The notes: generated from the sequence alone by a model not told the origin. Shown: positions 1 through 64,000, counted from the first letter of the stretch. The stretch: DNA of 64,000 nt from Chloroflexota bacterium (GCA_964291655.2 OZ219802.1:1088001-1152000); one strand, 5' to 3'. A program made the numbers and translations.

Positions 1-33
1 GGAACTGGCTTTGCGCCAAACCAAGAGCTTCAT
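1..33 (-). CDS. possible 5' end of a gene running off the window (MKLLVWRKASS...)
   Basis: ATG at 33 preceded by a purine-rich AGGGTGG on the minus strand, just downstream of the lipoprotein cluster; too short to assign. Confidence 0.3.
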   Translation of the reverse strand, partial: MKLLVWRKASS

Positions 34-83
34 CCACCCTACTGCCGCCCTCTGCTGTGCGTCTGATTTCTCTCAAGGCGGCC

Positions 84-446
84 CTACTCTTGCGGATTGA
101 CGGTCAGAGGTATAGGAATGCGCACCACGGTTACGACTTGCTTCTCCGTATCAATGAAATAGACGGTCTCCACCCCTACCTGTGTACAGACGATCTTAAT
201 CTGTGAAATGGTCTCGCGGAACGAGAGGTACTCCTGGTAGCCTTGGCAGGTCTGCGCCGGTTCATCGAGCTCATAGAAGAGCACCCCTTCGGGCCAGGGC
301 TGCGGCGAAGGAACAGACGCAGGTGATGCGGCTGCCGCAGTCGGCGTAGGCAAGGGTGTCGGCGCTGGCGGCGGCGTTCCCCGGCATCCAACTACTACCA
401 GAACAAGACTGAGCAGCAGGACTCCCGCGCGGCAAGACGTGACCAT
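84..446 (-). CDS. lipoprotein, unknown 2-Cys domain family, paralog 1
   Basis: MVTSCRAGVLLLSLVLVVVGC signal with lipobox, Pro/Thr linker, C-terminal domain similar to the two upstream ORFs; start moved to ATG 446, just after the upstream stop. Confidence 0.8.
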   Translation of the reverse strand: MVTSCRAGVLLLSLVLVVVGCRGTPPPAPTPLPTPTAAAASPASVPSPQPWPEGVLFYELDEPAQTCQGYQEYLSFRETISQIKIVCTQVGVETVYFIDTEKQVVTVVRIPIPLTVNPQE

Positions 447-450
447 TGAC

Positions 451-840
451 TCACGGCATCCCCGGAACCGGCGGCAGCTTGCGGGCAACGGTGATGGTCT
501 GATTGGCCAGATCCAAGATATACACCGTGCCTTTCTCATCGTTCGTGCAGACGAAGCGCACTTGCCGCACAATTTCCATAGATCGATCGGAAATCGATTC
601 TGGGGACACCTCTACCGGCGCCAGAAGTTCCACGAACCCGGGGCACACCTGCTCGCTCACCGATAGGTCGTGAAAGACAATTCCCTGCTTGCGTAGGCCA
701 AGTGCTAACGCGGGCGATGGCGTGGGCTGCGGTACTGCGGTGGGAGTAGGCAGGGGCGTTGCTTGTGCCTCCGATTGTTCGCCGCAGCCGCTCAGCACCA
801 CGAAAAGTACCAATAGAAAGTGAATGCATGGCTGCTTCAC
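451..840 (-). CDS. lipoprotein, unknown 2-Cys domain family, paralog 2
   Basis: VLSGC lipobox, PTPT linker, GIVFHDL...CPGF...VRFVC...TVYILDL domain. Confidence 0.8.
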   Translation of the reverse strand: MKQPCIHFLLVLFVVLSGCGEQSEAQATPLPTPTAVPQPTPSPALALGLRKQGIVFHDLSVSEQVCPGFVELLAPVEVSPESISDRSMEIVRQVRFVCTNDEKGTVYILDLANQTITVARKLPPVPGMP

Positions 841-895
841 GATACGCCCCGTATTGCGATTGCACGACCGCGCCCGAACCGGACATTGCGTGCTC

Positions 896-1345
896 TTACG
901 GTATTTCCGGCTCGAGCAAGGGAACTCGTATGCCCGTCACCACAAGGTTGTCCAAGTCCACAAAATACACCGTCTCCACACCGGGACCGGTGCACGTAAT
1001 CTTGACCTGGGAGACGGTCTGGCGGAATCCGGTAAACTCCTGATACCCCGGGCAGGTCTTCTCGATTTCCGTGAGGTCATAGAAGAGAATGCTCTGCGCT
1101 CGCGTTGGAGGCACCGGAGTGGCCTCCTCCGGCACTGCCTCTTCTGCAGACTTCGAGGCGGCGGCTGGTGCAGGTGTCGGGGTTGTGGTCGATTCAGCAT
1201 CTGCCACTGCCTCAGCAGTCGGCGACGGCACAACCGTCGCCGCGACCGTCGGCGTTGGCGTTACCTCGTCATCTGTAGTCCCGCCGCAACTGACTAACAC
1301 AGCCAATAGCACACAGACGACAACTGAAAGTCCCAACACTCTCAC
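896..1345 (-). CDS. lipoprotein, unknown 2-Cys domain family, paralog 3
   Basis: GTG 1345 after a GAGGAG RBS, VLVSC lipobox, long P/T/A linker, SILFYDL...CPGY...VKITC...TVYFVDL domain. Confidence 0.8.
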   Translation of the reverse strand: MRVLGLSVVVCVLLAVLVSCGGTTDDEVTPTPTVAATVVPSPTAEAVADAESTTTPTPAPAAASKSAEEAVPEEATPVPPTRAQSILFYDLTEIEKTCPGYQEFTGFRQTVSQVKITCTGPGVETVYFVDLDNLVVTGIRVPLLEPEIP

Positions 1346-1636
1346 GTGCCCGCACTCCTCCCTGGCGCCAACCCAGGCAAATCTAGCTCGCGACACATTC
1401 ATTGTGCCTGTCCATACTGTAGCGAAATTTGCCAGGTGTTGCCACGCCGCAACTGACTACGAATTCCTATGGTCGCTAACGCATCGCTTCGTAGCTATAA
1501 GGTAGCATACGGCATTCGGCTCGTGCTCTCGCGCTTGTGTCATTGCGACTCACTCGGGGGAAGTGCTCCCAGGTCGCGAAGGGTTGTCCCACACTCCAGA
1601 TGGAGTGCCACGGTGCCAATGGAATCTTGGCCTCGG

Positions 1637-3388
1637 CTAGCTTGATCCTGCCAATCCAGATTCCCTGTGACCACGGCGCAGCACTTGGGTGGACTCTTCA
1701 TCCACAACCCACGCATCCGGTTGAATCCGCACGCCGTACTCTTGCATGGCCGTGGCGCGGTCGTAGTACCCGCGCCGCACGTCCTGGAGCACCAGGGCCG
1801 CCGGTCGCTCGAAAGGATCCCCGTAGCCGCCCCCACCCGGTGTTCTCAAGCTCAGCACGTCGCCCGGCTCCATGTGCACACCTTCATCTTTGCTGATATG
1901 TTCCGGGCGGAATTCCTCTCCCCGGAGAGTAAATACGTGCTCGGCAGACTGCGCAGACTGGCCGCCCAGAATGCCAAAGGGCGCAAAACGTCCCCGCTCT
2001 CCCAGCAGCGACGCGCTGGCGTCTCCATGACGTATCTGGAACTCAAAGATCACGCCGTACCCGCCCCGCCGCTTGCCTGCGCCTCCCGAACCTTCGCGAA
2101 TGGCGTAGCGCGTGAAGAGTACCGGATAGCGAAATTCGAAGATCTCCAGCGCCTGAGTGCGCGCCACGGCGATCGTGGGATTGCCGTTGATCAAGCCGTC
2201 AGTAAGAAAGTTGCCTCCGTAGCCGCCACCAATGAATGAGTAGAAGACGTAGTAGCCCCGGCCCGGATTCTCACCACCAACCGAGAGATTCGTCACCGTA
2301 CCCATGGGCGCGGCGTAGGCCTTGTCCGGAATCGCCTGCCCCAGCGCGCCGAGCATGACGTCTATCACGCGCTGACAAACTTCGGCAGCACAGCCGGCCA
2401 CCGGGCGCGGCGGCTGCGCGTGGAGAAACGTCGTGGTCGGAATGTCGACCGTGATAGGCGCAAAGCAGCCAGCATTGATGGGCACATCGGGAAAGATATG
2501 CTTAAAGGTGATAAACACTCCGGCGAGCGTCGTGCTGAAGACGCTATTGAGCGGCCCCCGACAAGGAGGACTGCTCTCCGAAAAGTCGACGTGGACGTCG
2601 CTGCCGTTCACCGTCAGTTTCAAGCGGAGCGCCAGCGGCTCCCAGTCCACGCCGTCGCTATCGATGTAATCGGTAAACTCATACGTGCCGTCGGGAATAG
2701 TTTCAATGTGGCTCCGCATCAGTTGTTCCGAGCGCGCCTTCATTTCGTCCACGGCCTCAAAGACAGTCGCTTCACCGTAGCGGTCGAGAAGCTTTGTCAA
2801 GCGGTCAGCGCCAAGATTAAGCGCGGTGATCTTCGCGATGACATCGCCTTGACGTTCGGCCGAAACCCGCACGTTGTAGAGAATGATGTCGAGAACATCT
2901 TGATTCAGCTTGCCCTTGTCCATGATCCGCACCGGCGGCAGTCGCAAGCCCTCTTGGTAGATCTCCGTCGCCCTGGTCGAAAATCCGCCCGGCACACGCC
3001 CGCCGATATCCGGCCAATGACCGCTGTTTGCCAAGAAGGCCGTGAGCTTGCCTTTATAGAAGAACGGCCTCACCATCTTGACGTCCATCAGGTGGGTGCC
3101 GCCCATGTAGGGATCGTTGACGATGTAGACATCGCCGTCCGCGATATTCGTCACTCGCTCGATTACGGAGCGGACCGTGAATTCCATCACGCAGATGAAG
3201 TTGGGCAGGCCCCGCGGCCCCTGCATGATCACCTCACCGTCCCGCACGTGGTAGATGCCGCTGGCGCGGTCGAATCCATCCGAGATGACGGGAGAGAATG
3301 CCATTCGCTCTAGGGTAGCATCCATCTCGTCGGCGATTTGCTCCAAGCCGCCACGGATCACCGCCAGTGTAATTGGGTCAATGGGCAT
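1637..3388 (-). CDS. hyuB: hydantoinase B / 5-oxoprolinase family subunit
   Basis: DPITLAVI start, NDPYMGGTHLMD, GHWPDIGG, EIYQEG, TPGGGGYGDP motifs. Confidence 0.93.
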   Translation of the reverse strand: MPIDPITLAVIRGGLEQIADEMDATLERMAFSPVISDGFDRASGIYHVRDGEVIMQGPRGLPNFICVMEFTVRSVIERVTNIADGDVYIVNDPYMGGTHLMDVKMVRPFFYKGKLTAFLANSGHWPDIGGRVPGGFSTRATEIYQEGLRLPPVRIMDKGKLNQDVLDIILYNVRVSAERQGDVIAKITALNLGADRLTKLLDRYGEATVFEAVDEMKARSEQLMRSHIETIPDGTYEFTDYIDSDGVDWEPLALRLKLTVNGSDVHVDFSESSPPCRGPLNSVFSTTLAGVFITFKHIFPDVPINAGCFAPITVDIPTTTFLHAQPPRPVAGCAAEVCQRVIDVMLGALGQAIPDKAYAAPMGTVTNLSVGGENPGRGYYVFYSFIGGGYGGNFLTDGLINGNPTIAVARTQALEIFEFRYPVLFTRYAIREGSGGAGKRRGGYGVIFEFQIRHGDASASLLGERGRFAPFGILGGQSAQSAEHVFTLRGEEFRPEHISKDEGVHMEPGDVLSLRTPGGGGYGDPFERPAALVLQDVRRGYYDRATAMQEYGVRIQPDAWVVDEESTQVLRRGHRESGLAGSS

Positions 3389-3389
3389 C

Positions 3390-5456
3390 CTAGGTCACCT
3401 CTATAAGCAGGCTGCCGCCCTCTGCCACAGTGGCGTGGCACCAAGGTTCCAGCCAAACCGTCGTGTCCGATTGCTCGATGAGCGCCGGGCCGGATAACAC
3501 AGTGCCCCAAGGCAGCTCAGTACGATTGTAAACCGGGCATGACACGAAGCTATCGTCTACGTATACGGAACGTTCCTCCTTGAGGGCATCCACCAACGTA
3601 GTTTCAGGGGCTTTTACAAAGTCTCTCAATTGCACGTCGGTGCGTACGCCAATCACTGCCGTCCTAAGGTTGAGCAGGCGAATGGGGATCTGTGCCAGCA
3701 ATTCCTCCAAGCCGCTAAGGCCTTCTTCTACGCGGCCATAGTGTTGCAGGTAGGCGCTGCGAAAACTCGCGGCGATGGCATCACGGCTGAGTTCTCCCGC
3801 CGGCAACGTAGTACGGATAACGTGGGTCTGCCCTTCATAGGATATGTCGGCTTCGCGGACGACGTGCACGCGAGTGAGAGGCACGTTCTCGCCTGCAAGC
3901 ATCTCCTCACCTGCCGCGAGATGGTCGGCAAGGGTGCGCTCTACCGCGGCTAGATCAAGCTCGCTAAGCAGACAGTTCTGCATAGTTACGAAGTCATGCT
4001 GGCGGTCGGCAATCACGCATCCCCACGCGGACGCAATTCCAGGATAGTACGGTACAATGCCTTGCCCGATGCTCAACTCACGCAGGAGATATCCCACATG
4101 CAAAGGGCCGCTGCCGCCAAATGAGAAGAGCGCAAAGTCACGCGGATCGTGGCCCTTGTCGATAGAAACACGGCGGAGGCTGCCGGCAATCCGGTTATTT
4201 GCAACTGTTACAATCGCGTGCGCCGCCTGCTCGGTGGAGAGACCCAGCGGCTTGCCGATACTCTCCGTAATTACAGTTCGAGCACTCGCTACGTCGAATG
4301 ATGCGCCAGCAACGCCTGCGATTGGGTAGTTGGGGTTGATTCTGCCTAGGATCAAGTTGGCGTCCGTGAGAGTCGGCGCCGTACCGTTCCTGCCGTAACA
4401 GACCGGCCCAGGTTCCGCGCCTGCGCTCTGCGGCCCCACCTGCAGCAAGCCCCCCTGATCGATCCGCGCAATGCTCCCCCCACCTGCGCCAATCGTATGG
4501 ATATCGATCATCGAGACCATGAGGGGAATGCCGAATTCCAGATCCATGCCGCCCGATGGGAGGGGCTTGCCCTCCTGCACGAGGGAGACGTCGAGGCTCG
4601 TGCCCCCCATGTCATAGGTGATGAGATTGGAGAAGCCACTCTCGGCGGCAACTCTCGTAGCGGCGATCACGCCTGCCGCGGGACCGGAGAGCACAGTGTT
4701 AAGGGGCAGGTCGCGCACGGAGGCGGCGGACATCATGCCGCCATTCGACTGCATGATGAAGAGATCGCTCGCGTATCCGCGCTCGCTGAGCCGTTCTTCC
4801 AACTGTTCCAAGTACCGGCCCACGTTCGGCTGGACGTAGGCGTTCACGACTGCCGTGCTCGTGCGCTCGAACTCGCGGAACACCGGCAGTGTCTCGCTTG
4901 ACGCAACGACGTAGAGATGCGGCCACTCTGCCTGCAGGATCTCCTTGGCGCGAAGTTCGTGCTCCGGGTTTGCGTACGCGTTCATGAAGCTGACGACGAT
5001 GGCTTCCACCCATTGCGCCAATAGCAGTCTCCCCGCCTCCAGCACATCCTCTTCGCACAAAGGGGTAAGCACAGTGCCTTCGGCGGCGATGCGCTCGGTC
5101 ACCTCGAGGCGGCGGTCACGCGGGATGAGGGGTTCGAATGACCCGGTGAGGCCGTACATGTGGGGGCGGTCGCGGCGGCGCAGTTCCAGAATGTCGCGGA
5201 AGCCGCGCGTCGCAATCAGGCCGCAGCGTCCGCCGTCGCGTTCCAAGACGGCATTGGTAGCTACGGTCGTGCCATGGGTGACGAGATCGATATTGGCGTA
5301 AGACACATGCAAACCGTCCAAGGCAGAAATGAAGCCGCTGGACTGATCGTCGGGAGTGGTGGCGACTTTGTCTATTTGCAGTTCGCGGCGCGCCTCATCG
5401 AGCACGACCACGTCAGTAAACGTGCCGCCAATGTCTACACCAACGAGCGTGCCCAT
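3390..5456 (-). CDS. hyuA: hydantoinase A / 5-oxoprolinase family ATP-binding subunit
   Basis: GVDIGGTFTD, HGTTVATN, SGPAAG, DMGGTS, GAGGGSIA motifs; 1 bp from hyuB. Confidence 0.93.
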   Translation of the reverse strand: MGTLVGVDIGGTFTDVVVLDEARRELQIDKVATTPDDQSSGFISALDGLHVSYANIDLVTHGTTVATNAVLERDGGRCGLIATRGFRDILELRRRDRPHMYGLTGSFEPLIPRDRRLEVTERIAAEGTVLTPLCEEDVLEAGRLLLAQWVEAIVVSFMNAYANPEHELRAKEILQAEWPHLYVVASSETLPVFREFERTSTAVVNAYVQPNVGRYLEQLEERLSERGYASDLFIMQSNGGMMSAASVRDLPLNTVLSGPAAGVIAATRVAAESGFSNLITYDMGGTSLDVSLVQEGKPLPSGGMDLEFGIPLMVSMIDIHTIGAGGGSIARIDQGGLLQVGPQSAGAEPGPVCYGRNGTAPTLTDANLILGRINPNYPIAGVAGASFDVASARTVITESIGKPLGLSTEQAAHAIVTVANNRIAGSLRRVSIDKGHDPRDFALFSFGGSGPLHVGYLLRELSIGQGIVPYYPGIASAWGCVIADRQHDFVTMQNCLLSELDLAAVERTLADHLAAGEEMLAGENVPLTRVHVVREADISYEGQTHVIRTTLPAGELSRDAIAASFRSAYLQHYGRVEEGLSGLEELLAQIPIRLLNLRTAVIGVRTDVQLRDFVKAPETTLVDALKEERSVYVDDSFVSCPVYNRTELPWGTVLSGPALIEQSDTTVWLEPWCHATVAEGGSLLIEVT

Positions 5457-5509
5457 GCGCTGTGACCCTTAAGACAAAGATGACTGCAAAGTTTTGTAGA
5501 GTAAAGTGT

Positions 5510-5845
5510 TTAGGAGATGAGGCCTAAGCGCTTACCAACTTGGTGGAAGTTTATGCTCCAACCCCAGCCAAAAATGTGCGGCGTAAGAATGCGCGTGTCC
5601 TCCGGATTCCACAATCGTCCCTTAAGCCGCTCGATCGTCGGCGGGCTGAAACTATAGGGAATGCCCAGTAGTTCTCCCTCAGTTTCGCGGCGCATGAAGG
5701 CTACAAGGCCGACAATTGCCGTGGCCACTGCGGCGAGCACGCCGGCGCGTTCACTACGGTTGATCCTGCCAAAGGGTGCGATTGACACGATGCCAAGCAA
5801 GAGAGCAAAGACTATGAGGAGTATACGTTTGGTATTGTCGGACAT
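5510..5845 (-). CDS. small membrane protein with DUF5808-like C-terminus
   Basis: two hydrophobic segments plus WNPEDTRILTPHIFGWGWSINF motif; ATG 2 bp after dapF stop. Confidence 0.75.
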   Translation of the reverse strand: MSDNTKRILLIVFALLLGIVSIAPFGRINRSERAGVLAAVATAIVGLVAFMRRETEGELLGIPYSFSPPTIERLKGRLWNPEDTRILTPHIFGWGWSINFHQVGKRLGLIS

Positions 5846-5847
5846 GC

Positions 5848-6696
5848 CTAGTCTCCCTGCAGCCAGGTGCCGGCGAAGACCGTCTGCGCCGATCCCCGCA
5901 TGAGCACGCGACCCTCGCCGTCCCACGAAATGGTCAAATCGCCACCGGGTAGACCCACGGTGACGGTCTCGTCCGTCAGGCCATGCAAGCGGGCGGCCAC
6001 AGCCGTGGCGCATGCGCCGGTGCCGCAGGCCAGCGTGGGTCCCGCCCCGCGTTCCCAGACTTTGACTTCGATCCGATCGCGCCCAACCACGTGGGCAATC
6101 TCGAAGTTCGTGCGCTTTGGAAACGCCGGATGGTGCTCTACTTCCGGGCCGATTGTTGTTAGCGGGAAGGACTCGATGTCATCGAGAAACGTAATGGCGT
6201 GAGGGTTGCCCATTGAAACTGCCGTTATGGTTAGATCGGTGCCATTCACACTGAGCGGCATGTCCTTTACCGGCGTGGTGCTCGCCTGAACCGGTATCTC
6301 CGCCGGGTCGAGAAAGGGCGGTCCCATGTCCACCGAAACGGAGAAATTGTCGTTATCTCCCGGGTGCACGTTGACCTTGAGCATTCCGGCAAGCGTATCG
6401 ACCTCCAGCCAACCCTCGCCAATCTCTCCCGTATCGTAGAGATACTTGGCAAAGCAGCGGATACCGTTGCCGCACATCTCAGCTTCGCTGCCGTCGGGAT
6501 TGAACATGCGAAATTGGTAGCCTTGGCTATCATCCCTATCGATGAGCAGCAAACCGTCGCTGCCCACGCCGAAATTACGGTCGCAGAGCTTTGACGCCAG
6601 GTCTGCCCACGCCCTTGCACCGTTGGCGCGGGTGTCTACCACGACAAAATCATTGCCCGTTCCGTGCATCTTTGTGAACTCTATGTCCTGTGCCAT
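5848..6696 (-). CDS. dapF: diaminopimelate epimerase
   Basis: FTKMHGTGNDF, EMCGNGIRC, SMGNPHA, ERGAGPTLACGTGACA. Confidence 0.97.
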   Translation of the reverse strand: MAQDIEFTKMHGTGNDFVVVDTRANGARAWADLASKLCDRNFGVGSDGLLLIDRDDSQGYQFRMFNPDGSEAEMCGNGIRCFAKYLYDTGEIGEGWLEVDTLAGMLKVNVHPGDNDNFSVSVDMGPPFLDPAEIPVQASTTPVKDMPLSVNGTDLTITAVSMGNPHAITFLDDIESFPLTTIGPEVEHHPAFPKRTNFEIAHVVGRDRIEVKVWERGAGPTLACGTGACATAVAARLHGLTDETVTVGLPGGDLTISWDGEGRVLMRGSAQTVFAGTWLQGD

Positions 6697-6744
6697 CACG
6701 TGCTCCCTACTCTCAGTTGCCAACCTGAAATAGACGCTAACGTC

Positions 6745-6783
6745 CTAGCGCGGGGGCTTGCCCCTCCCATCGGCGGGGGCCGA
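6745..6783 (+). repeat. GTAG-type REP-like palindrome
   Basis: CTAGCGCGGGGGCTTGCCCCTCCC resembles copies at 32342-32471 and 45209-45517. Confidence 0.6.
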
Positions 6784-7001
6784 CACAACTGTCTCCGCAA
6801 TCACGTCCATCCCAGCGCATCGACTCTGACTACCGCCCATTGCCAGCCTGCACAGATCGCCGCGGGCGTTACCAGAGCAAGCCTATTGCTAACCCCACAC
6901 CTGAGCTAACGTCTCTTCGCCCCCAAGACAGGAGGCTTTCCCAACAATCCTCGTCTTACACACTGCGCTGCGATCAGAAGTACATCACAGCAGCGTGTTG
7001 C

Positions 7002-7330
7002 CTAGCGCGGTATGAGTTCCAGCGCCGCCAAAACGCCAATAACCACAATTGCCACGGCATAGAGGTGCAACCGCATGCGCAGTTCCATCTCGCGCATGTC
7101 TGACTTGATCGCTGCTCCCAATGCCTTGATATCGCCTCTGACCCCTTCTATGTCGGCTTTAGTCGCTGCTGCAAGTGCCCTGATGTCGCCTCTGACCTCA
7201 TCTAAGTCTGACTTGGTCACGAGGGTACCCGCGAATCGCCGAGGGTCTCCAGGATGGCTTCCGCCATTTCTCTGCTGTATCCCGCGCCCCTGAGTCGCTC
7301 GAACGCCTTATGCGTATCCTTAACCGCCAC
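7002..7330 (-). pseudogene. frameshifted DUF1640/CCDC90-like coiled-coil membrane-anchored protein
   Basis: GTG 7330 gives MAVKDTHKAFERLRGAGYSREMAEAILETLGDSR, homologous to the ORF at 34101; the continuation TLVTKSDL... is in the -1 frame near 7228-7231. Confidence 0.75.
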
Positions 7331-8309
7331 AGCTCAATGCCCCTTTAGTCGCCCGGTACCTGGACCGCCGTTCGCATTCCCTGTAGAATCCTCTAATCTC
7401 TTCCCCCACAGATACTACAGTATCGGTACCAATCTCTGTCCATTGTATGCCCTTTTGCTTGCGGAACCAAGTCTCCTGACGTTTGGCGAGCTGGTGCGTG
7501 GCATACTTGGTCTGCTGGATTGCCTCCGTCAAAGTGCATGATCCCTGCAAGTAGGCGGCGAGCTGGCGATACCCGGCGCTCTGCATGCTCGGAAGGTCGG
7601 TCGCAATGCCTGCGGCGAGCAAGTCTTCGACCTCTGCAATGAAGCCATCCGCAATCATGCGGTCAACGCGTTCGTCGATGCGCTGATACAAGCTGTCGCG
7701 GTCGGTGCGCAGTCCGATCTGCAAGATGGGGAATGAGGGCGGACGGCGTTTGCGCTGCGCAGAGAACGGCTCGCCGGTAACTATGCTGACCTCTAAGGCA
7801 CGAATGAGCCGCCGGGGATTATGCCGATCTATTTGCGCCGCAGCTGCGGGATCTAGGCGCAGCAATTGTGCAAACAGAGCGTCGATGCCCTCGTCCCGCA
7901 TTGTCTGTTCAAGCTCCGCCCGCAACTCAGGTTCAGGCGGCACAGCAGGAAGTTCCAGGCCGTCTACGATGGACTGGACATACAGTCCGGTACCGCCCAC
8001 GAGCCACGGGCGCTTGCGGCGGGCAACGAGCTGCTGAATCGCGGCCTCTGCTTGCTCGCGCCAAACCGAAACAGAGTAGGAAGCGCTATCCGCTGGCGCC
8101 ACGTCCACAACGTGGTGAGTCACCTGTTTTCGTTCCGCCAGCGTCGGTTTTGCCGTACCGATGTCCAAACCGCAATAGACCTGGCGGGAATCGGCGCTGA
8201 CAATCTCCGCACCAAACTCTGCCGCGAGGGCCATAGCCACCGCACTCTTGCCCACGGCGGTAGCGCCGACGATAGTTACGAGGGCGTCGGGCACGATGCC
8301 TGTGTTCAT
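7320..8309 (-). CDS. miaA: tRNA dimethylallyltransferase
   Basis: GATAVGKS, SADSRQVY, DIGTAKP, VGGTGLY, RRLIRALEV, AKRQETWFR. Confidence 0.97.
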   Translation of the reverse strand: MNTGIVPDALVTIVGATAVGKSAVAMALAAEFGAEIVSADSRQVYCGLDIGTAKPTLAERKQVTHHVVDVAPADSASYSVSVWREQAEAAIQQLVARRKRPWLVGGTGLYVQSIVDGLELPAVPPEPELRAELEQTMRDEGIDALFAQLLRLDPAAAAQIDRHNPRRLIRALEVSIVTGEPFSAQRKRRPPSFPILQIGLRTDRDSLYQRIDERVDRMIADGFIAEVEDLLAAGIATDLPSMQSAGYRQLAAYLQGSCTLTEAIQQTKYATHQLAKRQETWFRKQKGIQWTEIGTDTVVSVGEEIRGFYRECERRSRYRATKGALSCGG

Positions 8310-8463
8310 GGAACAAGCAAGACGCAGAGCATAGGGATGATGTCATGCCGCAGCAAGCGGCAACAGAAATTCTGCAATACCTGATTCATGATACGTGCAG
8401 AGGGTCACATGTACTGACCCAGGAGAACTGCCTACTATGGCGAACGGGGATCTGCCCCAGCCA

Positions 8464-9213
8464 CTACATCAGGCTTGCCCCGAGCACCAGCTCCGGCACA
8501 AACGCGCGGGGAGGGAGAGCAGCAATAAAGAGCGCCGCCTCCGCCACGTCTTCCGGTTGTAGCATCTTGGCAAATGCTTCCGGCGGCGGCGGCTCCGGCC
8601 GTTTTTCCATCAGCGGTGTTTCACAGGGGCCGGGAAAAACCACCGAAACACGAATGCCGCGGTCACGCTCCTCCATCATGGTGCCGTGCGCCAGTCCGCG
8701 TACGCCATGTTTCGTAGCTTGGTAGGCAATACCGGCAACCACGTTGGGCTTTTGCACGGCATCTGAAGAGTAGTGGATAATCGTGCCGGCGCCCTGCTCG
8801 CGCATAGTCGGCAAGACCGCATCTACGAGATTGTAGGCAACCGTAAGATTGTGCGCGATCATCATATCCCAATCCGCGGGCCCCATCTCAGTAAAGGCGC
8901 GGTTCTTGATATTGGTGCCCACGCTGTTGACCAGCACGTCAATTTTGCCAAACTGCTCGCGAGCCCGCTCGGCCATGGCAGCAACAGCGGCGCGGTCATT
9001 CGCATCAGTCGGCACTGCCAATGCGGTGCCGCCGTTCTGTGTAATTTCGTCCACCAGCGCGGCGAGCTTTTCAGTGCTGCGCGCCGTCACGACCACGGCT
9101 GCGCCTTCCTGAGCAAAGAGTCGCGCCGTCGCCGCGCCCATGCCGGAACTGGCGCCGCCTACTATGGCTACCATGTCATTCAGTTTTCCCACGCGTCCCC
9201 AAACTCCCTTCAC
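8464..9213 (-). CDS. short-chain dehydrogenase/reductase
   Basis: GASSGMG NAD(P) motif, YQATK catalytic YxxxK; true start may be slightly downstream. Confidence 0.92.
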   Translation of the reverse strand: MKGVWGRVGKLNDMVAIVGGASSGMGAATARLFAQEGAAVVVTARSTEKLAALVDEITQNGGTALAVPTDANDRAAVAAMAERAREQFGKIDVLVNSVGTNIKNRAFTEMGPADWDMMIAHNLTVAYNLVDAVLPTMREQGAGTIIHYSSDAVQKPNVVAGIAYQATKHGVRGLAHGTMMEERDRGIRVSVVFPGPCETPLMEKRPEPPPPEAFAKMLQPEDVAEAALFIAALPPRAFVPELVLGASLM

Positions 9214-9265
9214 GGCACGTTGCTACTGCATTCGCGCCAACTCTCAATTAGTTTGTCGGTCACCA

Positions 9266-10066
9266 CTAGTCTACATCTGCCCCAAGTTCATCCAGCAGCC
9301 CGTGCAAGTATTCGCGGGCGCGCGTGGCCTCGTGGTGGACTTCCTCAATGGTTCCCTCGCCAAGTTGCTCAATCATGCAGGGACCGTCAAAGTCGTGGTC
9401 GCGCAGGATTGTAAAGAGCGCCTTAAAGTCAACGTCGCCGTCGCCGGGGGTCACATCCACCGAGCCATTGACGCCGCCGGTCTCATCTTTGATTGACATC
9501 CCTGCCACGTACGGCGCGAGTTCCTCAAAATCGTCCTCCGGCCGCTCGCCGGTGTAGAAGAGCACGTTGCCTGGATCGTAGAAGACCTTCAAATTATCGG
9601 AACTAATGCGCTTCATGAGCGCCACCAACCCTCGCGCGGTGGCCGTCACACCGCCGTGGGGCTTCATCATCACCACGATGCCTTTGCTCTTGGCATACTC
9701 CGCGGCTTCTTCCATGAGTTGCAGGAACTGATCGTAAAGCGCCTCGTCATTGGTGCCGCTATTGTGCATGTAGGTCGCGCCCAGCGTGTGGCTATTGTCC
9801 ACATAGCTGTGTAGCGCCGAGCGGGCAACGGATTCATCGCCCCACGGAATGCTCGTATAGTTCTCCAAGTTCTTTAGGTTGTACTTCTCAAGCAACCTGG
9901 CGAGGTTTGCTACCTGGTCTGCGGACGCGTTGGGCGGCAACGGCGGGCCATCCCCCGCTGTCATGAATCCGAAATTCTTGAACCCCGCCTGCGCTGTACC
10001 TTCCATCGAGACCTCCAACGCATACTTGGTCCAAGGCCGACTGAAACACCCCAGGTGTACTTTCAT
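9266..10066 (-). CDS. sugar phosphate isomerase/epimerase family (TIM barrel)
   Basis: KPHGG, YDPGN, SIKD, PGDGDVDF, CMIE motifs. Confidence 0.85.
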   Translation of the reverse strand: MKVHLGCFSRPWTKYALEVSMEGTAQAGFKNFGFMTAGDGPPLPPNASADQVANLARLLEKYNLKNLENYTSIPWGDESVARSALHSYVDNSHTLGATYMHNSGTNDEALYDQFLQLMEEAAEYAKSKGIVVMMKPHGGVTATARGLVALMKRISSDNLKVFYDPGNVLFYTGERPEDDFEELAPYVAGMSIKDETGGVNGSVDVTPGDGDVDFKALFTILRDHDFDGPCMIEQLGEGTIEEVHHEATRAREYLHGLLDELGADVD

Positions 10067-10299
10067 GAGATTCCTCTCTATAGGCGCTAAGAAGAGTGAT
10101 GGCACGTATCAAAGGTGACGGGCAGAACGTAGCATGCGGCTGCACACGCTGTCAACGCGGGAGGCTGGCGGCTAGCAGGCAGCAGTGTTGTTTCGCCGCG
10201 TCAAAATTACGCTAGAAGAACCGGCGCAGCCTCGGGCAAAGGGCTGTGCGGTCGTGTCTTGCCTCCGGCACTCCGCCGGGACTCTGTATACTGGTGCAC

Positions 10300-11157
10300 A
10301 TGGAAGAACGTCTGCAAAAGTTCCTTGCTCGCTGCGGCGTGGTGTCCCGCCGGCGCGCTGAAGTCTTGATTGTCCAAGGCCGGATTGCCGTAAACGGGAA
10401 GGCGGTGTCGGTGCTGGGCACGAAGGTGGACCCCGTTCGCGACAGAGTATCGCTGGATGGCAAGACGGTCGCGCCGCCGACTGCGCTTACCTACCTGGCC
10501 TTGCACAAACCGGCCGGATTCCTGGCAACCCGTGAAGACCCGCACGGTCGCCGCACCGTTTACGACCTGCTGCCTCAAAATTGCGCCCATCTGGTTCCGG
10601 TGGGTCGCCTCGATTTCCAGAGCGAAGGACTGCTCTTCTTCACCGATGACGGCGCATGGGCCAATCACGTCGCGCATCCCCGCTACGGCGGCGAGAAGGA
10701 GTACGCGGTCCTGGTAAACGGTCGCTTGATTTCCCAACAGCAGGAAGCACTGCGCGCGCCTATGGTCCTGGACGGATATCAACTCAATGCCATCAAAATG
10801 CAGTTGATGCATCGCGAGGGTGAAGGTACGTGGATGACGATCACCCTCACAGAGGGGCGCAAGCGGCAGATCCGTCAGATGCTCGCGGCAATTGGCAAAC
10901 ACGCCCTGCGCCTGATCCGAGTCCGCATTGGCCCGGTCCGCCTCGGCAAATTAGCGCCGGGAGAATTCCGCCCGCTGTCGCAGAATGAAGTCGAGCATTG
11001 GCATGACCCACCGCAAAGCCCTCACCCGCAACGAAAAGCGGCCGCGCCTGCATCGCTTCGGCAAAGTGCACCTCCTACAAACACAACCGGAGACGGCAGG
11101 GCAGACACATCCTTCGCCAGCGCCGCGGTCGGGATACGCCACAGTGATCACGTCTGA
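10300..11157 (+). CDS. RsuA/RluB-family rRNA pseudouridine synthase
   Basis: ERLQKFLARCGVVSRR S4 domain, VGRLDFQSEGLL, EGRKRQIRQM. Confidence 0.95.
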   Translation: MEERLQKFLARCGVVSRRRAEVLIVQGRIAVNGKAVSVLGTKVDPVRDRVSLDGKTVAPPTALTYLALHKPAGFLATREDPHGRRTVYDLLPQNCAHLVPVGRLDFQSEGLLFFTDDGAWANHVAHPRYGGEKEYAVLVNGRLISQQQEALRAPMVLDGYQLNAIKMQLMHREGEGTWMTITLTEGRKRQIRQMLAAIGKHALRLIRVRIGPVRLGKLAPGEFRPLSQNEVEHWHDPPQSPHPQRKAAAPASLRQSAPPTNTTGDGRADTSFASAAVGIRHSDHV

Positions 11158-11854
11158 AATACCTCTTACGATCACCATTGACGGCACCGCGGGATCGGGC
11201 AAGAGCGCACTCGGGAGCCTCCTTGCCGCGCGATTAAACTACCTCTTCGTTGACACCGGCGCTTTCTACCGAGCCCTGACTCTCGCCGCTCTGCGCGCGC
11301 AATTACCTTTAGAGAATGGTCCCGCGCTGGCGGCGTTGGCTCAGACGCTGGATATCCGCATCGTGCCTCCTACCGTTGCCGACAGCCGTCAGTTCACCCT
11401 CTTGCTGGGCACGGCAGACGTCACCTGGGAGCTTCGCAGCGAGGCGGTTGATGCCGGTGTGTCACCGGTTGCGGCACAACCGGAAGCGCGCGCAGCCCTG
11501 CTGCCCATGCAGCAGCGCCTGGCCCGCAAGAAAGGCGTGGTGATGGTGGGACGTGATATCGGCACCGTGGTCTGCCCGGAAGCCGAGGTAAAAGTTTACC
11601 TCGTCGCTGACCTCGCCACCCGTGCCAAGCGCCGCCAGCAAGAGCTCGCGACACGAGGCGCGTCAATCACTGACGACGACGTAGCCCGGAATCTCGCCGC
11701 CCGCGACCGCATTGACAGCAGCCGGGACGCGGCACCGCTTGCACAGCCTCCCGATGCTATCGTGCTTGATACCGGCAAACTTTCACTGGAGGAAGAACTC
11801 GCGACAGTCCTCGTCAGAATTAAAGCAGTGCGTGATGCTTTGGCCGCAGAATAG
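11144..11854 (+). CDS. cmk: cytidylate kinase
   Basis: ITIDGTAGSGKS, DTGAFYRA, GRDIGTVV, RDRIDSSR. Confidence 0.96.
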   Translation: MITSEIPLTITIDGTAGSGKSALGSLLAARLNYLFVDTGAFYRALTLAALRAQLPLENGPALAALAQTLDIRIVPPTVADSRQFTLLLGTADVTWELRSEAVDAGVSPVAAQPEARAALLPMQQRLARKKGVVMVGRDIGTVVCPEAEVKVYLVADLATRAKRRQQELATRGASITDDDVARNLAARDRIDSSRDAAPLAQPPDAIVLDTGKLSLEEELATVLVRIKAVRDALAAE

Positions 11855-11917
11855 ACCCCAACATCGTCATCAACGTGGTGAGATTTACATTTTCTTAAAG
11901 AAAATCTTTTAATTCTC

Positions 11918-11947
11918 TTGCGCTCTGTCGCTGGATGTGGTTATAAT
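11918..11947 (+). promoter_or_regulatory. putative sigma70 promoter
   Basis: TTGCGC-N18-TATAAT preceded by an AT-rich UP-like tract. Confidence 0.55.
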
Positions 11948-12081
11948 TGAAATCAGAGATTGGATAACCAGATGCTACTGGGGGAAAGTGGAAAGGGCTC
12001 CCTAAAGGGTTCGCCCAGGCGCCTCTACCATTGTGCGGCGCATGCCACCCAGCGGCACTTACGAGAAAGGAGTTAGTCATC

Positions 12082-12321
12082 ATGGAGGATACGCATAAAG
12101 CCGGTAACGGTGATGCCAATAAAGAGGCGCCGGAGCAGCCATTCTTCCGCGTAACCATCGAACTACGCAACTCACCCGGTGACGCGTTTGAGAACCTGCA
12201 GGAGAGGTTGAGCCAGAAGGCGAACGCTGTCCTCGACTTTATCCGACGCGGCGTAGAAATCAGGGTCGAGACCAAAGCCAAAGGCGGTCAGGACAAGGCC
12301 GAGCGCATCACCATCGAATAG
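12082..12321 (+). CDS. small hypothetical protein (79 aa)
   Basis: AAAGGAG RBS upstream and own promoter; no family recognised. Confidence 0.65.
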   Translation: MEDTHKAGNGDANKEAPEQPFFRVTIELRNSPGDAFENLQERLSQKANAVLDFIRRGVEIRVETKAKGGQDKAERITIE

Positions 12322-12516
12322 TCTTCCGGCAATGCACTGAGCCGCAACGGTCTCCGCCGAGGGGACTCGAGGGCGCGGTCGGTTCAGTTTCTGCACGACA
12401 CGACGCAGGTCTCCAACATTGGAGGCCTGCGTTGCGTTTAGACCAGGAAAGAGGCACGCCCACACACAGGCATGAACGCGCAAAGCGCCAACACTTAGGT
12501 GGATTTGCGGCAATTC

Positions 12517-14394
12517 TCACTGCCGCGCCGGAGGATCTGTGGCGACGTTGCGGCCCTCGCCACCCTCAGGATAGCGCTCAGCCGTGACCACGCCGCCGAG
12601 CCCTTGGGCAATGTAGTTGGCGATTGCCTGCTGGTATGTGACACCAAGCGAAAAGAACGGCGCGTCGCGGAAGGGGTACTCATCGCCGCCGAGTGCAAGG
12701 AAATTTAGTGTCGCAACGTGCACGGGGCCCGCATCTGCTACGACGTCACCATCCCGCACCAGCCAGGTACCGTCGCCAAGCTGCACGCTGCGAATTCGCG
12801 TGCCCGGCGTGACCACCCGGCCGTCGTCATCGAGCACCTGTGAGGTACCGTTCGGATCCCAGGTCATGGAGAAACCGGCTATCTGCGGGAACCGACCGTC
12901 AATGTGCTCGACCCGCGAAACGGCGTTCTCGAGAATCTCTTTGAATTGTTCTACCGACACATTTGGCACGATGGCAAGGAAGTTCGGGAACGGGGCCATG
13001 TTATAGATGTCAAGTTCGTACAATGTGCCTGCCGGGAGCACGTTGTCATTGCGAATGCCGCCGCCGTTTTGGAGCGCCACTTCTGCACCTTGGACGCTGT
13101 AGCGGTCCGCTAGTTCATTCGCCTGCCATAGCAAGGCGTCAGCAATGAGATTACCCTGGTTCGTCTCGCGCGTCCGGACTGCATGCCTTTGTCCGTCCAG
13201 TGACACTTCGGTGGTACCGACAGTGGTAGCCGCCAGGCCGCTGATGAAGTCCGCTACCGGAACTACAACGAGTTCCTGCACCGTCGGGTGAGGTTCCACG
13301 GCGTCCAGATGGTCGCCCCCGGCCACGCGCACCGGCCCGCTGGCGGAGTCAATCGACGTAATAGTTCCGTTCACGTCAAATTCCACGATCAAGCGGCCCA
13401 CGTACGTGTACCGGCCCGGCGCACCCAACACCGGTACGTCATTGCCATCGGCATCCGAGGCCAAGAGCGGATATGTGCCGAATACTTTTTCCTTGTCACC
13501 GGGCACCAGCAGGTCACTCTCGTTTGCCAGCAACTCGTCGCCGCCGCCGGCAATCAATATGTCAACCCCACGCAGCGCGGCGCCAAGCGCCACGTCTCCC
13601 GCGATCCCCTGCAGGTGACTCACGACGATGATCTTGTTTATGCCCGCAGCTTCCATTGCATTGATCTCCTGCTGGACTACCGCCGCAACATCCTTCGCGA
13701 TCTGCACGTTGCGCGGACTGGAGAGATAACGGAGACCCGGCGTTGTGGCACCGATGATGCCAACGCGTTCTCCGTTGACTTCAAGTACTGCGCTGGGGGC
13801 AAGGCGGCCGGCAGCTGCGAGCGCGGCAAGCCGCGGCTCGCCACTAAAATCAAGGTTGGCGCTGATAAAGGGAACAGTTGACGTAGAGCCACTGATTGCA
13901 TCAGCTAAGACGTCCGGTCCAAAATCAAACTCATGGTTGCCCAGCACCATCGCATCGTAGCCGATGAGATCAAGGGCGATAATATCGTAGAACGGCGCGG
14001 ACTCACGCTCCAGACTCGCGCTGAACTCCGGTCCCGCGCGGAAATTGTCACCGGCTGAGACTACCAGCACACTGCTGCCGCTGGCATGGGCTTCCTGTCT
14101 GAGCTTGGCCACCAGTGTGGCAAAGCGAGCCACACCGCCAAAGTCTTCCCGGTCCCTCCCGGCATGTATGAGCTGGGATTCACCGTCATTGTTGTGCAAG
14201 ATCGTGAGTCGAAACGCTTGCGGTACGGGCGTGGCCGCTCGCGTTACCACCGGAGTGGGCATGGCGGTCGATTCGGGACTTGGGCTTGGAGCAGTTAACG
14301 GTACAGCAGTCGCGCACGCGGATAGTGTGAACAACAGCGCGAGCAGAATTGCAGGTATATAGAGCGGCGAGCGCTTCGCCGGACAGGATGTCAT
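12517..14394 (-). CDS. bifunctional metallophosphoesterase / 5'-nucleotidase lipoprotein
   Basis: LSAC lipobox, ILHNNDGES, AGDNF, LGNHEFD, QNGGGIR, GRFPQIAG, GGDEYPF; start approximate. Confidence 0.92.
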   Translation of the reverse strand: MTSCPAKRSPLYIPAILLALLFTLSACATAVPLTAPSPSPESTAMPTPVVTRAATPVPQAFRLTILHNNDGESQLIHAGRDREDFGGVARFATLVAKLRQEAHASGSSVLVVSAGDNFRAGPEFSASLERESAPFYDIIALDLIGYDAMVLGNHEFDFGPDVLADAISGSTSTVPFISANLDFSGEPRLAALAAAGRLAPSAVLEVNGERVGIIGATTPGLRYLSSPRNVQIAKDVAAVVQQEINAMEAAGINKIIVVSHLQGIAGDVALGAALRGVDILIAGGGDELLANESDLLVPGDKEKVFGTYPLLASDADGNDVPVLGAPGRYTYVGRLIVEFDVNGTITSIDSASGPVRVAGGDHLDAVEPHPTVQELVVVPVADFISGLAATTVGTTEVSLDGQRHAVRTRETNQGNLIADALLWQANELADRYSVQGAEVALQNGGGIRNDNVLPAGTLYELDIYNMAPFPNFLAIVPNVSVEQFKEILENAVSRVEHIDGRFPQIAGFSMTWDPNGTSQVLDDDGRVVTPGTRIRSVQLGDGTWLVRDGDVVADAGPVHVATLNFLALGGDEYPFRDAPFFSLGVTYQQAIANYIAQGLGGVVTAERYPEGGEGRNVATDPPARQ

Positions 14395-14700
14395 TATGTC
14401 TCTCTGCGGTCTCTTGCGCGCCATGTGTGCACCACACGACTCTATGGCATGCCGCGAGAGACTCTTGAGGCGAGCTATGGTGGCATTCATGCCGTTTCTG
14501 CCTTTCGAATTCCTACCCTCTGACCAAAGCTGTGTGGCCCGCCCGCAGCGGGATTCACGTTGCACCATAGCAGTGTACGCGTAGAGTATACGGCAAGCAC
14601 AATTCCAGGAACCCCAACACAACACTATGCCACTCATTCGCCCGAGCAGTTTCCTGGCCATGGCAATTGTGAGACAGCGATCACGGATAACCTGCAAGCG

Positions 14701-15177
14701 CTATTGCGATGGAGGTTGGGATGCCTGCGCGGCCGCAGCCGAGGACTGTTCAGCTACCGGCGAGCGTCTTATGTCGCGCAGGCGCAGCACAAGAGCAACG
14801 CCCATCAGACCAATGGCGGCAAGCGAGAATAAGGGTTGGATCGGCTCAAAATACGTAAGCGCGCCACTGGCGCCGGCGAGAGCAAGCACCACTTTATTGC
14901 AGACCGGACAGCCTATGCCCACAAAGAGCAGCAGGCCACTGCCGAGAGCTTTTGAGTCTTGAAGCGAGCAGCTCCTAGGCACGCCGTACGTCGCCCCAAG
15001 CATCACGGCCAGGGCAGGAATGGCTCCCAGGTAAACATAGTCAGTGGGGCGTGCCTCGAGGGGACGGACAAAATACTGGTTCGGGATCACGCCGCTGGGA
15101 ATACCCACGAGCAGCAGCACCGCCAGCCCCATGCCACCGCCGTATACGAGCGCTTTCCAAACTATAGGCCTCTGCAT
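14701..15177 (-). CDS. membrane protein with GCPVCNK motif
   Basis: about four hydrophobic segments and a CxxC motif. Confidence 0.75.
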   Translation of the reverse strand: MQRPIVWKALVYGGGMGLAVLLLVGIPSGVIPNQYFVRPLEARPTDYVYLGAIPALAVMLGATYGVPRSCSLQDSKALGSGLLLFVGIGCPVCNKVVLALAGASGALTYFEPIQPLFSLAAIGLMGVALVLRLRDIRRSPVAEQSSAAAAQASQPPSQ

Positions 15178-15267
15178 AAACGCTATCTCACGTACTTCAC
15201 GTCTTTACCGAATTAGCACTCTCATCCCCAAAATATCATCGCACACACCAATCAAGACCGCCGATCC

Positions 15268-15785
15268 TTCCCTCTCCCGGGGGGAGCCCTTCAATTTTGG
15301 AGTGGCCCTCCACTCTGCCAATCTTTGCCGTCTCCAACTATCCCCACTCCTCGGGGAGAGGGCTAGAGCCTGCCCCGTGCTTGATACGGGGGTGAGGGAA
15401 GCTCTTCACTTTCACTGTGCCCCCCACTCAGCCAGTCTTACCCGTCTCCGCTTATCCCCTCTCCTTGTACAGACCGGGGACATAGGTAACAGTTGTTCGG
15501 GGACATGGGTTACACATTTTACTGATTGACACCTACGAGAGCATTGGGTTGGTCCGGGTTTGATAAGAGACTGGCGACACAGTGCACTCACTTTCAGCCT
15601 GTCAGCTTGTGCCAGAGAAACAAACTGTGTGCATAAGGATATTGAGCGGATCTAACTTTCAAGGCAAGGACATCGCATACTACGAAAATCCCCTCGTTCT
15701 ATGGTGTAACCTATGTGCCCGAACATGTGTAACCCATGTACCCGGTCTATACACTCCTCGGGGAGAGGGTTAGGGTGAGGGGACT
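15268..15785. repeat. cluster of CCCTCTCC...GGAGAGGG(TTAG)GGTGAGGG hairpin repeats
   Basis: three related hairpins; same family at 27035-27530, 32243-32300 and 41755-42160. Confidence 0.8.
15466..15753. mobile_element. MITE with IS481-like ends
   Basis: about 50-bp imperfect TIRs TGTACAGACCGGGGACATAGGTAACA.../...TGTAACCCATGTACCCGGTCTATACA with internally repeated GGGNACATRGGTWACA; 5-bp TSD CTCCT. Confidence 0.85.
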
Positions 15786-15937
15786 TCTTCCCCGTCCCAA
15801 CCTCTCTCTATGTTTTGGGATTTTCGTCCCAGGCTCTGCACTGATCACATCGCTGCAAACCCATCACTGCCTGCTCCGAGCCACGATATCAGTTTCCGCT
15901 TCAGTAGGCTTGTTGGGCTATAAGCGGCGCGGTCTGC

Positions 15938-16696
15938 CTAGGCCTTCCTCCTCGCGGTCAGAATGAGGCGGCTGCTCTCGGGAGCAAGCGGTTCACCGTC
16001 CAGGCTACCAAAGAAATCAAGTCGTTCCAGACCCGCGAGATTCAGCATTCGTTCCAGTTCATGCGGCAAGTAGACCCGCACCCGTAGCTCGCGCTCAATG
16101 CGCTCGCCCTCAGGCGTGATGATAACGCGGCTCGTATGTTGGCACCCCGTCTCGTAGTCCATGCGGTTCCTATTCACCATTGCGTAGCCGGTGGAAGCCA
16201 TCTCCGAGTCTTCCCAGGCCTGCTTCTGGTAGGTCTGGATCGGATTTGCCATTTCCATCACGAAACGGCCGCCGGGACGCAGCACCGCCGCCACGTCGTT
16301 CAGCACCTTCTGGTCCTCGTCATCGCTCTCCAGATAGCCAAGCGCCGTAAACCAGTTGACCACCCCATCAAACGCACAGTCGAACGGCAGCGCGCGCATG
16401 TCGCCCTGCACAAGGTTAACGTCCAGGCCGCGTATCCGTCCGTCTTTGTAAGCCTGGCGCATGAGCACGTCCGAGCGGTCAAGTCCGATCACCGTGTAGC
16501 CCTGGATTGCCAGGTGAATAAGGTGGCGGCCCTGGCCGCACGCCAGGTCTAGCAACGTTGACCCCGGCCGCAGTTCGAGCAACCGCTCGATCGCCTCCAC
16601 CTCCGGCACCGTGTACCGGTCGCCAATCAGATCGGCGTACGTCGCCAGATAGAGTTCATCAAAACGGTTGCGATTTGCCGATCCTTGTGCCGGCAT
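15938..16696 (-). CDS. class I SAM-dependent methyltransferase
   Basis: LLDLACGQGRH, GDMRALPF, FTALGY, LRPGGRF. Confidence 0.92.
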   Translation of the reverse strand: MPAQGSANRNRFDELYLATYADLIGDRYTVPEVEAIERLLELRPGSTLLDLACGQGRHLIHLAIQGYTVIGLDRSDVLMRQAYKDGRIRGLDVNLVQGDMRALPFDCAFDGVVNWFTALGYLESDDEDQKVLNDVAAVLRPGGRFVMEMANPIQTYQKQAWEDSEMASTGYAMVNRNRMDYETGCQHTSRVIITPEGERIERELRVRVYLPHELERMLNLAGLERLDFFGSLDGEPLAPESSRLILTARRKA

Positions 16697-17203
16697 CCAA
16701 TCTTCCTCTTTTTCGTTTGAGATCGCGAATTCGAGTTGCAGCTAAAGACGTCTGCCCACTTGCTAACGGGCCAATGACTCTCCCAATCCAACTAAGTATC
16801 CCAAGGTGACTCCCGTTGAAGCGAAAGCAATCTCTGTCACTGCGGCCTCGCAGCGCAATTCCACCAAGTGTACTCTTCTCTAAGGATACTATGCCTTCAC
16901 CGCACGCGTCTTTCTCTCGAGACTAGGGGACAGAGGCAACCGAGATTTGCAGGCGACTCCTTGCCTATCGCGACACGTGGTGATTCAGCGATTTCAGCAT
17001 ACACCTCGGCTCACGGCAGATGAACAAGGCATCAGCACCCATGCGGATTCTCAGTATTGCTGCAGGTTCCAAGCTTGGAAACATGCACTGGGAAGGTTCT
17101 GCAAGCTAAGATAGATAAGGTGACTGTGGGATTGTCTCGGGTGCGCGCCTCATGCGGCGCCCGGTGACTGAAGGACTGCTCCCAAGGAAATCGAAAGAGA
17201 CTG

Positions 17204-18757
17204 ATGAAGACTCAGGCTCCACAACTGGGACTGTTAGGCATACTGGCCTGCGGCATAGTCTCGGCGGTCTTGTTGGTGCTGGCGTTCCCGCCGTACGACT
17301 ATTGGTACCTGGCGTGGATAGCGCTGGTGCCGATGCTTGTGCCGCTGGCGCTTCCCACCCCGCGACCTCGCGCCGCGCGTGCTGCGGCTGCCCTGACGTT
17401 CGTGCTCTACATGGGCGTGCTCTTGTGGCAGGCGTTCCCGCCCGGCCTCACGTCCCGCGCGTGGCGGGGCAGCGATTTCCCGCCGATTCTCTTCCTTGAT
17501 TCGCCGGCGCTGTTTGTAAGCGTGATTCTGCTGCCTACGCTCTTTGTGCTCTTCTATTTCGGGCGCATACCGATAGGCCCGCCATTCTCCCTGGCGCAGG
17601 CAAGACCGTACTTCTGGCTACTGCCGCCGGCTGTCTGGACGCTCACCGAGTACATGCGCTACCGGCTGCAGCTTGGCCATATCTGGGGCAATCTCTTCAC
17701 AACGCAGCACACGTTCCCGACCACGCTGGCAATCATGCGCCTTGGCGGGCCGTGGCTGCTCACGTTCTGTATTGTCCTGGCCAATGTGCTCATTGCGGCT
17801 GTCCTCGCTCGCTTGCTGGTGCGCCGGCCCATGCAAGCGGCAGGAGTGACCGCGCTGGTCGTACCATTACTCGTCAGCAGCGTACTGCTTAGCACGGCGA
17901 TGCGTGGGTCCGCGCCGCAAGCGCAGTCCGAGCCGCAGACTATTGAAGTGGCACTCGTGCAGACGGGCCTCGACATGTCCGACTACTTCGATAAGGCGAT
18001 GGTGCAGGGCGTACGCGACTACTACGGGCTGGCGTGGAGCGACGTGGAGACGCTCACCCGCGAGCAAGCGCAGGGCGCGCAACTCATCGTCTGGCCGGAA
18101 GCGACCGTCTGGCGCGACGTGCAGGCGGACACGGAAGCCCGCGAACGACTGGCAGCGTTTGCCCGCGAGATGAACGCATACCTCTTTGCGCCCTACTTTG
18201 TGGACACTGATCCCCGCGGCTTCCGCAATGAGGCAGTCTTGATCTCGCCTCAGGGTGAGTTTCTCGGCATGTACGCCAAGAACTACCCCATTATTTTCGT
18301 CGGCGAACAGAGCGTCACCGGCGGCGAGCACCCGGTATTCTCCACGCCGTTGGGCACATTCGCCACGATGATGGCGTATGATTCCGACTTTCCCGATGTT
18401 GCCCGCACCCTGACGGCCAATGGCGCGCAACTGATTGCGGTAACAAGCCACGACTGGGTGGAGATGAGCCCCTTCCAGGTGGCGGCCAGCGCCCAACGCG
18501 CCGCAGAAAACAACGTGACTATTGTAAAGGCGGATTGGCGTTACGGCAGCGCGGTGATTTTGCCGAGCGGAGAGATCATCGCCAGTACCTCGGCGTTGGA
18601 GGCGGACCGTACGGTACTCCGCGCCGCCGTGCCGCTGCCGGAGTCCTCGGGCACGCCATACACGCGCACCGGCGATTGGTTTGCCTGGCTCTGCGCAGTC
18701 CTCGTCGTTGGGCTGCTCGCCCGGCTCTTTTGGGAACGGCGCTCTGCAGACCGCTAA
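17204..18757 (+). CDS. lnt: apolipoprotein N-acyltransferase-like protein, catalytic Cys absent
   Basis: LAFPP N-terminal TM region, VALVQ, IVWPE, RNEAVLI, YAK, RAAEN, TPYTRTGDWF; MAYD where the family has ICYE/D. Confidence 0.85.
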   Translation: MKTQAPQLGLLGILACGIVSAVLLVLAFPPYDYWYLAWIALVPMLVPLALPTPRPRAARAAAALTFVLYMGVLLWQAFPPGLTSRAWRGSDFPPILFLDSPALFVSVILLPTLFVLFYFGRIPIGPPFSLAQARPYFWLLPPAVWTLTEYMRYRLQLGHIWGNLFTTQHTFPTTLAIMRLGGPWLLTFCIVLANVLIAAVLARLLVRRPMQAAGVTALVVPLLVSSVLLSTAMRGSAPQAQSEPQTIEVALVQTGLDMSDYFDKAMVQGVRDYYGLAWSDVETLTREQAQGAQLIVWPEATVWRDVQADTEARERLAAFAREMNAYLFAPYFVDTDPRGFRNEAVLISPQGEFLGMYAKNYPIIFVGEQSVTGGEHPVFSTPLGTFATMMAYDSDFPDVARTLTANGAQLIAVTSHDWVEMSPFQVAASAQRAAENNVTIVKADWRYGSAVILPSGEIIASTSALEADRTVLRAAVPLPESSGTPYTRTGDWFAWLCAVLVVGLLARLFWERRSADR

Positions 18758-18767
18758 GGGGGATCAA

Positions 18768-19916
18768 GTGGCAAAGGAAACCCTCACCGGCAAGCAAAGT
18801 GACTTTCTCAAGATCGTGGCGGCCGCCGCCAGACGCGGCGATGTGGAGGCAGTACGGGCATTTGTCGACGACAACCCCCGTTGGGTGCGCACCGTCGGCT
18901 CCCATGGACGCACGATGCTGTGGGAAGCGGCGTACTGGGGCAAGCTGGCGGTAGCGGAGTTCCTGGTTTCGCGCGGCGCTGATGTCAATGCCCTTGGCTG
19001 CCACTACAGCGAACACTACGTGGAAATCAGTTGCTACTGCGTAGCCAGGGCCAAGCAACGCCATGCCGTTGCCGACTATCTGCTGGAGCAGGGCGCGACC
19101 GTAGACGTGTTTACGGCAGCCTATCTAGGCGATACGGCGGCGGTTGCCGGATTTCTTGCAGCCGACCCAGCGCTGCTTGAAAGCTCCCAGGCGCAGCACG
19201 ACTCCCAGCGGTCTGAAGAGAAACGACTGGTCTTCGACCACATGCCCAACTCCTGGGCCACGCCGCTTGCCTATGCCCTCAGCGGCGGTTGCAGAGACAC
19301 GGTTGCACTGCTGCTCGAACGCGGCGCGGAGGTCCGCCAGCACGACACGCGGATGCTAGGCATTGCGGTGGGCCGCAACCGGCTGGACTTAGTGCAGATG
19401 CTCTTAGCGCACGGGGCCGATGCCGCCAACCTCCCGTTGGCGGACCCCTCCCAGAACCGCGCTTTGGCGGAGCTGGCTATTTCCCACGGCTACGACGTCA
19501 ATACCGGCCGCCCCGGCTGGCCGCCGCTAGTAGTTGCCAGCCGTGGCGACAAGGGCGAGCACCCCGAGAAAATACAGGCGCTGCTGGAGCTTGGGGCCGA
19601 CGTGAACGTCCGCGATTACAAGGGCAAGACTGCGCTCCATCGCGCAGCCACCGCCGGCTTTCTTGCGAGCATGGAGACCTTGCTGGCGAGCGGCGCCGCC
19701 ATTGACGCGGCGGACGAGAAAGGTGAGACGCCGCTCCTCGACGCTGTGCGCGCCGGTCGGGTGGAAGCCGTAGCGCTGCTGCTCGAAAGAGGAGCCGATC
19801 CATTGGCGGAAAATAGTAAGGGCATCACGCCGGTCGCGGCGGCAAAACGCATGCGCAAGCAGGGAGCGGCAGACATTGCGGCTCTTCTTGCAAGGGCCGG
19901 AGAGCACTCTCCATAA
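18768..19916 (+). CDS. ankyrin repeat protein
   Basis: repeated GRTMLWEAA / ATPLAYA / GKTALHRAA / GETPLLDAV units ending LL..GAD. Confidence 0.92.
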   Translation: MAKETLTGKQSDFLKIVAAAARRGDVEAVRAFVDDNPRWVRTVGSHGRTMLWEAAYWGKLAVAEFLVSRGADVNALGCHYSEHYVEISCYCVARAKQRHAVADYLLEQGATVDVFTAAYLGDTAAVAGFLAADPALLESSQAQHDSQRSEEKRLVFDHMPNSWATPLAYALSGGCRDTVALLLERGAEVRQHDTRMLGIAVGRNRLDLVQMLLAHGADAANLPLADPSQNRALAELAISHGYDVNTGRPGWPPLVVASRGDKGEHPEKIQALLELGADVNVRDYKGKTALHRAATAGFLASMETLLASGAAIDAADEKGETPLLDAVRAGRVEAVALLLERGADPLAENSKGITPVAAAKRMRKQGAADIAALLARAGEHSP

Positions 19917-20003
19917 TTCCCGCCACTTCCACGTCGGTCGGTCCCTTAGCGCAGCTGCTCCCCGGGTAGGCTGTAGCGCACTTCCTAGGGGATCATCCAT
20001 ACC

Positions 20004-20069
20004 GTCATTGCGGCGAAAGCCGGAATCCATCTTCGCATTTCACTGGACTCCGTCTTCAGCCGGAGTGAC
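20004..20069. repeat. inverted doublet of GTCATTCCGGCGAAAGCCGGAATCCA REP-like repeat
   Basis: two opposed hairpins between convergent genes. Confidence 0.8.
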
Positions 20070-20078
20070 AAATTGCGC

Positions 20079-20846
20079 TTACTCCAGGTGCTTGCGGTAG
20101 TGTTCCAGCGCCGCCAGGATGCCGTTCTCCGTCACATCCGGCGCGATCCAGTGAGCAATGGCTTTGAAGTCAGGATGGGCGTTGCCCATGGCGATGCGCA
20201 GCCCGCACTCTTGGAGGAATTCCACGTCGTTGGGCCCATCGCCAATGCCGATGATCTGCGCGGGCCGGATGCCGACTAGGCGGGCATAGCGGTGGACGGC
20301 GGTAGCCTTGGTGCCGAGTCTGTGGGTAATGTCCACGCCCCACGTCCTGCCGGGTTCATAGGGAAAACGCGTGACGTGCACAGGCCGCTCCGGCGGAAAA
20401 AGCTCTTCAAAACGCGGCAGGTCCGCCGTGGGCACCGGGAGCACCGTGATGCGCGTAATGCGCCAGTGGTGAATGTCCGCCACGGTCTCAACCACTGTCG
20501 TGTCGTCCACGGCGGAGAAGGAATAGGGGCTCCGTGCTACGGCGTCCAGCACGGTGCGCGCATCTTCAGGTTCCAGGTAGACGCAGTCGAGGGTCTCCAT
20601 GGTATCGGCGCGGAAGATGCGCGCGCCGCCGTCGGCAACCTGCAGACCCTTGATATCGAAACGCGCTGCCATGGCGGCAACGTAGTGGAGGTCCCGGCTG
20701 GAAATCAGGCCCACGTGACACCGCCGCGCCGCGGCCGATATCCCTGCGATCACCGGAGGAGCGGGCAGGACACCGTAAGGCGCGAGGGTGCCGTCGATAT
20801 CAGAAAGCACGGCAGCATACCGCGGCGTGGATGACATTACTGCCAC
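20079..20846 (-). CDS. Cof-type HAD-IIB hydrolase
   Basis: SDIDGTL, K, GIGDGPNDVEF, AMGNA. Confidence 0.9.
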   Translation of the reverse strand: MAVMSSTPRYAAVLSDIDGTLAPYGVLPAPPVIAGISAAARRCHVGLISSRDLHYVAAMAARFDIKGLQVADGGARIFRADTMETLDCVYLEPEDARTVLDAVARSPYSFSAVDDTTVVETVADIHHWRITRITVLPVPTADLPRFEELFPPERPVHVTRFPYEPGRTWGVDITHRLGTKATAVHRYARLVGIRPAQIIGIGDGPNDVEFLQECGLRIAMGNAHPDFKAIAHWIAPDVTENGILAALEHYRKHLE

Positions 20847-20858
20847 TTGCAGGGCGGC

Positions 20859-22226
20859 CTACAGGCCGGCGACCTGGTGGGCCGCCCGCGCCAGGGCGTC
20901 AACGAAACGATCAACCTCAACCTGTCCCATCGGCGTAGAGAGCGCCCCGAGACCCTCCTTGGAGACGATAACACCGGCGTCCATGAGTCCGCGATGCAGT
21001 CCGCGCATACGGGCTTCCGGCGCCGGCCCCTTGGGGATGCTGCGGTAGTTGACGATAGGCGCGTCCGTCGGCACGACGATGATGAGCGATCCGGCGCCGC
21101 TGACCTGCCCCGGCACGCCCGCCTCAGCGAAGACCGCATTGGCGCGGGTGCGCAAGTCATCGCCCAATTCTTCCAGGCGTGTGTACGCATCCGGCGTGAG
21201 TTGGGAGAGAGCGGCATAACCGGCGATCGCGGAGAGCGGGTTGCCGCTGTACGTACCGCCGGAGGCGAGCACGGGCGGCCCTGCCGTGGGATCAAGCAGC
21301 GACATAATCTCGGCGCTGCCGCCCACGGCGCCAATCGGCAGGCCGCCGCCGATGATCTTACCAAAGACCGTCAGATCGGGGTCGCCGCCAAAGCGGGCCG
21401 CGCCGCCAGCGTAGCTCACTCGAAAGCTGATCACCTCGTCGGAGATGAGCACAATGCCGTAGTCGCGGGTGATCTCACGCAAGAACGTGAGAAAGTCATC
21501 CTGCGGCAGCGGAAAGCCCGCCCGATTGCAGAGTGGATCATAGAGCAGCCCCGCGATTTCGGACCCATGTTGCTCCAGCAGACGTATCACGGATTCCCTG
21601 TCGTTGTAAGGCAGCGTCAGCACGTCGGACTCAACCGAGCCCGCCAGTCCGCCGCTGCTGGCCACGCTGTGGGGCGCGTCCGCGGGTCCCCATGAGTCCG
21701 GCTGAGAAGAGTAACTCACCTGTACGTAGTCGTAATAACCGTGGTAGAAGCCCTCGAACTTGGCAATGCGGCTGCGTCCCGTAAACGCCCGCGCCAGTTT
21801 GACCGCGAGCATTACGCCTTCAGTGCCGGAATTGGCGAAGCGGATCTTTTCCAGGGACGGCACCCGTTCCACGAGCAGACGGGCAAGCTCCAACTCCGGC
21901 TCGGCCGGTTCGGAGAAGGCTGTACCGCGCTGCAATTGGTGAAAGATTGCCAGGTTTATCACCGGATTGGCGTGGCCGTGTATCAGCGCGGTCATGTTGT
22001 TGAGGTAATCAACGCGCTCCACACCCTCCACGTCGGTCAGGTAGCAACCGCTCCCGCTTTGCGCATAGATGGGATACGGATGATAGTAGTAGTGCAGCCG
22101 CGACGTGCCCCCCGGCATATAGCGGGACGACTCCTCAAATAGCTCGGCTGTCGCAGTGGTTGGGGGCAAACCTGCCTCCGGTTCTAGCGCAACTCCCCCC
22201 TTGCTGTGCCGCTGGCCCATAACCAC
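20859..22226 (-). CDS. class III aminotransferase (GSA aminomutase-like)
   Basis: NSGTEG, KFEGFYHG, SDEVISFR, FGKIIGGGLP, GTYSGNP. Confidence 0.92.
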   Translation of the reverse strand: MVMGQRHSKGGVALEPEAGLPPTTATAELFEESSRYMPGGTSRLHYYYHPYPIYAQSGSGCYLTDVEGVERVDYLNNMTALIHGHANPVINLAIFHQLQRGTAFSEPAEPELELARLLVERVPSLEKIRFANSGTEGVMLAVKLARAFTGRSRIAKFEGFYHGYYDYVQVSYSSQPDSWGPADAPHSVASSGGLAGSVESDVLTLPYNDRESVIRLLEQHGSEIAGLLYDPLCNRAGFPLPQDDFLTFLREITRDYGIVLISDEVISFRVSYAGGAARFGGDPDLTVFGKIIGGGLPIGAVGGSAEIMSLLDPTAGPPVLASGGTYSGNPLSAIAGYAALSQLTPDAYTRLEELGDDLRTRANAVFAEAGVPGQVSGAGSLIIVVPTDAPIVNYRSIPKGPAPEARMRGLHRGLMDAGVIVSKEGLGALSTPMGQVEVDRFVDALARAAHQVAGL

Positions 22227-22402
22227 CTCCTCATGCGTACAAGTCCTCTAGGCGATAGTATACCCAAAGTCGCGCGGTCGCAGCGAAACAGTGCACCATG
22301 CGCGGAGAGCGCCAATGATTGCGTGCGGTCTCGATTCATCCTTCCTATATGCTAGAATTCTCCTACTGAACTCTTCGGTTTGGCTAAGGTTCTAAGGTAC
22401 GC

Positions 22403-23914
22403 ATGCGCACGCCACACATACCTCGTTACGCGGACACGGTCGTCATCGGCGGCGGCACGGCGGGAGCCGCCGTGGCGGGACTGCTTGCCGAACGCGGCGA
22501 CCGGTCGGTGCTCCTCTTGGAAGCCGGTCCGGACTACGGTCACCAGAAAGAAGGCCGCTGGCCCAGTGACTTGCTGGACGGTCGCGTGCTTGCCAGCAGC
22601 CACGACTGGTCCTTCACCAGTGCGGCAACTCACGGCCAACCAAACCACGAACTCCAGCGTGCCAAGGTGATCGGGGGCTGCTCAGCCCACAACGGCTGCA
22701 TCGCCATCTGGGGCAGCCGCGCCGACTACGACGGCTGGGCCGCCGCGGGCAACGACGGTTGGTCGACAGCAGAGGTCATCCCCTACTTCGAGCAAGCGAT
22801 GGCAAGGCTGTGCGTGCGCGAGTTTGCCCCGGAGGAAGTTACTCCCTTTCACGGCGCGTGCCTCGACGCGATGGTCGGGAGCGGCATTCCCCGGTCGCTC
22901 GATCTAAACGATTTGAATGAGGACACCGGCGCGGCGATCGCGCCGATCAACATCAAGAACGGAGTCCGCTGGAGCACGGCGCTCGCCTATCTCGATCCGG
23001 TGCGGGACCTGGGCAACTTGACCATAGTTGGCGACGCGCTCGTCGACAAGATTGGAGTTCGCAGTTCGCATGCAGTTTCGGTCGAGGTAGTTCACGCAGG
23101 CCAAGAGTCAACGGTTGAGGCCGGACGCATAATCCTGTGTGGGGGTGCCTACGGCTCGCCCGCCGTTCTGCTCCGTTCCGGCATCGGCCCGGGCGATGAG
23201 CTGACTGCGTTGGGGGTCCCAGTCCGTTTGGACTTGCCCGGTGTCGGCCGCAACCTGCACGATCACCCGGGCGCAATCATGCTGCACCACGGCACAGATC
23301 AATTCAATTCCCTCTCGGCGGACTTTATTGCCGCCGGCAAGACTGTCTTCACGGAACAGAGCCTCGCCAAAGCGCGGAGCAGCGACTGCGGCGAGGCATT
23401 CGACCTGCACATTGCGCCCCTGACTCCGCCCTCTCCCGACAAAGACGGACGTTGGGAATGCGCTATGTACACCGCCCACATGGCGCCGCAGTCCCGAGGC
23501 CGTCTGACGCTCCGCGACCGCAGCCCTGAGAGCAGTCCGGTGATCGATACCGGTTACTTCACGGATCCCGGAGACCGCGATCTCGCCGCACTGCTGGACG
23601 GTGTCGCGCTGACCCGAGAAATCGCCCGCCAGCCATCGTTTGCCGAGTTGATAGGTGAAGAACTGGAAGAAACAGCGAGTATGGTCACCGCTGAGGATGT
23701 GCGCCGCAACGGCCTGCACTACTACCATCCGGTCGGCACGTGCAAAATGGGCCCGGCTTCAGAACCTGAAGCCGTTGTGGATGCAATGGGCAAGGTCCAC
23801 GGCATAGAGGGTCTCCACGTCGTGGACGCCTCGATCATGCCTACCGTCCCTCGAGGGAACACCAACTTGCCCACGCTCATGGTTGCCGAGCGGATCGTGG
23901 CTGCGCTCGACTAG
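22403..23914 (+). CDS. GMC family flavin oxidoreductase
   Basis: GGGTAG, LLEAG, GGCSAHN, GRNLHDHP, YHPVGTCKMG, GNTNLP. Confidence 0.95.
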   Translation: MRTPHIPRYADTVVIGGGTAGAAVAGLLAERGDRSVLLLEAGPDYGHQKEGRWPSDLLDGRVLASSHDWSFTSAATHGQPNHELQRAKVIGGCSAHNGCIAIWGSRADYDGWAAAGNDGWSTAEVIPYFEQAMARLCVREFAPEEVTPFHGACLDAMVGSGIPRSLDLNDLNEDTGAAIAPINIKNGVRWSTALAYLDPVRDLGNLTIVGDALVDKIGVRSSHAVSVEVVHAGQESTVEAGRIILCGGAYGSPAVLLRSGIGPGDELTALGVPVRLDLPGVGRNLHDHPGAIMLHHGTDQFNSLSADFIAAGKTVFTEQSLAKARSSDCGEAFDLHIAPLTPPSPDKDGRWECAMYTAHMAPQSRGRLTLRDRSPESSPVIDTGYFTDPGDRDLAALLDGVALTREIARQPSFAELIGEELEETASMVTAEDVRRNGLHYYHPVGTCKMGPASEPEAVVDAMGKVHGIEGLHVVDASIMPTVPRGNTNLPTLMVAERIVAALD

Positions 23915-24266
23915 AGCCGACTGGGCCGGACTTGGTGCAGCTTGGCAACTTCGACCGTACGCCAGCCAGAACCTTCGCACTGAGATTCAACTCAATATCC
24001 CAGCCGTATGCCGACCCGCATTCACTGCTATGGGGCGACCTGTCAAGCAGTACAAGCAGAGCACCTTCGTCCGACCGCTATGGCTCCCTTGACCCACCTT
24101 CGGCAGCTAAGATTACCCATCCACACTCCCAACGAATCGTCCTTTTTCGAACTTAAGATTTTCTTACAAAAACCACTGGCTTTTCCCTGAAAGTGGTGTA
24201 TTGTGAAATTAGAACCTAGGGGGACACGACGGAGCTTTTGGGCAGCCGAAACATCCTTGAAACGCA

Positions 24267-25097
24267 GTGAGAATGCCGATGTACGCCTCCCTTCAGACCG
24301 CCGATGAAACAACGCTGCCCGGGCCATTGATGGCCGGTCTCGGTGACGTCCGCATTCTGCATCCCCCAGGGACCTTTGCCTTGTCACCGGCAAGCCTGAT
24401 TTCGGTCCAAGCGATAGTGGGAAACCAGGACCTGCTCAAGGGCATCGGGCTGGATTGGGGCACCGGTTCCGGGTGTCTGGCGATCACCGCAGCCAGAATT
24501 GCCGATGTCTTTCACGTGGCCGGTCTGGACATCTCCGAGACGAGCGTGGCAACCGCCTACAAGAACGCCTCGTACAACGCCGTCAGCGACAAGACGTCGT
24601 TCTTTGTCGCCAACTCATACTCGCCAGTGGACTGGCGCGTGCGCCGGGCGCTCGATTCCCTGGAGAGGCGCGTGGACTTCGTGCTTGCAAATCCCCCTGC
24701 CAGCGAAGATGACGACGGCTTCGGCTTCCGACGAGAAGTGCTCAAGGGGGCCCGGAAGTACATGGCAGCGGGCGGCGTTGTTTTACTCGGCGGGTCGTCG
24801 CGATATGGCCAGAGGGCGAGGCGGCTGTGTGACGAGGTACCCGAATTCAGCTACGGCGGGGTTATCTCTAGCACCGGCTGGGTCCCGTTTGATCTTGCCC
24901 GGCCGGACTACCTGCGGTATCTGAAGCAGTACGCAGCAGAGGAGGAACGCGGCGGTCTGGACTACCGCTTCCAATGCAACCGTGTTCACGCCGGAGAGCC
25001 GATCAATGCGCGACGCGCACTGGCGCTCTTTGATGCGACCGGCCTGATGCCGTTTATGGACTGGCAGATGCACCTGTTCAGATACAACCGGAATTAA
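24267..25097 (+). CDS. SAM-dependent methyltransferase (HemK/MTS-like)
   Basis: LDWGTGSGCLAI, GLDIS, VLANPP. Confidence 0.85.
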   Translation: MRMPMYASLQTADETTLPGPLMAGLGDVRILHPPGTFALSPASLISVQAIVGNQDLLKGIGLDWGTGSGCLAITAARIADVFHVAGLDISETSVATAYKNASYNAVSDKTSFFVANSYSPVDWRVRRALDSLERRVDFVLANPPASEDDDGFGFRREVLKGARKYMAAGGVVLLGGSSRYGQRARRLCDEVPEFSYGGVISSTGWVPFDLARPDYLRYLKQYAAEEERGGLDYRFQCNRVHAGEPINARRALALFDATGLMPFMDWQMHLFRYNRN

Positions 25098-25639
25098 GTT
25101 TGGATCCGACTGTCATACGGGCCCATCGCCCAGCGTTCATCTCATTTTTGCCCTGAACGCCGCATTGGCTTGGTAGTGCACGCCTCTCTTCGGGGCGAAT
25201 CGTCAAGAAACTGGGCTTACCTCCCACATGTGCCCTTCACCGGCGCTCTCTGCCGCGATAGAGTGGTGCGTTAGACCACCATGCCTCAAATCTCCACGGG
25301 GATGGAAGGCGTGAGTAGGCTGTGCCGATCGCCTGAAATGCAGCATCCTGCCGCGGCGGGCGGCGACCTACGACCCGCTTACATCTGCACAGCGCGACCG
25401 CTGTCGTGCAAGAGCCTCCGCCGATCAGGTGCTTGACCCTCTCGGTCCTGCCAGGCAAAGTCGTTTGACAAGCGGCAGGTCATGGGTTAGATTTGCCTCG
25501 ACTTTCAGGAGATTGACGGGCCCTCTTGGGAAAGCGTGCCGCAACGCATCTTTACAGAGGAACCCGGCCAACGAAACACGGGCAAGATGTGCGGCAGCCA
25601 CACTGGCAAAGTACGCGCACTAGCTCAAAGGAGAAAGCT

Positions 25640-26848
25640 GTGAAGGTAGACCGCGGCCAATTCATGGACCAAGGATATCTGATCTTTCGCAATCTCATCC
25701 CGCCGGACAAGCTCGAAACCATGCGCGCGAGCTGCGAGACAATTCTGGAGCGGCAGAAGGTGAACTGGGCGCGGGAGCGCGGGCCGGACGACCCGCCCGG
25801 CGGTGAATACGATAAGGCCCGTCAGCCCCGCGTCATGATGATGCGACCGGGTCTCATCGATGCCGAGACCGCCAACGTCGTGGAGGATTTCTGGGTCGCC
25901 GATGAGACCTTGGAAGTCGCCAGTCAACTCCTTTGCGAACCTGAGCCTTGCATTACCGAAATGATGATGATGTGCAATCCCATCCGCGATTGGCCGGGTG
26001 GCACGGGCTGGCATCGGGACATACATCCTGTTGACATGGCTCCGCTGGATGCACTGACAGCAGACGTTATGGAAAGCGGCCCAAGATATACTCAGTGGAA
26101 CGTGCCACTCTATGACGACAGCGTGCTGTGGGTGATACCGGGCAGCCATCGACGACGCAATACCCCACAGGAAAACGCCGAGTTGCTCAAAGACCGCGCC
26201 GGGCCCGTCACCGGCGGCATGCCGGTGGAGTTGAACGCCGGTGACGGCGTGGTCTACATCAACTATCTCAATCACACCGGCAGCAACTACACCACCGAGA
26301 AGCGGCGCACACTCCATGGCGGCCATGCCATCTACGGTACCTACGCGGAACTCGGCTTCTTAGCAAACTTAGCGCCTTGGGCGGCTGAGCGGTTCACATC
26401 CTTCGCCGCGCGCGGCGAGCGCATGAAGGACGCCACGGAAGCGGCACTCCGCGCCGTAATCGCCAGGGATGAAGTCGGCTACCGTGCGGCCTTGGCAACC
26501 CTGCAACCGGGCGCCGGCCCCCACGGCAGAACGGCGCTTACGATCTATCTGTCTAAAGTCGCGATGCAAATACACATTCTCAAAGACACCGCGTACGGCC
26601 CGCTAGACGATCTCCATCGGTGGGTCGAGAGCGAGCACCCCATTACTCTGAATTGGGGGCCCGAATTCGCCGCTAGATTTTCCGCCGAGGAAGGGGCAAC
26701 TCTGTGGACCCGGTTCCAGCGTATGGACGCCGCGCTCCAGAGCGACGTGGATGTGTTCGAACCGGCCTTTCAGGCTCGGCCCATGCGTTACTACTTCAAC
26801 GAACTGCCGGCTGGCGTCGACGCAGAGTCGTTCATCGCGGGTTGGTAG
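25640..26848 (+). CDS. phytanoyl-CoA dioxygenase (PhyH) family protein
   Basis: QGYLIFRN, WHRD, LWVIPGSH, ELNAGD, distal H in NHTG; GTG after AAGGAG. Confidence 0.88.
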   Translation: MKVDRGQFMDQGYLIFRNLIPPDKLETMRASCETILERQKVNWARERGPDDPPGGEYDKARQPRVMMMRPGLIDAETANVVEDFWVADETLEVASQLLCEPEPCITEMMMMCNPIRDWPGGTGWHRDIHPVDMAPLDALTADVMESGPRYTQWNVPLYDDSVLWVIPGSHRRRNTPQENAELLKDRAGPVTGGMPVELNAGDGVVYINYLNHTGSNYTTEKRRTLHGGHAIYGTYAELGFLANLAPWAAERFTSFAARGERMKDATEAALRAVIARDEVGYRAALATLQPGAGPHGRTALTIYLSKVAMQIHILKDTAYGPLDDLHRWVESEHPITLNWGPEFAARFSAEEGATLWTRFQRMDAALQSDVDVFEPAFQARPMRYYFNELPAGVDAESFIAGW

Positions 26849-26989
26849 GGCCAGGTCGGAACCATTTAGACAGCCCGAAAGGGGTGTGAGGGCGCATTGC
26901 CGGCAAGGGACACCTCGTTTAGGCTGCGGCGGCATCTGACGGCTGGTTTGAAAAATCGTCGCGCGCGGCCGCACGTGCAAGACAACCTC

Positions 26990-27535
26990 CCTTAAGGAGA
27001 CCCTAGCGTACTAGACCCCGAGGTAAAGGCGTTACTCCCTCTCCTTGGGAGAACTTTGCATAACCCCACTTTTAAGCAGGGGCACTCCCTCTCCTTGGGG
27101 AGAAGATTGGGGTGAGGGGGTCTCTTGTTACAATGGCCCTTTACGCTGTGCAGTGTCAAGACGTATCAGGGCAGATTCGGTGTGAATATGGAGAGACTTC
27201 AGGGAATTCACCCTCACCCCCGTATCACGTACGGGGCAGGCTCTAGCCCTCTCCCGTCGAGGGAGAGGGAATGTTTTCGCTTCCGCTTGGGTTTCGCAAA
27301 GGTCTCCTTGGGGAGGGGGTCGGGGTGAGGGGATTTCTTATCCTTCTATTCGCGCAACGTGTACAGTCAATATATGCTAGAACCGGGTAGATTCAGAGCT
27401 AACTGGCGTTCGTAGCACCTTCACCCTCACCTCCGTTTCACGTATTGGGCAGGCTCTCGCCCTCTCCCTCTACGAGAGAGAGAACTCTCTCGCTTCCGCT
27501 AGGGTTATGCCATGGTCTCTGTCAAGGGAGTGGGG
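26990..27535. repeat. nested hairpin repeat / MITE mosaic
   Basis: several CCCTCTCC/GGAGAGGG hairpins plus GAGACC/GGTCTC-ended segments. Confidence 0.8.
27049..27306. mobile_element. MITE with GAGA(C/A)CTTTGCA ends (IS5/IS1106-like)
   Basis: GAGAACTTTGCATAACCC...GGGTTTCGCAAAGGTCTC flanked by CTTGG direct repeats in a hairpin. Confidence 0.7.
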
Positions 27536-27823
27536 ACTTCCTCGCAGCGGCGAGACTTGTGCAATGGTTTCCTTTAGGGAACGGCATTGTTCTACTTGCC
27601 CTTGCAAAGCGGCACCATGCACGCCGTTTACGAGCGGGCGTAGTGGAAAGTCCTTTTCCTGCGTGCCTCACCTATGTGCCGCTCTTGCGGCATTCTGGGA
27701 GAATCCCGTTGCAACAGTCAGCCTACAAACAAAATTGCGTGGTGGCTCGGTATAATTGAGGTAGATGGTTTCACAAAGAAGCAATCACCAATGAATGTCG
27801 GCATCTCAAAGAGGAGGCCTCTA

Positions 27824-29467
27824 GTGATTAGCCGGATACATCGTAGTATTACGGTTCTCTTAGCGACGGCGGCGCTCGCGGTCGCTGTCTCGTGCAGTGT
27901 GCAAGTGGTTCAGCCCCCACCCGACCCCGCGGAAGATCCTGCGGCATACACCCAGTACTCTGTGGAACAGGCGATAGCCTACTACGAGGCACACGGACTT
28001 GAGGCGACCGTTGCCCACTACAATACGCCCGAGAGCATCGACGGAGACTGGTACGTCTTCATCTTTGATGAGAGTGATGTCATGCTTGCCCATGCCGCCG
28101 TGCCGGCGAACGTGGGACTGCACGCCGATCTTGTGCTGGGGCGAGGCGGCTATCCGGCGGGAGCACAGGTAGCGGCAGCGGCCACTGAGGAAGGCGCGTG
28201 GACAGACTACACGTACATTAACCCCAATGCGAACGCGTTCCAGTCGAAGCATTCCTGGGTGGTACGGCACGACGGTCTGATCTTTGGTTCCGGTTGGTAT
28301 GAAGACGGGGCGACTAAGGCGGATCCGGCCGGGTACACGCAGGCTTTCGTAGAGCAAGCAATCAGGCTGTATGACGCGATTGGACTTGAAGACACCGTAG
28401 CGTACTACAACACATCCGAGAGCATCGATGGAGCGTGGTACGTCTTCATCGCTGACGAGAATGACATCATGATTGCGCATGCCGCCGTGCCGGCGAACGT
28501 TGGGCTCCCCCCTGAGCAAATCCTTGGGCCTGGTGGCTATCCAGCGGGAGCGCAGGTCGCAGCGGCAGCAACAATAGAGGGCGCGTGGACGGACTATACG
28601 TACATCAATCCTTCCACCGGGGCGTTCCAGTCAAAACATACGTGGGTGGTGCGGTACGACGGGTTGGTCTTTGGCTCCGGTTGGTACGAAGACGGGGCAT
28701 CCAAGTCTGATCCCGCGGCGTTCACCCAAGCGTTTGTAGCGCAGTCGATTCGGCTCTATGACGCCATTGGACGAGAGGCCACATTCGACTACTACAATAC
28801 GCTGGAGAGCGTCGACGACGATTGGTACGTTTTCATCATCGATGAGAATGAGAACACGGTTGTCCAGCCCACGCGGCCTGAAATCCGCGGCACTTCGCCC
28901 ACGACCCGGGTTGACGTCCGTGGCAAAGCCTACGGTGAGGAACTCGTCCAAGCCACTGCTGAAGGCATCTGGGTGGACTACTACTTCCTGAATCCGGCCA
29001 CCGGCTATGAGGAGCAGAAGCATGCCTGGGTGGTGAAGCACGACGGCTTGATCTTCGGTTCCGGCTGGTACGAACGCGCCGCAGCGGAAGACGATGCGAC
29101 GTATACGCAGTCCTTCGTGCACCGCGCGATCCAGCGCTACGATGCTCAGGGTCGTGAAGCCTCCCTTGAGTTCTTCAGCTCAGAGCAAAGCGTGCAGGGC
29201 CAGTGGTACGTCTTCGTCCTCGATGAGAACCAGGTGACTATTGCTCATCCCAATCCGGAGCACATCGGCCGCACGCGGGAGCAGCGCATCGATAGGCGCG
29301 ACTACGACTACGGTGCAGAGTTCTTGACGGCCACCGAGGAAGGCAAGTGGGTTGATTACGTATTTCTCGACTTGGAAACCAACCAGGAGAGGCTGAAGCA
29401 TACTTGGTTGATCAAGCACGATGGGCTGTACTTTGGTTCCGGCTGGTATGAGGATTTAGAGGAGTAG
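27824..29467 (+). CDS. lipoprotein of four tandem single-Cache domains
   Basis: GAGGAGG RBS, AVSC lipobox, four ~129-aa repeats with WYVF...W.DY...KH.W...DGL.FGSGWYE. Confidence 0.88.
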   Translation: MISRIHRSITVLLATAALAVAVSCSVQVVQPPPDPAEDPAAYTQYSVEQAIAYYEAHGLEATVAHYNTPESIDGDWYVFIFDESDVMLAHAAVPANVGLHADLVLGRGGYPAGAQVAAAATEEGAWTDYTYINPNANAFQSKHSWVVRHDGLIFGSGWYEDGATKADPAGYTQAFVEQAIRLYDAIGLEDTVAYYNTSESIDGAWYVFIADENDIMIAHAAVPANVGLPPEQILGPGGYPAGAQVAAAATIEGAWTDYTYINPSTGAFQSKHTWVVRYDGLVFGSGWYEDGASKSDPAAFTQAFVAQSIRLYDAIGREATFDYYNTLESVDDDWYVFIIDENENTVVQPTRPEIRGTSPTTRVDVRGKAYGEELVQATAEGIWVDYYFLNPATGYEEQKHAWVVKHDGLIFGSGWYERAAAEDDATYTQSFVHRAIQRYDAQGREASLEFFSSEQSVQGQWYVFVLDENQVTIAHPNPEHIGRTREQRIDRRDYDYGAEFLTATEEGKWVDYVFLDLETNQERLKHTWLIKHDGLYFGSGWYEDLEE

Positions 29468-29507
29468 CGCCAAAGTCGGTTTGGGGCATTCGCCGGAAAG
29501 AACCTAA

Positions 29508-29607
29508 AAGCCTGTTTACGTTCGCCAATTCATTTCAGTCCCATTCACCCTTCGACAAGCTCAGGGCGAGCGTTGCGCGACCAGACAAGAAGCTTGAAAA
29601 CAGGCTG
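29508..29607. mobile_element. 100-bp MITE-like element
   Basis: AAGCCTGTTT...AAACAGGCTG inverted ends, TAA direct repeats, internal CCCTTCGACAAGCTCAGGGCGAGCG repeat. Confidence 0.5.
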
Positions 29608-29625
29608 TAAGGATATGCACATAGC

Positions 29626-29656
29626 ACGCGGCAGGCGTTTGCAGCGCCTGCCGCGT
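29626..29656. terminator. GC-rich hairpin, likely terminator
   Basis: ACGCGGCAGGCG-TTTGCAG-CGCCTGCCGCGT followed by ATTGCTTT. Confidence 0.55.
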
Positions 29657-29938
29657 ATTGCTTTATCGTGCATGAGGGGGCGAGTGAGCGGATTGACACT
29701 AATCCTTGCCACACTCCCGGAGCCGGACAGGTAAGCGGGATGGGCGGCTCCGGCTTGGAGCGCGCCTGCCGGTACTCCCTTTACCCGAAATTCACGCGCC
29801 TGTGCGCGAAGCGTTCGCTATAATGAGCGGTAACTCGCATGCGGACAAACGTCGTGTGGGGCAGCGGAGGCAAAGAATCAACCCGCTGCACACAGTAGTC
29901 ACTGGATGGGCCGATATTGTAGAGAAAGGGGTGCGCTG

Positions 29939-31213
29939 ATGGCCAATGGACTACAAGCCGGAGTAGGGCGCGCGACGATTACACCGCCACTCGGTACGTG
30001 GCTGTGTGGGTTCGGCAACCGCGAACACGGGTGCGATGCCATCCTCGACGATCTCTACGCCACGACGCTCGTGCTTGCGAATGACGAGACTACCATCGCT
30101 ATTGTGAGCTGTGACGTTTGCGGGATACCGTCACAGCAAGTGGCCGCACTGCGCGCTTTGATTGCGAAGCGTACCGGCATCCCCGCTGCCCATGTGCTGG
30201 TCAACACCTCACATACGCACTCCGGCCCGTTCACGAGCATTCATGCCGACATGTCGGACCACGAACGGGCGTATTCCACGAATCTGATACACGCCATTGC
30301 CGGTTCGGTCGAAATGGCGCAAAGCAGTTTAGAGGCGTGCTGGATAACCCACAGCGCCGGCAGCGTGGCTGTGAACGTCAATCGCCGCCAAACGCACACT
30401 GGCGGTAGCATGGTACTCGGCGAAAACGCGCGCGGCGCGCTGGATACCACTGTGCAACTCTTGCGCATAGATACAGATGACGGCGAACCGCTGGCCGCGA
30501 TGGTGCATTATGCGTGCCATCCCGTGGTGCTCTTTCCGCCCAGCCATGCCGTCTCCGCCGATTTCGTGGGCGTCGCCCGCGGCCTCTTCGAAGCGGCAAG
30601 TGGGGCAACCATGCTCTTCTTGCAGGGAGCGTGCGGTAACATCAACCCTATCGGCCAACGCAGTGAGATGGATATGCAAGAACGCCTTTGGGGCGTGGGC
30701 AGCGCTCTGGGAGCGGAGGCCCTGAAAGTCTATTCGCTCAGTGGCCTGCGCTCAGCCTTTGGGGAAGCCACGCCGCTCGAACCCGAGCTTGGGGCCGCGC
30801 ACGAAACGCTAGCGCTCGAATTGCTGCCGCCGGGTGAACCACCATCCACGTTTCGGACGCGCACACCGGCTCTTCGCTACTGGACGCCGCCGCTGGTTGG
30901 CGAGAACCAAGTGGCATTTGAAGTGCAGGCGCTCCGCATTGGCGACGTGGCCTTGGTTGGCGGCGCCGGTGAGGTCTTCATCGAGCTTGCTCAGGCGGTA
31001 CAGGAGCGCTCGCCCTTTGCGCATACCATGTACCTGGGCTATGCCAACGGCGATATCGGCTATATTCCCACCGCCGCCGCCTACGCCGAGGGCGGCTACG
31101 AGGTCGATGTCGCCCACTTCCACTACAGTCTCCCCGCCGCGGTCGCACCAAATAGCGCCGAGCGGGTCGTGGACGCCAGCGTGGCACTCTTGGATTCCCT
31201 TTACGAAAGCTAA
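29939..31213 (+). CDS. neutral/alkaline ceramidase-like metallohydrolase
   Basis: ITPPLG, DDLYAT, SHTHSGP, HYACHP, SADF, QGACGN, GEVF, GYIPT..AY.EGGYE. Confidence 0.85.
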   Translation: MANGLQAGVGRATITPPLGTWLCGFGNREHGCDAILDDLYATTLVLANDETTIAIVSCDVCGIPSQQVAALRALIAKRTGIPAAHVLVNTSHTHSGPFTSIHADMSDHERAYSTNLIHAIAGSVEMAQSSLEACWITHSAGSVAVNVNRRQTHTGGSMVLGENARGALDTTVQLLRIDTDDGEPLAAMVHYACHPVVLFPPSHAVSADFVGVARGLFEAASGATMLFLQGACGNINPIGQRSEMDMQERLWGVGSALGAEALKVYSLSGLRSAFGEATPLEPELGAAHETLALELLPPGEPPSTFRTRTPALRYWTPPLVGENQVAFEVQALRIGDVALVGGAGEVFIELAQAVQERSPFAHTMYLGYANGDIGYIPTAAAYAEGGYEVDVAHFHYSLPAAVAPNSAERVVDASVALLDSLYES

Positions 31214-31266
31214 TGGGCGGGTTGTTTGCAGATACGGGCATCAAACGTTAGCACATGAGGTAGCTT

Positions 31267-32094
31267 ATGTTTTCGCTTGGCGTAATGACTGATGAAGTCT
31301 CGCAGGACCTGGCGCATGCCCTCGACGTGATCGAGGAGTTTGGCGTGCGCACGGTCGAACTGCACAGCATTTGGGACAAGAACATCTGCGACCTGGACAG
31401 TCATGAGCTGACTCAAGTCCTGCGCATGGTGCGCCAGCGGGGCTTCGCCGTGTGCGATATTGCCTCGCTCTTCCTGCGGTGTCCCATCGATGATCTGGAT
31501 GCCTACAACGAGCACATCAAGATACTGGAACGGTCGATTCAGATTGCGCCGCTCTTCGACTGCCAACTTGTGCGCTGCTTCTCGTTCTGGCGTGAAGATG
31601 ATCTCGATGCGCACTGGGAGACAATCCTCGCACGGCTGGAATTGCCGGTGCGCATGGCGGAGTCCGCCGGGGTGACGCTGGCATTCGAGAACGTGCGCTC
31701 GTGCAACATTGGGACCGGCGCGGAGACGACGCGCTTGATGGAAGAGATAAACTCGCCGAACCTGCGCGTGATCTGGGACCCGGGCAATGCGTACGTGTCC
31801 GGCGAGGCGCGGCCCTACCCCGACGGCTACGAAGCGGTGAAGCCCTGGATCATCCACGTGCACGTGAAGGATGCGGTGCTCAGCCCTGCGGGCGAATCGG
31901 TGTGGAAGCCCATTGGCGCGGGCAAGGTAGACTACTCCGGTCAGATGAAGGCGCTGGCGGACGACGGCTACGAGGGTGTGGTGTCGCTGGAGACCCACTA
32001 CAAGCCGGAAAACGGTACCGCCGAGCAGGGCAGCCGGGAGTCTTTTGCTGGACTGCAGGCAATCTTGGCGGCACAGGGGATTGTTCCTGACTAG
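31267..32094 (+). CDS. sugar phosphate isomerase/epimerase family (TIM barrel)
   Basis: TDEVS, FEN, WDPGN, HVHVKD, SLETH. Confidence 0.9.
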   Translation: MFSLGVMTDEVSQDLAHALDVIEEFGVRTVELHSIWDKNICDLDSHELTQVLRMVRQRGFAVCDIASLFLRCPIDDLDAYNEHIKILERSIQIAPLFDCQLVRCFSFWREDDLDAHWETILARLELPVRMAESAGVTLAFENVRSCNIGTGAETTRLMEEINSPNLRVIWDPGNAYVSGEARPYPDGYEAVKPWIIHVHVKDAVLSPAGESVWKPIGAGKVDYSGQMKALADDGYEGVVSLETHYKPENGTAEQGSRESFAGLQAILAAQGIVPD

Positions 32095-32129
32095 AACTCG
32101 TGCCCCAACTGCATCATTTTGGGTGGGAC

Positions 32130-32300
32130 ATACCCTTCGACCCTCCGGCAAGCTCAGGGCGAGCGGTAACTGCCTGATTAGAGGGTAAGCAGCGAAGCGA
32201 GCACGCACGATCACGGCAGAATTTCGTTACGGCAAGAGATTCCCCTCACCCCCGTATCAAGCACGGGGCAGGCTCTAACCCTCTCCCCGAGGAGAGGGAA
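32130..32300. repeat. REP-like repeats of the CCCTTCGAC and CCCTCACCC families
   Basis: match copies at 29548, 58150-58312 and 27210. Confidence 0.7.
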
Positions 32301-32341
32301 CCGGAGGAGCCAACTACACGCTCAATTCCCGCTTGCTCGTC

Positions 32342-32471
32342 GTAGCGCGTGGGCTTGTCCCCCGCTGAGTTGGCTCATCCAAGGTAACGCGGGGGGGGGG
32401 GGGGGGGGGGGGGGGGCTTGTCCCCCGCTGAATTGGCTCATCCGCGGTAGCGCGGGGGCTTGTCCCCCGCC
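32342..32471 (+). repeat. tandem 42-bp GTAG-REP units with a G26 tract
   Basis: GTAGCGCGGGGGCTTGTCCCCCGCTGARTTGGCTCATCC about 2.6 copies; G5 is G26 (32391-32416) in the middle copy. Confidence 0.85.
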
Positions 32472-32602
32472 TCTTGGCGAGAAGAGAAGATACCCAGAGA
32501 GGCGATTTGCTAGAGCAAGATGTCGCAGAGGGTCGCACGATGACCACACATTTTCGTTACAATAAAGGCGTGTAGCATCTAAATTCCAGGGGAGAGCGCG
32601 GC

Positions 32603-33997
32603 ATGAGCACGACAATCGGGACTTCCAAACGTACGCTTGACGAGCTCTTTGTAGAGCAATTCGCCGGTTCAGCCGTGCGCTTCAGAGAAGCAGTAGAAAT
32701 CTTTCCCAACGGCGCGACCCACGACGGCCGCGCCCAGAAGCCGTTTCCGCTCTACATCGAACGCGCCCAAGGCGCGCATAAGTGGGACGTGGACGGCAAC
32801 CGCATTATCGACTTTCTGGTCGGCCATGGCGCTTTGCTCTTGGGGCACGGGCATCCCGCTGTTGTAGAAGCCGTCACCGCGCAAATGCAGCATAGCACGC
32901 ACTACGGCGCAGCCCACGAACGCGAGATTGAGTGGGGCCGCTTGGTGCAGAACCTCATTCCTTCCGCCGAGCGCGTGCGCTTTACAGGCTCCGGCACCGA
33001 AGCCACCTTGATGTGCCTGCGGTTGGCACGCGCCTACACCGGCAAGAGCAAAGTCATAAAGTTCGAACACCATTTCCACGGCTGGCACGACTATGTCGTC
33101 GTGGAAGAACCGCCCGCGCCGCCGCCCGCCGGCGTTCCGGCAGGCACCGCAGATTCGATGCTCGTGCTGCCGGTCCATGATCTCGATCGGCTCGAATCCG
33201 TCCTGCGAGACGACCCCGACATTGCCGCCGTCATCATGGAACCCACCGGCGCCGGCTACTCCTCCTATCCGCTTGATCCCGACTTCCTGGCGGCTGTGCG
33301 CAAGCTCACGCTCGATCACGGCGTGCTCATGATCATGGACGAAGTCATCACCGGCTTCCGCTGTTCACCGGGTGGCGCGCAGGCCGCTACCGGCGTGATC
33401 CCCGACCTGACAAGTTTGGCGAAAATCCTGGCTGGCGGCCTGCCGGGAGGCGCGGTGGCGGGGCGTGCCGACATCCTCGCCCACCTGGAATACCGTGATG
33501 AACCGGAGTGGAACTCGCGTAAGAAGGTCCGCCACCAGGGTACGTTTAACGCTAACCCACTCTCGGCGTCGGCCGGCGCCACCGCGTTGGCGATCGTGGC
33601 CGAAGGTTGGCCGGCGCGCCACGTGAACGATCTAGCGGCGCTGCTGCGGGATGAATTCAACCAGGTCATGGACGCCCACGGGCTCTCCGGCTGCGTCTAC
33701 GGCACGTACTCCATGCTCCACATTGCGCTCTACAACCCCCACAACCCTGACGAAAAGCTATCCCTCGCGGACTACGGCGCTAAAGGCCAGCCGCCCTTCA
33801 TCTCAATGCGGGATGTCGATCCGGCGCTCTACGGCAAGATGAAGCGCGGCTTGCAGGTGAACGGCGTCGATCTCATGGGCGACGGCGGCATGCTCTCCAC
33901 TGCCCATACCGAGGAAGACGTGCGCGAGGCTGCCGCGGCTTTCGACCGCACGGTCGACCTTCTGAAGCAAGAGGGCGCGATCCCCGGCGTGCGGTAG
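32603..33997 (+). CDS. class III aminotransferase (GSA aminomutase-like)
   Basis: WDVDGN, GSGTEA, FHGWHD, MDEVITGFR, LAKILAGGLPGG, GTFNANP. Confidence 0.92.
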   Translation: MSTTIGTSKRTLDELFVEQFAGSAVRFREAVEIFPNGATHDGRAQKPFPLYIERAQGAHKWDVDGNRIIDFLVGHGALLLGHGHPAVVEAVTAQMQHSTHYGAAHEREIEWGRLVQNLIPSAERVRFTGSGTEATLMCLRLARAYTGKSKVIKFEHHFHGWHDYVVVEEPPAPPPAGVPAGTADSMLVLPVHDLDRLESVLRDDPDIAAVIMEPTGAGYSSYPLDPDFLAAVRKLTLDHGVLMIMDEVITGFRCSPGGAQAATGVIPDLTSLAKILAGGLPGGAVAGRADILAHLEYRDEPEWNSRKKVRHQGTFNANPLSASAGATALAIVAEGWPARHVNDLAALLRDEFNQVMDAHGLSGCVYGTYSMLHIALYNPHNPDEKLSLADYGAKGQPPFISMRDVDPALYGKMKRGLQVNGVDLMGDGGMLSTAHTEEDVREAAAAFDRTVDLLKQEGAIPGVR

Positions 33998-34100
33998 AAG
34001 GGTTGGCTACGACATGTTGAGCGTAACGGCAATTGCTGCGAGCGTAGACGAATGCCTCTGTTCAGGGTTGGGATGAGCGACCCGGAGAAGGGAGCGAATT

Positions 34101-34334
34101 ATGGCAGTTTTTGACACTCACAAGGCGTTTGAAACCTTGACGAGTGGAGGCTTCAGTGATGCCCAGGCGCGGGCTCTGCTTAGCGCTATGGGCGAATCTC
34201 GTGAATCCTTGGCCACTAAAGCCGACTTGCGAGAACTGGAGTTGCGGGTACGACTACACTTAGGAGCTTACGTTTTCGCTGCGGCCGGCTTAGTGATAGC
34301 CGTACTCATCGCCTATATGGAGCTACGCGGCTAA
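34101..34334 (+). CDS. DUF1640/CCDC90-like small coiled-coil membrane-anchored protein
   Basis: FDTHKAFETL..GGFSDAQA...LATKADL plus C-terminal TM helix; GGGAG RBS. Confidence 0.8.
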   Translation: MAVFDTHKAFETLTSGGFSDAQARALLSAMGESRESLATKADLRELELRVRLHLGAYVFAAAGLVIAVLIAYMELRG

Positions 34335-34419
34335 CGTGGGACGAACCCTGAACTGAGCCCAAGGCGTCCGCCTCAGTGCCGCTCTCATGTCGGCGTTGCA
34401 ATACTGGAGTAGAAACAAA

Positions 34420-35412
34420 ATGAACGCTACTTCTGCCAATGAACAGACCTATAGCGGGCCGGATCAAGAGATCTTCAAGCACGCCTTCTCAGATCCGATT
34501 ATCGAGAACGAAATGCTCTATCCGGCGCTCACCACGCTGGACTGCATCTATGAGGCGAACTCCACGCTGCTCATGCCGGTCGAGCACTTCTTCACGGCGT
34601 ATGAAAATCTTCAGATCGAAGCGGCGGAGACGTTGACACTCGACGGCGGCGCTACCCACCTCTTGCAGGTCACCTATACGCTGGGCGGCGCCACGTATCA
34701 CGGCCACGCCTATGCGCCCGCCGCGCCTGACACCGGCAAACCCGCCTCGCTCATAATTCCGGGGAGCGGTCTCAACTGCTCCGAGCCGATCTACCGCCAG
34801 GACCCGGCCAGCTATCACGACGGCATAATCGAAGCGCTGGGCGAGGGCATCACGAACTACGTGTTCATCAAGCCCAACGAGGACTGCCTGGCCTTTCACA
34901 ACGGCGAAGGCAAGGTGGACGTCAATTTCTTCGTGAACTGGCTGCTCAATAATGCCACGTCCTATTCCGCCGCCTACATCGTGAGCGCCATGGCCATCAC
35001 CAAGTACCTCCAGGGCCGGCATGACAGCGTGGTGGTCGCCGGGCTGTCCCAGGGCGGCGGGGCGGCGCTGCTCACGTCGCTGCAGTCGCAACCCACGGCG
35101 GCCGTGATCGCCTCCGGCTTTTCGGTCATCATGGAGCGCATTCACTGGTCGGGGCACAACCAGATCATCATCCCCGGCATCGGGCAGGCCTACAGCAACG
35201 AGAACGTGCGCGAGAAGATCAAGGCGTCACCCACGCAATTCCTCTTCACGTACGGCAAACAGGAAAGCGTCATCTACCGCCTTGAGGCGGAAGAGCACTA
35301 TAGTTGCGACTTCCTCGCCGAGTGCCCCAACGTGCGCTGCGAATCCCACGACGAGGGCCACATCTTCCACGTCGCGATCACCAGCGACTTCCTCCGCAGC
35401 CTCGGCTTGTAA
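34420..35412 (+). CDS. alpha/beta hydrolase fold protein
   Basis: IIPGSG, GLSQGG nucleophile elbow, C-terminal EGH. Confidence 0.75.
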   Translation: MNATSANEQTYSGPDQEIFKHAFSDPIIENEMLYPALTTLDCIYEANSTLLMPVEHFFTAYENLQIEAAETLTLDGGATHLLQVTYTLGGATYHGHAYAPAAPDTGKPASLIIPGSGLNCSEPIYRQDPASYHDGIIEALGEGITNYVFIKPNEDCLAFHNGEGKVDVNFFVNWLLNNATSYSAAYIVSAMAITKYLQGRHDSVVVAGLSQGGGAALLTSLQSQPTAAVIASGFSVIMERIHWSGHNQIIIPGIGQAYSNENVREKIKASPTQFLFTYGKQESVIYRLEAEEHYSCDFLAECPNVRCESHDEGHIFHVAITSDFLRSLGL

Positions 35413-35520
35413 TTGGTAGATGCATTCTGGGCGACTTTACCGCCGCAGTCGCGGCGGCAGTTTGTGCAGTTCTTGAACAGGCCATTCTAAATTGGCGCGA
35501 CTCATTTGGACTAACCATCT

Positions 35521-37473
35521 ATGGATGCAATTGAGCACTACACTGATGAGTGGACGCCCCTCAATCCCGTCATCCTGGAAGCCCATCGCCCGCAGTCCGA
35601 CGCGGTTGTAGCGGCGGTTTGCACGCCGCAGCAAGCCATCGTTGGTTCGTGGCAAAGTGTCTCGCTGCAGCTCACACTCGGCCCGGACGGCCTACGTCAG
35701 GGCGATGCGATTGTCGTGCAGTCCGCCACGCGAGGCTTGCAATCCTGGCCGGCCCTGCAACACCTCATGCCCGCTGAAGCGGGCTATTCGAGCGCTGCAT
35801 CGGATTCCGGCAGCCGGGTAACGTGCCTTGTGGTCGGCCCGCATGTGCGCGTGATCGCAGCAGAACCGCTGCCGGCGGGAGATATCCTCCGTATCTCTTA
35901 CGGCGATCAGAGCGCCGGGGGTCCGGGAGTACGCATGACCCTAGCGGCGCTACGCCACTGGTTCCGCATTCTCTTCACTCCCCAGGACGGATCAGCCGTG
36001 CGCGAGGTGGTCGCGGAGCCGCCCTACCTCGATCTGCTGCCGGACGCACCGGAGAGTCTTGACGTTCTGGCGCCGAGCCACATGCGTCGCGGGGAGATGT
36101 CCACACTTGTCATCAAGGCAGTAGACGCCCACGGCAACACCGCAAGACCGCCGGCCGAACCCTCGATTGTTTCACCAATAATCGGGGTGGAGTGTCCCGG
36201 AGACGTCCAACTAGACGAGCGGGATCGGGCAGCACGTCGAATAGACGTGGTTCTCACGGAGGCGATGCCGCCCGCGGTGCGGCTGCGCCTTCGCGTGCGC
36301 CATCCGGCAACCAAAGACATAGGTATCAGCAACGCGGTGGAAGTCCTGCCCTCAGGTGATGATAGCGATCGTGTCTATTGGGGCGACCTGCACGCGCACA
36401 CGTCCCACGGCCACGCGTACGGGGAAATCGAAGACCTCTACCACTACGCCCGGGATGAGGCGCGCCTCGACTTCGTGGCGCACGTGGAGCACTACACCCG
36501 TGCCGGTGAGTGGCTGCACCCGTGGTGGCGGCGGCGCTATCCGGACTGTCACACAGTCGCGGACTTCGTCGAGCGTTCGTGGCAAGAGCGGTTTGAGCAG
36601 GCGCGGCGGTTTGACGACCCGGGCAAGTTCGTGCCGCTGCTGGGATTCGAATGGGCGCACACTACAGGACACCTCAACGGCTTCTTCCCCGGCTTAGAAG
36701 CGCCGCTGGTCCATCCCACGAGCTTTCGTGATCCGGCCATGACGCCTGCCCACCTCAAGGGGTTGCTCAAAGACCATAGCTGGTTCGGCGTGCCTCACCA
36801 CACCGCGTTTCCGCTGGGACGAGGCACCTTGGGCGGCTTCCGCTGGGAGCACTTCGATCCGGAAACCATGCCGTGCGTGGAGATCGCGTCCAAACAGGGA
36901 AACGGTGAACACTTCGGCGCGCCTTACGCTGCGCTGCCGATGGGAGTGGGCGGCACGGTGCGCGAGGGACTCGCCCGCGGGTTGCGCTTTGGTTTCGTGG
37001 GCGCGACAGATACGAACATCGCGCGTCCGGGCTCATTTACGGCCCAGGAGAAGCGCCAGCGCCTGCCGGGTCTGACGGCGGTGTCTGCGCCCGCCTTGGA
37101 GCGTGAGGCGATCTACAACGCCATCCGCAAGCGGCGCTGTTACGCAACGTTGGGTGGCAGACCCATACTGCGCTTCACAATCAACGGCGCGTTCATGGGC
37201 GAGTCGTTGCAGCTACCCCGCGCCGACGCTGTGAAGCATATCGTATGCGATGTTGCCGGTTCGGCAGAACTCGCCCGGGTGGAAATCATCAAGAACGGCG
37301 AGACGTTCTTCCAATTCGTCACGACGGACATGGGAAGCCAAAACCGCACCTACGACTACCGGGAGGAGTTTCCCGACACCGCCTCCAGCCAAGCGGGCGA
37401 CTATTACTACCTGCGCATCCAGCAATGCGACGGCGCGCTTGCCTGGTCCAGCCCAATCTGGATCGACCTATAG
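35521..37473 (+). CDS. DUF3604 / CehA-McbA-like PHP metallohydrolase
   Basis: YWGDLHAHT, LDF, GFEW, PHH, GFVGATD, RRCYAT, YYYLR, AWSSPIW. Confidence 0.85.
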   Translation: MDAIEHYTDEWTPLNPVILEAHRPQSDAVVAAVCTPQQAIVGSWQSVSLQLTLGPDGLRQGDAIVVQSATRGLQSWPALQHLMPAEAGYSSAASDSGSRVTCLVVGPHVRVIAAEPLPAGDILRISYGDQSAGGPGVRMTLAALRHWFRILFTPQDGSAVREVVAEPPYLDLLPDAPESLDVLAPSHMRRGEMSTLVIKAVDAHGNTARPPAEPSIVSPIIGVECPGDVQLDERDRAARRIDVVLTEAMPPAVRLRLRVRHPATKDIGISNAVEVLPSGDDSDRVYWGDLHAHTSHGHAYGEIEDLYHYARDEARLDFVAHVEHYTRAGEWLHPWWRRRYPDCHTVADFVERSWQERFEQARRFDDPGKFVPLLGFEWAHTTGHLNGFFPGLEAPLVHPTSFRDPAMTPAHLKGLLKDHSWFGVPHHTAFPLGRGTLGGFRWEHFDPETMPCVEIASKQGNGEHFGAPYAALPMGVGGTVREGLARGLRFGFVGATDTNIARPGSFTAQEKRQRLPGLTAVSAPALEREAIYNAIRKRRCYATLGGRPILRFTINGAFMGESLQLPRADAVKHIVCDVAGSAELARVEIIKNGETFFQFVTTDMGSQNRTYDYREEFPDTASSQAGDYYYLRIQQCDGALAWSSPIWIDL

Positions 37474-37502
37474 GGCTGAGGCAGCCACCGAAATAGCGGA
37501 AG

Positions 37503-38384
37503 CTAAACAAATGTCTCCAATGCCACGAAGACGAAGAACACCGCCGACAGGGAGCTATTCACGTGGAAGAAGGCGGTGTTGACTCGGGAGAGATTGCCCG
37601 GGCTGACGAGCAAGTGTTCCCAGATGAGCAGGGCTGCCACGGCGGCGATGCCGAGCCAGTAGAAAAGCCCGAGGCCAAGCAGCACACCAACTGCCACGAG
37701 GCAGAGCGCGGTGGCTGTGTGGGAAAGGGCGGAGAAGATTAGCGCTCCCGGTATGCCGAACCTCACGGGGACGGAGAAGAGCCCCTCTTTCAGGTCGATC
37801 TCGTAGTCCTGGCAGGCGTAGATCATATCGAAACCCGCCATCCAGGTAACTACTGCCGCGCCCAGCAGCACCGTGCTCCACGCGAATTCGCCCGTGACCG
37901 CGATCCAGCCGCCCATGGGCGCCATGGAACCGGAGACGCCCAGCGCAAAGTGGCTGAGCCACGTGAAGCGCTTCGTGTAGGAATAAAACACCAGCCAGAA
38001 AATCGCAATCGGCGAGAGCAGCACGCAGAGCCAGTTGAGCATGGCCGCGGCCAGCACCATAAGGGCAATGTTGAAAATACTCGCGCCCCACATGAACTGC
38101 GGCGTGAGTATGCCTTGCGGCAGGGCGCGAATTGCCGTGCGGGGATTGCGGCTGTCGAGGTGACGGTCGATGATACGGTTGAGCGACATGGCCGCGGTGC
38201 GCCCCGTAGTCATCGCTACCGTGACCCAGATGAACTGCCACCACGTCGGCAGACCCTCCGCCGCCAGCAGCATGGCGAGATAGGCAAACGGCAGCGTGAA
38301 GGCCGCGTGTTCGATCTTGATCGCTTCCAGGAACACGGGCACCTTGCGGATGACTGACCCCACGGAGGTTGAAGTCGCGCTCAT
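37503..38384 (-). CDS. UbiA-family prenyltransferase (MqnP-like)
   Basis: IKIEH..FTLPFAY, NRIIDRHLDSRNPRT..R, YSYTKRFT, GFDMIYACQD. Confidence 0.92.
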   Translation of the reverse strand: MSATSTSVGSVIRKVPVFLEAIKIEHAAFTLPFAYLAMLLAAEGLPTWWQFIWVTVAMTTGRTAAMSLNRIIDRHLDSRNPRTAIRALPQGILTPQFMWGASIFNIALMVLAAAMLNWLCVLLSPIAIFWLVFYSYTKRFTWLSHFALGVSGSMAPMGGWIAVTGEFAWSTVLLGAAVVTWMAGFDMIYACQDYEIDLKEGLFSVPVRFGIPGALIFSALSHTATALCLVAVGVLLGLGLFYWLGIAAVAALLIWEHLLVSPGNLSRVNTAFFHVNSSLSAVFFVFVALETFV

Positions 38385-38416
38385 GCTATCGCTCTCCCGG
38401 ATCCACTTCCGTGTCG

Positions 38417-39007
38417 CTAATCATCGTCGAGCATCTCCGCGAGCAGCGTTTCCATGGTGGTGATTGGCAAGGGTCCGATGAACTTGGCAGCGATCTCACC
38501 GTCCGGCGTAATGAAGAAGGTTTCGGGAATGCCGGAGACCCCGTATTCGATAGCGATCTTGCCGTTTGGATCTGGCCCACTGGGGTAGGTCTGCCCGAAT
38601 ACCTTGCGGAACTCGGCCGCAGCCTCCTCTGAGTCCCACAGGTTTATGCCGAGAATGACAACGCCGCGGTCTTGATAGCGCACATGCGTTTCCTGCAAAG
38701 TTAGCGCTTCGGCACGACACGGCGCACACCAGGAGGCCCAAAAGTTGATGATCACAGGCTGCCCTCGATAGTCGCTCAGCCGCACCTCACGGCCATCGCT
38801 GAGCGTGAGGGTAAAGTCCGGCGCCGGCCGGTTGTCCTGGCAAAGAAGGGTCGGCTCCAGGTTGATGCCGGGCGAGAAGCCGGCCAGTTGCCCGCTCTGG
38901 GAAAGGACATAGAAGAGGAGCGCCAGCAGTCCCGTAACCATCGCGACAAAGAGCGGTATGAGGATGTACCGCAGCGGAATGCTCCGCGGCGGCGCTGCTG
39001 AGCTCAC
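38417..39007 (-). CDS. TlpA/ResA-like membrane-anchored thiol-disulfide oxidoreductase
   Basis: N-terminal TM, APDFTL, NFWASWCAPC, GIPETFFI; GTG overlaps upstream TGA. Confidence 0.92.
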   Translation of the reverse strand: MSSAAPPRSIPLRYILIPLFVAMVTGLLALLFYVLSQSGQLAGFSPGINLEPTLLCQDNRPAPDFTLTLSDGREVRLSDYRGQPVIINFWASWCAPCRAEALTLQETHVRYQDRGVVILGINLWDSEEAAAEFRKVFGQTYPSGPDPNGKIAIEYGVSGIPETFFITPDGEIAAKFIGPLPITTMETLLAEMLDDD

Positions 39008-39807
39008 TGCACGATCTCCCAGATGTGCTCGATCAGGTACACCAGATCGTCGCCGCGAAAGACGGCAGTTCGCCCGTCCAGTCGCTCCTGGCGTGGAGAA
39101 CCAAAGACGCTCTGGTCCCAAATCTGCGTGTTTGTGACGGTAACCTGAATCTCGAATGGTGGCTGCAGCGACCACACCGGCGGCGGAGAAGCGGCGGTGA
39201 GCACGCCATGCGCCACCTCGCCAAGCTCCTCCCGCACCTCAGCAGGAGTGCGCAGCTTGGCGGCCTGAAATCCAAAGCCCCACTTCGTGGTGCACGTCCG
39301 CACACCCGGCAGCAGGCCCTCCGCCTCGGCGCAGGCGTGATTGTCGCCGCTCACCAACACCACAGGCACGTCCTGTGCGCCGCAGAGCGCGGCGTGGAGG
39401 CCGATCGTGCCCAGGTCCTGCCCATTGACCAGCACACGTGAAATACTCGGCGTGAGCGTCTGACACAGCACCGCGCCCCACGTGCCGGCTTTGGCGGGGT
39501 GGCCCAGCAGCATAGCGGCATCGGCATTAGCAAGCTCGCCGAATCGCACCTCTTGGTGTTCGCCAAAAACGTAGCTTGCGCCAAGATGCAAGAGGTCTTC
39601 GTGAAACGGTACGAGACCCGTGGCATCGTGCACGACGATCTCCTGCGCACCGGCGTTCTGAGCTCCCGCAACGGCTGCTGAAATCTCGCGGGCCATCAAC
39701 CCGCGCGCTTCTTCATAGAGGAATGCGGCCTCACTGTGCGGGTCTACCTGGTGACGATGCACAACGCCAGCGGTACCGGCGAATAGTGCGATGATGACAA
39801 CTTTCAT
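39004..39807 (-). CDS. M55 / DppA D-aminopeptidase-like protein with degenerate active site
   Basis: EEARGLMAREISAAVAGA..AGA.EI, VPVVLVSGD, TKWG scaffold; metal ligands not conserved. Confidence 0.75.
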   Translation of the reverse strand: MKVVIIALFAGTAGVVHRHQVDPHSEAAFLYEEARGLMAREISAAVAGAQNAGAQEIVVHDATGLVPFHEDLLHLGASYVFGEHQEVRFGELANADAAMLLGHPAKAGTWGAVLCQTLTPSISRVLVNGQDLGTIGLHAALCGAQDVPVVLVSGDNHACAEAEGLLPGVRTCTTKWGFGFQAAKLRTPAEVREELGEVAHGVLTAASPPPVWSLQPPFEIQVTVTNTQIWDQSVFGSPRQERLDGRTAVFRGDDLVYLIEHIWEIVQ

Positions 39808-40005
39808 GAAAGAGTCTCTTGTCGGAAACGCTGCAGTGATGCCTGTTTGCGGTCATGCGCTACCCGGCGCGGTAGCAAACTGCGGTACCGCGTGAAGATA
39901 GATTCCGCGCCCCCGCGCGGGGGCGAGCTTTCGCGGGAACCACCATCTCCCTATGTAAGCCACACGAGGAAATGAATGTGGCGACTGGCTTCCTGATGTC
40001 ATTCC

Positions 40006-40261
40006 TGTAAGTGTTGAGTAAATCGTTGACAGATTCCGCTTTCCATTCTGAGGAGTTGACGGTGCATGTCATTCCGAGCGCAGCGAGGAATCTAGAGCCA
40101 ATGTCGAACATGGTCCATACGGCACAGTACTCTAGATTCCGCGAACAGGGTTCGACACTCCGCTGCGCTTCGTTCGGAAAGACATGTGTACTTGTCATGT
40201 CTAGCACTGCGGAAGGTTGCTTTTGTTCTCAAATCTGTCAACGAATTACCTGACATCTACA
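40006..40261. mobile_element. MITE, TGTAAGTGT family, copy 1
   Basis: TIRs TGTAAGTGTTGAGTAAATCGTTGACAGA / TCTGTCAACGAATTACCTGACATCTACA; 5-bp TSD ATTCC. Confidence 0.85.
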
Positions 40262-40441
40262 ATTCCGGCGCAGGACGGAATCCAAGGTGTGGGCGGCGAG
40301 GATAGAGTCCGCGCCCCCGCGCGGGGGAGAGCTTTCGCGGGAATGACGGAGTCCCTCGTGCTGTTTTCATGGAAACGACGGTTGAGCAGCGTAGTGGCGG
40401 CAGCATGGTCAAGCAGCCAAGCAGTCTGCGTGATCGGCAGA

Positions 40442-41611
40442 CTACATCGTCGGCCCAATTCGGTGGGGAGCAAACTCACGATGACCCAGGATTTCCGTTG
40501 CAGTTAGCAGGCCGTTGACGGTATCGAGCGTAAGGTCGAACAACTGCTCGCCCAGCTCGCGGATGCTGGCCGTGCCTTCCAGCACCGGCACACCGGAGAA
40601 GTCGATGTTGTCCTGCATCTTCTCCACAGTCTGCGGATTAGCACACACCTTAATTACCGGCGCTACCGGGTTGCCGAGTGGCGAACCGCGACCGGTGGTA
40701 AAGATGCAGACCTGCGCGCCGCCGGCCACCATGCCGGTAACCGATTCCGAGTCGTAGCCCGGGGTATCCATCACCACCAGGCCCTTTTTGCTGGGGTAGT
40801 CGGCATAGCCGATCACCTCTTCCAGGACGGTCGTGCCGCCCTTGTAGATGCAGCCCAGCGACTTTTCTTCAATAGTCGTTAGACCGCCCTGAATGTTGCC
40901 CGGTGCGGGGTTAGCGCCCCGAATCGACACACCCATCTTCAGCGCGTCCTCTTCGGCCTTGCGTACCACCCCGATGAGTTGCTCGCCAATCTCCGGCTCG
41001 CGCGCCCGCTGGGCAAAGATGTGCTCCGCGCCGATGAATTCCGCAGCTTCGCTAATCATCACCGTGCCGCCGGCTTCCACCAGCATATCGGAGACTACAC
41101 CGGTAATGGGATTGCTGGACAACCCGCTGGTAGTGTCGGATCCGCCGCACTCGGTTGCCAAGACGAGCTCAGAGAGGGGGAATTCTTCCCGCTGCATCGT
41201 GGAGAGCTTGGCGGACAGCTTCTGCGCCATTTGCGCGCCTCCCTGGATAGTCTTGATGGAGCCGCCGGCCTCTTGTATCACGATGAGCTCCACCGGCTTG
41301 CCGGTCTTGGCGATGCCTTCGGCAATGAGAGGCGCTTCTGCTGTCTCGCAGCCCAGCCCAACCACGATGACAGCCCCGACGTTTGGATTGCTGCCGGTGC
41401 CAACCATGGTTTGCACAAAGAGGTCCGCATCAGCCCCCAATTGACCGCATCCGTATTGGTGAATTGTCGTCACCGCTCCGGGCACGAGCTCTGTGATGCG
41501 CTGGCCCACGGTAGACGAACAAATCACTGATGGCAGAATTGCCAGGTGGTTGCGAATTCCTACGCGACCGTCCGGCCTGCGGTAGCCCTGAAATGTCTCT
41601 GCACGTGCCAC
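40442..41611 (-). CDS. UxaA/GarD/SuyB-family dehydratase large subunit
   Basis: GYRRPDGRVGIRN, H.YGC, GLGCE, ECGGSD, GGLTTIEEKSLG, FTTGRG. Confidence 0.92.
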   Translation of the reverse strand: MARAETFQGYRRPDGRVGIRNHLAILPSVICSSTVGQRITELVPGAVTTIHQYGCGQLGADADLFVQTMVGTGSNPNVGAVIVVGLGCETAEAPLIAEGIAKTGKPVELIVIQEAGGSIKTIQGGAQMAQKLSAKLSTMQREEFPLSELVLATECGGSDTTSGLSSNPITGVVSDMLVEAGGTVMISEAAEFIGAEHIFAQRAREPEIGEQLIGVVRKAEEDALKMGVSIRGANPAPGNIQGGLTTIEEKSLGCIYKGGTTVLEEVIGYADYPSKKGLVVMDTPGYDSESVTGMVAGGAQVCIFTTGRGSPLGNPVAPVIKVCANPQTVEKMQDNIDFSGVPVLEGTASIRELGEQLFDLTLDTVNGLLTATEILGHREFAPHRIGPTM

Positions 41612-41704
41612 GGTGTTCACCCCCTTCCGGACTCTCTTGATGCTACTACCGACCAATCTAGCGTTGCATTCCTTCGTATTGTACTCTTCTCGTCAAAACA
41701 GTGT

Positions 41705-42200
41705 TGCCACTCCGCTAGGAGACCATTGCGTAACCCCACTTTCAAGCAGGGGCACTCCCTCTCCTTGGGAGGACTCTGTGTAACTCCGTCATTCCGGCGA
41801 AAGCCGGAATCCAGAGTTTATTTACAACTAAAGATAGCATGATGTTAAGTCGTTTCACCCCCATCCAAACCTTTCCCACAAAAGTGAAGGGTTATGCAAA
41901 GGTCGCTCTGGGTAGAGGGACCCGGGTGAGGGCATTTCAGCTTAACCCGTCCTTTTATCTACAAGACCGACACGCAAGAGCACAATGACGGCAAAGAAGC
42001 TCCCCGAATGCGGGAATTTCCCCCTCACCCTAACCCTCTCCCGGCGGAGAACTTTGCAAAACTCCGGCCGGAGGCGCAAGAAATACCCCCTCTCCTTGGG
42101 GAGAGGGGACAATCTCCCTTCCACATGGGTTTTGCAATGGTCTCCAGAGGGAGAGGGGACTTTCCCGCACCGGCAAGAGTTACGCAAAGGTCTCACTAGG
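41705..42200. repeat. nested hairpin repeat / GAGACC-ended MITE mosaic
   Basis: ends at 41719, 41906, 42047, 42144 and 42194; 41719-41770 nearly identical to 27049-27100; contains a GTCATTCC repeat at 41788. Confidence 0.75.
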
Positions 42201-42394
42201 GTGAAGTCGGCCGGATACGACGTTCGCGCCCAGTCTGAGCATGCGACGAGAAAGACTACGACATGGTTCGCTCTGCCGAGCGCTGCAAGTTGCACTCTCC
42301 CTTATGCCAAAGTGTTGAAGTTTAGGCGATACTGCACGGCTGAACCGCATTTCAGCAAAAATCTCGCGCGCATCCTGCAAACTTTGCGGGTAAT

Positions 42395-42438
42395 TTGACA
42401 TTAACGAGCATGTAGCATACAGTGAATCCCTGTGCTAC
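42395..42438 (+). promoter_or_regulatory. sigma70 promoter overlapped by a degenerate CIRCE-like inverted repeat
   Basis: TTGACA-N17-TACAGT; GTAGCATAC-N9-CTGTGCTAC at 42412-42438; second TTGACA-N17-CATAAC at 42452-42480. Confidence 0.6.
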
Positions 42439-42548
42439 TGCACAATTTTGCTTGACACGATGAATGAGCAATTCCATAACACAGAATCTGCAAGCACGAA
42501 TCGCCAAGTAGCTACGACTCTCGCCGATTGAATGAGGAGACGATATAC

Positions 42549-44171
42549 ATGCCCAAGATCGTAATCTTTAGCGAAGATGCGCGTAACGCCATGATGAGCG
42601 GTGTTGAGCAAGTCGCCGACACGGTTCAAGCCACTCTAGGCCCCAAGGGGCGCAACGTGGCGCTGAGCTACAAGGAAAAGCTCCCTATCGTTACGCACGA
42701 CGGTGTCACCGTTGCCAAGGAAATTGAGCTGGTCGACAACTTCGAGAATATGGGCGCTCAGCTCATGATACAGGCCGCGAGCAAGACCAACGACGTTGCC
42801 GGTGACGGCACGACTACCGCCACCGTGCTTGCCCACACGCTCATAACTGAAGGACATCGCCACATCGTCGCGGGCGCCAATCCCATGATTCTGAAGCGCG
42901 GTCTGGAGAAGGCCGCTCGGTCAGTGGTCGAGGAGTTGAGAAAGTCTTCCACGCCGGTAAGCGGCAAGGACCAGGTTACCGAAGTTGCCACTATTTCGGC
43001 TGGCGATGCCGGCATCGGTGAACTCATCGGCGAAGTGATGGACAGAGTGGGTAGAGACGGCCTTATCACCGTGGAAGAGGGACAGAGTCTTGGCATTTCA
43101 GTCGAATACGCGGAAGGGATGGAATTCGATCAGGGCCTTCTCTCTCCGTACTTCATTACCGACTCCCTCAATATGCATGCCGTAATCGAAGAGCCATACA
43201 TCTTCATTACCGACCAGAAAATCGACTCACTGGAAGAGATCTTGCCGCTCTTGGAGCGCATGGTGCAACGCGGCGAGAAAAATCTGGCCATCATTGCCTT
43301 GGAAGTAGATTCCCATGCCCTGGCAATGCTCATCACCAATAAATCACGCGGTGTTTTGAATTGTATCGCGGTGAAGGTGCCTGGGTTCGGCGACCGGCGC
43401 AAGGAAACGCTGCGAGATATTGCTATCGTCACCGGCGGCCAGTTAATTTCTGAAGAGGCCGGGAAACGCATCGAGGAAGTGGAGATTGAAGATCTTGGCC
43501 GCGCGCGCCGGATTGTCGCAGATAAAGACACCACTGCCATTATCGAGGGGCATGGAGACGTCGACGAGATTGCCGCGCGTGTGAACCAGATCAAGTCGCG
43601 ATTGCAGGATGGCGCCCCTGAATTCGATCGTGAAAAGCTGGAGGAGCGCGTAGCCAAACTCTCCGGCGGCGTAGCAGTCATTCACGTGGGCGCAGCCACC
43701 GAGATTGAGTTGAAGGAGAGGAAAGACCGCATTGACGATGCCCTTTCTGCCACGCGCGCCGCAGTCGAGGAGGGCATTGTGCCTGGCGGCGGGATTGCCC
43801 TCATTAACGCGGCGTCCGGCCTGGATCGCCTGCGGTTGAAAGGCGATGAAGCGGTGGCGATACCGGTAATGCGCAAGGCCCTGGGAGCGCCGCTCAAGCG
43901 CATCGCCCACAACGCCGGACTGGATGATGCGGTTATTGCCCAAGACGTGCAGCGCTTGGCGAAGAACCGGCGCAACAAGAACACGGGCTATAACGTGCTG
44001 ACCGGTGAGTACGTGGACATGATAAAGGCGGGGATTATCGACCCCCTCAAAGTGGCGCGCTCAGCAGTCGAAAATGCGACCTCGGTCGCATCTATGGTGC
44101 TCACTACTGAGGCGCTGGTCGCCGACGTGCCGAAGGAAGATGTCGAAGTTGAGGGAACGCCTGAGTTTTAG
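42549..44171 (+). CDS. groL: chaperonin GroEL, no adjacent groES
   Basis: TLGPKGRNV, DGVTVAKEI, AGDGTTTATVLA, PGFGDRRK, AAVEEGIVPGGG, GIIDP. Confidence 0.97.
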   Translation: MPKIVIFSEDARNAMMSGVEQVADTVQATLGPKGRNVALSYKEKLPIVTHDGVTVAKEIELVDNFENMGAQLMIQAASKTNDVAGDGTTTATVLAHTLITEGHRHIVAGANPMILKRGLEKAARSVVEELRKSSTPVSGKDQVTEVATISAGDAGIGELIGEVMDRVGRDGLITVEEGQSLGISVEYAEGMEFDQGLLSPYFITDSLNMHAVIEEPYIFITDQKIDSLEEILPLLERMVQRGEKNLAIIALEVDSHALAMLITNKSRGVLNCIAVKVPGFGDRRKETLRDIAIVTGGQLISEEAGKRIEEVEIEDLGRARRIVADKDTTAIIEGHGDVDEIAARVNQIKSRLQDGAPEFDREKLEERVAKLSGGVAVIHVGAATEIELKERKDRIDDALSATRAAVEEGIVPGGGIALINAASGLDRLRLKGDEAVAIPVMRKALGAPLKRIAHNAGLDDAVIAQDVQRLAKNRRNKNTGYNVLTGEYVDMIKAGIIDPLKVARSAVENATSVASMVLTTEALVADVPKEDVEVEGTPEF

Positions 44172-44198
44172 TGACAGCCCCGCACAATGAATGCTATG

Positions 44199-44228
44199 GC
44201 CCCTCCAGCGCGGAGGGGCCTGCGTTTT
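44199..44228 (+). terminator. putative intrinsic terminator
   Basis: GGCCCCTCC-AGCGC-GGAGGGGCC followed by TGCGTTTT. Confidence 0.6.
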
Positions 44229-44494
44229 CCCCACCCCATCCCCGAACGCTCGCTCGCCGACAGTGTGCCTCCCGCGCGCGTGAGACACGCTCGTGTTCGC
44301 ACACGAATGCGGCCCTGCATAGCGCCTGCGCCGGCTATTGATACCTTTCCCAAGATCGTCTTCCCTAATCGGTACTTGGCGTAGATTCAGAGGATGACGG
44401 CCCTAAAGACAACTAGATTCAGAACGTGTTTGGCAAGAACTGATGATACTATGTAATTAAGGACCGAATGTGCCGCTACAAAGGAGTAGAACTC

Positions 44495-45109
44495 ATGAAT
44501 AGGCGGGCATTGCTGATTGCAATTGGCTTGATCGTCGTCGTGGTTGGTGGCGCGGGGGCTTGGTGGCTCGGGTCGCCCTTGTTCATCAACACGGTTGTCG
44601 AAGAGGAACTCCCATTCGAGATCCCGACCGCCGCAGAAATGGATGAGATGTCGGAGGACGAGCGTGAGAAGGTAGCCGCAGACGTAATGGATGCGGCGGC
44701 CAAAATGCCGGATAAAGAGATGGAAGAAGATATGCCGGAGATGGCGAATGACGCCCAACCGGTGGTGGTTGCGGAGGGCCAGTTCCAAGATGCCGACGAA
44801 TTTCATAAAGGTACCGGCACTGTGACGCTCTACCGCTTGGCGGACGGCACGCACCTGCTGCGGTTCGAGGACTTCCGCGTGACCAACGGCCCGCAACTGC
44901 ATGTATTGCTGGCAAACCATGCCGACCCTGTCAATCGTGCCGACCTTGAGGAAGGATACATCGATCTGGGTGGGCTCAAAGGGAACGTAGGCAGCCAAAA
45001 CTACGAGATTGCGGCTGACATTGCCATCGACCCCATCAACAGCATCGTAATCTATTGCAAGCCCTTCCATGTGGTCTTTTCCACGGCTGCGCTTAGCAGC
45101 GGAAGCTAA
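44495..45109 (+). CDS. DM13 domain protein
   Basis: N-terminal TM, SPLF....VEE, H.G.G, LRFEDF.VTNGP.L.V.L, LG.LKGN.G.QNY, IYC.PF..F..A.L. Confidence 0.9.
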   Translation: MNRRALLIAIGLIVVVVGGAGAWWLGSPLFINTVVEEELPFEIPTAAEMDEMSEDEREKVAADVMDAAAKMPDKEMEEDMPEMANDAQPVVVAEGQFQDADEFHKGTGTVTLYRLADGTHLLRFEDFRVTNGPQLHVLLANHADPVNRADLEEGYIDLGGLKGNVGSQNYEIAADIAIDPINSIVIYCKPFHVVFSTAALSSGS

Positions 45110-45206
45110 CATCGGGGCGCACGAACTAGCCGTACCGGACGCAGCGAGGAACCTTGAGCGAATGCACGAGGTTCCTCGCTGCTCTGCATTTAAGACAAGA
45201 GACAAA

Positions 45207-45520
45207 ACGTAGCGCGGGGGCTTGTCCCCCGCCCGCATGGCGTGCCGGCAAAGCAGAGTCGATAGTTTCCCTCTCCGTTTCCAGCGCGGGGCAAACTGCT
45301 CGAAAGGGTGGCAGACTGCCCTTTGGTCTGGTGTGACGGCAATGCAGTCCCGTGGTCCTCTGGCCCTGATCAGACGCAGGTTGCAAACCTGCGCTACTGG
45401 AGAGGAAGGGCATATAGAGACGTAGCGCGGGGGCTTGCCCTCCGCCCGCATGGCGTGCCGGCAAATGAGAGTCGATAGTTTCCCTGTCCATTTCCAGCGC
45501 GGGGGCTTGTCCTCCGCTAG
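45207..45520 (+). repeat. two ~85-bp direct repeats built on GTAG REP, plus an inverted GTAGCGCAGGTTTGCAACCTGCG
   Basis: 45207-45290 nearly identical to 45419-45503; related inverted unit at 51941-52002. Confidence 0.85.
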
Positions 45521-45787
45521 GGGCAGCACGCAGGGCGTAATGAGGAGATGGGATGGCGCTTGCGCGGGAACGGTAAGTGACAAGCGCTTCGCCGACAGAA
45601 ATAGAAAATGCAACAGAGAGATGCCACGACCGCATGACGGCTAACTTACACAGGAGGTAGCTCTGTAGAGTAGGCGTGACAGCTCAAGTAGCGATAACGA
45701 ACGTGGCGGGCGGCACATGAAACGTCACTCCGGCGAAAGCCGGAGTCCAGGGTTGAGACAAAGATTGATTCCGTCTTTTGCCGGAAT

Positions 45788-45919
45788 CGTAGGTGTCTGG
45801 TATTTCATTGAGAGCTTTGGCAGAGGAAACATGGGATCTAAACCCTGTGCTTGCCTGCCTGCATGTCAACACTGCAAATTGGGGAGAGGATTCTGTCAAC
45901 GAATCACTCAACACCCACA
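45788..45919. mobile_element. MITE, TGTAAGTGT family, copy 3 (short)
   Basis: CGTAGGTGTCTGGTATTTCATTGAGAG...TCTGTCAACGAATCACTCAACACCCACA; TSD GGAAT (ATTCC on minus strand). Confidence 0.75.
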
Positions 45920-46047
45920 GGAATAGCGGGACGGGTTGCGGGAATTTCTCACTGCAAGGTGATCGGCTAACCTAATCGATCAGGCAAGTCGCAGGCTGCA
46001 AACATATCCTGAGTCTTGCCGAAGGGCCTGTGCTACCGGAGGAAAGC

Positions 46048-46078
46048 AAAACGAGCGCCGACGGTCGGCGCTCGTTTC
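46048..46078. terminator. bidirectional intrinsic terminator
   Basis: AAAACGAGCGCCGAC-G-GTCGGCGCTCGTTTC downstream of ctaA. Confidence 0.75.
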
Positions 46079-46103
46079 GTACGTGATGCCGGTTTTCACA
46101 TGT

Positions 46104-47039
46104 TTATGCCGGGTCGGGTGCAGCCGATTCAGTGTGCGACGCGACCGGGGCGGCGATTTCTTGCGTCTGCTCGGCTTCGCGGGTAAGCGGCCAGAAGAAG
46201 AGCGCCGTTCCCGCAGCCATGATCAAGGAGGCGGTGAAGACGTGGGCGACGCGCAGCGCCGTAGGCAAGCCCATGAGCACCTGCGTGAAGCCAAGTGTGA
46301 TCTGCAACGCCAGGAGTGCGATCACGAGAATTCCCAGGTATTTCGCACTGGTCTGGTCCACGCGCAAACGCCAGCCCGCCAGCAGCGCGAGGGCAATCGC
46401 GAAGACGTAGGAAGCATACCTGTGGCCCATGTGTACTTCCTCGAGGACACGGCTTGAGCCGCCCCCGCCATCGCAGCTCAGCACGCCGTGGCAAGCAATT
46501 CCGGCTCCCATGCCGACGACCAATGCGCCGGAGACCACGACGAGCAGGCCGGCCATCAGGGCGGCAATACCCCGCCATTTCGGCATTCCATCTATACTCA
46601 GCGCACGATTCTGCACATGTACCGCGCCCATTACAGTCGCGGCGATAAAGAGCATGGATATCGTGAGATGGGAACCCACGAGCAGAGCCGGTAGTTCTGT
46701 GAGTACCGTCACTGCGCCAAGCACAATCTGCACAACGAGTAAGAGTGAAAAAGCAAGCACGATGGGTCGTATCTGGCGCAGGCTGCCTTGACCGAACCAC
46801 GCCTTAATCAACACCCAGACGACGCCAACGGTCAAGAACAACGCCAGGAAGCGATGCACAAACTCAATGACTGCTGCCGTTTCGAAAGGCGGAATCACTT
46901 GACCTGAACAGAGCGGCCAATCGGGACACCCCAGTCCCGAGCCCGTTGCCCGTACCACCGCTCCCCATAGAATGTGAATGAGGGCCAGTGCGACGACACT
47001 CCACATTACCCGCTTCACCCACGTTTCGGGGTGTTTCAT
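46104..47039 (-). CDS. ctaA: heme A synthase (COX15/CtaA)
   Basis: GAVVRATGSGLGCPDWPLC, IEFVHR, QIVLGAVTV, conserved His residues, about 8 TMs. Confidence 0.93.
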   Translation of the reverse strand: MKHPETWVKRVMWSVVALALIHILWGAVVRATGSGLGCPDWPLCSGQVIPPFETAAVIEFVHRFLALFLTVGVVWVLIKAWFGQGSLRQIRPIVLAFSLLLVVQIVLGAVTVLTELPALLVGSHLTISMLFIAATVMGAVHVQNRALSIDGMPKWRGIAALMAGLLVVVSGALVVGMGAGIACHGVLSCDGGGGSSRVLEEVHMGHRYASYVFAIALALLAGWRLRVDQTSAKYLGILVIALLALQITLGFTQVLMGLPTALRVAHVFTASLIMAAGTALFFWPLTREAEQTQEIAAPVASHTESAAPDPA

Positions 47040-47299
47040 CGCATTACTCACGCTTTCCTCCTCTTGTGTACGATCCTGCTTAAAGTGTAGCACTAATCCT
47101 GCTTTGATGACACTATTTCACGGAAAGATCGAGTTGCCAGGGGGGTGCATCCGTGTCATTATCATGGGCAAAGCAGTTGCCGCCCTAGAATCGGCTTGAA
47201 GTCGCCTACTCCCACATAGATTGCAGTCTCGGAGCGTAGGCAGTCCGGCAAAATGGGCATAGCAGCGGGTAGATTACGTTATTCAGCAAGGAGGCATCC

Positions 47300-48322
47300 A
47301 TGTCGGGAAAAGTCAAAATTGTTGCCCTCGAATCGGCACACCCCCACATACACAGCTTGATCAGGCAGGCGCAAGAGCAAGAAGGCGCCGAGTTTGTCGG
47401 CTTTGCCGATCCCAATCCCAAACGCCGCGCTCTCACCAAGGAGCGCAACGAGTTTGACGACGACATGGTCTTTGCCGACTATGAACAACTTCTCGACGAG
47501 CGCCAGCCGGATGGTGCGCTCATTTGTTCCACCAATGCCGATCACGTCAAATACGTGGAGGCGCTGGCGCAGCGCGGCATTCACATCATGTTGGAGAAAC
47601 CGTTTGCCGCGAGCCTCTCGGATGCCGACCGCATGATCGCCGCGTGCGAACAGCATGGTGTGACGCTAATGATCAACTTTCCCACGGCGTGGGGTCCGGC
47701 CTTGCGGCGGGCGCGCGAGATTGCGCAGTCCGGTGCGTTGGGGCAGGTCTTTCAGATCGCGTTTCGGGGCGGACACATGGGACCCACCGGCGACTTTGAC
47801 ACGTGGTGGTACCGCCCGCAGGACGGCGGCGGCGTGTTGCTGGACTACTGCTGCTATGCGGCCAATGTCTTTACATGGATTCTCGGCAAACAGCCCCGCC
47901 AGGTCTGCGGCATGGCCGATACCCTGGTGAAGCCGGTAAGGTCCGAAGACAATGCCGTACTGCTGCTGCGTTACGACGACGCGCTCTGCGTCAGCCAGGC
48001 CACCTGGACCCGCTTCGGACCCGAGCCGATCCACGGGCCGGTCATTAACGGCACCGAAGGCAGCGTGACCATGGTTGGCAGAGAGCAACTCAAGCACTGC
48101 ACGCAGGAGAACCCCGAAGGCGACATCATTGACGTGCCGCCGCTGTCGGAACCGCACATGCAGAACGGACCTGCGTACTTCGTCCACGCGCTGCTGAACG
48201 GCACCGCCATCGAAACGCCGTGCGACCCCGCATTCAACCGGGACGGACAGGAAATCCTGGAAGCGGGCAAGATCGCGGTGCAGACCGGTGTGACCGTGAA
48301 TCTGCCCATACTGCCGGCCTAG
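47300..48322 (+). CDS. Gfo/Idh/MocA family oxidoreductase
   Basis: HIMLEKP, GGGVLLDYCCY, EDNA, GTEG. Confidence 0.92.
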   Translation: MSGKVKIVALESAHPHIHSLIRQAQEQEGAEFVGFADPNPKRRALTKERNEFDDDMVFADYEQLLDERQPDGALICSTNADHVKYVEALAQRGIHIMLEKPFAASLSDADRMIAACEQHGVTLMINFPTAWGPALRRAREIAQSGALGQVFQIAFRGGHMGPTGDFDTWWYRPQDGGGVLLDYCCYAANVFTWILGKQPRQVCGMADTLVKPVRSEDNAVLLLRYDDALCVSQATWTRFGPEPIHGPVINGTEGSVTMVGREQLKHCTQENPEGDIIDVPPLSEPHMQNGPAYFVHALLNGTAIETPCDPAFNRDGQEILEAGKIAVQTGVTVNLPILPA

Positions 48323-48354
48323 GCTGAACATCCTAGCAACTCAGTTGGACGATG

Positions 48355-48382
48355 GAGAGGGAATGCGACGCATTCCCTCTCT
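48355..48382. terminator. hairpin after Gfo/Idh/MocA gene
   Basis: GAGAGGGAATGC-GAC-GCATTCCCTCTC. Confidence 0.55.
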
Positions 48383-48573
48383 CGGTATGGATGGGAGTTT
48401 GCAATGGCGCGCCGCGCGAACACATCCGTTTGGCCATTGAGTTCTGAGAATGGGTGCAATTGACCGGGATTTCTCATACTAGAGCGCCAGACCAGTTCGA
48501 ATTAGCCATGAGACTAGATTCAGTGTGGAGGCACGGGCAAGATTACATTAGACCTGCAATTCGTTCAGGCTGC

Positions 48574-48636
48574 GCGCAGCAGGATTCACGTAGCAGGATT
48601 CGCGTAGCAGGGCTCGCGCAGCAGGATTCGCTCAGC
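48574..48636 (+). repeat. 14-bp tandem repeat, about 4.5 copies
   Basis: GCGCAGCAGGATTC / ACGTAGCAGGATTC / GCGTAGCAGGGCTC / GCGCAGCAGGATTC / GCTCAGC. Confidence 0.85.
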
Positions 48637-48685
48637 CCTCAACACGAACGGTACCAGAGGAGTACATGCTAGTCTGCTACAGGTC

Positions 48686-48716
48686 TTGACCATCGAATAT
48701 ACCCCCCAGTAGTATA
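48686..48716 (+). promoter_or_regulatory. copA promoter with CsoR/RcnR-type operator
   Basis: TTGACC-N18-TAGTAT overlapped by TATAC-C-tract-AGTAGTATA. Confidence 0.65.
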
Positions 48717-48848
48717 AAGATAGTGATGTAGTTGGTGCGCGCCGCTGGAGGCTTGTGCATAGAGTGGCGCCAACAAGCGGCAATTGACTGGGCCAGGTTC
48801 TTTCTGCCGGCTCCGCTGCCAGGTTCTCAATTCCAAGAAAGTTGATCC

Positions 48849-51326
48849 ATGGCAATTGCTGAACATACTAAGCGAAAAGAGTCTCTTGCGCTGGCCGTAG
48901 AGGGCATGACGTGCGCGGCCTGCGTATGGCGCATCGAAGAAGCCATCACGCGCCTGCCCGGCGTGCATGAAGCGGCCGTTAACTTGGCGACGGAACGCGC
49001 GCAAGTGTCATACGACCCGGACGCAGTGACACCCGCCGCCGTCGCGCAGGCCGTGACAGCAGCGGGCTATACTCCTGCCGTCGTCAAGCGTACGTTGCGC
49101 GTGCCCGGCATGCAGGACGGCTCGGCGGTCAGCCGCGTTGAAGCGGCGCTCCACGCTGTGCCGGGAGTCCTGACTGCGAACGTCAATCTGGCGGCAGAGC
49201 AAATTCTCGTCTCTCATCTTCCCGACGTAACTGAAGTGAACGCGCTCAAAGTAGCGGCCGCTGCTGCCGGTTATACGTTGGAAGACGAAGAACAAGATCC
49301 GGCTGCGGACCAAGAGGTAGCCGCGCCTGCGGCGAGGAGTGCGGCGCAACGCGACTTGCGTGTCCAATTGGGCGTCTCTCTGGCGCTTTCTCTCGTGATC
49401 CTGCTTGGCAGCATGGGAGGCCAATTCCTGCCCTTTGTGCGCGGCTCCATAATTGAAAACCCCTTCCTGCTGTGGGCATTGGCGACTCCTGTGCAGTTCT
49501 GGGCGGGTTGGCGCTTCTACCGGGGCGCGTGGGCAACGCTGAGGCATTTTGCCTTCGATATGAATGTGCTCATCGCCATCGGAACGAGCGCAGCCTACTT
49601 CTTCAGTGTGGCGACTGCGCTGGCGCCGGAGTTCTTTGCCGGCCAGGCTGTAAGCGGCGAAGCCCCGCGCTATTTCGATACGGCTGCGGTCATTATCACC
49701 CTGATTCTGCTGGGGCGTTTCCTGGAGACACGCGCAAAGCGCCAGACCGCGACTGCTATCCACGCCTTGATGGACTTCCAACCGCAGATTGCGTTGGTCG
49801 TACGTGACGGCACACCCGAAGAAATTCCGCTGGCTCAGGTAGCCGTGGGCGATGTCATGCAAGTGCGACCTGGAGATCGCGTGCCGGTGGACGGCGTTGT
49901 GATTGAAGGGCAGAGCGCAGTCGATGAGTCGATGCTCACGGGCGAGAGCATGCCGGTAGAAAAAGGCCCCGGCGCTGAAGTCGTGGGCGGTTCGCTGAAT
50001 ACGACCGGAGCTTTCACCTTCCGCGCCTCGCGAGTAGGCAAAGACACCGCGCTCGCGCATATCGTGCGCTTGATTGAAGAGGCCCAGGGATCTAAAGCGC
50101 CGCTCCAACGACTAACGGACCGCATAGCCGCTCACTTTGTGCCCGTCGTAATCGGTGTTGCCCTGCTCACGTTTCTCGTTTGGTTTCTCGTTGGACCCGA
50201 GCCGACGTTTACGCCTGCGCTGCTGGCCTTTGTGGCGGTCCTCATCATAGCCTGTCCCTGCGCGCTGGGCCTGGCGACACCTACGGCTGTGATGGTTGCC
50301 ATGGGCGCGGGCGCCGCCAAGGGCGTGCTCGTGCGCGATGCGGAGGCGCTGGAACGCTTACACAGTGTGACCACGGTAGTCCTGGACAAGACGGGCACGC
50401 TGACCCAAGGTACTCCGGAAGTTACGAATACAATCGCAACGGGCATATCCGAATCCGAGTTGCTCCGTCTCGCCGCTGCGTCGGAACAGTCCAGCGAGCA
50501 TCCCTTGAGCCAAGCGGTGGTGCGGGCAGCGCAGGCCAGAGGCCTGGCAATCCCTCCCGCCATGGGCTTCATCGCAGCGCCGGGACGGGGTATCCGCGCA
50601 GAGGTAGCAGGCAAGCTCGTTCGGGTCGGCAATCAAGCCTACATGGCAGAGAGCGGGGTGGACCAACAATCGCTCGCCGCGCTCGAAGCGCAGGTGCAAG
50701 CATTCAACGACGTTGGCAAGACCGTGCTCTTGGTGGCTCTCGATGGCGCGGTGGTAGGCACGATCGCGGTAGCCGACGCGCTCAAGCCAAGCGCCCAGGC
50801 AATGGTCCAAACGCTGCGCGCCCGGGGACTGGCGATAGTGATGCTCACGGGTGACGCGATGCGTACTGCTCACGCCATTGCCGCTCAGCTCGGCATTGAA
50901 AGCGTGTTGGCAGAGGTTATGCCCGGGCAGAAAGCGGCGGTCATTCAGAAGCGGCAAGAAGCTAATGAGGTCGTCGCCATGGTGGGAGACGGCATAAACG
51001 ATGCTCCTGGGCTCGCCCAGGCCGACGTGGGCATTGCGCTGGGGGCCGGCGCCGACGTGGCGCTGGAAGCCGCGGACATTACCCTCAAGGGCGAGAACCT
51101 CGGCGCCCTGGAGACCGCCTTCACGCTCTCCCGAGCTACGCGCCGCACCATTTGGCAAAACCTGGGCTGGGCGTTTGGCTACAACGTGGTGCTCATCCCG
51201 GTGGCGGCAGGCGTTTTATATCCTCTATTCGGGATCGTCCTTAGCCCCATGCTCGCAGCAGGGGCGATGGCGCTTTCATCGGTCTCAGTGGTGACAAACT
51301 CCCTGCGTTTGCGGAGCATCGTATGA
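48849..51326 (+). CDS. copA: Cu(I)-transporting P1B-type ATPase
   Basis: [36 protein letters not shown] and MALSS TM motifs. Confidence 0.96.
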
Positions 51327-51403
51327 GGACCTTCTTGGGGTAAAGGGGGAGGAAGGCAGAGTTGCAATCAGCCTTTTTGGAAGCGTCCGAGGAGCGTCAT
51401 TCC

Positions 51404-51671
51404 TGTAAGTGTCAGATAATTCGTTGGCAGATTCAAGTACAAAAGCAACCTTCCGCAGTGTTAGACATGACTAGTAAACATGTCATTCCGAACGAAGCGC
51501 AGCGAAGAGTCGCTCTTAGCGCGGAATCTAATGTGCTGAAGCCGCTATAGTGCGTTGAGCAGGAACCCTAGATTCCGCGAACATCGTTCGACGCTTCGCT
51601 CGGAATGACAAGGCCTTGTAGCGCTTTCTACGGGGAAGCGAATTCTGTCAACGAATTACTCAACACTTACG
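51404..51671. mobile_element. MITE, TGTAAGTGT family, copy 2 (inverted relative to copy 1)
   Basis: TGTAAGTGTCAGATAATTCGTTGGCAGA...TCTGTCAACGAATTACTCAACACTTACG; TSD ATTCC; interior is similar to the reverse complement of 40006-40261. Confidence 0.85.
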
Positions 51672-51838
51672 ATTCCGAGCCCAGCGTCGAACTCTGTTCG
51701 CGAAAAACTCGGCCTCTAACAGAGCACTCAAATTGCGGTCAACTGCTTACGCGTTAGGCAGCGGGGGGAAAAGTCAACATGCAGTCGCACAAACCACTGC
51801 GGCGAGGAAGACGAGACTCTCGATCCGCCCACATCCTC

Positions 51839-52002
51839 GGTAGCGCAGGTTTGCAACCTGCGTCTGCTGCAGTGAAGACCTCTATGTGCCCTATTCTCTC
51901 GTGTGACAATGTTGGAAAATACGCCCTATGCTGCTTACTCCGGCGGCAAGCCCCCTTGCTGGTTTAACGCGACAGCACTTGAACGCAAGTCCCCGCGCTA
52001 CG
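51839..52002. repeat. GTAG-type REP-like repeats
   Basis: GTAGCGCAGGTTTGCAACCTGCG and inverted CAAGTCCCCGCGCTAC. Confidence 0.7.
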
Positions 52003-52213
52003 GCAAGTGCAAGAGTCTCGTGGGCAGCACCGGCAGACCTGCAAGAGTCGATCAATTTGGAGACACGGTCACTGCGACATCCAATGGGGAAACTGCGTAG
52101 AATGGACGTAGCATACAGAGGCTTACGCCTTGCCACTGGCCGGACGGCAGGAGCAAGTCCACTCTCATGAAGACACCGGCCACGATCGAATAGACGCTGT
52201 AAGGAGCGCCACA

Positions 52214-52360
52214 ATGGCAAAATGCGCAACCTGTAATGAATCAGTAGACACAGCTACTACCGAGACCAAGGTAGAGTACCGGGGCACGGTCTACTACTTC
52301 TGCTGCGGCCACTGCCAGGCCGCCTTCGAGCAGGAGCCGGAGCGGTACGTCGAGGCCTAG
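52214..52360 (+). CDS. YHS/TRASH domain metal-binding protein (48 aa)
   Basis: AAGGAG RBS; CATC...EYRGTVYYFCCGHC...FEQEPERY. Confidence 0.85.
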   Translation: MAKCATCNESVDTATTETKVEYRGTVYYFCCGHCQAAFEQEPERYVEA

Positions 52361-52562
52361 CCGGAGCAGTGGAGCGGAAAGGCCCCACCGCTGCCTCTCC
52401 TTTTCACACGCGTGAGATGTGGTGGTCTTCGCGCACGATCTTTACAGTGATACTCGCGTAATGTCTAGATTCTTAGCTGTTTCTTAGGCAGCATTGCAAT
52501 GACCTCCGATTCCTTGCTATATGAGGGATCCACGGCGTGTCTTGCCTTCAATATGCCGTTTC

Positions 52563-52594
52563 AAGTCCTGCCCAAGCGGCAGGACTTAGTCTTT
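52563..52594. terminator. hairpin, terminator-like
   Basis: AAGTCCTGCC-CAAGC-GGCAGGACTT then AGTCTTTT. Confidence 0.45.
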
Positions 52595-52787
52595 TAATGC
52601 TTGACATACTGCATCTCTGTGCAACCATGGATTCAATACCCGGCGCCTGGATGGGAGTCAATTGAAGGTTGCTGATGGCGTCGTTGAACTAAGGCGTCGT
52701 TTGGCGTTCGTGTCGTCAGGCAGGAGTGCCATCACAAACGACCGTCCACCCTTCTAGCGCTGCACTTTGGGGGAAAGGAGCAGAGCA

Positions 52788-54137
52788 ATGCTTACGCGTC
52801 GTTCATTACTGGGAAGTACAGCCGTGCTCGGAGGCGCGGCGGCGCTCGCCACCGGCTGCAGTTCGCTGGGGATCCCACTTTCGCCGCCCAGCACGCCGCA
52901 GGGCAACGTGATCAAAGTGGCAGCGTCTCCGCGGTCTATATACCTCGTCTTGCCGTACGGAAACTACACTGATGACGACGAAGCCGAAGTCCGGTTCGAA
53001 CGGGCCCGCATGGCGCTCGAAGAGGACGAGACAAACGCGTATGGACCTAAGCGCGGCGGCTACTCGCTTGACCTGCGGCTTGTCAACGATTTCTACCCGC
53101 CGTACGTTGAACCCAAGACCGAGGAAGAGACAGAAGCGTTCATAGCGGCCAGGCTCGAATCGGTTGCGACCGTGCTCGACGATCTCGACGCCGACCTGGT
53201 GACCGTCTGGCCGGAGGAGGCACGGCACTGGGGCGAGAATGGACTCTTACTGCCCTTGGACCGTTTCAGCGGCGCGGGGGAATCTGAGCTCAATCAAGAG
53301 TTTTTCCCTACCGTGGTCAGTCAATTCCGGCGCGACGGCGCGCTCTACGCGCTGCCCGTAGACGCCATGCCGCAGATGCTCTTCTACGACGAGGGGTTCC
53401 TCAATCGGCAAGGCGTGCCGCCGCCCGACAGTAACTGGAGTTGGGACGATCTGGCGAGAAGTGCCGCTACCCTCACGTCATCAAAGCAAGACGGCACGGT
53501 CTCGCGGTGGGGCCTGATTGCACACGGTCACGGTATTTCGTGGGCGTTGTGGCAGAACAAAGCGAATATCGTCAACTCGGACACGGCGCAGTGCCGTTTA
53601 CAGGAACCGGCGGCAGTGGCAGCACTGCAGTTCGTGCACGACCTGTTGCACAAGCACCGCGTTTCCCCACTGGCGGAGATGCGGGACCTATGGGACTACC
53701 ACTGGAGAACACCACCAGCTATGTTCTATGATTTTCCTCCCATTGTTCACAATCAAAGAAATGACTTTCGCATGGCGGCGTTGCCCCGGGGCAAGGTGTC
53801 CGCCACACCGGTACGCACCAGGCTTGGCATCGGCATTGCCGCCCGGACGCAAAGGACAGAAGCGGCATTCATGGCGCTAAAGGGATTCAACCGCGCCATG
53901 CAAGCGCACGTGGCGATACCCGCCGGTAGAGAGGCCGTCGCGCGCCTGGCAGACCTCCGCCCGGACATCAGCCCGGAGGAAGTCACCGCCGTGCAGCACT
54001 CCCTGGAGCACGGTCGCGAATGGCCGCAACACGGGCTGCCATTGACCATCTTGTACGAACTCGCCCAAGGCCTCGGCCGCGGCGAAGACGTGCCTACCAT
54101 CGTTAATCAGGCCTGCAGTATCGCGCACGAGTACTGA
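52788..54137 (+). CDS. family 1 extracellular solute-binding lipoprotein (Tat signal)
   Basis: TRRSLL twin-Arg, LATGC lipobox, LLPLD, DGALYALP, LFYD, WSWDDL. Confidence 0.85.
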   Translation: MLTRRSLLGSTAVLGGAAALATGCSSLGIPLSPPSTPQGNVIKVAASPRSIYLVLPYGNYTDDDEAEVRFERARMALEEDETNAYGPKRGGYSLDLRLVNDFYPPYVEPKTEEETEAFIAARLESVATVLDDLDADLVTVWPEEARHWGENGLLLPLDRFSGAGESELNQEFFPTVVSQFRRDGALYALPVDAMPQMLFYDEGFLNRQGVPPPDSNWSWDDLARSAATLTSSKQDGTVSRWGLIAHGHGISWALWQNKANIVNSDTAQCRLQEPAAVAALQFVHDLLHKHRVSPLAEMRDLWDYHWRTPPAMFYDFPPIVHNQRNDFRMAALPRGKVSATPVRTRLGIGIAARTQRTEAAFMALKGFNRAMQAHVAIPAGREAVARLADLRPDISPEEVTAVQHSLEHGREWPQHGLPLTILYELAQGLGRGEDVPTIVNQACSIAHEY

Positions 54138-54217
54138 AAAACAGGCAGACCGCTATTGCCAGTCGACGAGAGCGTGTTTCCTGTTTAGTTGCTTCTCTCA
54201 GTCCTCGCGTGACTTTA

Positions 54218-55648
54218 CTACGTCCACTCCGGGCCGATCATGTCCAGGGGCGGCGTGGTGGTGGCGAGCAGGCGTTCGGTGAGCAGGCCGTGGTGTTCGC
54301 GGATGCGGGCTTGGGAGGCGGGATCAAGGGCAAGGTTGCGCATTTCGTGGGAGTCTTCCTGCAAGTCGTAGAACTCGCTGCCATATTCCTGTCCCCAATA
54401 TGCGTACTTGTAGCGATTGGTGATGACCGCCGTGCCGCGCGTGACGCGGTCGCCGTGGACGTAGTCGGAGAACGCCATGCCGGGCAGTTTGGCTGTTCCT
54501 TCGATGACGGGTCGCAGGCTAGTGGCGGCCATGGCCTCGGGGACGGGGACACCGGCGTAGTCGAGGATCGTGGGGGCAATTTGAAATGTCTCCACCGCGT
54601 CCTCCACCACCGGAATGCGTTCGTGACCGGCCGGCGGCACGACAATCAAGGGCACCCGGGCCGACGGCTCCCAGAACGTGCCCTTGCCGCCGCGCGACCA
54701 ATCGCCCATGTGGTCGCCGTGGTCGCTGACGTAGATGATGAGCGTATTGTCCAGCGTACCGGCGTCGGCCAGCGTCTGCACCAACTGGCCCACCATGTCG
54801 TCGATCATGGTGCAGAGACCCCAGTACTTGGCGATGGCGTTGCGGATGATGCGGTCGTCGGGCTCTTTGGCAAAGCGGCCGCCGCCATTCTGCAGGTGCT
54901 TGGGCTTATCGCTATCGTCAGCGAGATACGTCACCGGCATGTCTACCTCGGCCGGATCGTACATGCTGGCATACGGTTCCGGCGGGTCAAGCGGGCCGTG
55001 AGGACCGCAAATGCCGCACCAGGCAAAGAAGGGCCGGTCGCGGCTCTCGCGCATGAAACCGGCGGTGTTATTGGTGATCCAGGTGTCGATATAGTCTTCC
55101 AGCGGCAGCACGTTCGTGATGGCCTTCATCTCTTTGTACTGCGGCTCGCGCCGCTGGGCGTAGATCTTCTCATAGCCTCCGGGATGCCGCTCTTCCAGCC
55201 AGGCGGCGTAGATGGGTCCCAAGGGACCAGGCCCCAACGACAGGCCGGATGATTCCGTCCAGCGGGAGCCCTTGCCCTCGGTCAGCACCGTAAAGCGGAA
55301 GCCTTTCGGCGGCCACATGTGGATTTTGCCAAAAGCGGCGGTGTAGTAGCCTCCCACGTCGTGGAGATGCTCCATGAAGGTCAACTCATGATGAGGCAGT
55401 CCCGGCGTGCGGTCGATGGGATTCGCCTGAAAGGTGACACCGTGCTGGTGAATGTAACGTCCTGTCTGCAGACAGGCACGGGCCGGCGTGCAGATGGTGT
55501 TCTGCGTGTAGGGACGTTCAAAGCGGGTTCCCTGAGCGGCCAGCGCATCGATGTTGGGCGTCTTGACCTTCTTGTTCCCATAGCAGCCAAGCGTATCCCA
55601 GCGCTGCTGGTCGGTGGTGATAAGCAAGACATTCGGGGCCTTAGCCAT
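54218..55648 (-). CDS. formylglycine-dependent sulfatase
   Basis: PNVLLITTDQQR, CTPARA, GKIH, PHGP, SDHGD, RVPLI. Confidence 0.95.
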   Translation of the reverse strand: MAKAPNVLLITTDQQRWDTLGCYGNKKVKTPNIDALAAQGTRFERPYTQNTICTPARACLQTGRYIHQHGVTFQANPIDRTPGLPHHELTFMEHLHDVGGYYTAAFGKIHMWPPKGFRFTVLTEGKGSRWTESSGLSLGPGPLGPIYAAWLEERHPGGYEKIYAQRREPQYKEMKAITNVLPLEDYIDTWITNNTAGFMRESRDRPFFAWCGICGPHGPLDPPEPYASMYDPAEVDMPVTYLADDSDKPKHLQNGGGRFAKEPDDRIIRNAIAKYWGLCTMIDDMVGQLVQTLADAGTLDNTLIIYVSDHGDHMGDWSRGGKGTFWEPSARVPLIVVPPAGHERIPVVEDAVETFQIAPTILDYAGVPVPEAMAATSLRPVIEGTAKLPGMAFSDYVHGDRVTRGTAVITNRYKYAYWGQEYGSEFYDLQEDSHEMRNLALDPASQARIREHHGLLTERLLATTTPPLDMIGPEWT

Positions 55649-56054
55649 AGAGCGCCTCCAATCTGGTGCCAGAAGCAAACAAACACTCGTGCCGATTTCG
55701 ATTATATACCCTGACGCCACTTGGTTTCTTGGCGCGCAAAACGGAAGCGTACGAGGGATTAGCCGCCGAGGTCTTTCGCTAACGCAACTACCACGAGCGA
55801 TGATGCCCCATTGGCGTCAGGCATCTCACCCAGATAATCGTCGCTTTACCAAGAGTGCCACTATTGAGTGAGCAACAAAGTGTGAGCAGTCGAGAACAAT
55901 TGAATGACATAGTCTCTTTGTATTCTTCGCGCATTCTAAGGGAGACAAGAGTCAATTTGCTTTTCTGAGTCTATGGTCTCGAGAGGAGAATGTAGTCTCC
56001 CATAGGCTTGCAAGAGATATACTGTTAATGGAAGCGTAGTAGTTACAGGAGAGG

Positions 56055-56429
56055 GTGTTTGTGGCATCCGCAATTGCAATGGATCACTTGAATACAAGCT
56101 ATCGATTTATCGAACAAGCGCAAGAGGAATTTGACAAAGGTGACATTCTTCAAGCCTCGGAGAAGGCCTGGGGTGCAGCAGCACGGGCGGTCAAAGCTGC
56201 TGCTGAGCAAAGAGGCTGGGAGCACAGGAGCCATGCCCACCTCTTTGAGAGCGTGACAAAGATTGCAAACGAGACTTCAGATGGCGAACTGAGAATGCTC
56301 TTCTCAGCGGCGAACACGCTTCATCAGAACTTCTATGAGGGTTCGCAGAATGAGGAGTTTGTCCAAGACAACATTCAGCATGTGCTGGTGCTAGTAAACA
56401 AACTGACAAAGTTCGTGGTCGAATCCTAA
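56055..56429 (+). CDS. PaREP1-family (HEPN-like) protein
   Basis: GDILQASEKAWGAA...LHQNFYE; start may be ATG 56079. Confidence 0.85.
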   Translation: MFVASAIAMDHLNTSYRFIEQAQEEFDKGDILQASEKAWGAAARAVKAAAEQRGWEHRSHAHLFESVTKIANETSDGELRMLFSAANTLHQNFYEGSQNEEFVQDNIQHVLVLVNKLTKFVVES

Positions 56430-56441
56430 GGAGAAGAGAGT

Positions 56442-56693
56442 GTGAACCAGTTTCTTGTAAGTCAACTCGAATTGAATGACCCCAATTGGTCATCCAACAC
56501 TGAGGTCATACAAGGGTCGCATGGAGAAATCACCGCTGTCAAGATCACTCTTGTAGTGAAGCGCCGTACGCGTACTGGTCTGGCCAGAGTGCTGTACGAT
56601 CGAGTATCGCATACACTTGACGCAGTGGAGGAGGCCACAGAGAAGGCATTTGCACAAGCTGCAAGCCAATTTGGGATCGTCGCGCCACAATAG
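56442..56693 (+). CDS. hypothetical protein (83 aa)
   Basis: AAGGAG RBS, 12 bp after the PaREP1 stop. Confidence 0.6.
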   Translation: MNQFLVSQLELNDPNWSSNTEVIQGSHGEITAVKITLVVKRRTRTGLARVLYDRVSHTLDAVEEATEKAFAQAASQFGIVAPQ

Positions 56694-57016
56694 GTCCAAA
56701 GACAAGACGCTCCACATGAGCGGGAAGCGGGCCTCTAAGGCGCACAAACCCAAAAAGGCAAAGCACCTGTCTTTCTACCTCCGCAGACAGTTTGTCGCGG
56801 GGAGTAAGTAGAGAGTAAAACGATGCCCGGTCTTGGCTGCTAATCCCTGTGTTTATGTGAGGGATTGTAGCCGCTGCAACTGGAGAATTGTATGAATCTC
56901 GGAGGCTGGCTCGGCAGCCTCATAATCCGGCCTTCGCGACCGACTGCCAACTGCAACCCTCTGCGCTACACTCCAGCTTTCTCCAAATCCAAGGGCTACC
57001 CGTGACTGGTCTGCCG

Positions 57017-58072
57017 TTATGCGTATTCCAATGCCACGCCAAGTGCTTCCGCGGGCAGATTGATGGCGACTTCCGCTGCTTCCGGCGCTTGGTCGAATGG
57101 GAAGCGGTGGGTGAGCAGCGGGTCCACGCGCACCTTGCCGGCCGCTTGCAGGGCGAGGAGGGCTTGAAGGTTCTGCTCCTGGTCCCAGCGCACAAAGCGG
57201 TCCGGGTAGTCCGTCTCGCCACGCAGGTAGTCCCGTTCCCGGCTGCCGGGGCCGCGTCCGTTCACCCAGTGGATGTTGATTTCCTTCGTGTGGGGGTCGG
57301 CGTCCGGGTGGGTGGGGGTGAGGTCCCAGATCACGCGGCCGATAAACAGCAGCCGGCCGCCCTCCCGCACCAAGCGCACGGCCAATGACGCCGGACCGCG
57401 GATACGGGCCGAGGTCGCCACGAAGACCGCGTCCGCGCCCCTGCCTGCGGTGAATTCATCCACTGCAGCAGCCACTTCGTCGTCGGTGCCGCTCGCCGTG
57501 GCCGCCGCGCCAAGTGCACGGGCTTTCGCCAAACGGTATTCGTGCAGGTCCACGCCAATGACCTGTCCGCCCACCATGCCGACGAGCTGCGCCGTGATCT
57601 GCCCCACCATGCCGAGACCGAGCACCACCGCCGTCTCGCCCGGCTGCAGCACCGCGCGGCGCATGGCGTGAAATGCCGTGAGTCCCACGTTCGTGGTCGC
57701 GGCTTCCAGGGGCGACAGACCGTCCGGAATCTTGGCAAATGAATGCTTCCACACGAAGCCTTGCTCGGCGTGAAAGCCGAACCCGCCGCCTGCCGCCGCC
57801 ACCAAGTCGCCCGGCTGGAAGCGGTCCTGCAAGTCAGGCGACACCTGCAGAATCTCACCGGCTGATTGATAGCTGTGGGCCTTTTCTGAAAATGCGCCGG
57901 GGTCTTGGCCCTCCGCCTGCGCCTTTCTCCGACGTCCCACGCCCGCCATCTCGGAACCGGCCCCAAAGACCGACGCCATCGTCCGAATGACCACGCCGGA
58001 GCCCTGCAGTGTGGGCTCGGGGACTTCTTTGAGATACATTTCGCCGCGATTATTCGAGTAAAGAGCGCGCAT
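57017..58072 (-). CDS. MDR-superfamily (Zn-ADH-like) oxidoreductase
   Basis: GLGMVG, GRGADAV, GPG.R..Y, PLLTHRFPF. Confidence 0.9.
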   Translation of the reverse strand: MRALYSNNRGEMYLKEVPEPTLQGSGVVIRTMASVFGAGSEMAGVGRRRKAQAEGQDPGAFSEKAHSYQSAGEILQVSPDLQDRFQPGDLVAAAGGGFGFHAEQGFVWKHSFAKIPDGLSPLEAATTNVGLTAFHAMRRAVLQPGETAVVLGLGMVGQITAQLVGMVGGQVIGVDLHEYRLAKARALGAAATASGTDDEVAAAVDEFTAGRGADAVFVATSARIRGPASLAVRLVREGGRLLFIGRVIWDLTPTHPDADPHTKEINIHWVNGRGPGSRERDYLRGETDYPDRFVRWDQEQNLQALLALQAAGKVRVDPLLTHRFPFDQAPEAAEVAINLPAEALGVALEYA

Positions 58073-58149
58073 TGTGACTTTCCTTGAGTAGTGTCCGGCC
58101 TCTTGGTATGACGGTTGCAATGCAATCATTGTACACAGTCACCCGATCA

Positions 58150-58385
58150 CCCTTCGACAGGCCTGTACTGAGCTTGTCGAAGTGCTCAGGGCGAACGGAA
58201 CTGCTTCCAGCTTGCCTTCACGCCGTTCCTGCTGAGCTTGTCGAAGTACGTCCGGAATCACTCCCACTTCGCCTTCACGCCTCTCACCCTTCGACAGGCT
58301 CAGGGCGAACGGAATTCCCTCCATTTTGCCTTCGCTCCGTTCGTGCTGAACACTTCGAATAGCCCAGTTCAGACCTGTCGAAGTA
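58150..58385. repeat. cluster of CCCTTCGACA(A/G)GCTCAGGGCGAACGG repeats in alternating orientation
   Basis: about five copies or half copies, one with an inverted internal insertion. Confidence 0.85.
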
Positions 58386-58523
58386 CGATCGGCGGAAGCG
58401 TCTCTCCATGCCAAGCACAGAGCACGTCCAGCATGTTTCAATCGAAAGAGCTACCTAGATGCACCCGTGGTCTCTTTCTTGCAAAGTGGACGGTCAACAT
58501 TTCTTCCAAGCGAAATCGAGCAC

Positions 58524-60236
58524 CTATTGCGGTATCACCGGCAGTGTCACGTGCGACGGCCGGCTGTGATCGTGAAAGATCGTCTCACGCGCGGTAACCA
58601 GCGTCCCGTCGGCGTAGTCGTCCAGGCCCGTGTTGTGATTGCGGTCGAAGTTGGGAAAGTCGCTGCTGGAGATGTCGATACGCAGGCGATGACCGGCCCT
58701 GAAGAGGTTGCTCGTTGGATTTACATGGATCGTGTACTTGTAGACCCCATTCGGCTCGATGAGCGTGGGTTCCGTGTAGGACTCCCGGTAGCGGGCGCGG
58801 ACGATGCCGTGGCAGAGCTCTTGCGCAAAGCCGTCCGGCCACACGTCGATCAGCTTGACCACAAAGTCGGTATCGCAGGCAGATGATGCCGCCCACAGCG
58901 TGACCGTGATCGGCCCGGTGGCCTCCAGCGGCGTCTCGAGCGGCGGCGTGGCAAAGGTGAGAATGTCCGGCCGGTGCGCCAACGCGCTTTGGTCGTGGGG
59001 CTCTTGCTGGCCGGGACCGGAATAGAGGGTCATCACAGGATCGCGCGGATCGTAGGTGTAGTGGTCCGGCGGCTCCTCGCTGGGCGCTGCCCGCGAAAGC
59101 ACGCCGTCACCAGCAGGCGTATTGGCGTTGCCGCCGCTGTGAAGATAGAAATCCGTGTACTGCGTCCGCGCCAGCGGCCACTCGTTCTCGCCCCGCCATT
59201 GGTTCGCGCCCATCACGAAGAGCTGGATCGGCGGCCAATTTTCGATGCCGCTGGGGTCGTCCTTGAGCCAGGCGCGAAACCAGGCATCGGCAATTGCGTA
59301 GTAATCGCGCACCGCCTTCGGGCCGAAGTCTACCGAACCCACCGTACGGTGAAGATCCACGGCGGTGTGCGTCCACGGGCCGACGATGAGCTTTTGGTTC
59401 TCACGCGCATGTTGGGTCATGCCATTGGCCGTCATGCCAGTAAAGTGCTTGATGGTGCCGATCTGCTGGTCGTACCAGCCGGTAACGCTAAGCACCGGCA
59501 CGTTCACATCCTGGTGCTTCTGCAAGAAGCCAAAGTGGTCGAGCGTGTGGTCTTCCAGCCAGTAACGAAAGTGCGGCGCGACATCTGACAGAACGTGGTC
59601 GGGAATATCCAAAAACGGCAGGAACCACAGCCACTTGGAGCGGTCCTGCTCTTCCCAGATACGCTGGGCCTCCTCAGTGGTGATGGGCCCATCGGTTCTT
59701 CCTGCGCGCAGTCGCAAGTCCGGCGCCAGCGTGTTGACGGACCACCACAGCACACGCCCGAGTCGCAGTACAGCGGAGAGCTCGCGGTCAAGCAAGTTGG
59801 CGGCAATACCGCTGGCGTACATGGTCTTGAGACTTGGCGGCCGGGTGGGGGCAAGTTCCCACTGCGTCCAGCCATTGTACGAGTTGCCAAAGGTACCGAC
59901 CTTGCCGGTGGAACCCGGCAGCCGCGCCGCCCACTCGACCGAGTCGTAGCCGTCCGCAGCGTCATAGGTGTCGCCGCGATAGAAACCGGGGCGAAACTCG
60001 CCATCGGAAGCGTACCGCCCCCGCACGTCCTGCACCACGGCGATATACCCACGCGCGGCAAGCCCTTCGCTGAGACCGTGAGGGCTCTTATTGTACGGCG
60101 TGCGGCACAGCAGCACGGGATACGCGCCGGGCGCTTCAGGACGATACACGTCGGCGCGCAAAATCGTCCCGTCCCGCATAGGTACGGGGACATTTTCCTC
60201 TCGCGTCACGTCGAATGTGCGGTCAGTTTGTGCCAT
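58524..60236 (-). CDS. CocE/NonD family hydrolase
   Basis: VPMRDG, RTPY, QDVRGRY.SDG, GNSYNG, GWYD, GPWTH, SSSDFP.FDRN. Confidence 0.95.
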   Translation of the reverse strand: MAQTDRTFDVTREENVPVPMRDGTILRADVYRPEAPGAYPVLLCRTPYNKSPHGLSEGLAARGYIAVVQDVRGRYASDGEFRPGFYRGDTYDAADGYDSVEWAARLPGSTGKVGTFGNSYNGWTQWELAPTRPPSLKTMYASGIAANLLDRELSAVLRLGRVLWWSVNTLAPDLRLRAGRTDGPITTEEAQRIWEEQDRSKWLWFLPFLDIPDHVLSDVAPHFRYWLEDHTLDHFGFLQKHQDVNVPVLSVTGWYDQQIGTIKHFTGMTANGMTQHARENQKLIVGPWTHTAVDLHRTVGSVDFGPKAVRDYYAIADAWFRAWLKDDPSGIENWPPIQLFVMGANQWRGENEWPLARTQYTDFYLHSGGNANTPAGDGVLSRAAPSEEPPDHYTYDPRDPVMTLYSGPGQQEPHDQSALAHRPDILTFATPPLETPLEATGPITVTLWAASSACDTDFVVKLIDVWPDGFAQELCHGIVRARYRESYTEPTLIEPNGVYKYTIHVNPTSNLFRAGHRLRIDISSSDFPNFDRNHNTGLDDYADGTLVTARETIFHDHSRPSHVTLPVIPQ

Positions 60237-60309
60237 TAGATCTTCTGAACTCTCGAGGAAACCTGCCACTCAACCCCTTGCGATATGGCCTTTGGCCCAC
60301 TTGCTCCGG

Positions 60310-60480
60310 CAGCGCAGACTTGCAACCTGCGCCTTCTTCCGTCATTCCGGCGAACGCCGGAATCCAGTTCTCCGCGAAACGGCCTCAGTGTCTCGGAAAG
60401 CATTCAATCGGTAGAGCTCTTGGATCGGATAGTGCACTGACTTGACCATTCCTGTCATTCCGAGCGCAGCGAGGAATCTA
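60310..60480. repeat. REP-like repeats (GCAGCGCAGACTTGCAACCTGCGC and two GTCATTCC types)
   Basis: uninterrupted GTCATTCC copies at 60341-60366 and 60454-60479. Confidence 0.8.
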
Positions 60481-60532
60481 GAGTGCTTTGCAAAAGAGAT
60501 TGAATACCGAGATTCTCAAACTTCCCAATCAC

Positions 60533-60820
60533 TTAGTGCATTGCACGAGGCATGATGTTTGCAACAGCCTCACTGGTAAGCCGCATATAAGACGCATCGG
60601 GGCAAAGCTCGATGTATTCTCCCCAAGCGATTCCACCTGCCTGCGTAACATGCAACGCCACGAAGAACGAGCGGCTTGACCATTCCTTGAATACACCACG
60701 TCCGGCCAAGTCCGACAGATCGATCTCACCGGCAGCCCCATCTGAGAAACGAATCCAAAAACAGTACCTCTCGAGTGCCTTTACTGCAGTTGGCCTAACT
60801 AGCAACTTTGACGGAAGCAT
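60533..60820 (-). CDS. DUF2442 domain protein
   Basis: VKALERY...IRFSDG..GEIDL...GVF..W...FF....GIAWG..IELCPD..Y. Confidence 0.85.
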   Translation of the reverse strand: MLPSKLLVRPTAVKALERYCFWIRFSDGAAGEIDLSDLAGRGVFKEWSSRSFFVALHVTQAGGIAWGEYIELCPDASYMRLTSEAVANIMPRAMH

Positions 60821-60871
60821 AACCCTGCTCCCAAGCTAATCAATGCTGAACAGCAGCTATTTCATTTAGGG

Positions 60872-61948
60872 TCATTTTATAGAATTCTCAATTCGAGAAA
60901 CCTCAGCCCGGATTCTGTCCGCATGGCTGAAGAGATCGTCCAAGTCTGCCAAGCGAATTCGCTCCTCCGACCTGTTCTCGTCAAACAAAACGATTCTAAG
61001 GGTTGACGTTCTCAGGAGCAGTCTGCAAACGGTCTTTCGATTGTTGTCGTCAAGGAGCACACCACAATAGTACTTCGTAGATCGGAGCCCCAGGCGTCGA
61101 ACATCAATCACATCACGCAAGACTGCCTTGATGATATTGAGAGCATCTACTTCAAGCGAGGTGTATTCCGGTTCATCTACTGAATCGGAAGCAGGTGGGA
61201 ATTCTTCCTCCTGTAGCTTTTGGTCTTCCTGCTCACCCTGTTTCAAGGCAGACTTCAAGCGATCGCTAATTCGATCGTTTATGAACTGCATGAACGCGTG
61301 TCGGACAAGAGGGCCAAACTGCTCTCGAATCGCCTGAGTTGCGAGACCTTCGTATACTCGCTTCACAACAAAGTAAACGAATTCTTCGGACGGATTCTCA
61401 AGTTCACGGGAGATTAACCGCTTGATTTCTGTCGTATACTTCAGTTCCCTGGCAGCATCAACGATCTCATCTAAATTGAAGGCTGCTTTTGTGAATCGCT
61501 TTAGCTCTTCTACCTCCCCCTCGGTAAAGTCGAGCATATTGAACTCGAAGAAGGGCTTCTTGTCCATGACGTTGGGTTGGTCAAGGTCAGCGAAGAACCG
61601 ATACACGACTCCATCAGTGAGAATGCCGAATCGGGCGTCAGTTACCGTGAAGTAGCGAGTGAGTTGGGAAATCTCTGCTTCATCGAGGTTATTGCCGAAT
61701 ATCTTGCACTCAATTAGAATTGCGGGCTTGCATTCTTGCATGAGGGCGTAGTCGACCTTTTCGCCCTTCTTCGAACCCACGTCTGCTGTGAATTCCGGTA
61801 CAACCTCAGTTGGGTCGAAGATTGAATAGCCCATCATCTGTAAGAACGGTAAAACGAGTGCGTTTTTGGTAGCCTCCTCGGTGTCAAGGTGATCGGTTCG
61901 CTCGGCGAACCTGCTTGAGCGTGTACGTACTTCGTCGATGAAGTCCAT
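60872..61948 (-). CDS. stand-alone HsdR-N-like PD-(D/E)xK nuclease domain protein
   Basis: TEEATKNALVLPF, EVVPEF.ADVG.KKGEKVDYA, IECK, QL.RYF, ILTDG..YRF; AT-richer than flanks. Confidence 0.88.
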   Translation of the reverse strand: MDFIDEVRTRSSRFAERTDHLDTEEATKNALVLPFLQMMGYSIFDPTEVVPEFTADVGSKKGEKVDYALMQECKPAILIECKIFGNNLDEAEISQLTRYFTVTDARFGILTDGVVYRFFADLDQPNVMDKKPFFEFNMLDFTEGEVEELKRFTKAAFNLDEIVDAARELKYTTEIKRLISRELENPSEEFVYFVVKRVYEGLATQAIREQFGPLVRHAFMQFINDRISDRLKSALKQGEQEDQKLQEEEFPPASDSVDEPEYTSLEVDALNIIKAVLRDVIDVRRLGLRSTKYYCGVLLDDNNRKTVCRLLLRTSTLRIVLFDENRSEERIRLADLDDLFSHADRIRAEVSRIENSIK

Positions 61949-62174
61949 GTGTAGTGCGTCCTCGCTGATCGCCTAGTGATTTTTTTGTACTTAACTTCGT
62001 TGTGACATAGAAGCAGAAGAACCTCACGGACACTTCTCTTCAAACTTCATAATAGTCAAACCCTTACAGAGGGTCAAAGCACTTTTGACGCTATTGCCCG
62101 TACAACTCTTGGATGCGCCAGGGGATCTAGGAGAACCCCATCAATTGGGACCTCGATCTAGTAGCAGGGACACT

Positions 62175-63365
62175 TCAAACAACCTCCACCGCCGGCGGGG
62201 TGATAAAGTCGTGGTACCGCTCTTTCACTCCCGCATCTTGGGTATTGCCGGTGTGCAGGTAGACGCGGAATTTGCAGCGTAGGCGCGCGCCTTCCGGCAG
62301 GACATAGCTGCCGTCCACGCCGGGATGACCCAGGAACTCGCGCCAGGCGAAGCAATTCGCGTGCATCAGGCCGTAGTTGCGCACGTGCCAGTAGGTAGGG
62401 TAGCGGAAGCTGGTCGGGTGATCGAACACCGCAAGGCCCACCGTCGTGCCGTCCACCGGCCCCACGTAGTCCATCCACTGGGCGCGGAAGCCGAAGCACT
62501 CGTCCTCGCCTCTGCCGCCGTACGCGTTCTCAATCGCGCCGCCGGCGTCCGCGTCCATGCTGCTGGCAACCCGCACCGAGAGCATGGCGCCTTCCTTCGT
62601 ATCGCCAAAGCGCACCGGCCCCTCGGTGGCGTGCAGGGTCACGGCGATATCCATGATGCGCGCGTGCGGCGCGGGGGCATACACCACCACCTGCTTCTCC
62701 TCCGTCACCACCGGCTGCTCGTTGCGGCTCACCCACCGGCTGCGCGAGCGAAACCCGCCGCACACCGGCCCGCTCACATAAGCGCTCCCCGCACCGAAAA
62801 CCGGGGCAAAGGCCGCGTGGCGCTGGTAGCCGTGGTCGTCCAGCTCGCTCCACAGGTCCACGCCGTTCACGTCGCCGTGGGCCACGTGGATCGACTTGTG
62901 ATGCGGGTGGTCGTGCTTCTCGCCCGGCACGTCGGTCACCATGGGATAGCCCCGCGTCATGCCCTGGCCGGTGGGGCCGATCACGGGGTAGAGGAATTGC
63001 TTGTTATGCCGCGCGGCATGGTGATAGGTGGTGAAGAGTTCGCCGTCCAGGTGCACGTCCAGGCCGTATGCACCGTCAGCAACGGTTACGCCCACGTCAT
63101 TGCCGCTTTTGCGGGAATCCAGATTGTCCTTCCCGCTTTCCTCCAGCGTGAACGTCTCACTGGCGTACGCCGCTAGCTCCGGCAGCAGCCAGACCAAGCG
63201 CACGCCGTCCGCCGTCTCCACCGCCTGCGCAGGCAGCACCGCCTTGCTCTCAGCAGACACCACCACGTAGTCCCGCGCCGGATCAAGCCCCGCGCCATTC
63301 ACCCAAACCGGACAATGCCGCCGCGTGTGATTACCGGCGTGGACCGTGAATTGCATACGTGGCAT
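62175..63365 (-). CDS. PmoA-like (DUF6807) family protein
   Basis: FLYPV.GP.G..MTR.YP, DHPHH, FGDTKEG, DHP...YPT.WHVR.YGL. Confidence 0.85.
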   Translation of the reverse strand: MPRMQFTVHAGNHTRRHCPVWVNGAGLDPARDYVVVSAESKAVLPAQAVETADGVRLVWLLPELAAYASETFTLEESGKDNLDSRKSGNDVGVTVADGAYGLDVHLDGELFTTYHHAARHNKQFLYPVIGPTGQGMTRGYPMVTDVPGEKHDHPHHKSIHVAHGDVNGVDLWSELDDHGYQRHAAFAPVFGAGSAYVSGPVCGGFRSRSRWVSRNEQPVVTEEKQVVVYAPAPHARIMDIAVTLHATEGPVRFGDTKEGAMLSVRVASSMDADAGGAIENAYGGRGEDECFGFRAQWMDYVGPVDGTTVGLAVFDHPTSFRYPTYWHVRNYGLMHANCFAWREFLGHPGVDGSYVLPEGARLRCKFRVYLHTGNTQDAGVKERYHDFITPPAVEVV

Positions 63366-63514
63366 AGAACTAATTCTCTCTTGTTTGAGCGTACTGCACG
63401 TTGCCGCTTATCCAAGGTACTCGCAATGAACATATGCGCTGGCAGCGCCATTGTCAACAAAGCCCATACTTCAGTCGCTCCATTCAATAGAGCGAGAACA
63501 GCACAGAGTAAGGA

Positions 63515-63645
63515 AAGGCACAGCCTTCCAGAGAAGGAAGTCAGCCTTCAAGACAAGGAAGCCGGCCTTGACGACAAGGGCTCCGTCTACAAGAGAAGAA
63601 TGCCAGCCCTTTTGAGATTAGACAGCCGTTCTTCAAGACAAGGTC
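63515..63645 (+). repeat. degenerate ~21-bp tandem repeat
   Basis: CAGCCTTCCAGAGAAGGAAGT / CAGCCTTCAAGACAAGGAAGC / CGGCCTTGACGACAAGGGCT. Confidence 0.55.
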
Positions 63646-63689
63646 ACCGGCATTCGGGCTGGTCGCAAGTGCCGCGCCGCAGACATACC

Positions 63690-63727
63690 AAGAGCCGGTG
63701 CCTTGTTACGGGCACCGGCTCTTTCTT
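63690..63727. terminator. intrinsic terminator
   Basis: AAGAGCCGGTGCC-loop-GGCACCGGCTCTTTCTT. Confidence 0.75.
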
Positions 63728-63845
63728 ATTGTCTCGCGAGGCTGTGCGGGCCCCGTGGCCGTTAGTGCGGGGCGGCTACGCCGTCACACTGCCGGTCACT
63801 GCGGCAAGGTTGTTGCCGCGCGCCCGTTCAGCCACTGTGCGCCGG

Positions 63846-64000
63846 TCACTCGCGGCAATTTGGATAGCCGGCAATCTCATCGGTGCCGCTCGACTGCAAC
63901 GGTCGTCCGATGCGGACGCGACCGCGCCAGCCCGTGTCCGCCGAAGTCATGTCGCACCAGTAGAAGCTGCGCGCCTGGAACGTGGCAATATCCGGAATGT
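63846..64000 (-). CDS. 3' end of a gene entering from outside the window
   Basis: open frame ...IPDIATFQARSFYWCDMTSADTGWRGRVRIGRPLQSSGTDEIAGYPNCRE-stop followed by a terminator. Confidence 0.45.
   Translation of the reverse strand, partial: IPDIATFQARSFYWCDMTSADTGWRGRVRIGRPLQSSGTDEIAGYPNCRE

Follow-up and report, generated by a model that had tools for sequence, protein, structure and literature searches.

A MITE family and its IS481-like parent insert at the foot of a CGTC-tagged repeat in Chloroflexota genomes

Results

The window, a 64,000-nucleotide stretch of a Chloroflexota genome (GCA_964291655.2, OZ219802.1:1088001-1152000), contains three small elements which, with a probability that we put at about 90%, are MITEs derived from a DDE insertion sequence of 1060 bp with one gene (best profile match IS481) and insert at GTC/ATTCC, where the slash marks the point of insertion. 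The three elements of the original prediction were all re-found in the sequence with the predicted borders, inverted ends of about 28 bp and a duplicated ATTCC. Copy 1 (256 bp, 40006-40261, minus strand) has the termini TGTAAG...CTACA and is flanked by ATTCC on both sides. Its left end (40006-40035) is of the parent's transposase-distal type and adjoins the GTC foot, which with the left duplication occupies 39998-40005 on the plus strand; its right end (40232-40261) is of the transposase-proximal type, and the right duplication copy lies at 40262-40266. Within copy 1 is an inverted pair of target-type repeats (40068-40188), consisting of GTCATTCCGAGCGCAGCGAGGAATC on the plus strand at 40068 and a decayed partner, ending GGAAAGAC, at about 40137-40188 on the minus strand. 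A fold of copy 1 as one long hairpin has -55.1 kcal/mol and z = -6.0, and its closest paralogue, at C2:1496209, is 94% identical.

Copy 2 (132 bp, 45788-45919, plus strand) is internally deleted: one arm of full copies corresponds to its positions 1-81 and the other to positions 77-132, and the central repeat pair is absent. Its duplication reads GGAAT (45783-45787 and 45920-45924), and its degenerate left end starts with CGT, not TGT. Copy 3 (268 bp, 51404-51671, plus strand) is again flanked by ATTCC, with the foot and left duplication at 51396-51403 on the plus strand and the right duplication copy at 51672-51676. Here the transposase-proximal-type end adjoins the foot, so that the orientation is opposite to that of copies 1 and 2, and the right end finishes with ACG, not ACA, the equivalent of a CGT start instead of TGT. 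The mutated terminal base in each of copies 2 and 3 is consistent with immobility. Copy 3 carries its own inverted pair of target-type repeats (51482-51609, with feet at 51482 on the plus and 51609 on the minus strand), so both long copies hold such a pair, as predicted. Excision also restores members of the repeat family as anticipated: GTCATTCCGGCGCAGGACGGAATCCA when copy 1 is taken out and the flanks are joined, GCTATTCC on the minus strand for copy 2, and GTCATTCCGAGCCCAGCG for copy 3. The inverted ends are complementary over 30 nt at 80% in copy 1 and over 27 nt at 81% in copy 3; the window has five occurrences of a 16-nt core of the ends where 0.35 would be expected, and none of 100 shuffles reached that count. 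No Rfam family matched positions 39000-53000 at E-values up to 0.1.

The target word comprises eight bases. The elements enter a widespread hairpin repeat directly after GTC and ahead of the stem, so that the duplication corresponds to the first five stem bases and GTC lies just outside. GTC/ATTCC is the foot of the repeat, and the repeat family is the landing site. Empty repeats had been noted at 41788 (GTCATTCCGGCGAAAGCCGGAATCCAG, 41788-41814), 60341 (GTCATTCCGGCGAACGCCGGAATCCAG, 60341-60367) and 60454 (GTCATTCCGAGCGCAGCGAGGAATCTAG, 60454-60481), all on the plus strand; we found these again, together with one of a long-loop subtype on the minus strand (GTCATTCCCGCGAAAGCTCTCCCCCGCGCGGGGGCGCGGACTC, 40310-40347). 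The tag is CGTC at 41788 and 60341 and TGTC at 60454, stems start with AT, tails read CCA/CYRG, and dimers occur. The repeat at 41788 (CGTCATTCCGGCGAAAGCCGGAATCCAG) has the tag outside the palindrome, the AT stem start and the short tail of CGTC-tagged REPs, and appears NTS-like when compared with the NTS consensus in the accessible text of PMC11893778; by manual count, CGTCATTCCCGCGCAGGCGGGAATCCAT at C2:1344349 has one mismatch to the 28-nt consensus published there. Judged by its sequence, the target belongs to a repeat family already in the literature under the names CGTC-tagged REP, dRS3, NTS and Ssn-related motif. The inner part of the element end bears some likeness to the target (GAAT...GAC), but this needs a 5-nt gap and was dropped.

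Across the genome the family has 135 ends and 52 paired copies of 132-326 bp without coding capacity. Uniform flanks had been predicted genome-wide, and ATTCC or GGAAT indeed adjoins 94 of the 135 ends, with GTCATTCC adjoining 44. A perfect 5-bp duplication is present in 30 of the 52 pairs, and GTC stands on exactly one side in 28 of these 30 (the two exceptions have GGC and GTT), which bears out the proposed specificity for the conserved foot. For most copies the insertion point is the same position of a repeated extragenic palindrome. The copies have unrelated outer flanks, lie in hairpins of at least five subtypes and face either way relative to the foot (18 versus 15), in agreement with the independent insertions argued for originally. 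Nearest neighbours are 89.9% identical at the median and never identical, and the family is present in all 16 genomes of the genus. The copies are short, non-coding and numerous, with the parent's ends and a target duplication, as expected of MITEs. Conversely, 22 of the 52 pairs have no perfect duplication, and of the 46 copies whose two ends differ, 11 lack a recognisable foot on both sides; such imperfect sites may be the result of decay, of nesting or of recombination between copies.

The idea that the target travels inside the element also held. Two feet are carried by 48 of the 52 copies, and since the element brings along its own landing site in duplicate, insertions nest: same-strand end pairs 40-85 bp apart occur eight times, and in the sister genome G001 seven of the 15 copies of the parent are located between MITE ends. 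GTCATTCC occurs 479 times in the genome against about 95 expected, with an element end following 45 of them, and the 52 MITEs account for 94 of the 479 feet, or one fifth of the exact landing words.

The parent was found in sister genomes. It is 1060-1061 bp long, with one ORF of 333 codons and no programmed frameshift, and its termini (TGTAAG...CTTACA) match the MITE ends; homology with the MITEs is confined to the terminal 31-38 bp of each end. We counted 33 intact copies (15 in G001, 11 in G006, five in G003 and one each in G015 and G008), which are 99.5-100% identical within G006 and 100% within G003; in G010 the gene is broken. They use the same target: the 5-bp duplication is perfect in 26 of the 33 and adjoined by GTC in all 26. 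IS481 had been named among the candidate families for the missing transposase, and NF033577, the NCBIfam IS481 profile, is the best match (E = 8e-61), although its 206 bits fall below the curated cut-off of 224; the IS3 (6e-23, 81.7 bits) and IS21 (57.1 bits) profiles trail far behind. Pfam rve, rve_3 and rve_2 match as well, and the candidate catalytic residues D167, D234 and E276 are invariant in a four-sequence alignment that includes the resident element ISa. Short DNA matches of the parent fall in genes annotated as IS481-family transposases, database names of the protein are only generic ('integrase core domain-containing protein', 'transposase InsO family protein'), and no record in the plasmid collection covers at least 80% of the element. 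IS481-family members usually measure about 1-1.3 kb and have one transposase gene without frameshift. Tn7-like, Mu-like and IS21 elements are large and have several transposition genes (TnsABC, MuAB, IstAB); the single gene and 1.06-kb length of the parent, and an IS21 score of merely 57 bits, rule out these origins. Database relatives of the transposase are mostly 323 aa long, and a wider clade with 67-80% protein identity extends to other Chloroflexota and to one Nitrospirales and one Nitrospinota genome. Among 48 copies examined in this clade, 42 have perfect duplications, and GTC adjoins all 42.

Long copies with an ORF between the ends, which the original prediction called for, thus exist in sister genomes, but none was found in this assembly. 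A tblastn search of the assembly with the parent transposase gave 34% identity at best, and another search 32%, so mobility here appears historical and the copies orphans; the assembly consists of two contigs that end in insertion-sequence copies, so a parent copy may have been missed. Only at C2:942901 to 945691 do ends in the genome lie far apart; the DNA between them is a nest of fragments with an IS1182-like element that is unrelated. In G009 two ends are separated by 3.1 kb, which contain ordinary host genes and no element.

Discussion

We propose that the MITE arose as a deletion derivative that kept only the terminal 31-38 bp of each parent end and holds an inverted pair of CGTC-tagged hairpins between them. 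Parent and MITEs insert at GTC/ATTCC in either orientation, probably by a 5-bp staggered cut, and ATTCC is duplicated. With two feet per long MITE, each insertion adds landing sites and nested insertions accumulate; with no parent copy found in the assembly, the present copies appear orphaned.

The very uniform flanks, taken alone, could suggest a longer element to which ATTCC belongs, or the duplication of one filled repeat without any site-specific insertion. The data do not support this, and we give it practically no credence. The flanking 5-mers are direct, not inverted, repeats, and variant 5-mers are faithfully duplicated as such (ATTCT at two sites, ATTAC, ATTGC and GTCCA); the copies lie between unrelated outer flanks and in repeats of several subtypes; and the same pattern recurs in 68 clean full-length insertions, 26 in sister genomes and 42 in more distant ones. 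An empty orthologous site, as the original prediction had hoped to find, exists for copy 3 in G008, the closest sister genome, where GTCTTTCC is followed directly by GAGCGCAGCGTCGAAC and the 5-mer is single. ATTCC is accordingly a target duplication, as first claimed. In G008 the site of copy 1 is filled and the region of copy 2 is replaced, leaving one informative empty orthologue for the three window sites, and in more distant genomes the intergenic stretches cannot be aligned. The closest paralogue of copy 3 in the genome is merely 85.6% identical to it, so the empty site is no proof of a recent jump. It is also very improbable that, instead of the absent parent, two resident elements of the IS481 family, ISa and ISb, with 28 rve matches, moved the MITEs of this genome. 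ISa and ISb encode the only rve transposases in the genome, make short duplications too and have TGTA...TACA ends, but those ends (TGTATAGACC...) have just TGTA in common with the MITE ends, the two elements insert in a different repeat, their transposases are about 30-32% identical to that of the parent, and many ISb copies are 98-100% alike whereas the MITE copies are old.

How the target is recognised is inferred, as is the chemistry of transposition: probably the transposase itself reads the 8-bp word, in double-stranded form. Much less probably, though with a better claim than either account above, the enzyme does not act alone, and targeting would depend on the repeat being single-stranded or folded as a hairpin, or on a host protein bound to it, for which a small GIY-YIG (Ssn-like) nuclease, encoded by genes between repeats of this kind, is the obvious candidate. 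According to the accessible text of PMC11893778, the three bases most important for SsnA cleavage lie just upstream of the palindrome, i.e. GTC, and these are the bases invariant at the insertion sites. Three small GIY-YIG frames in the genome are flanked by GTCATTCC or GGAATGAC, two of them with feet on both sides; they have no NCBIfam match, and their only PDB match is 1zg2 (E = 4e-4). However, used sites include some without a visible palindrome partner (GTC/GTCCA, GTC/ATAAT and GGTC/ATTCC-TATC), the reverse complement of the duplication occurs within 32 nt at only 14 of 28 clean MITE sites, about as often as at all GTCATTCC words (260 of 479), and the repeat, itself oriented, receives insertions both ways round. 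One may speculate, with considerable doubt, that a clade of small IS481-like transposases in at least three phyla reads GTC/ATTCC alone and, via two-word MITEs, is a main engine multiplying CGTC-tagged or Ssn-related repeats; a bolder form would couple integration to the Ssn nuclease, for which GTC is likewise the recognised tag.

The family offers a concrete, testable case of a minimal DDE transposition system, with one gene, whose 8-bp target is strictly chosen and is the same in distant bacteria. It joins three literatures, on IS481 elements, on MITEs and on the CGTC-REP, dRS3 or NTS repeats cut by Ssn nucleases. With one fifth of the exact landing words riding in MITEs, it provides one route by which these repeats multiply, and it explains how nested mobile DNA builds up in the repeat-rich intergenic regions of these Chloroflexota genomes.

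The parent resembles members of the IS481 family, for example IS481 of Bordetella, in its single DDE (rve) gene, length of about 1 kb, TGT...ACA ends and short duplication. IS481 itself prefers NCTAGN. The parent departs from the family in having its target word within a hairpin repeat and a profile score below the curated cut-off, and from the resident IS481 elements in its shorter transposase (323-333 aa) without a C-terminal extension. Its duplication is 5 bp, unlike the 6 bp of most members; the accessible text of PMC10045372 gives a family range of 2-15 bp. Like the REP-targeting IS1397 and ISKpn1 (IS3) and IS621, ISPpu9, ISPpu10 and ISPa11 (IS110) described in the available part of PMC1525189, the parent enters an abundant extragenic palindrome at a set point. 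That part of the survey covers the families IS3, IS110, IS4, IS256 and IS5 and does not mention IS481; its elements target mostly GTAG-type REPs, whereas here the repeat is of the CGTC-tagged type and the MITE derivative itself carries the target.

The repeat shares with CGTC-tagged REPs, dRS3, NTS and Ssn-related motifs the GTC tag, the AT stem start, the CCA/CYRG tail and the dimers, and putatively the small GIY-YIG genes between repeats (PMC3733652; PMC11893778, accessible text). In the portions available, these two papers regard the repeat either as something that a nuclease cuts or as a family with no transposase dedicated to it; IS481 occurs in neither, nor does an IS481-type element or MITE landing in the repeat, as both do here. 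More widely, sources largely without subscription journals or ISfinder yielded no IS481-type element or MITE targeting REP, dRS3 or NTS, which is no proof of absence. Filamentous prophages of Neisseria integrate at dRS3 by an IS110/Piv-like transposase (PMC11893778 and PMC1525189, accessible texts), and so use the same class of repeat as landing site, but they are another type of element and their enzyme is DEDD/Piv-like rather than a DDE rve transposase. Like bacterial MITEs in general, the elements described here are small and non-coding, with the parent's ends, a target duplication and many copies; unlike them, they carry two copies of their own landing site, and hold one fifth of the landing words. 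REP-targeting insertion sequences, MITEs and CGTC-tagged REPs are already known kinds, and their combination here is a variant of these that leaves the known classes of transposition unchanged.

Three copies at the foot of a hairpin repeat

The three miniature elements (MITEs) sit between ordinary genes, and their flanks and borders bear out the positions originally predicted. Element 1 (40006–40261; termini TGTAAG...CTACA) and element 3 (51404–51671) have ATTCC at each flank, while element 2 (45788–45919) has GGAAT at each flank. Their neighborhoods are an M55 peptidase and an altronate dehydratase gene, a site downstream of GroEL and beside CtaA, and a site after a P-type ATPase gene. The inverted ends are 80% complementary over 30 nt and 81% over 27 nt, and their 16-nt core occurs five times in the window versus 0.35 expected, with five or more occurrences in none of 100 shuffles. 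Empty target repeats are present at 41788, 60341, and 60454, as had been claimed, and a further one, in minus-strand orientation, lies at 40347. The fold of element 1 is one long hairpin (–55.1 kcal/mol, z = –6.0), and element 2 carries an additional internal deletion. CGT replaces TGT at one end of both elements 2 and 3, which, judging from general knowledge of DDE transposition, should disable them.

The proposed search for empty orthologous sites succeeded in the closest sister genome, G008, which is 94–97% identical to the window region. Collinearity with G008 extends as far as the left border of element 3 and picks up again directly behind the element, with a 4-base overlap; the G008 sequence reads ...GAGGAGCGTCTTTCC/GAGCGCAGCGTCGAAC... 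with the 5-mer in single copy. Element 1 is also filled in G008 and the region around element 2 has been replaced, so direct before-and-after evidence is available for one of the three window copies.

A genome-wide family that seeds its own targets

We searched the whole genome (3.47 Mb, two contigs) with two end types, allowing up to six mismatches. Of the 135 ends found, 94 directly border ATTCC or GGAAT, and at 44 the bordering 8-mer is GTCATTCC. Pairing gave 52 copies of 200–326 bp and 31 unpaired ends. A perfect 5-bp duplication flanks 30 of the 52 copies, with GTC on exactly one side of it in 28 (GGC and GTT in the other two), in agreement with the uniform flanks that had been forecast. 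In 25 of the 30 copies the duplication reads ATTCC; the exceptions, ATTCT (twice), ATTAC, ATTGC, and GTCCA, are each faithfully duplicated, and therefore ATTCC is a target duplication outside the element, as originally read. The flanking 5-mers are also direct rather than inverted repeats. For the 46 copies whose two ends differ in type, the foot (the target word GTC/ATTCC at the base of the hairpin repeat) adjoins one end in 18, the other in 15, and both in two, and is unrecognizable in 11. At least five hairpin subtypes were used and the outer flanks are unrelated, which upholds independent insertion in both orientations.

The word GTCATTCC occurs 479 times in the genome versus about 95 predicted by base composition (300 permuted 8-mers gave a median of 91), and an element end directly follows 45 of these words. 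Exactly two feet, allowing one mismatch, lie inside 48 of the 52 copies, which together hold 94 of the 479 exact feet. There are eight same-strand end pairs 40–85 bp apart, a spacing that marks the landing of a copy in another copy's internal repeat. In the sister genome G001, seven of 15 full-length parent-type copies have MITE ends on both sides and four more on one side only. The MITE seeds its own landing sites, as the original prediction had proposed.

The parent element resides in sister genomes

No long copy was found among the paired ends in the window's genome; its sole widely spaced end pair was rejected because it encloses an unrelated IS1182-like element. The core of the ends is present in all 16 same-genus genomes, at 5 to 123 matches each, while 24 genomes of other families of the class yielded one single-mismatch match. 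In G006, two pairs of ends, each pair spaced by 1021 bp, led to an element of 1061 bp. It has a single 333-codon frame, which terminates within the right end. Most database relatives have 323 aa, which makes the ATG at codon 11 the probable true start. Domains rve, rve_3, and rve_2 are present in the protein; its top family match is IS481 (E = 8e-61; 206 bits, under the curated cut-off of 224), with IS3 far behind at 81.7 bits. D167, D234, and E276 are invariant in a four-sequence alignment that includes one resident IS481 transposase.

The suggested search for long copies with a reading frame between the ends thus found 33 intact ones in sister genomes (11 in G006, 15 in G001, five in G003, and one each in G015 and G008) and none in the window's genome, where the best match to the transposase is 32–34% identical and part of another element. 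In G010, stop codons break the frame. All 33 copies have MITE-type ends, and 26 have a perfect 5-bp duplication, adjoined by GTC in every case (ATTCC 22, ATTCT two, ATAAT one, CTTCT one). Orientations are 12 versus 14, with seven unclassified. These insertions show a 5-bp stagger at GTC/ATTCC in either orientation, and the element's sole gene encodes a DDE transposase. Parent copies are 99.5–100% identical in G006, 100% in G003, and 97.6–100% in G001; nearest-neighbor identity of MITE copies in the window's genome has a median of 89.9% and a maximum of 97.2%. MITE and parent have just 31–38 bp per end in common.

Three full-length copies, L035 and L036 (G006:C1:3326177–3327975 and 2468196–2469994) and L029, have swapped flanks, with a poly-C/poly-G run and foot on one side and the wrong half-site on the other, which suggests inversions via recombination between copies.

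We also scanned for the transposase in one genome per species. Matches outside the genus (67–80% protein identity) come from metagenomes, in records titled Chloroflexota, Dehalococcoidia, Nitrospirales, and Nitrospinota. A perfect 5-bp duplication flanks 42 of 48 such copies, with GTC adjoining in 42 of 42 (ATTCC 29, ATTCT four, GTTCC four, ATCCC three, GTTGG one, ATTCA one); the other six include swapped-flank pairs, as recombination between copies predicts. Database proteins matching at E ≤ 1e-30 number 2873, with only generic names in their sources. GTC-adjoining target choice is a clade-wide property of the transposase relatives.

How the site is chosen

The transposase itself probably reads the target word on duplex DNA, because insertions also occur where no palindrome partner is visible and because the share with a partner is alike at clean MITE sites (14/28) and among all genomic words (260/479). 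The same two observations speak against guidance by the hairpin or by an Ssn-like protein, which we consider improbable. The resident IS481-family elements are also unlikely to move the MITEs, as neither their ends nor their targets are those of the MITE. There are two such elements, both outside the window (contig C2:1707063–1708349, 1035623–1036887, 557824–559088, and about 25 more): ISa, of 1287 bp with four copies, and ISb, of 1265 bp with about 23. They have ends of the form TGTATAGACC...TACA, duplicate 5 or 6 bp, and occupy set positions within another hairpin repeat, CCCTCACCCCGGCCCTCTCCCC..GGGAGAGGG. A preference for landing in specific repeats thus seems widespread among IS481 elements of the genus. 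The overall reading of a real, target-specific element, with the transposase as the probable reader of the word, is supported.

Other repeats

The IS1182-like element (1669 bp, 540-aa frame) has about 25 near-identical copies in the genome, e.g. C2:943065–944734. The assembly probably breaks at this element, since the contig ends C2:2642381–2643963 and C1:828440–830011 both fall inside one of its copies. In the window, a repeat-rich stretch contains an 85-nt direct repeat (45207–45291 and 45420–45504, 93% identical); the 408-codon frame there, at 44387–45613, gave no Pfam match and probably does not represent a gene. Five 14-nt tandem units (CAGGATTCGCGTAG-like) lie at 48566–48636 between oxidoreductase and P-type ATPase genes. 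A perfect, partly palindromic 27-nt inverted match, CAGACGCAGGTTGCAAACCTGCGCTAC (45371–45397 versus 51840–51866), is probably a separate repeat family.

Relation to known repeats and REP-targeting elements

The target repeat matches two published descriptions. One is that of CGTC-tagged REPs, a class that counts Neisseria dRS3 among its members and is reported to have no dedicated transposase (PMC3733652). The other is that of the NTS/Ssn-related motifs (consensus CGTCATTCCCGCGMAVGCGGGAATCYRG), which the small GIY-YIG nuclease SsnA cuts as single strands, with the strongest dependence on three bases upstream of the palindrome; the ssnA gene typically has repeats at both flanks (PMC11893778). 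The window's genome has three small GIY-YIG frames of about 95 aa (C2:1711914–1712132, C2:1259810–1260028, and C1:823705–823920), all with GTCATTCC feet upstream and two with an inverted foot downstream. The published layout of ssnA is the same, and membership of the three frames in the Ssn subfamily is putative.

IS481 is not mentioned in the accessible parts of PMC3733652 and PMC11893778. A 2006 survey of REP-targeting insertion sequences names the families IS3, IS110, IS4, IS256, and IS5, with no mention of IS481 in the text available (PMC1525189). The finding is real: a REP-like repeat is the target of an insertion sequence whose best profile match is IS481, and its orphan MITE has that target inside it.
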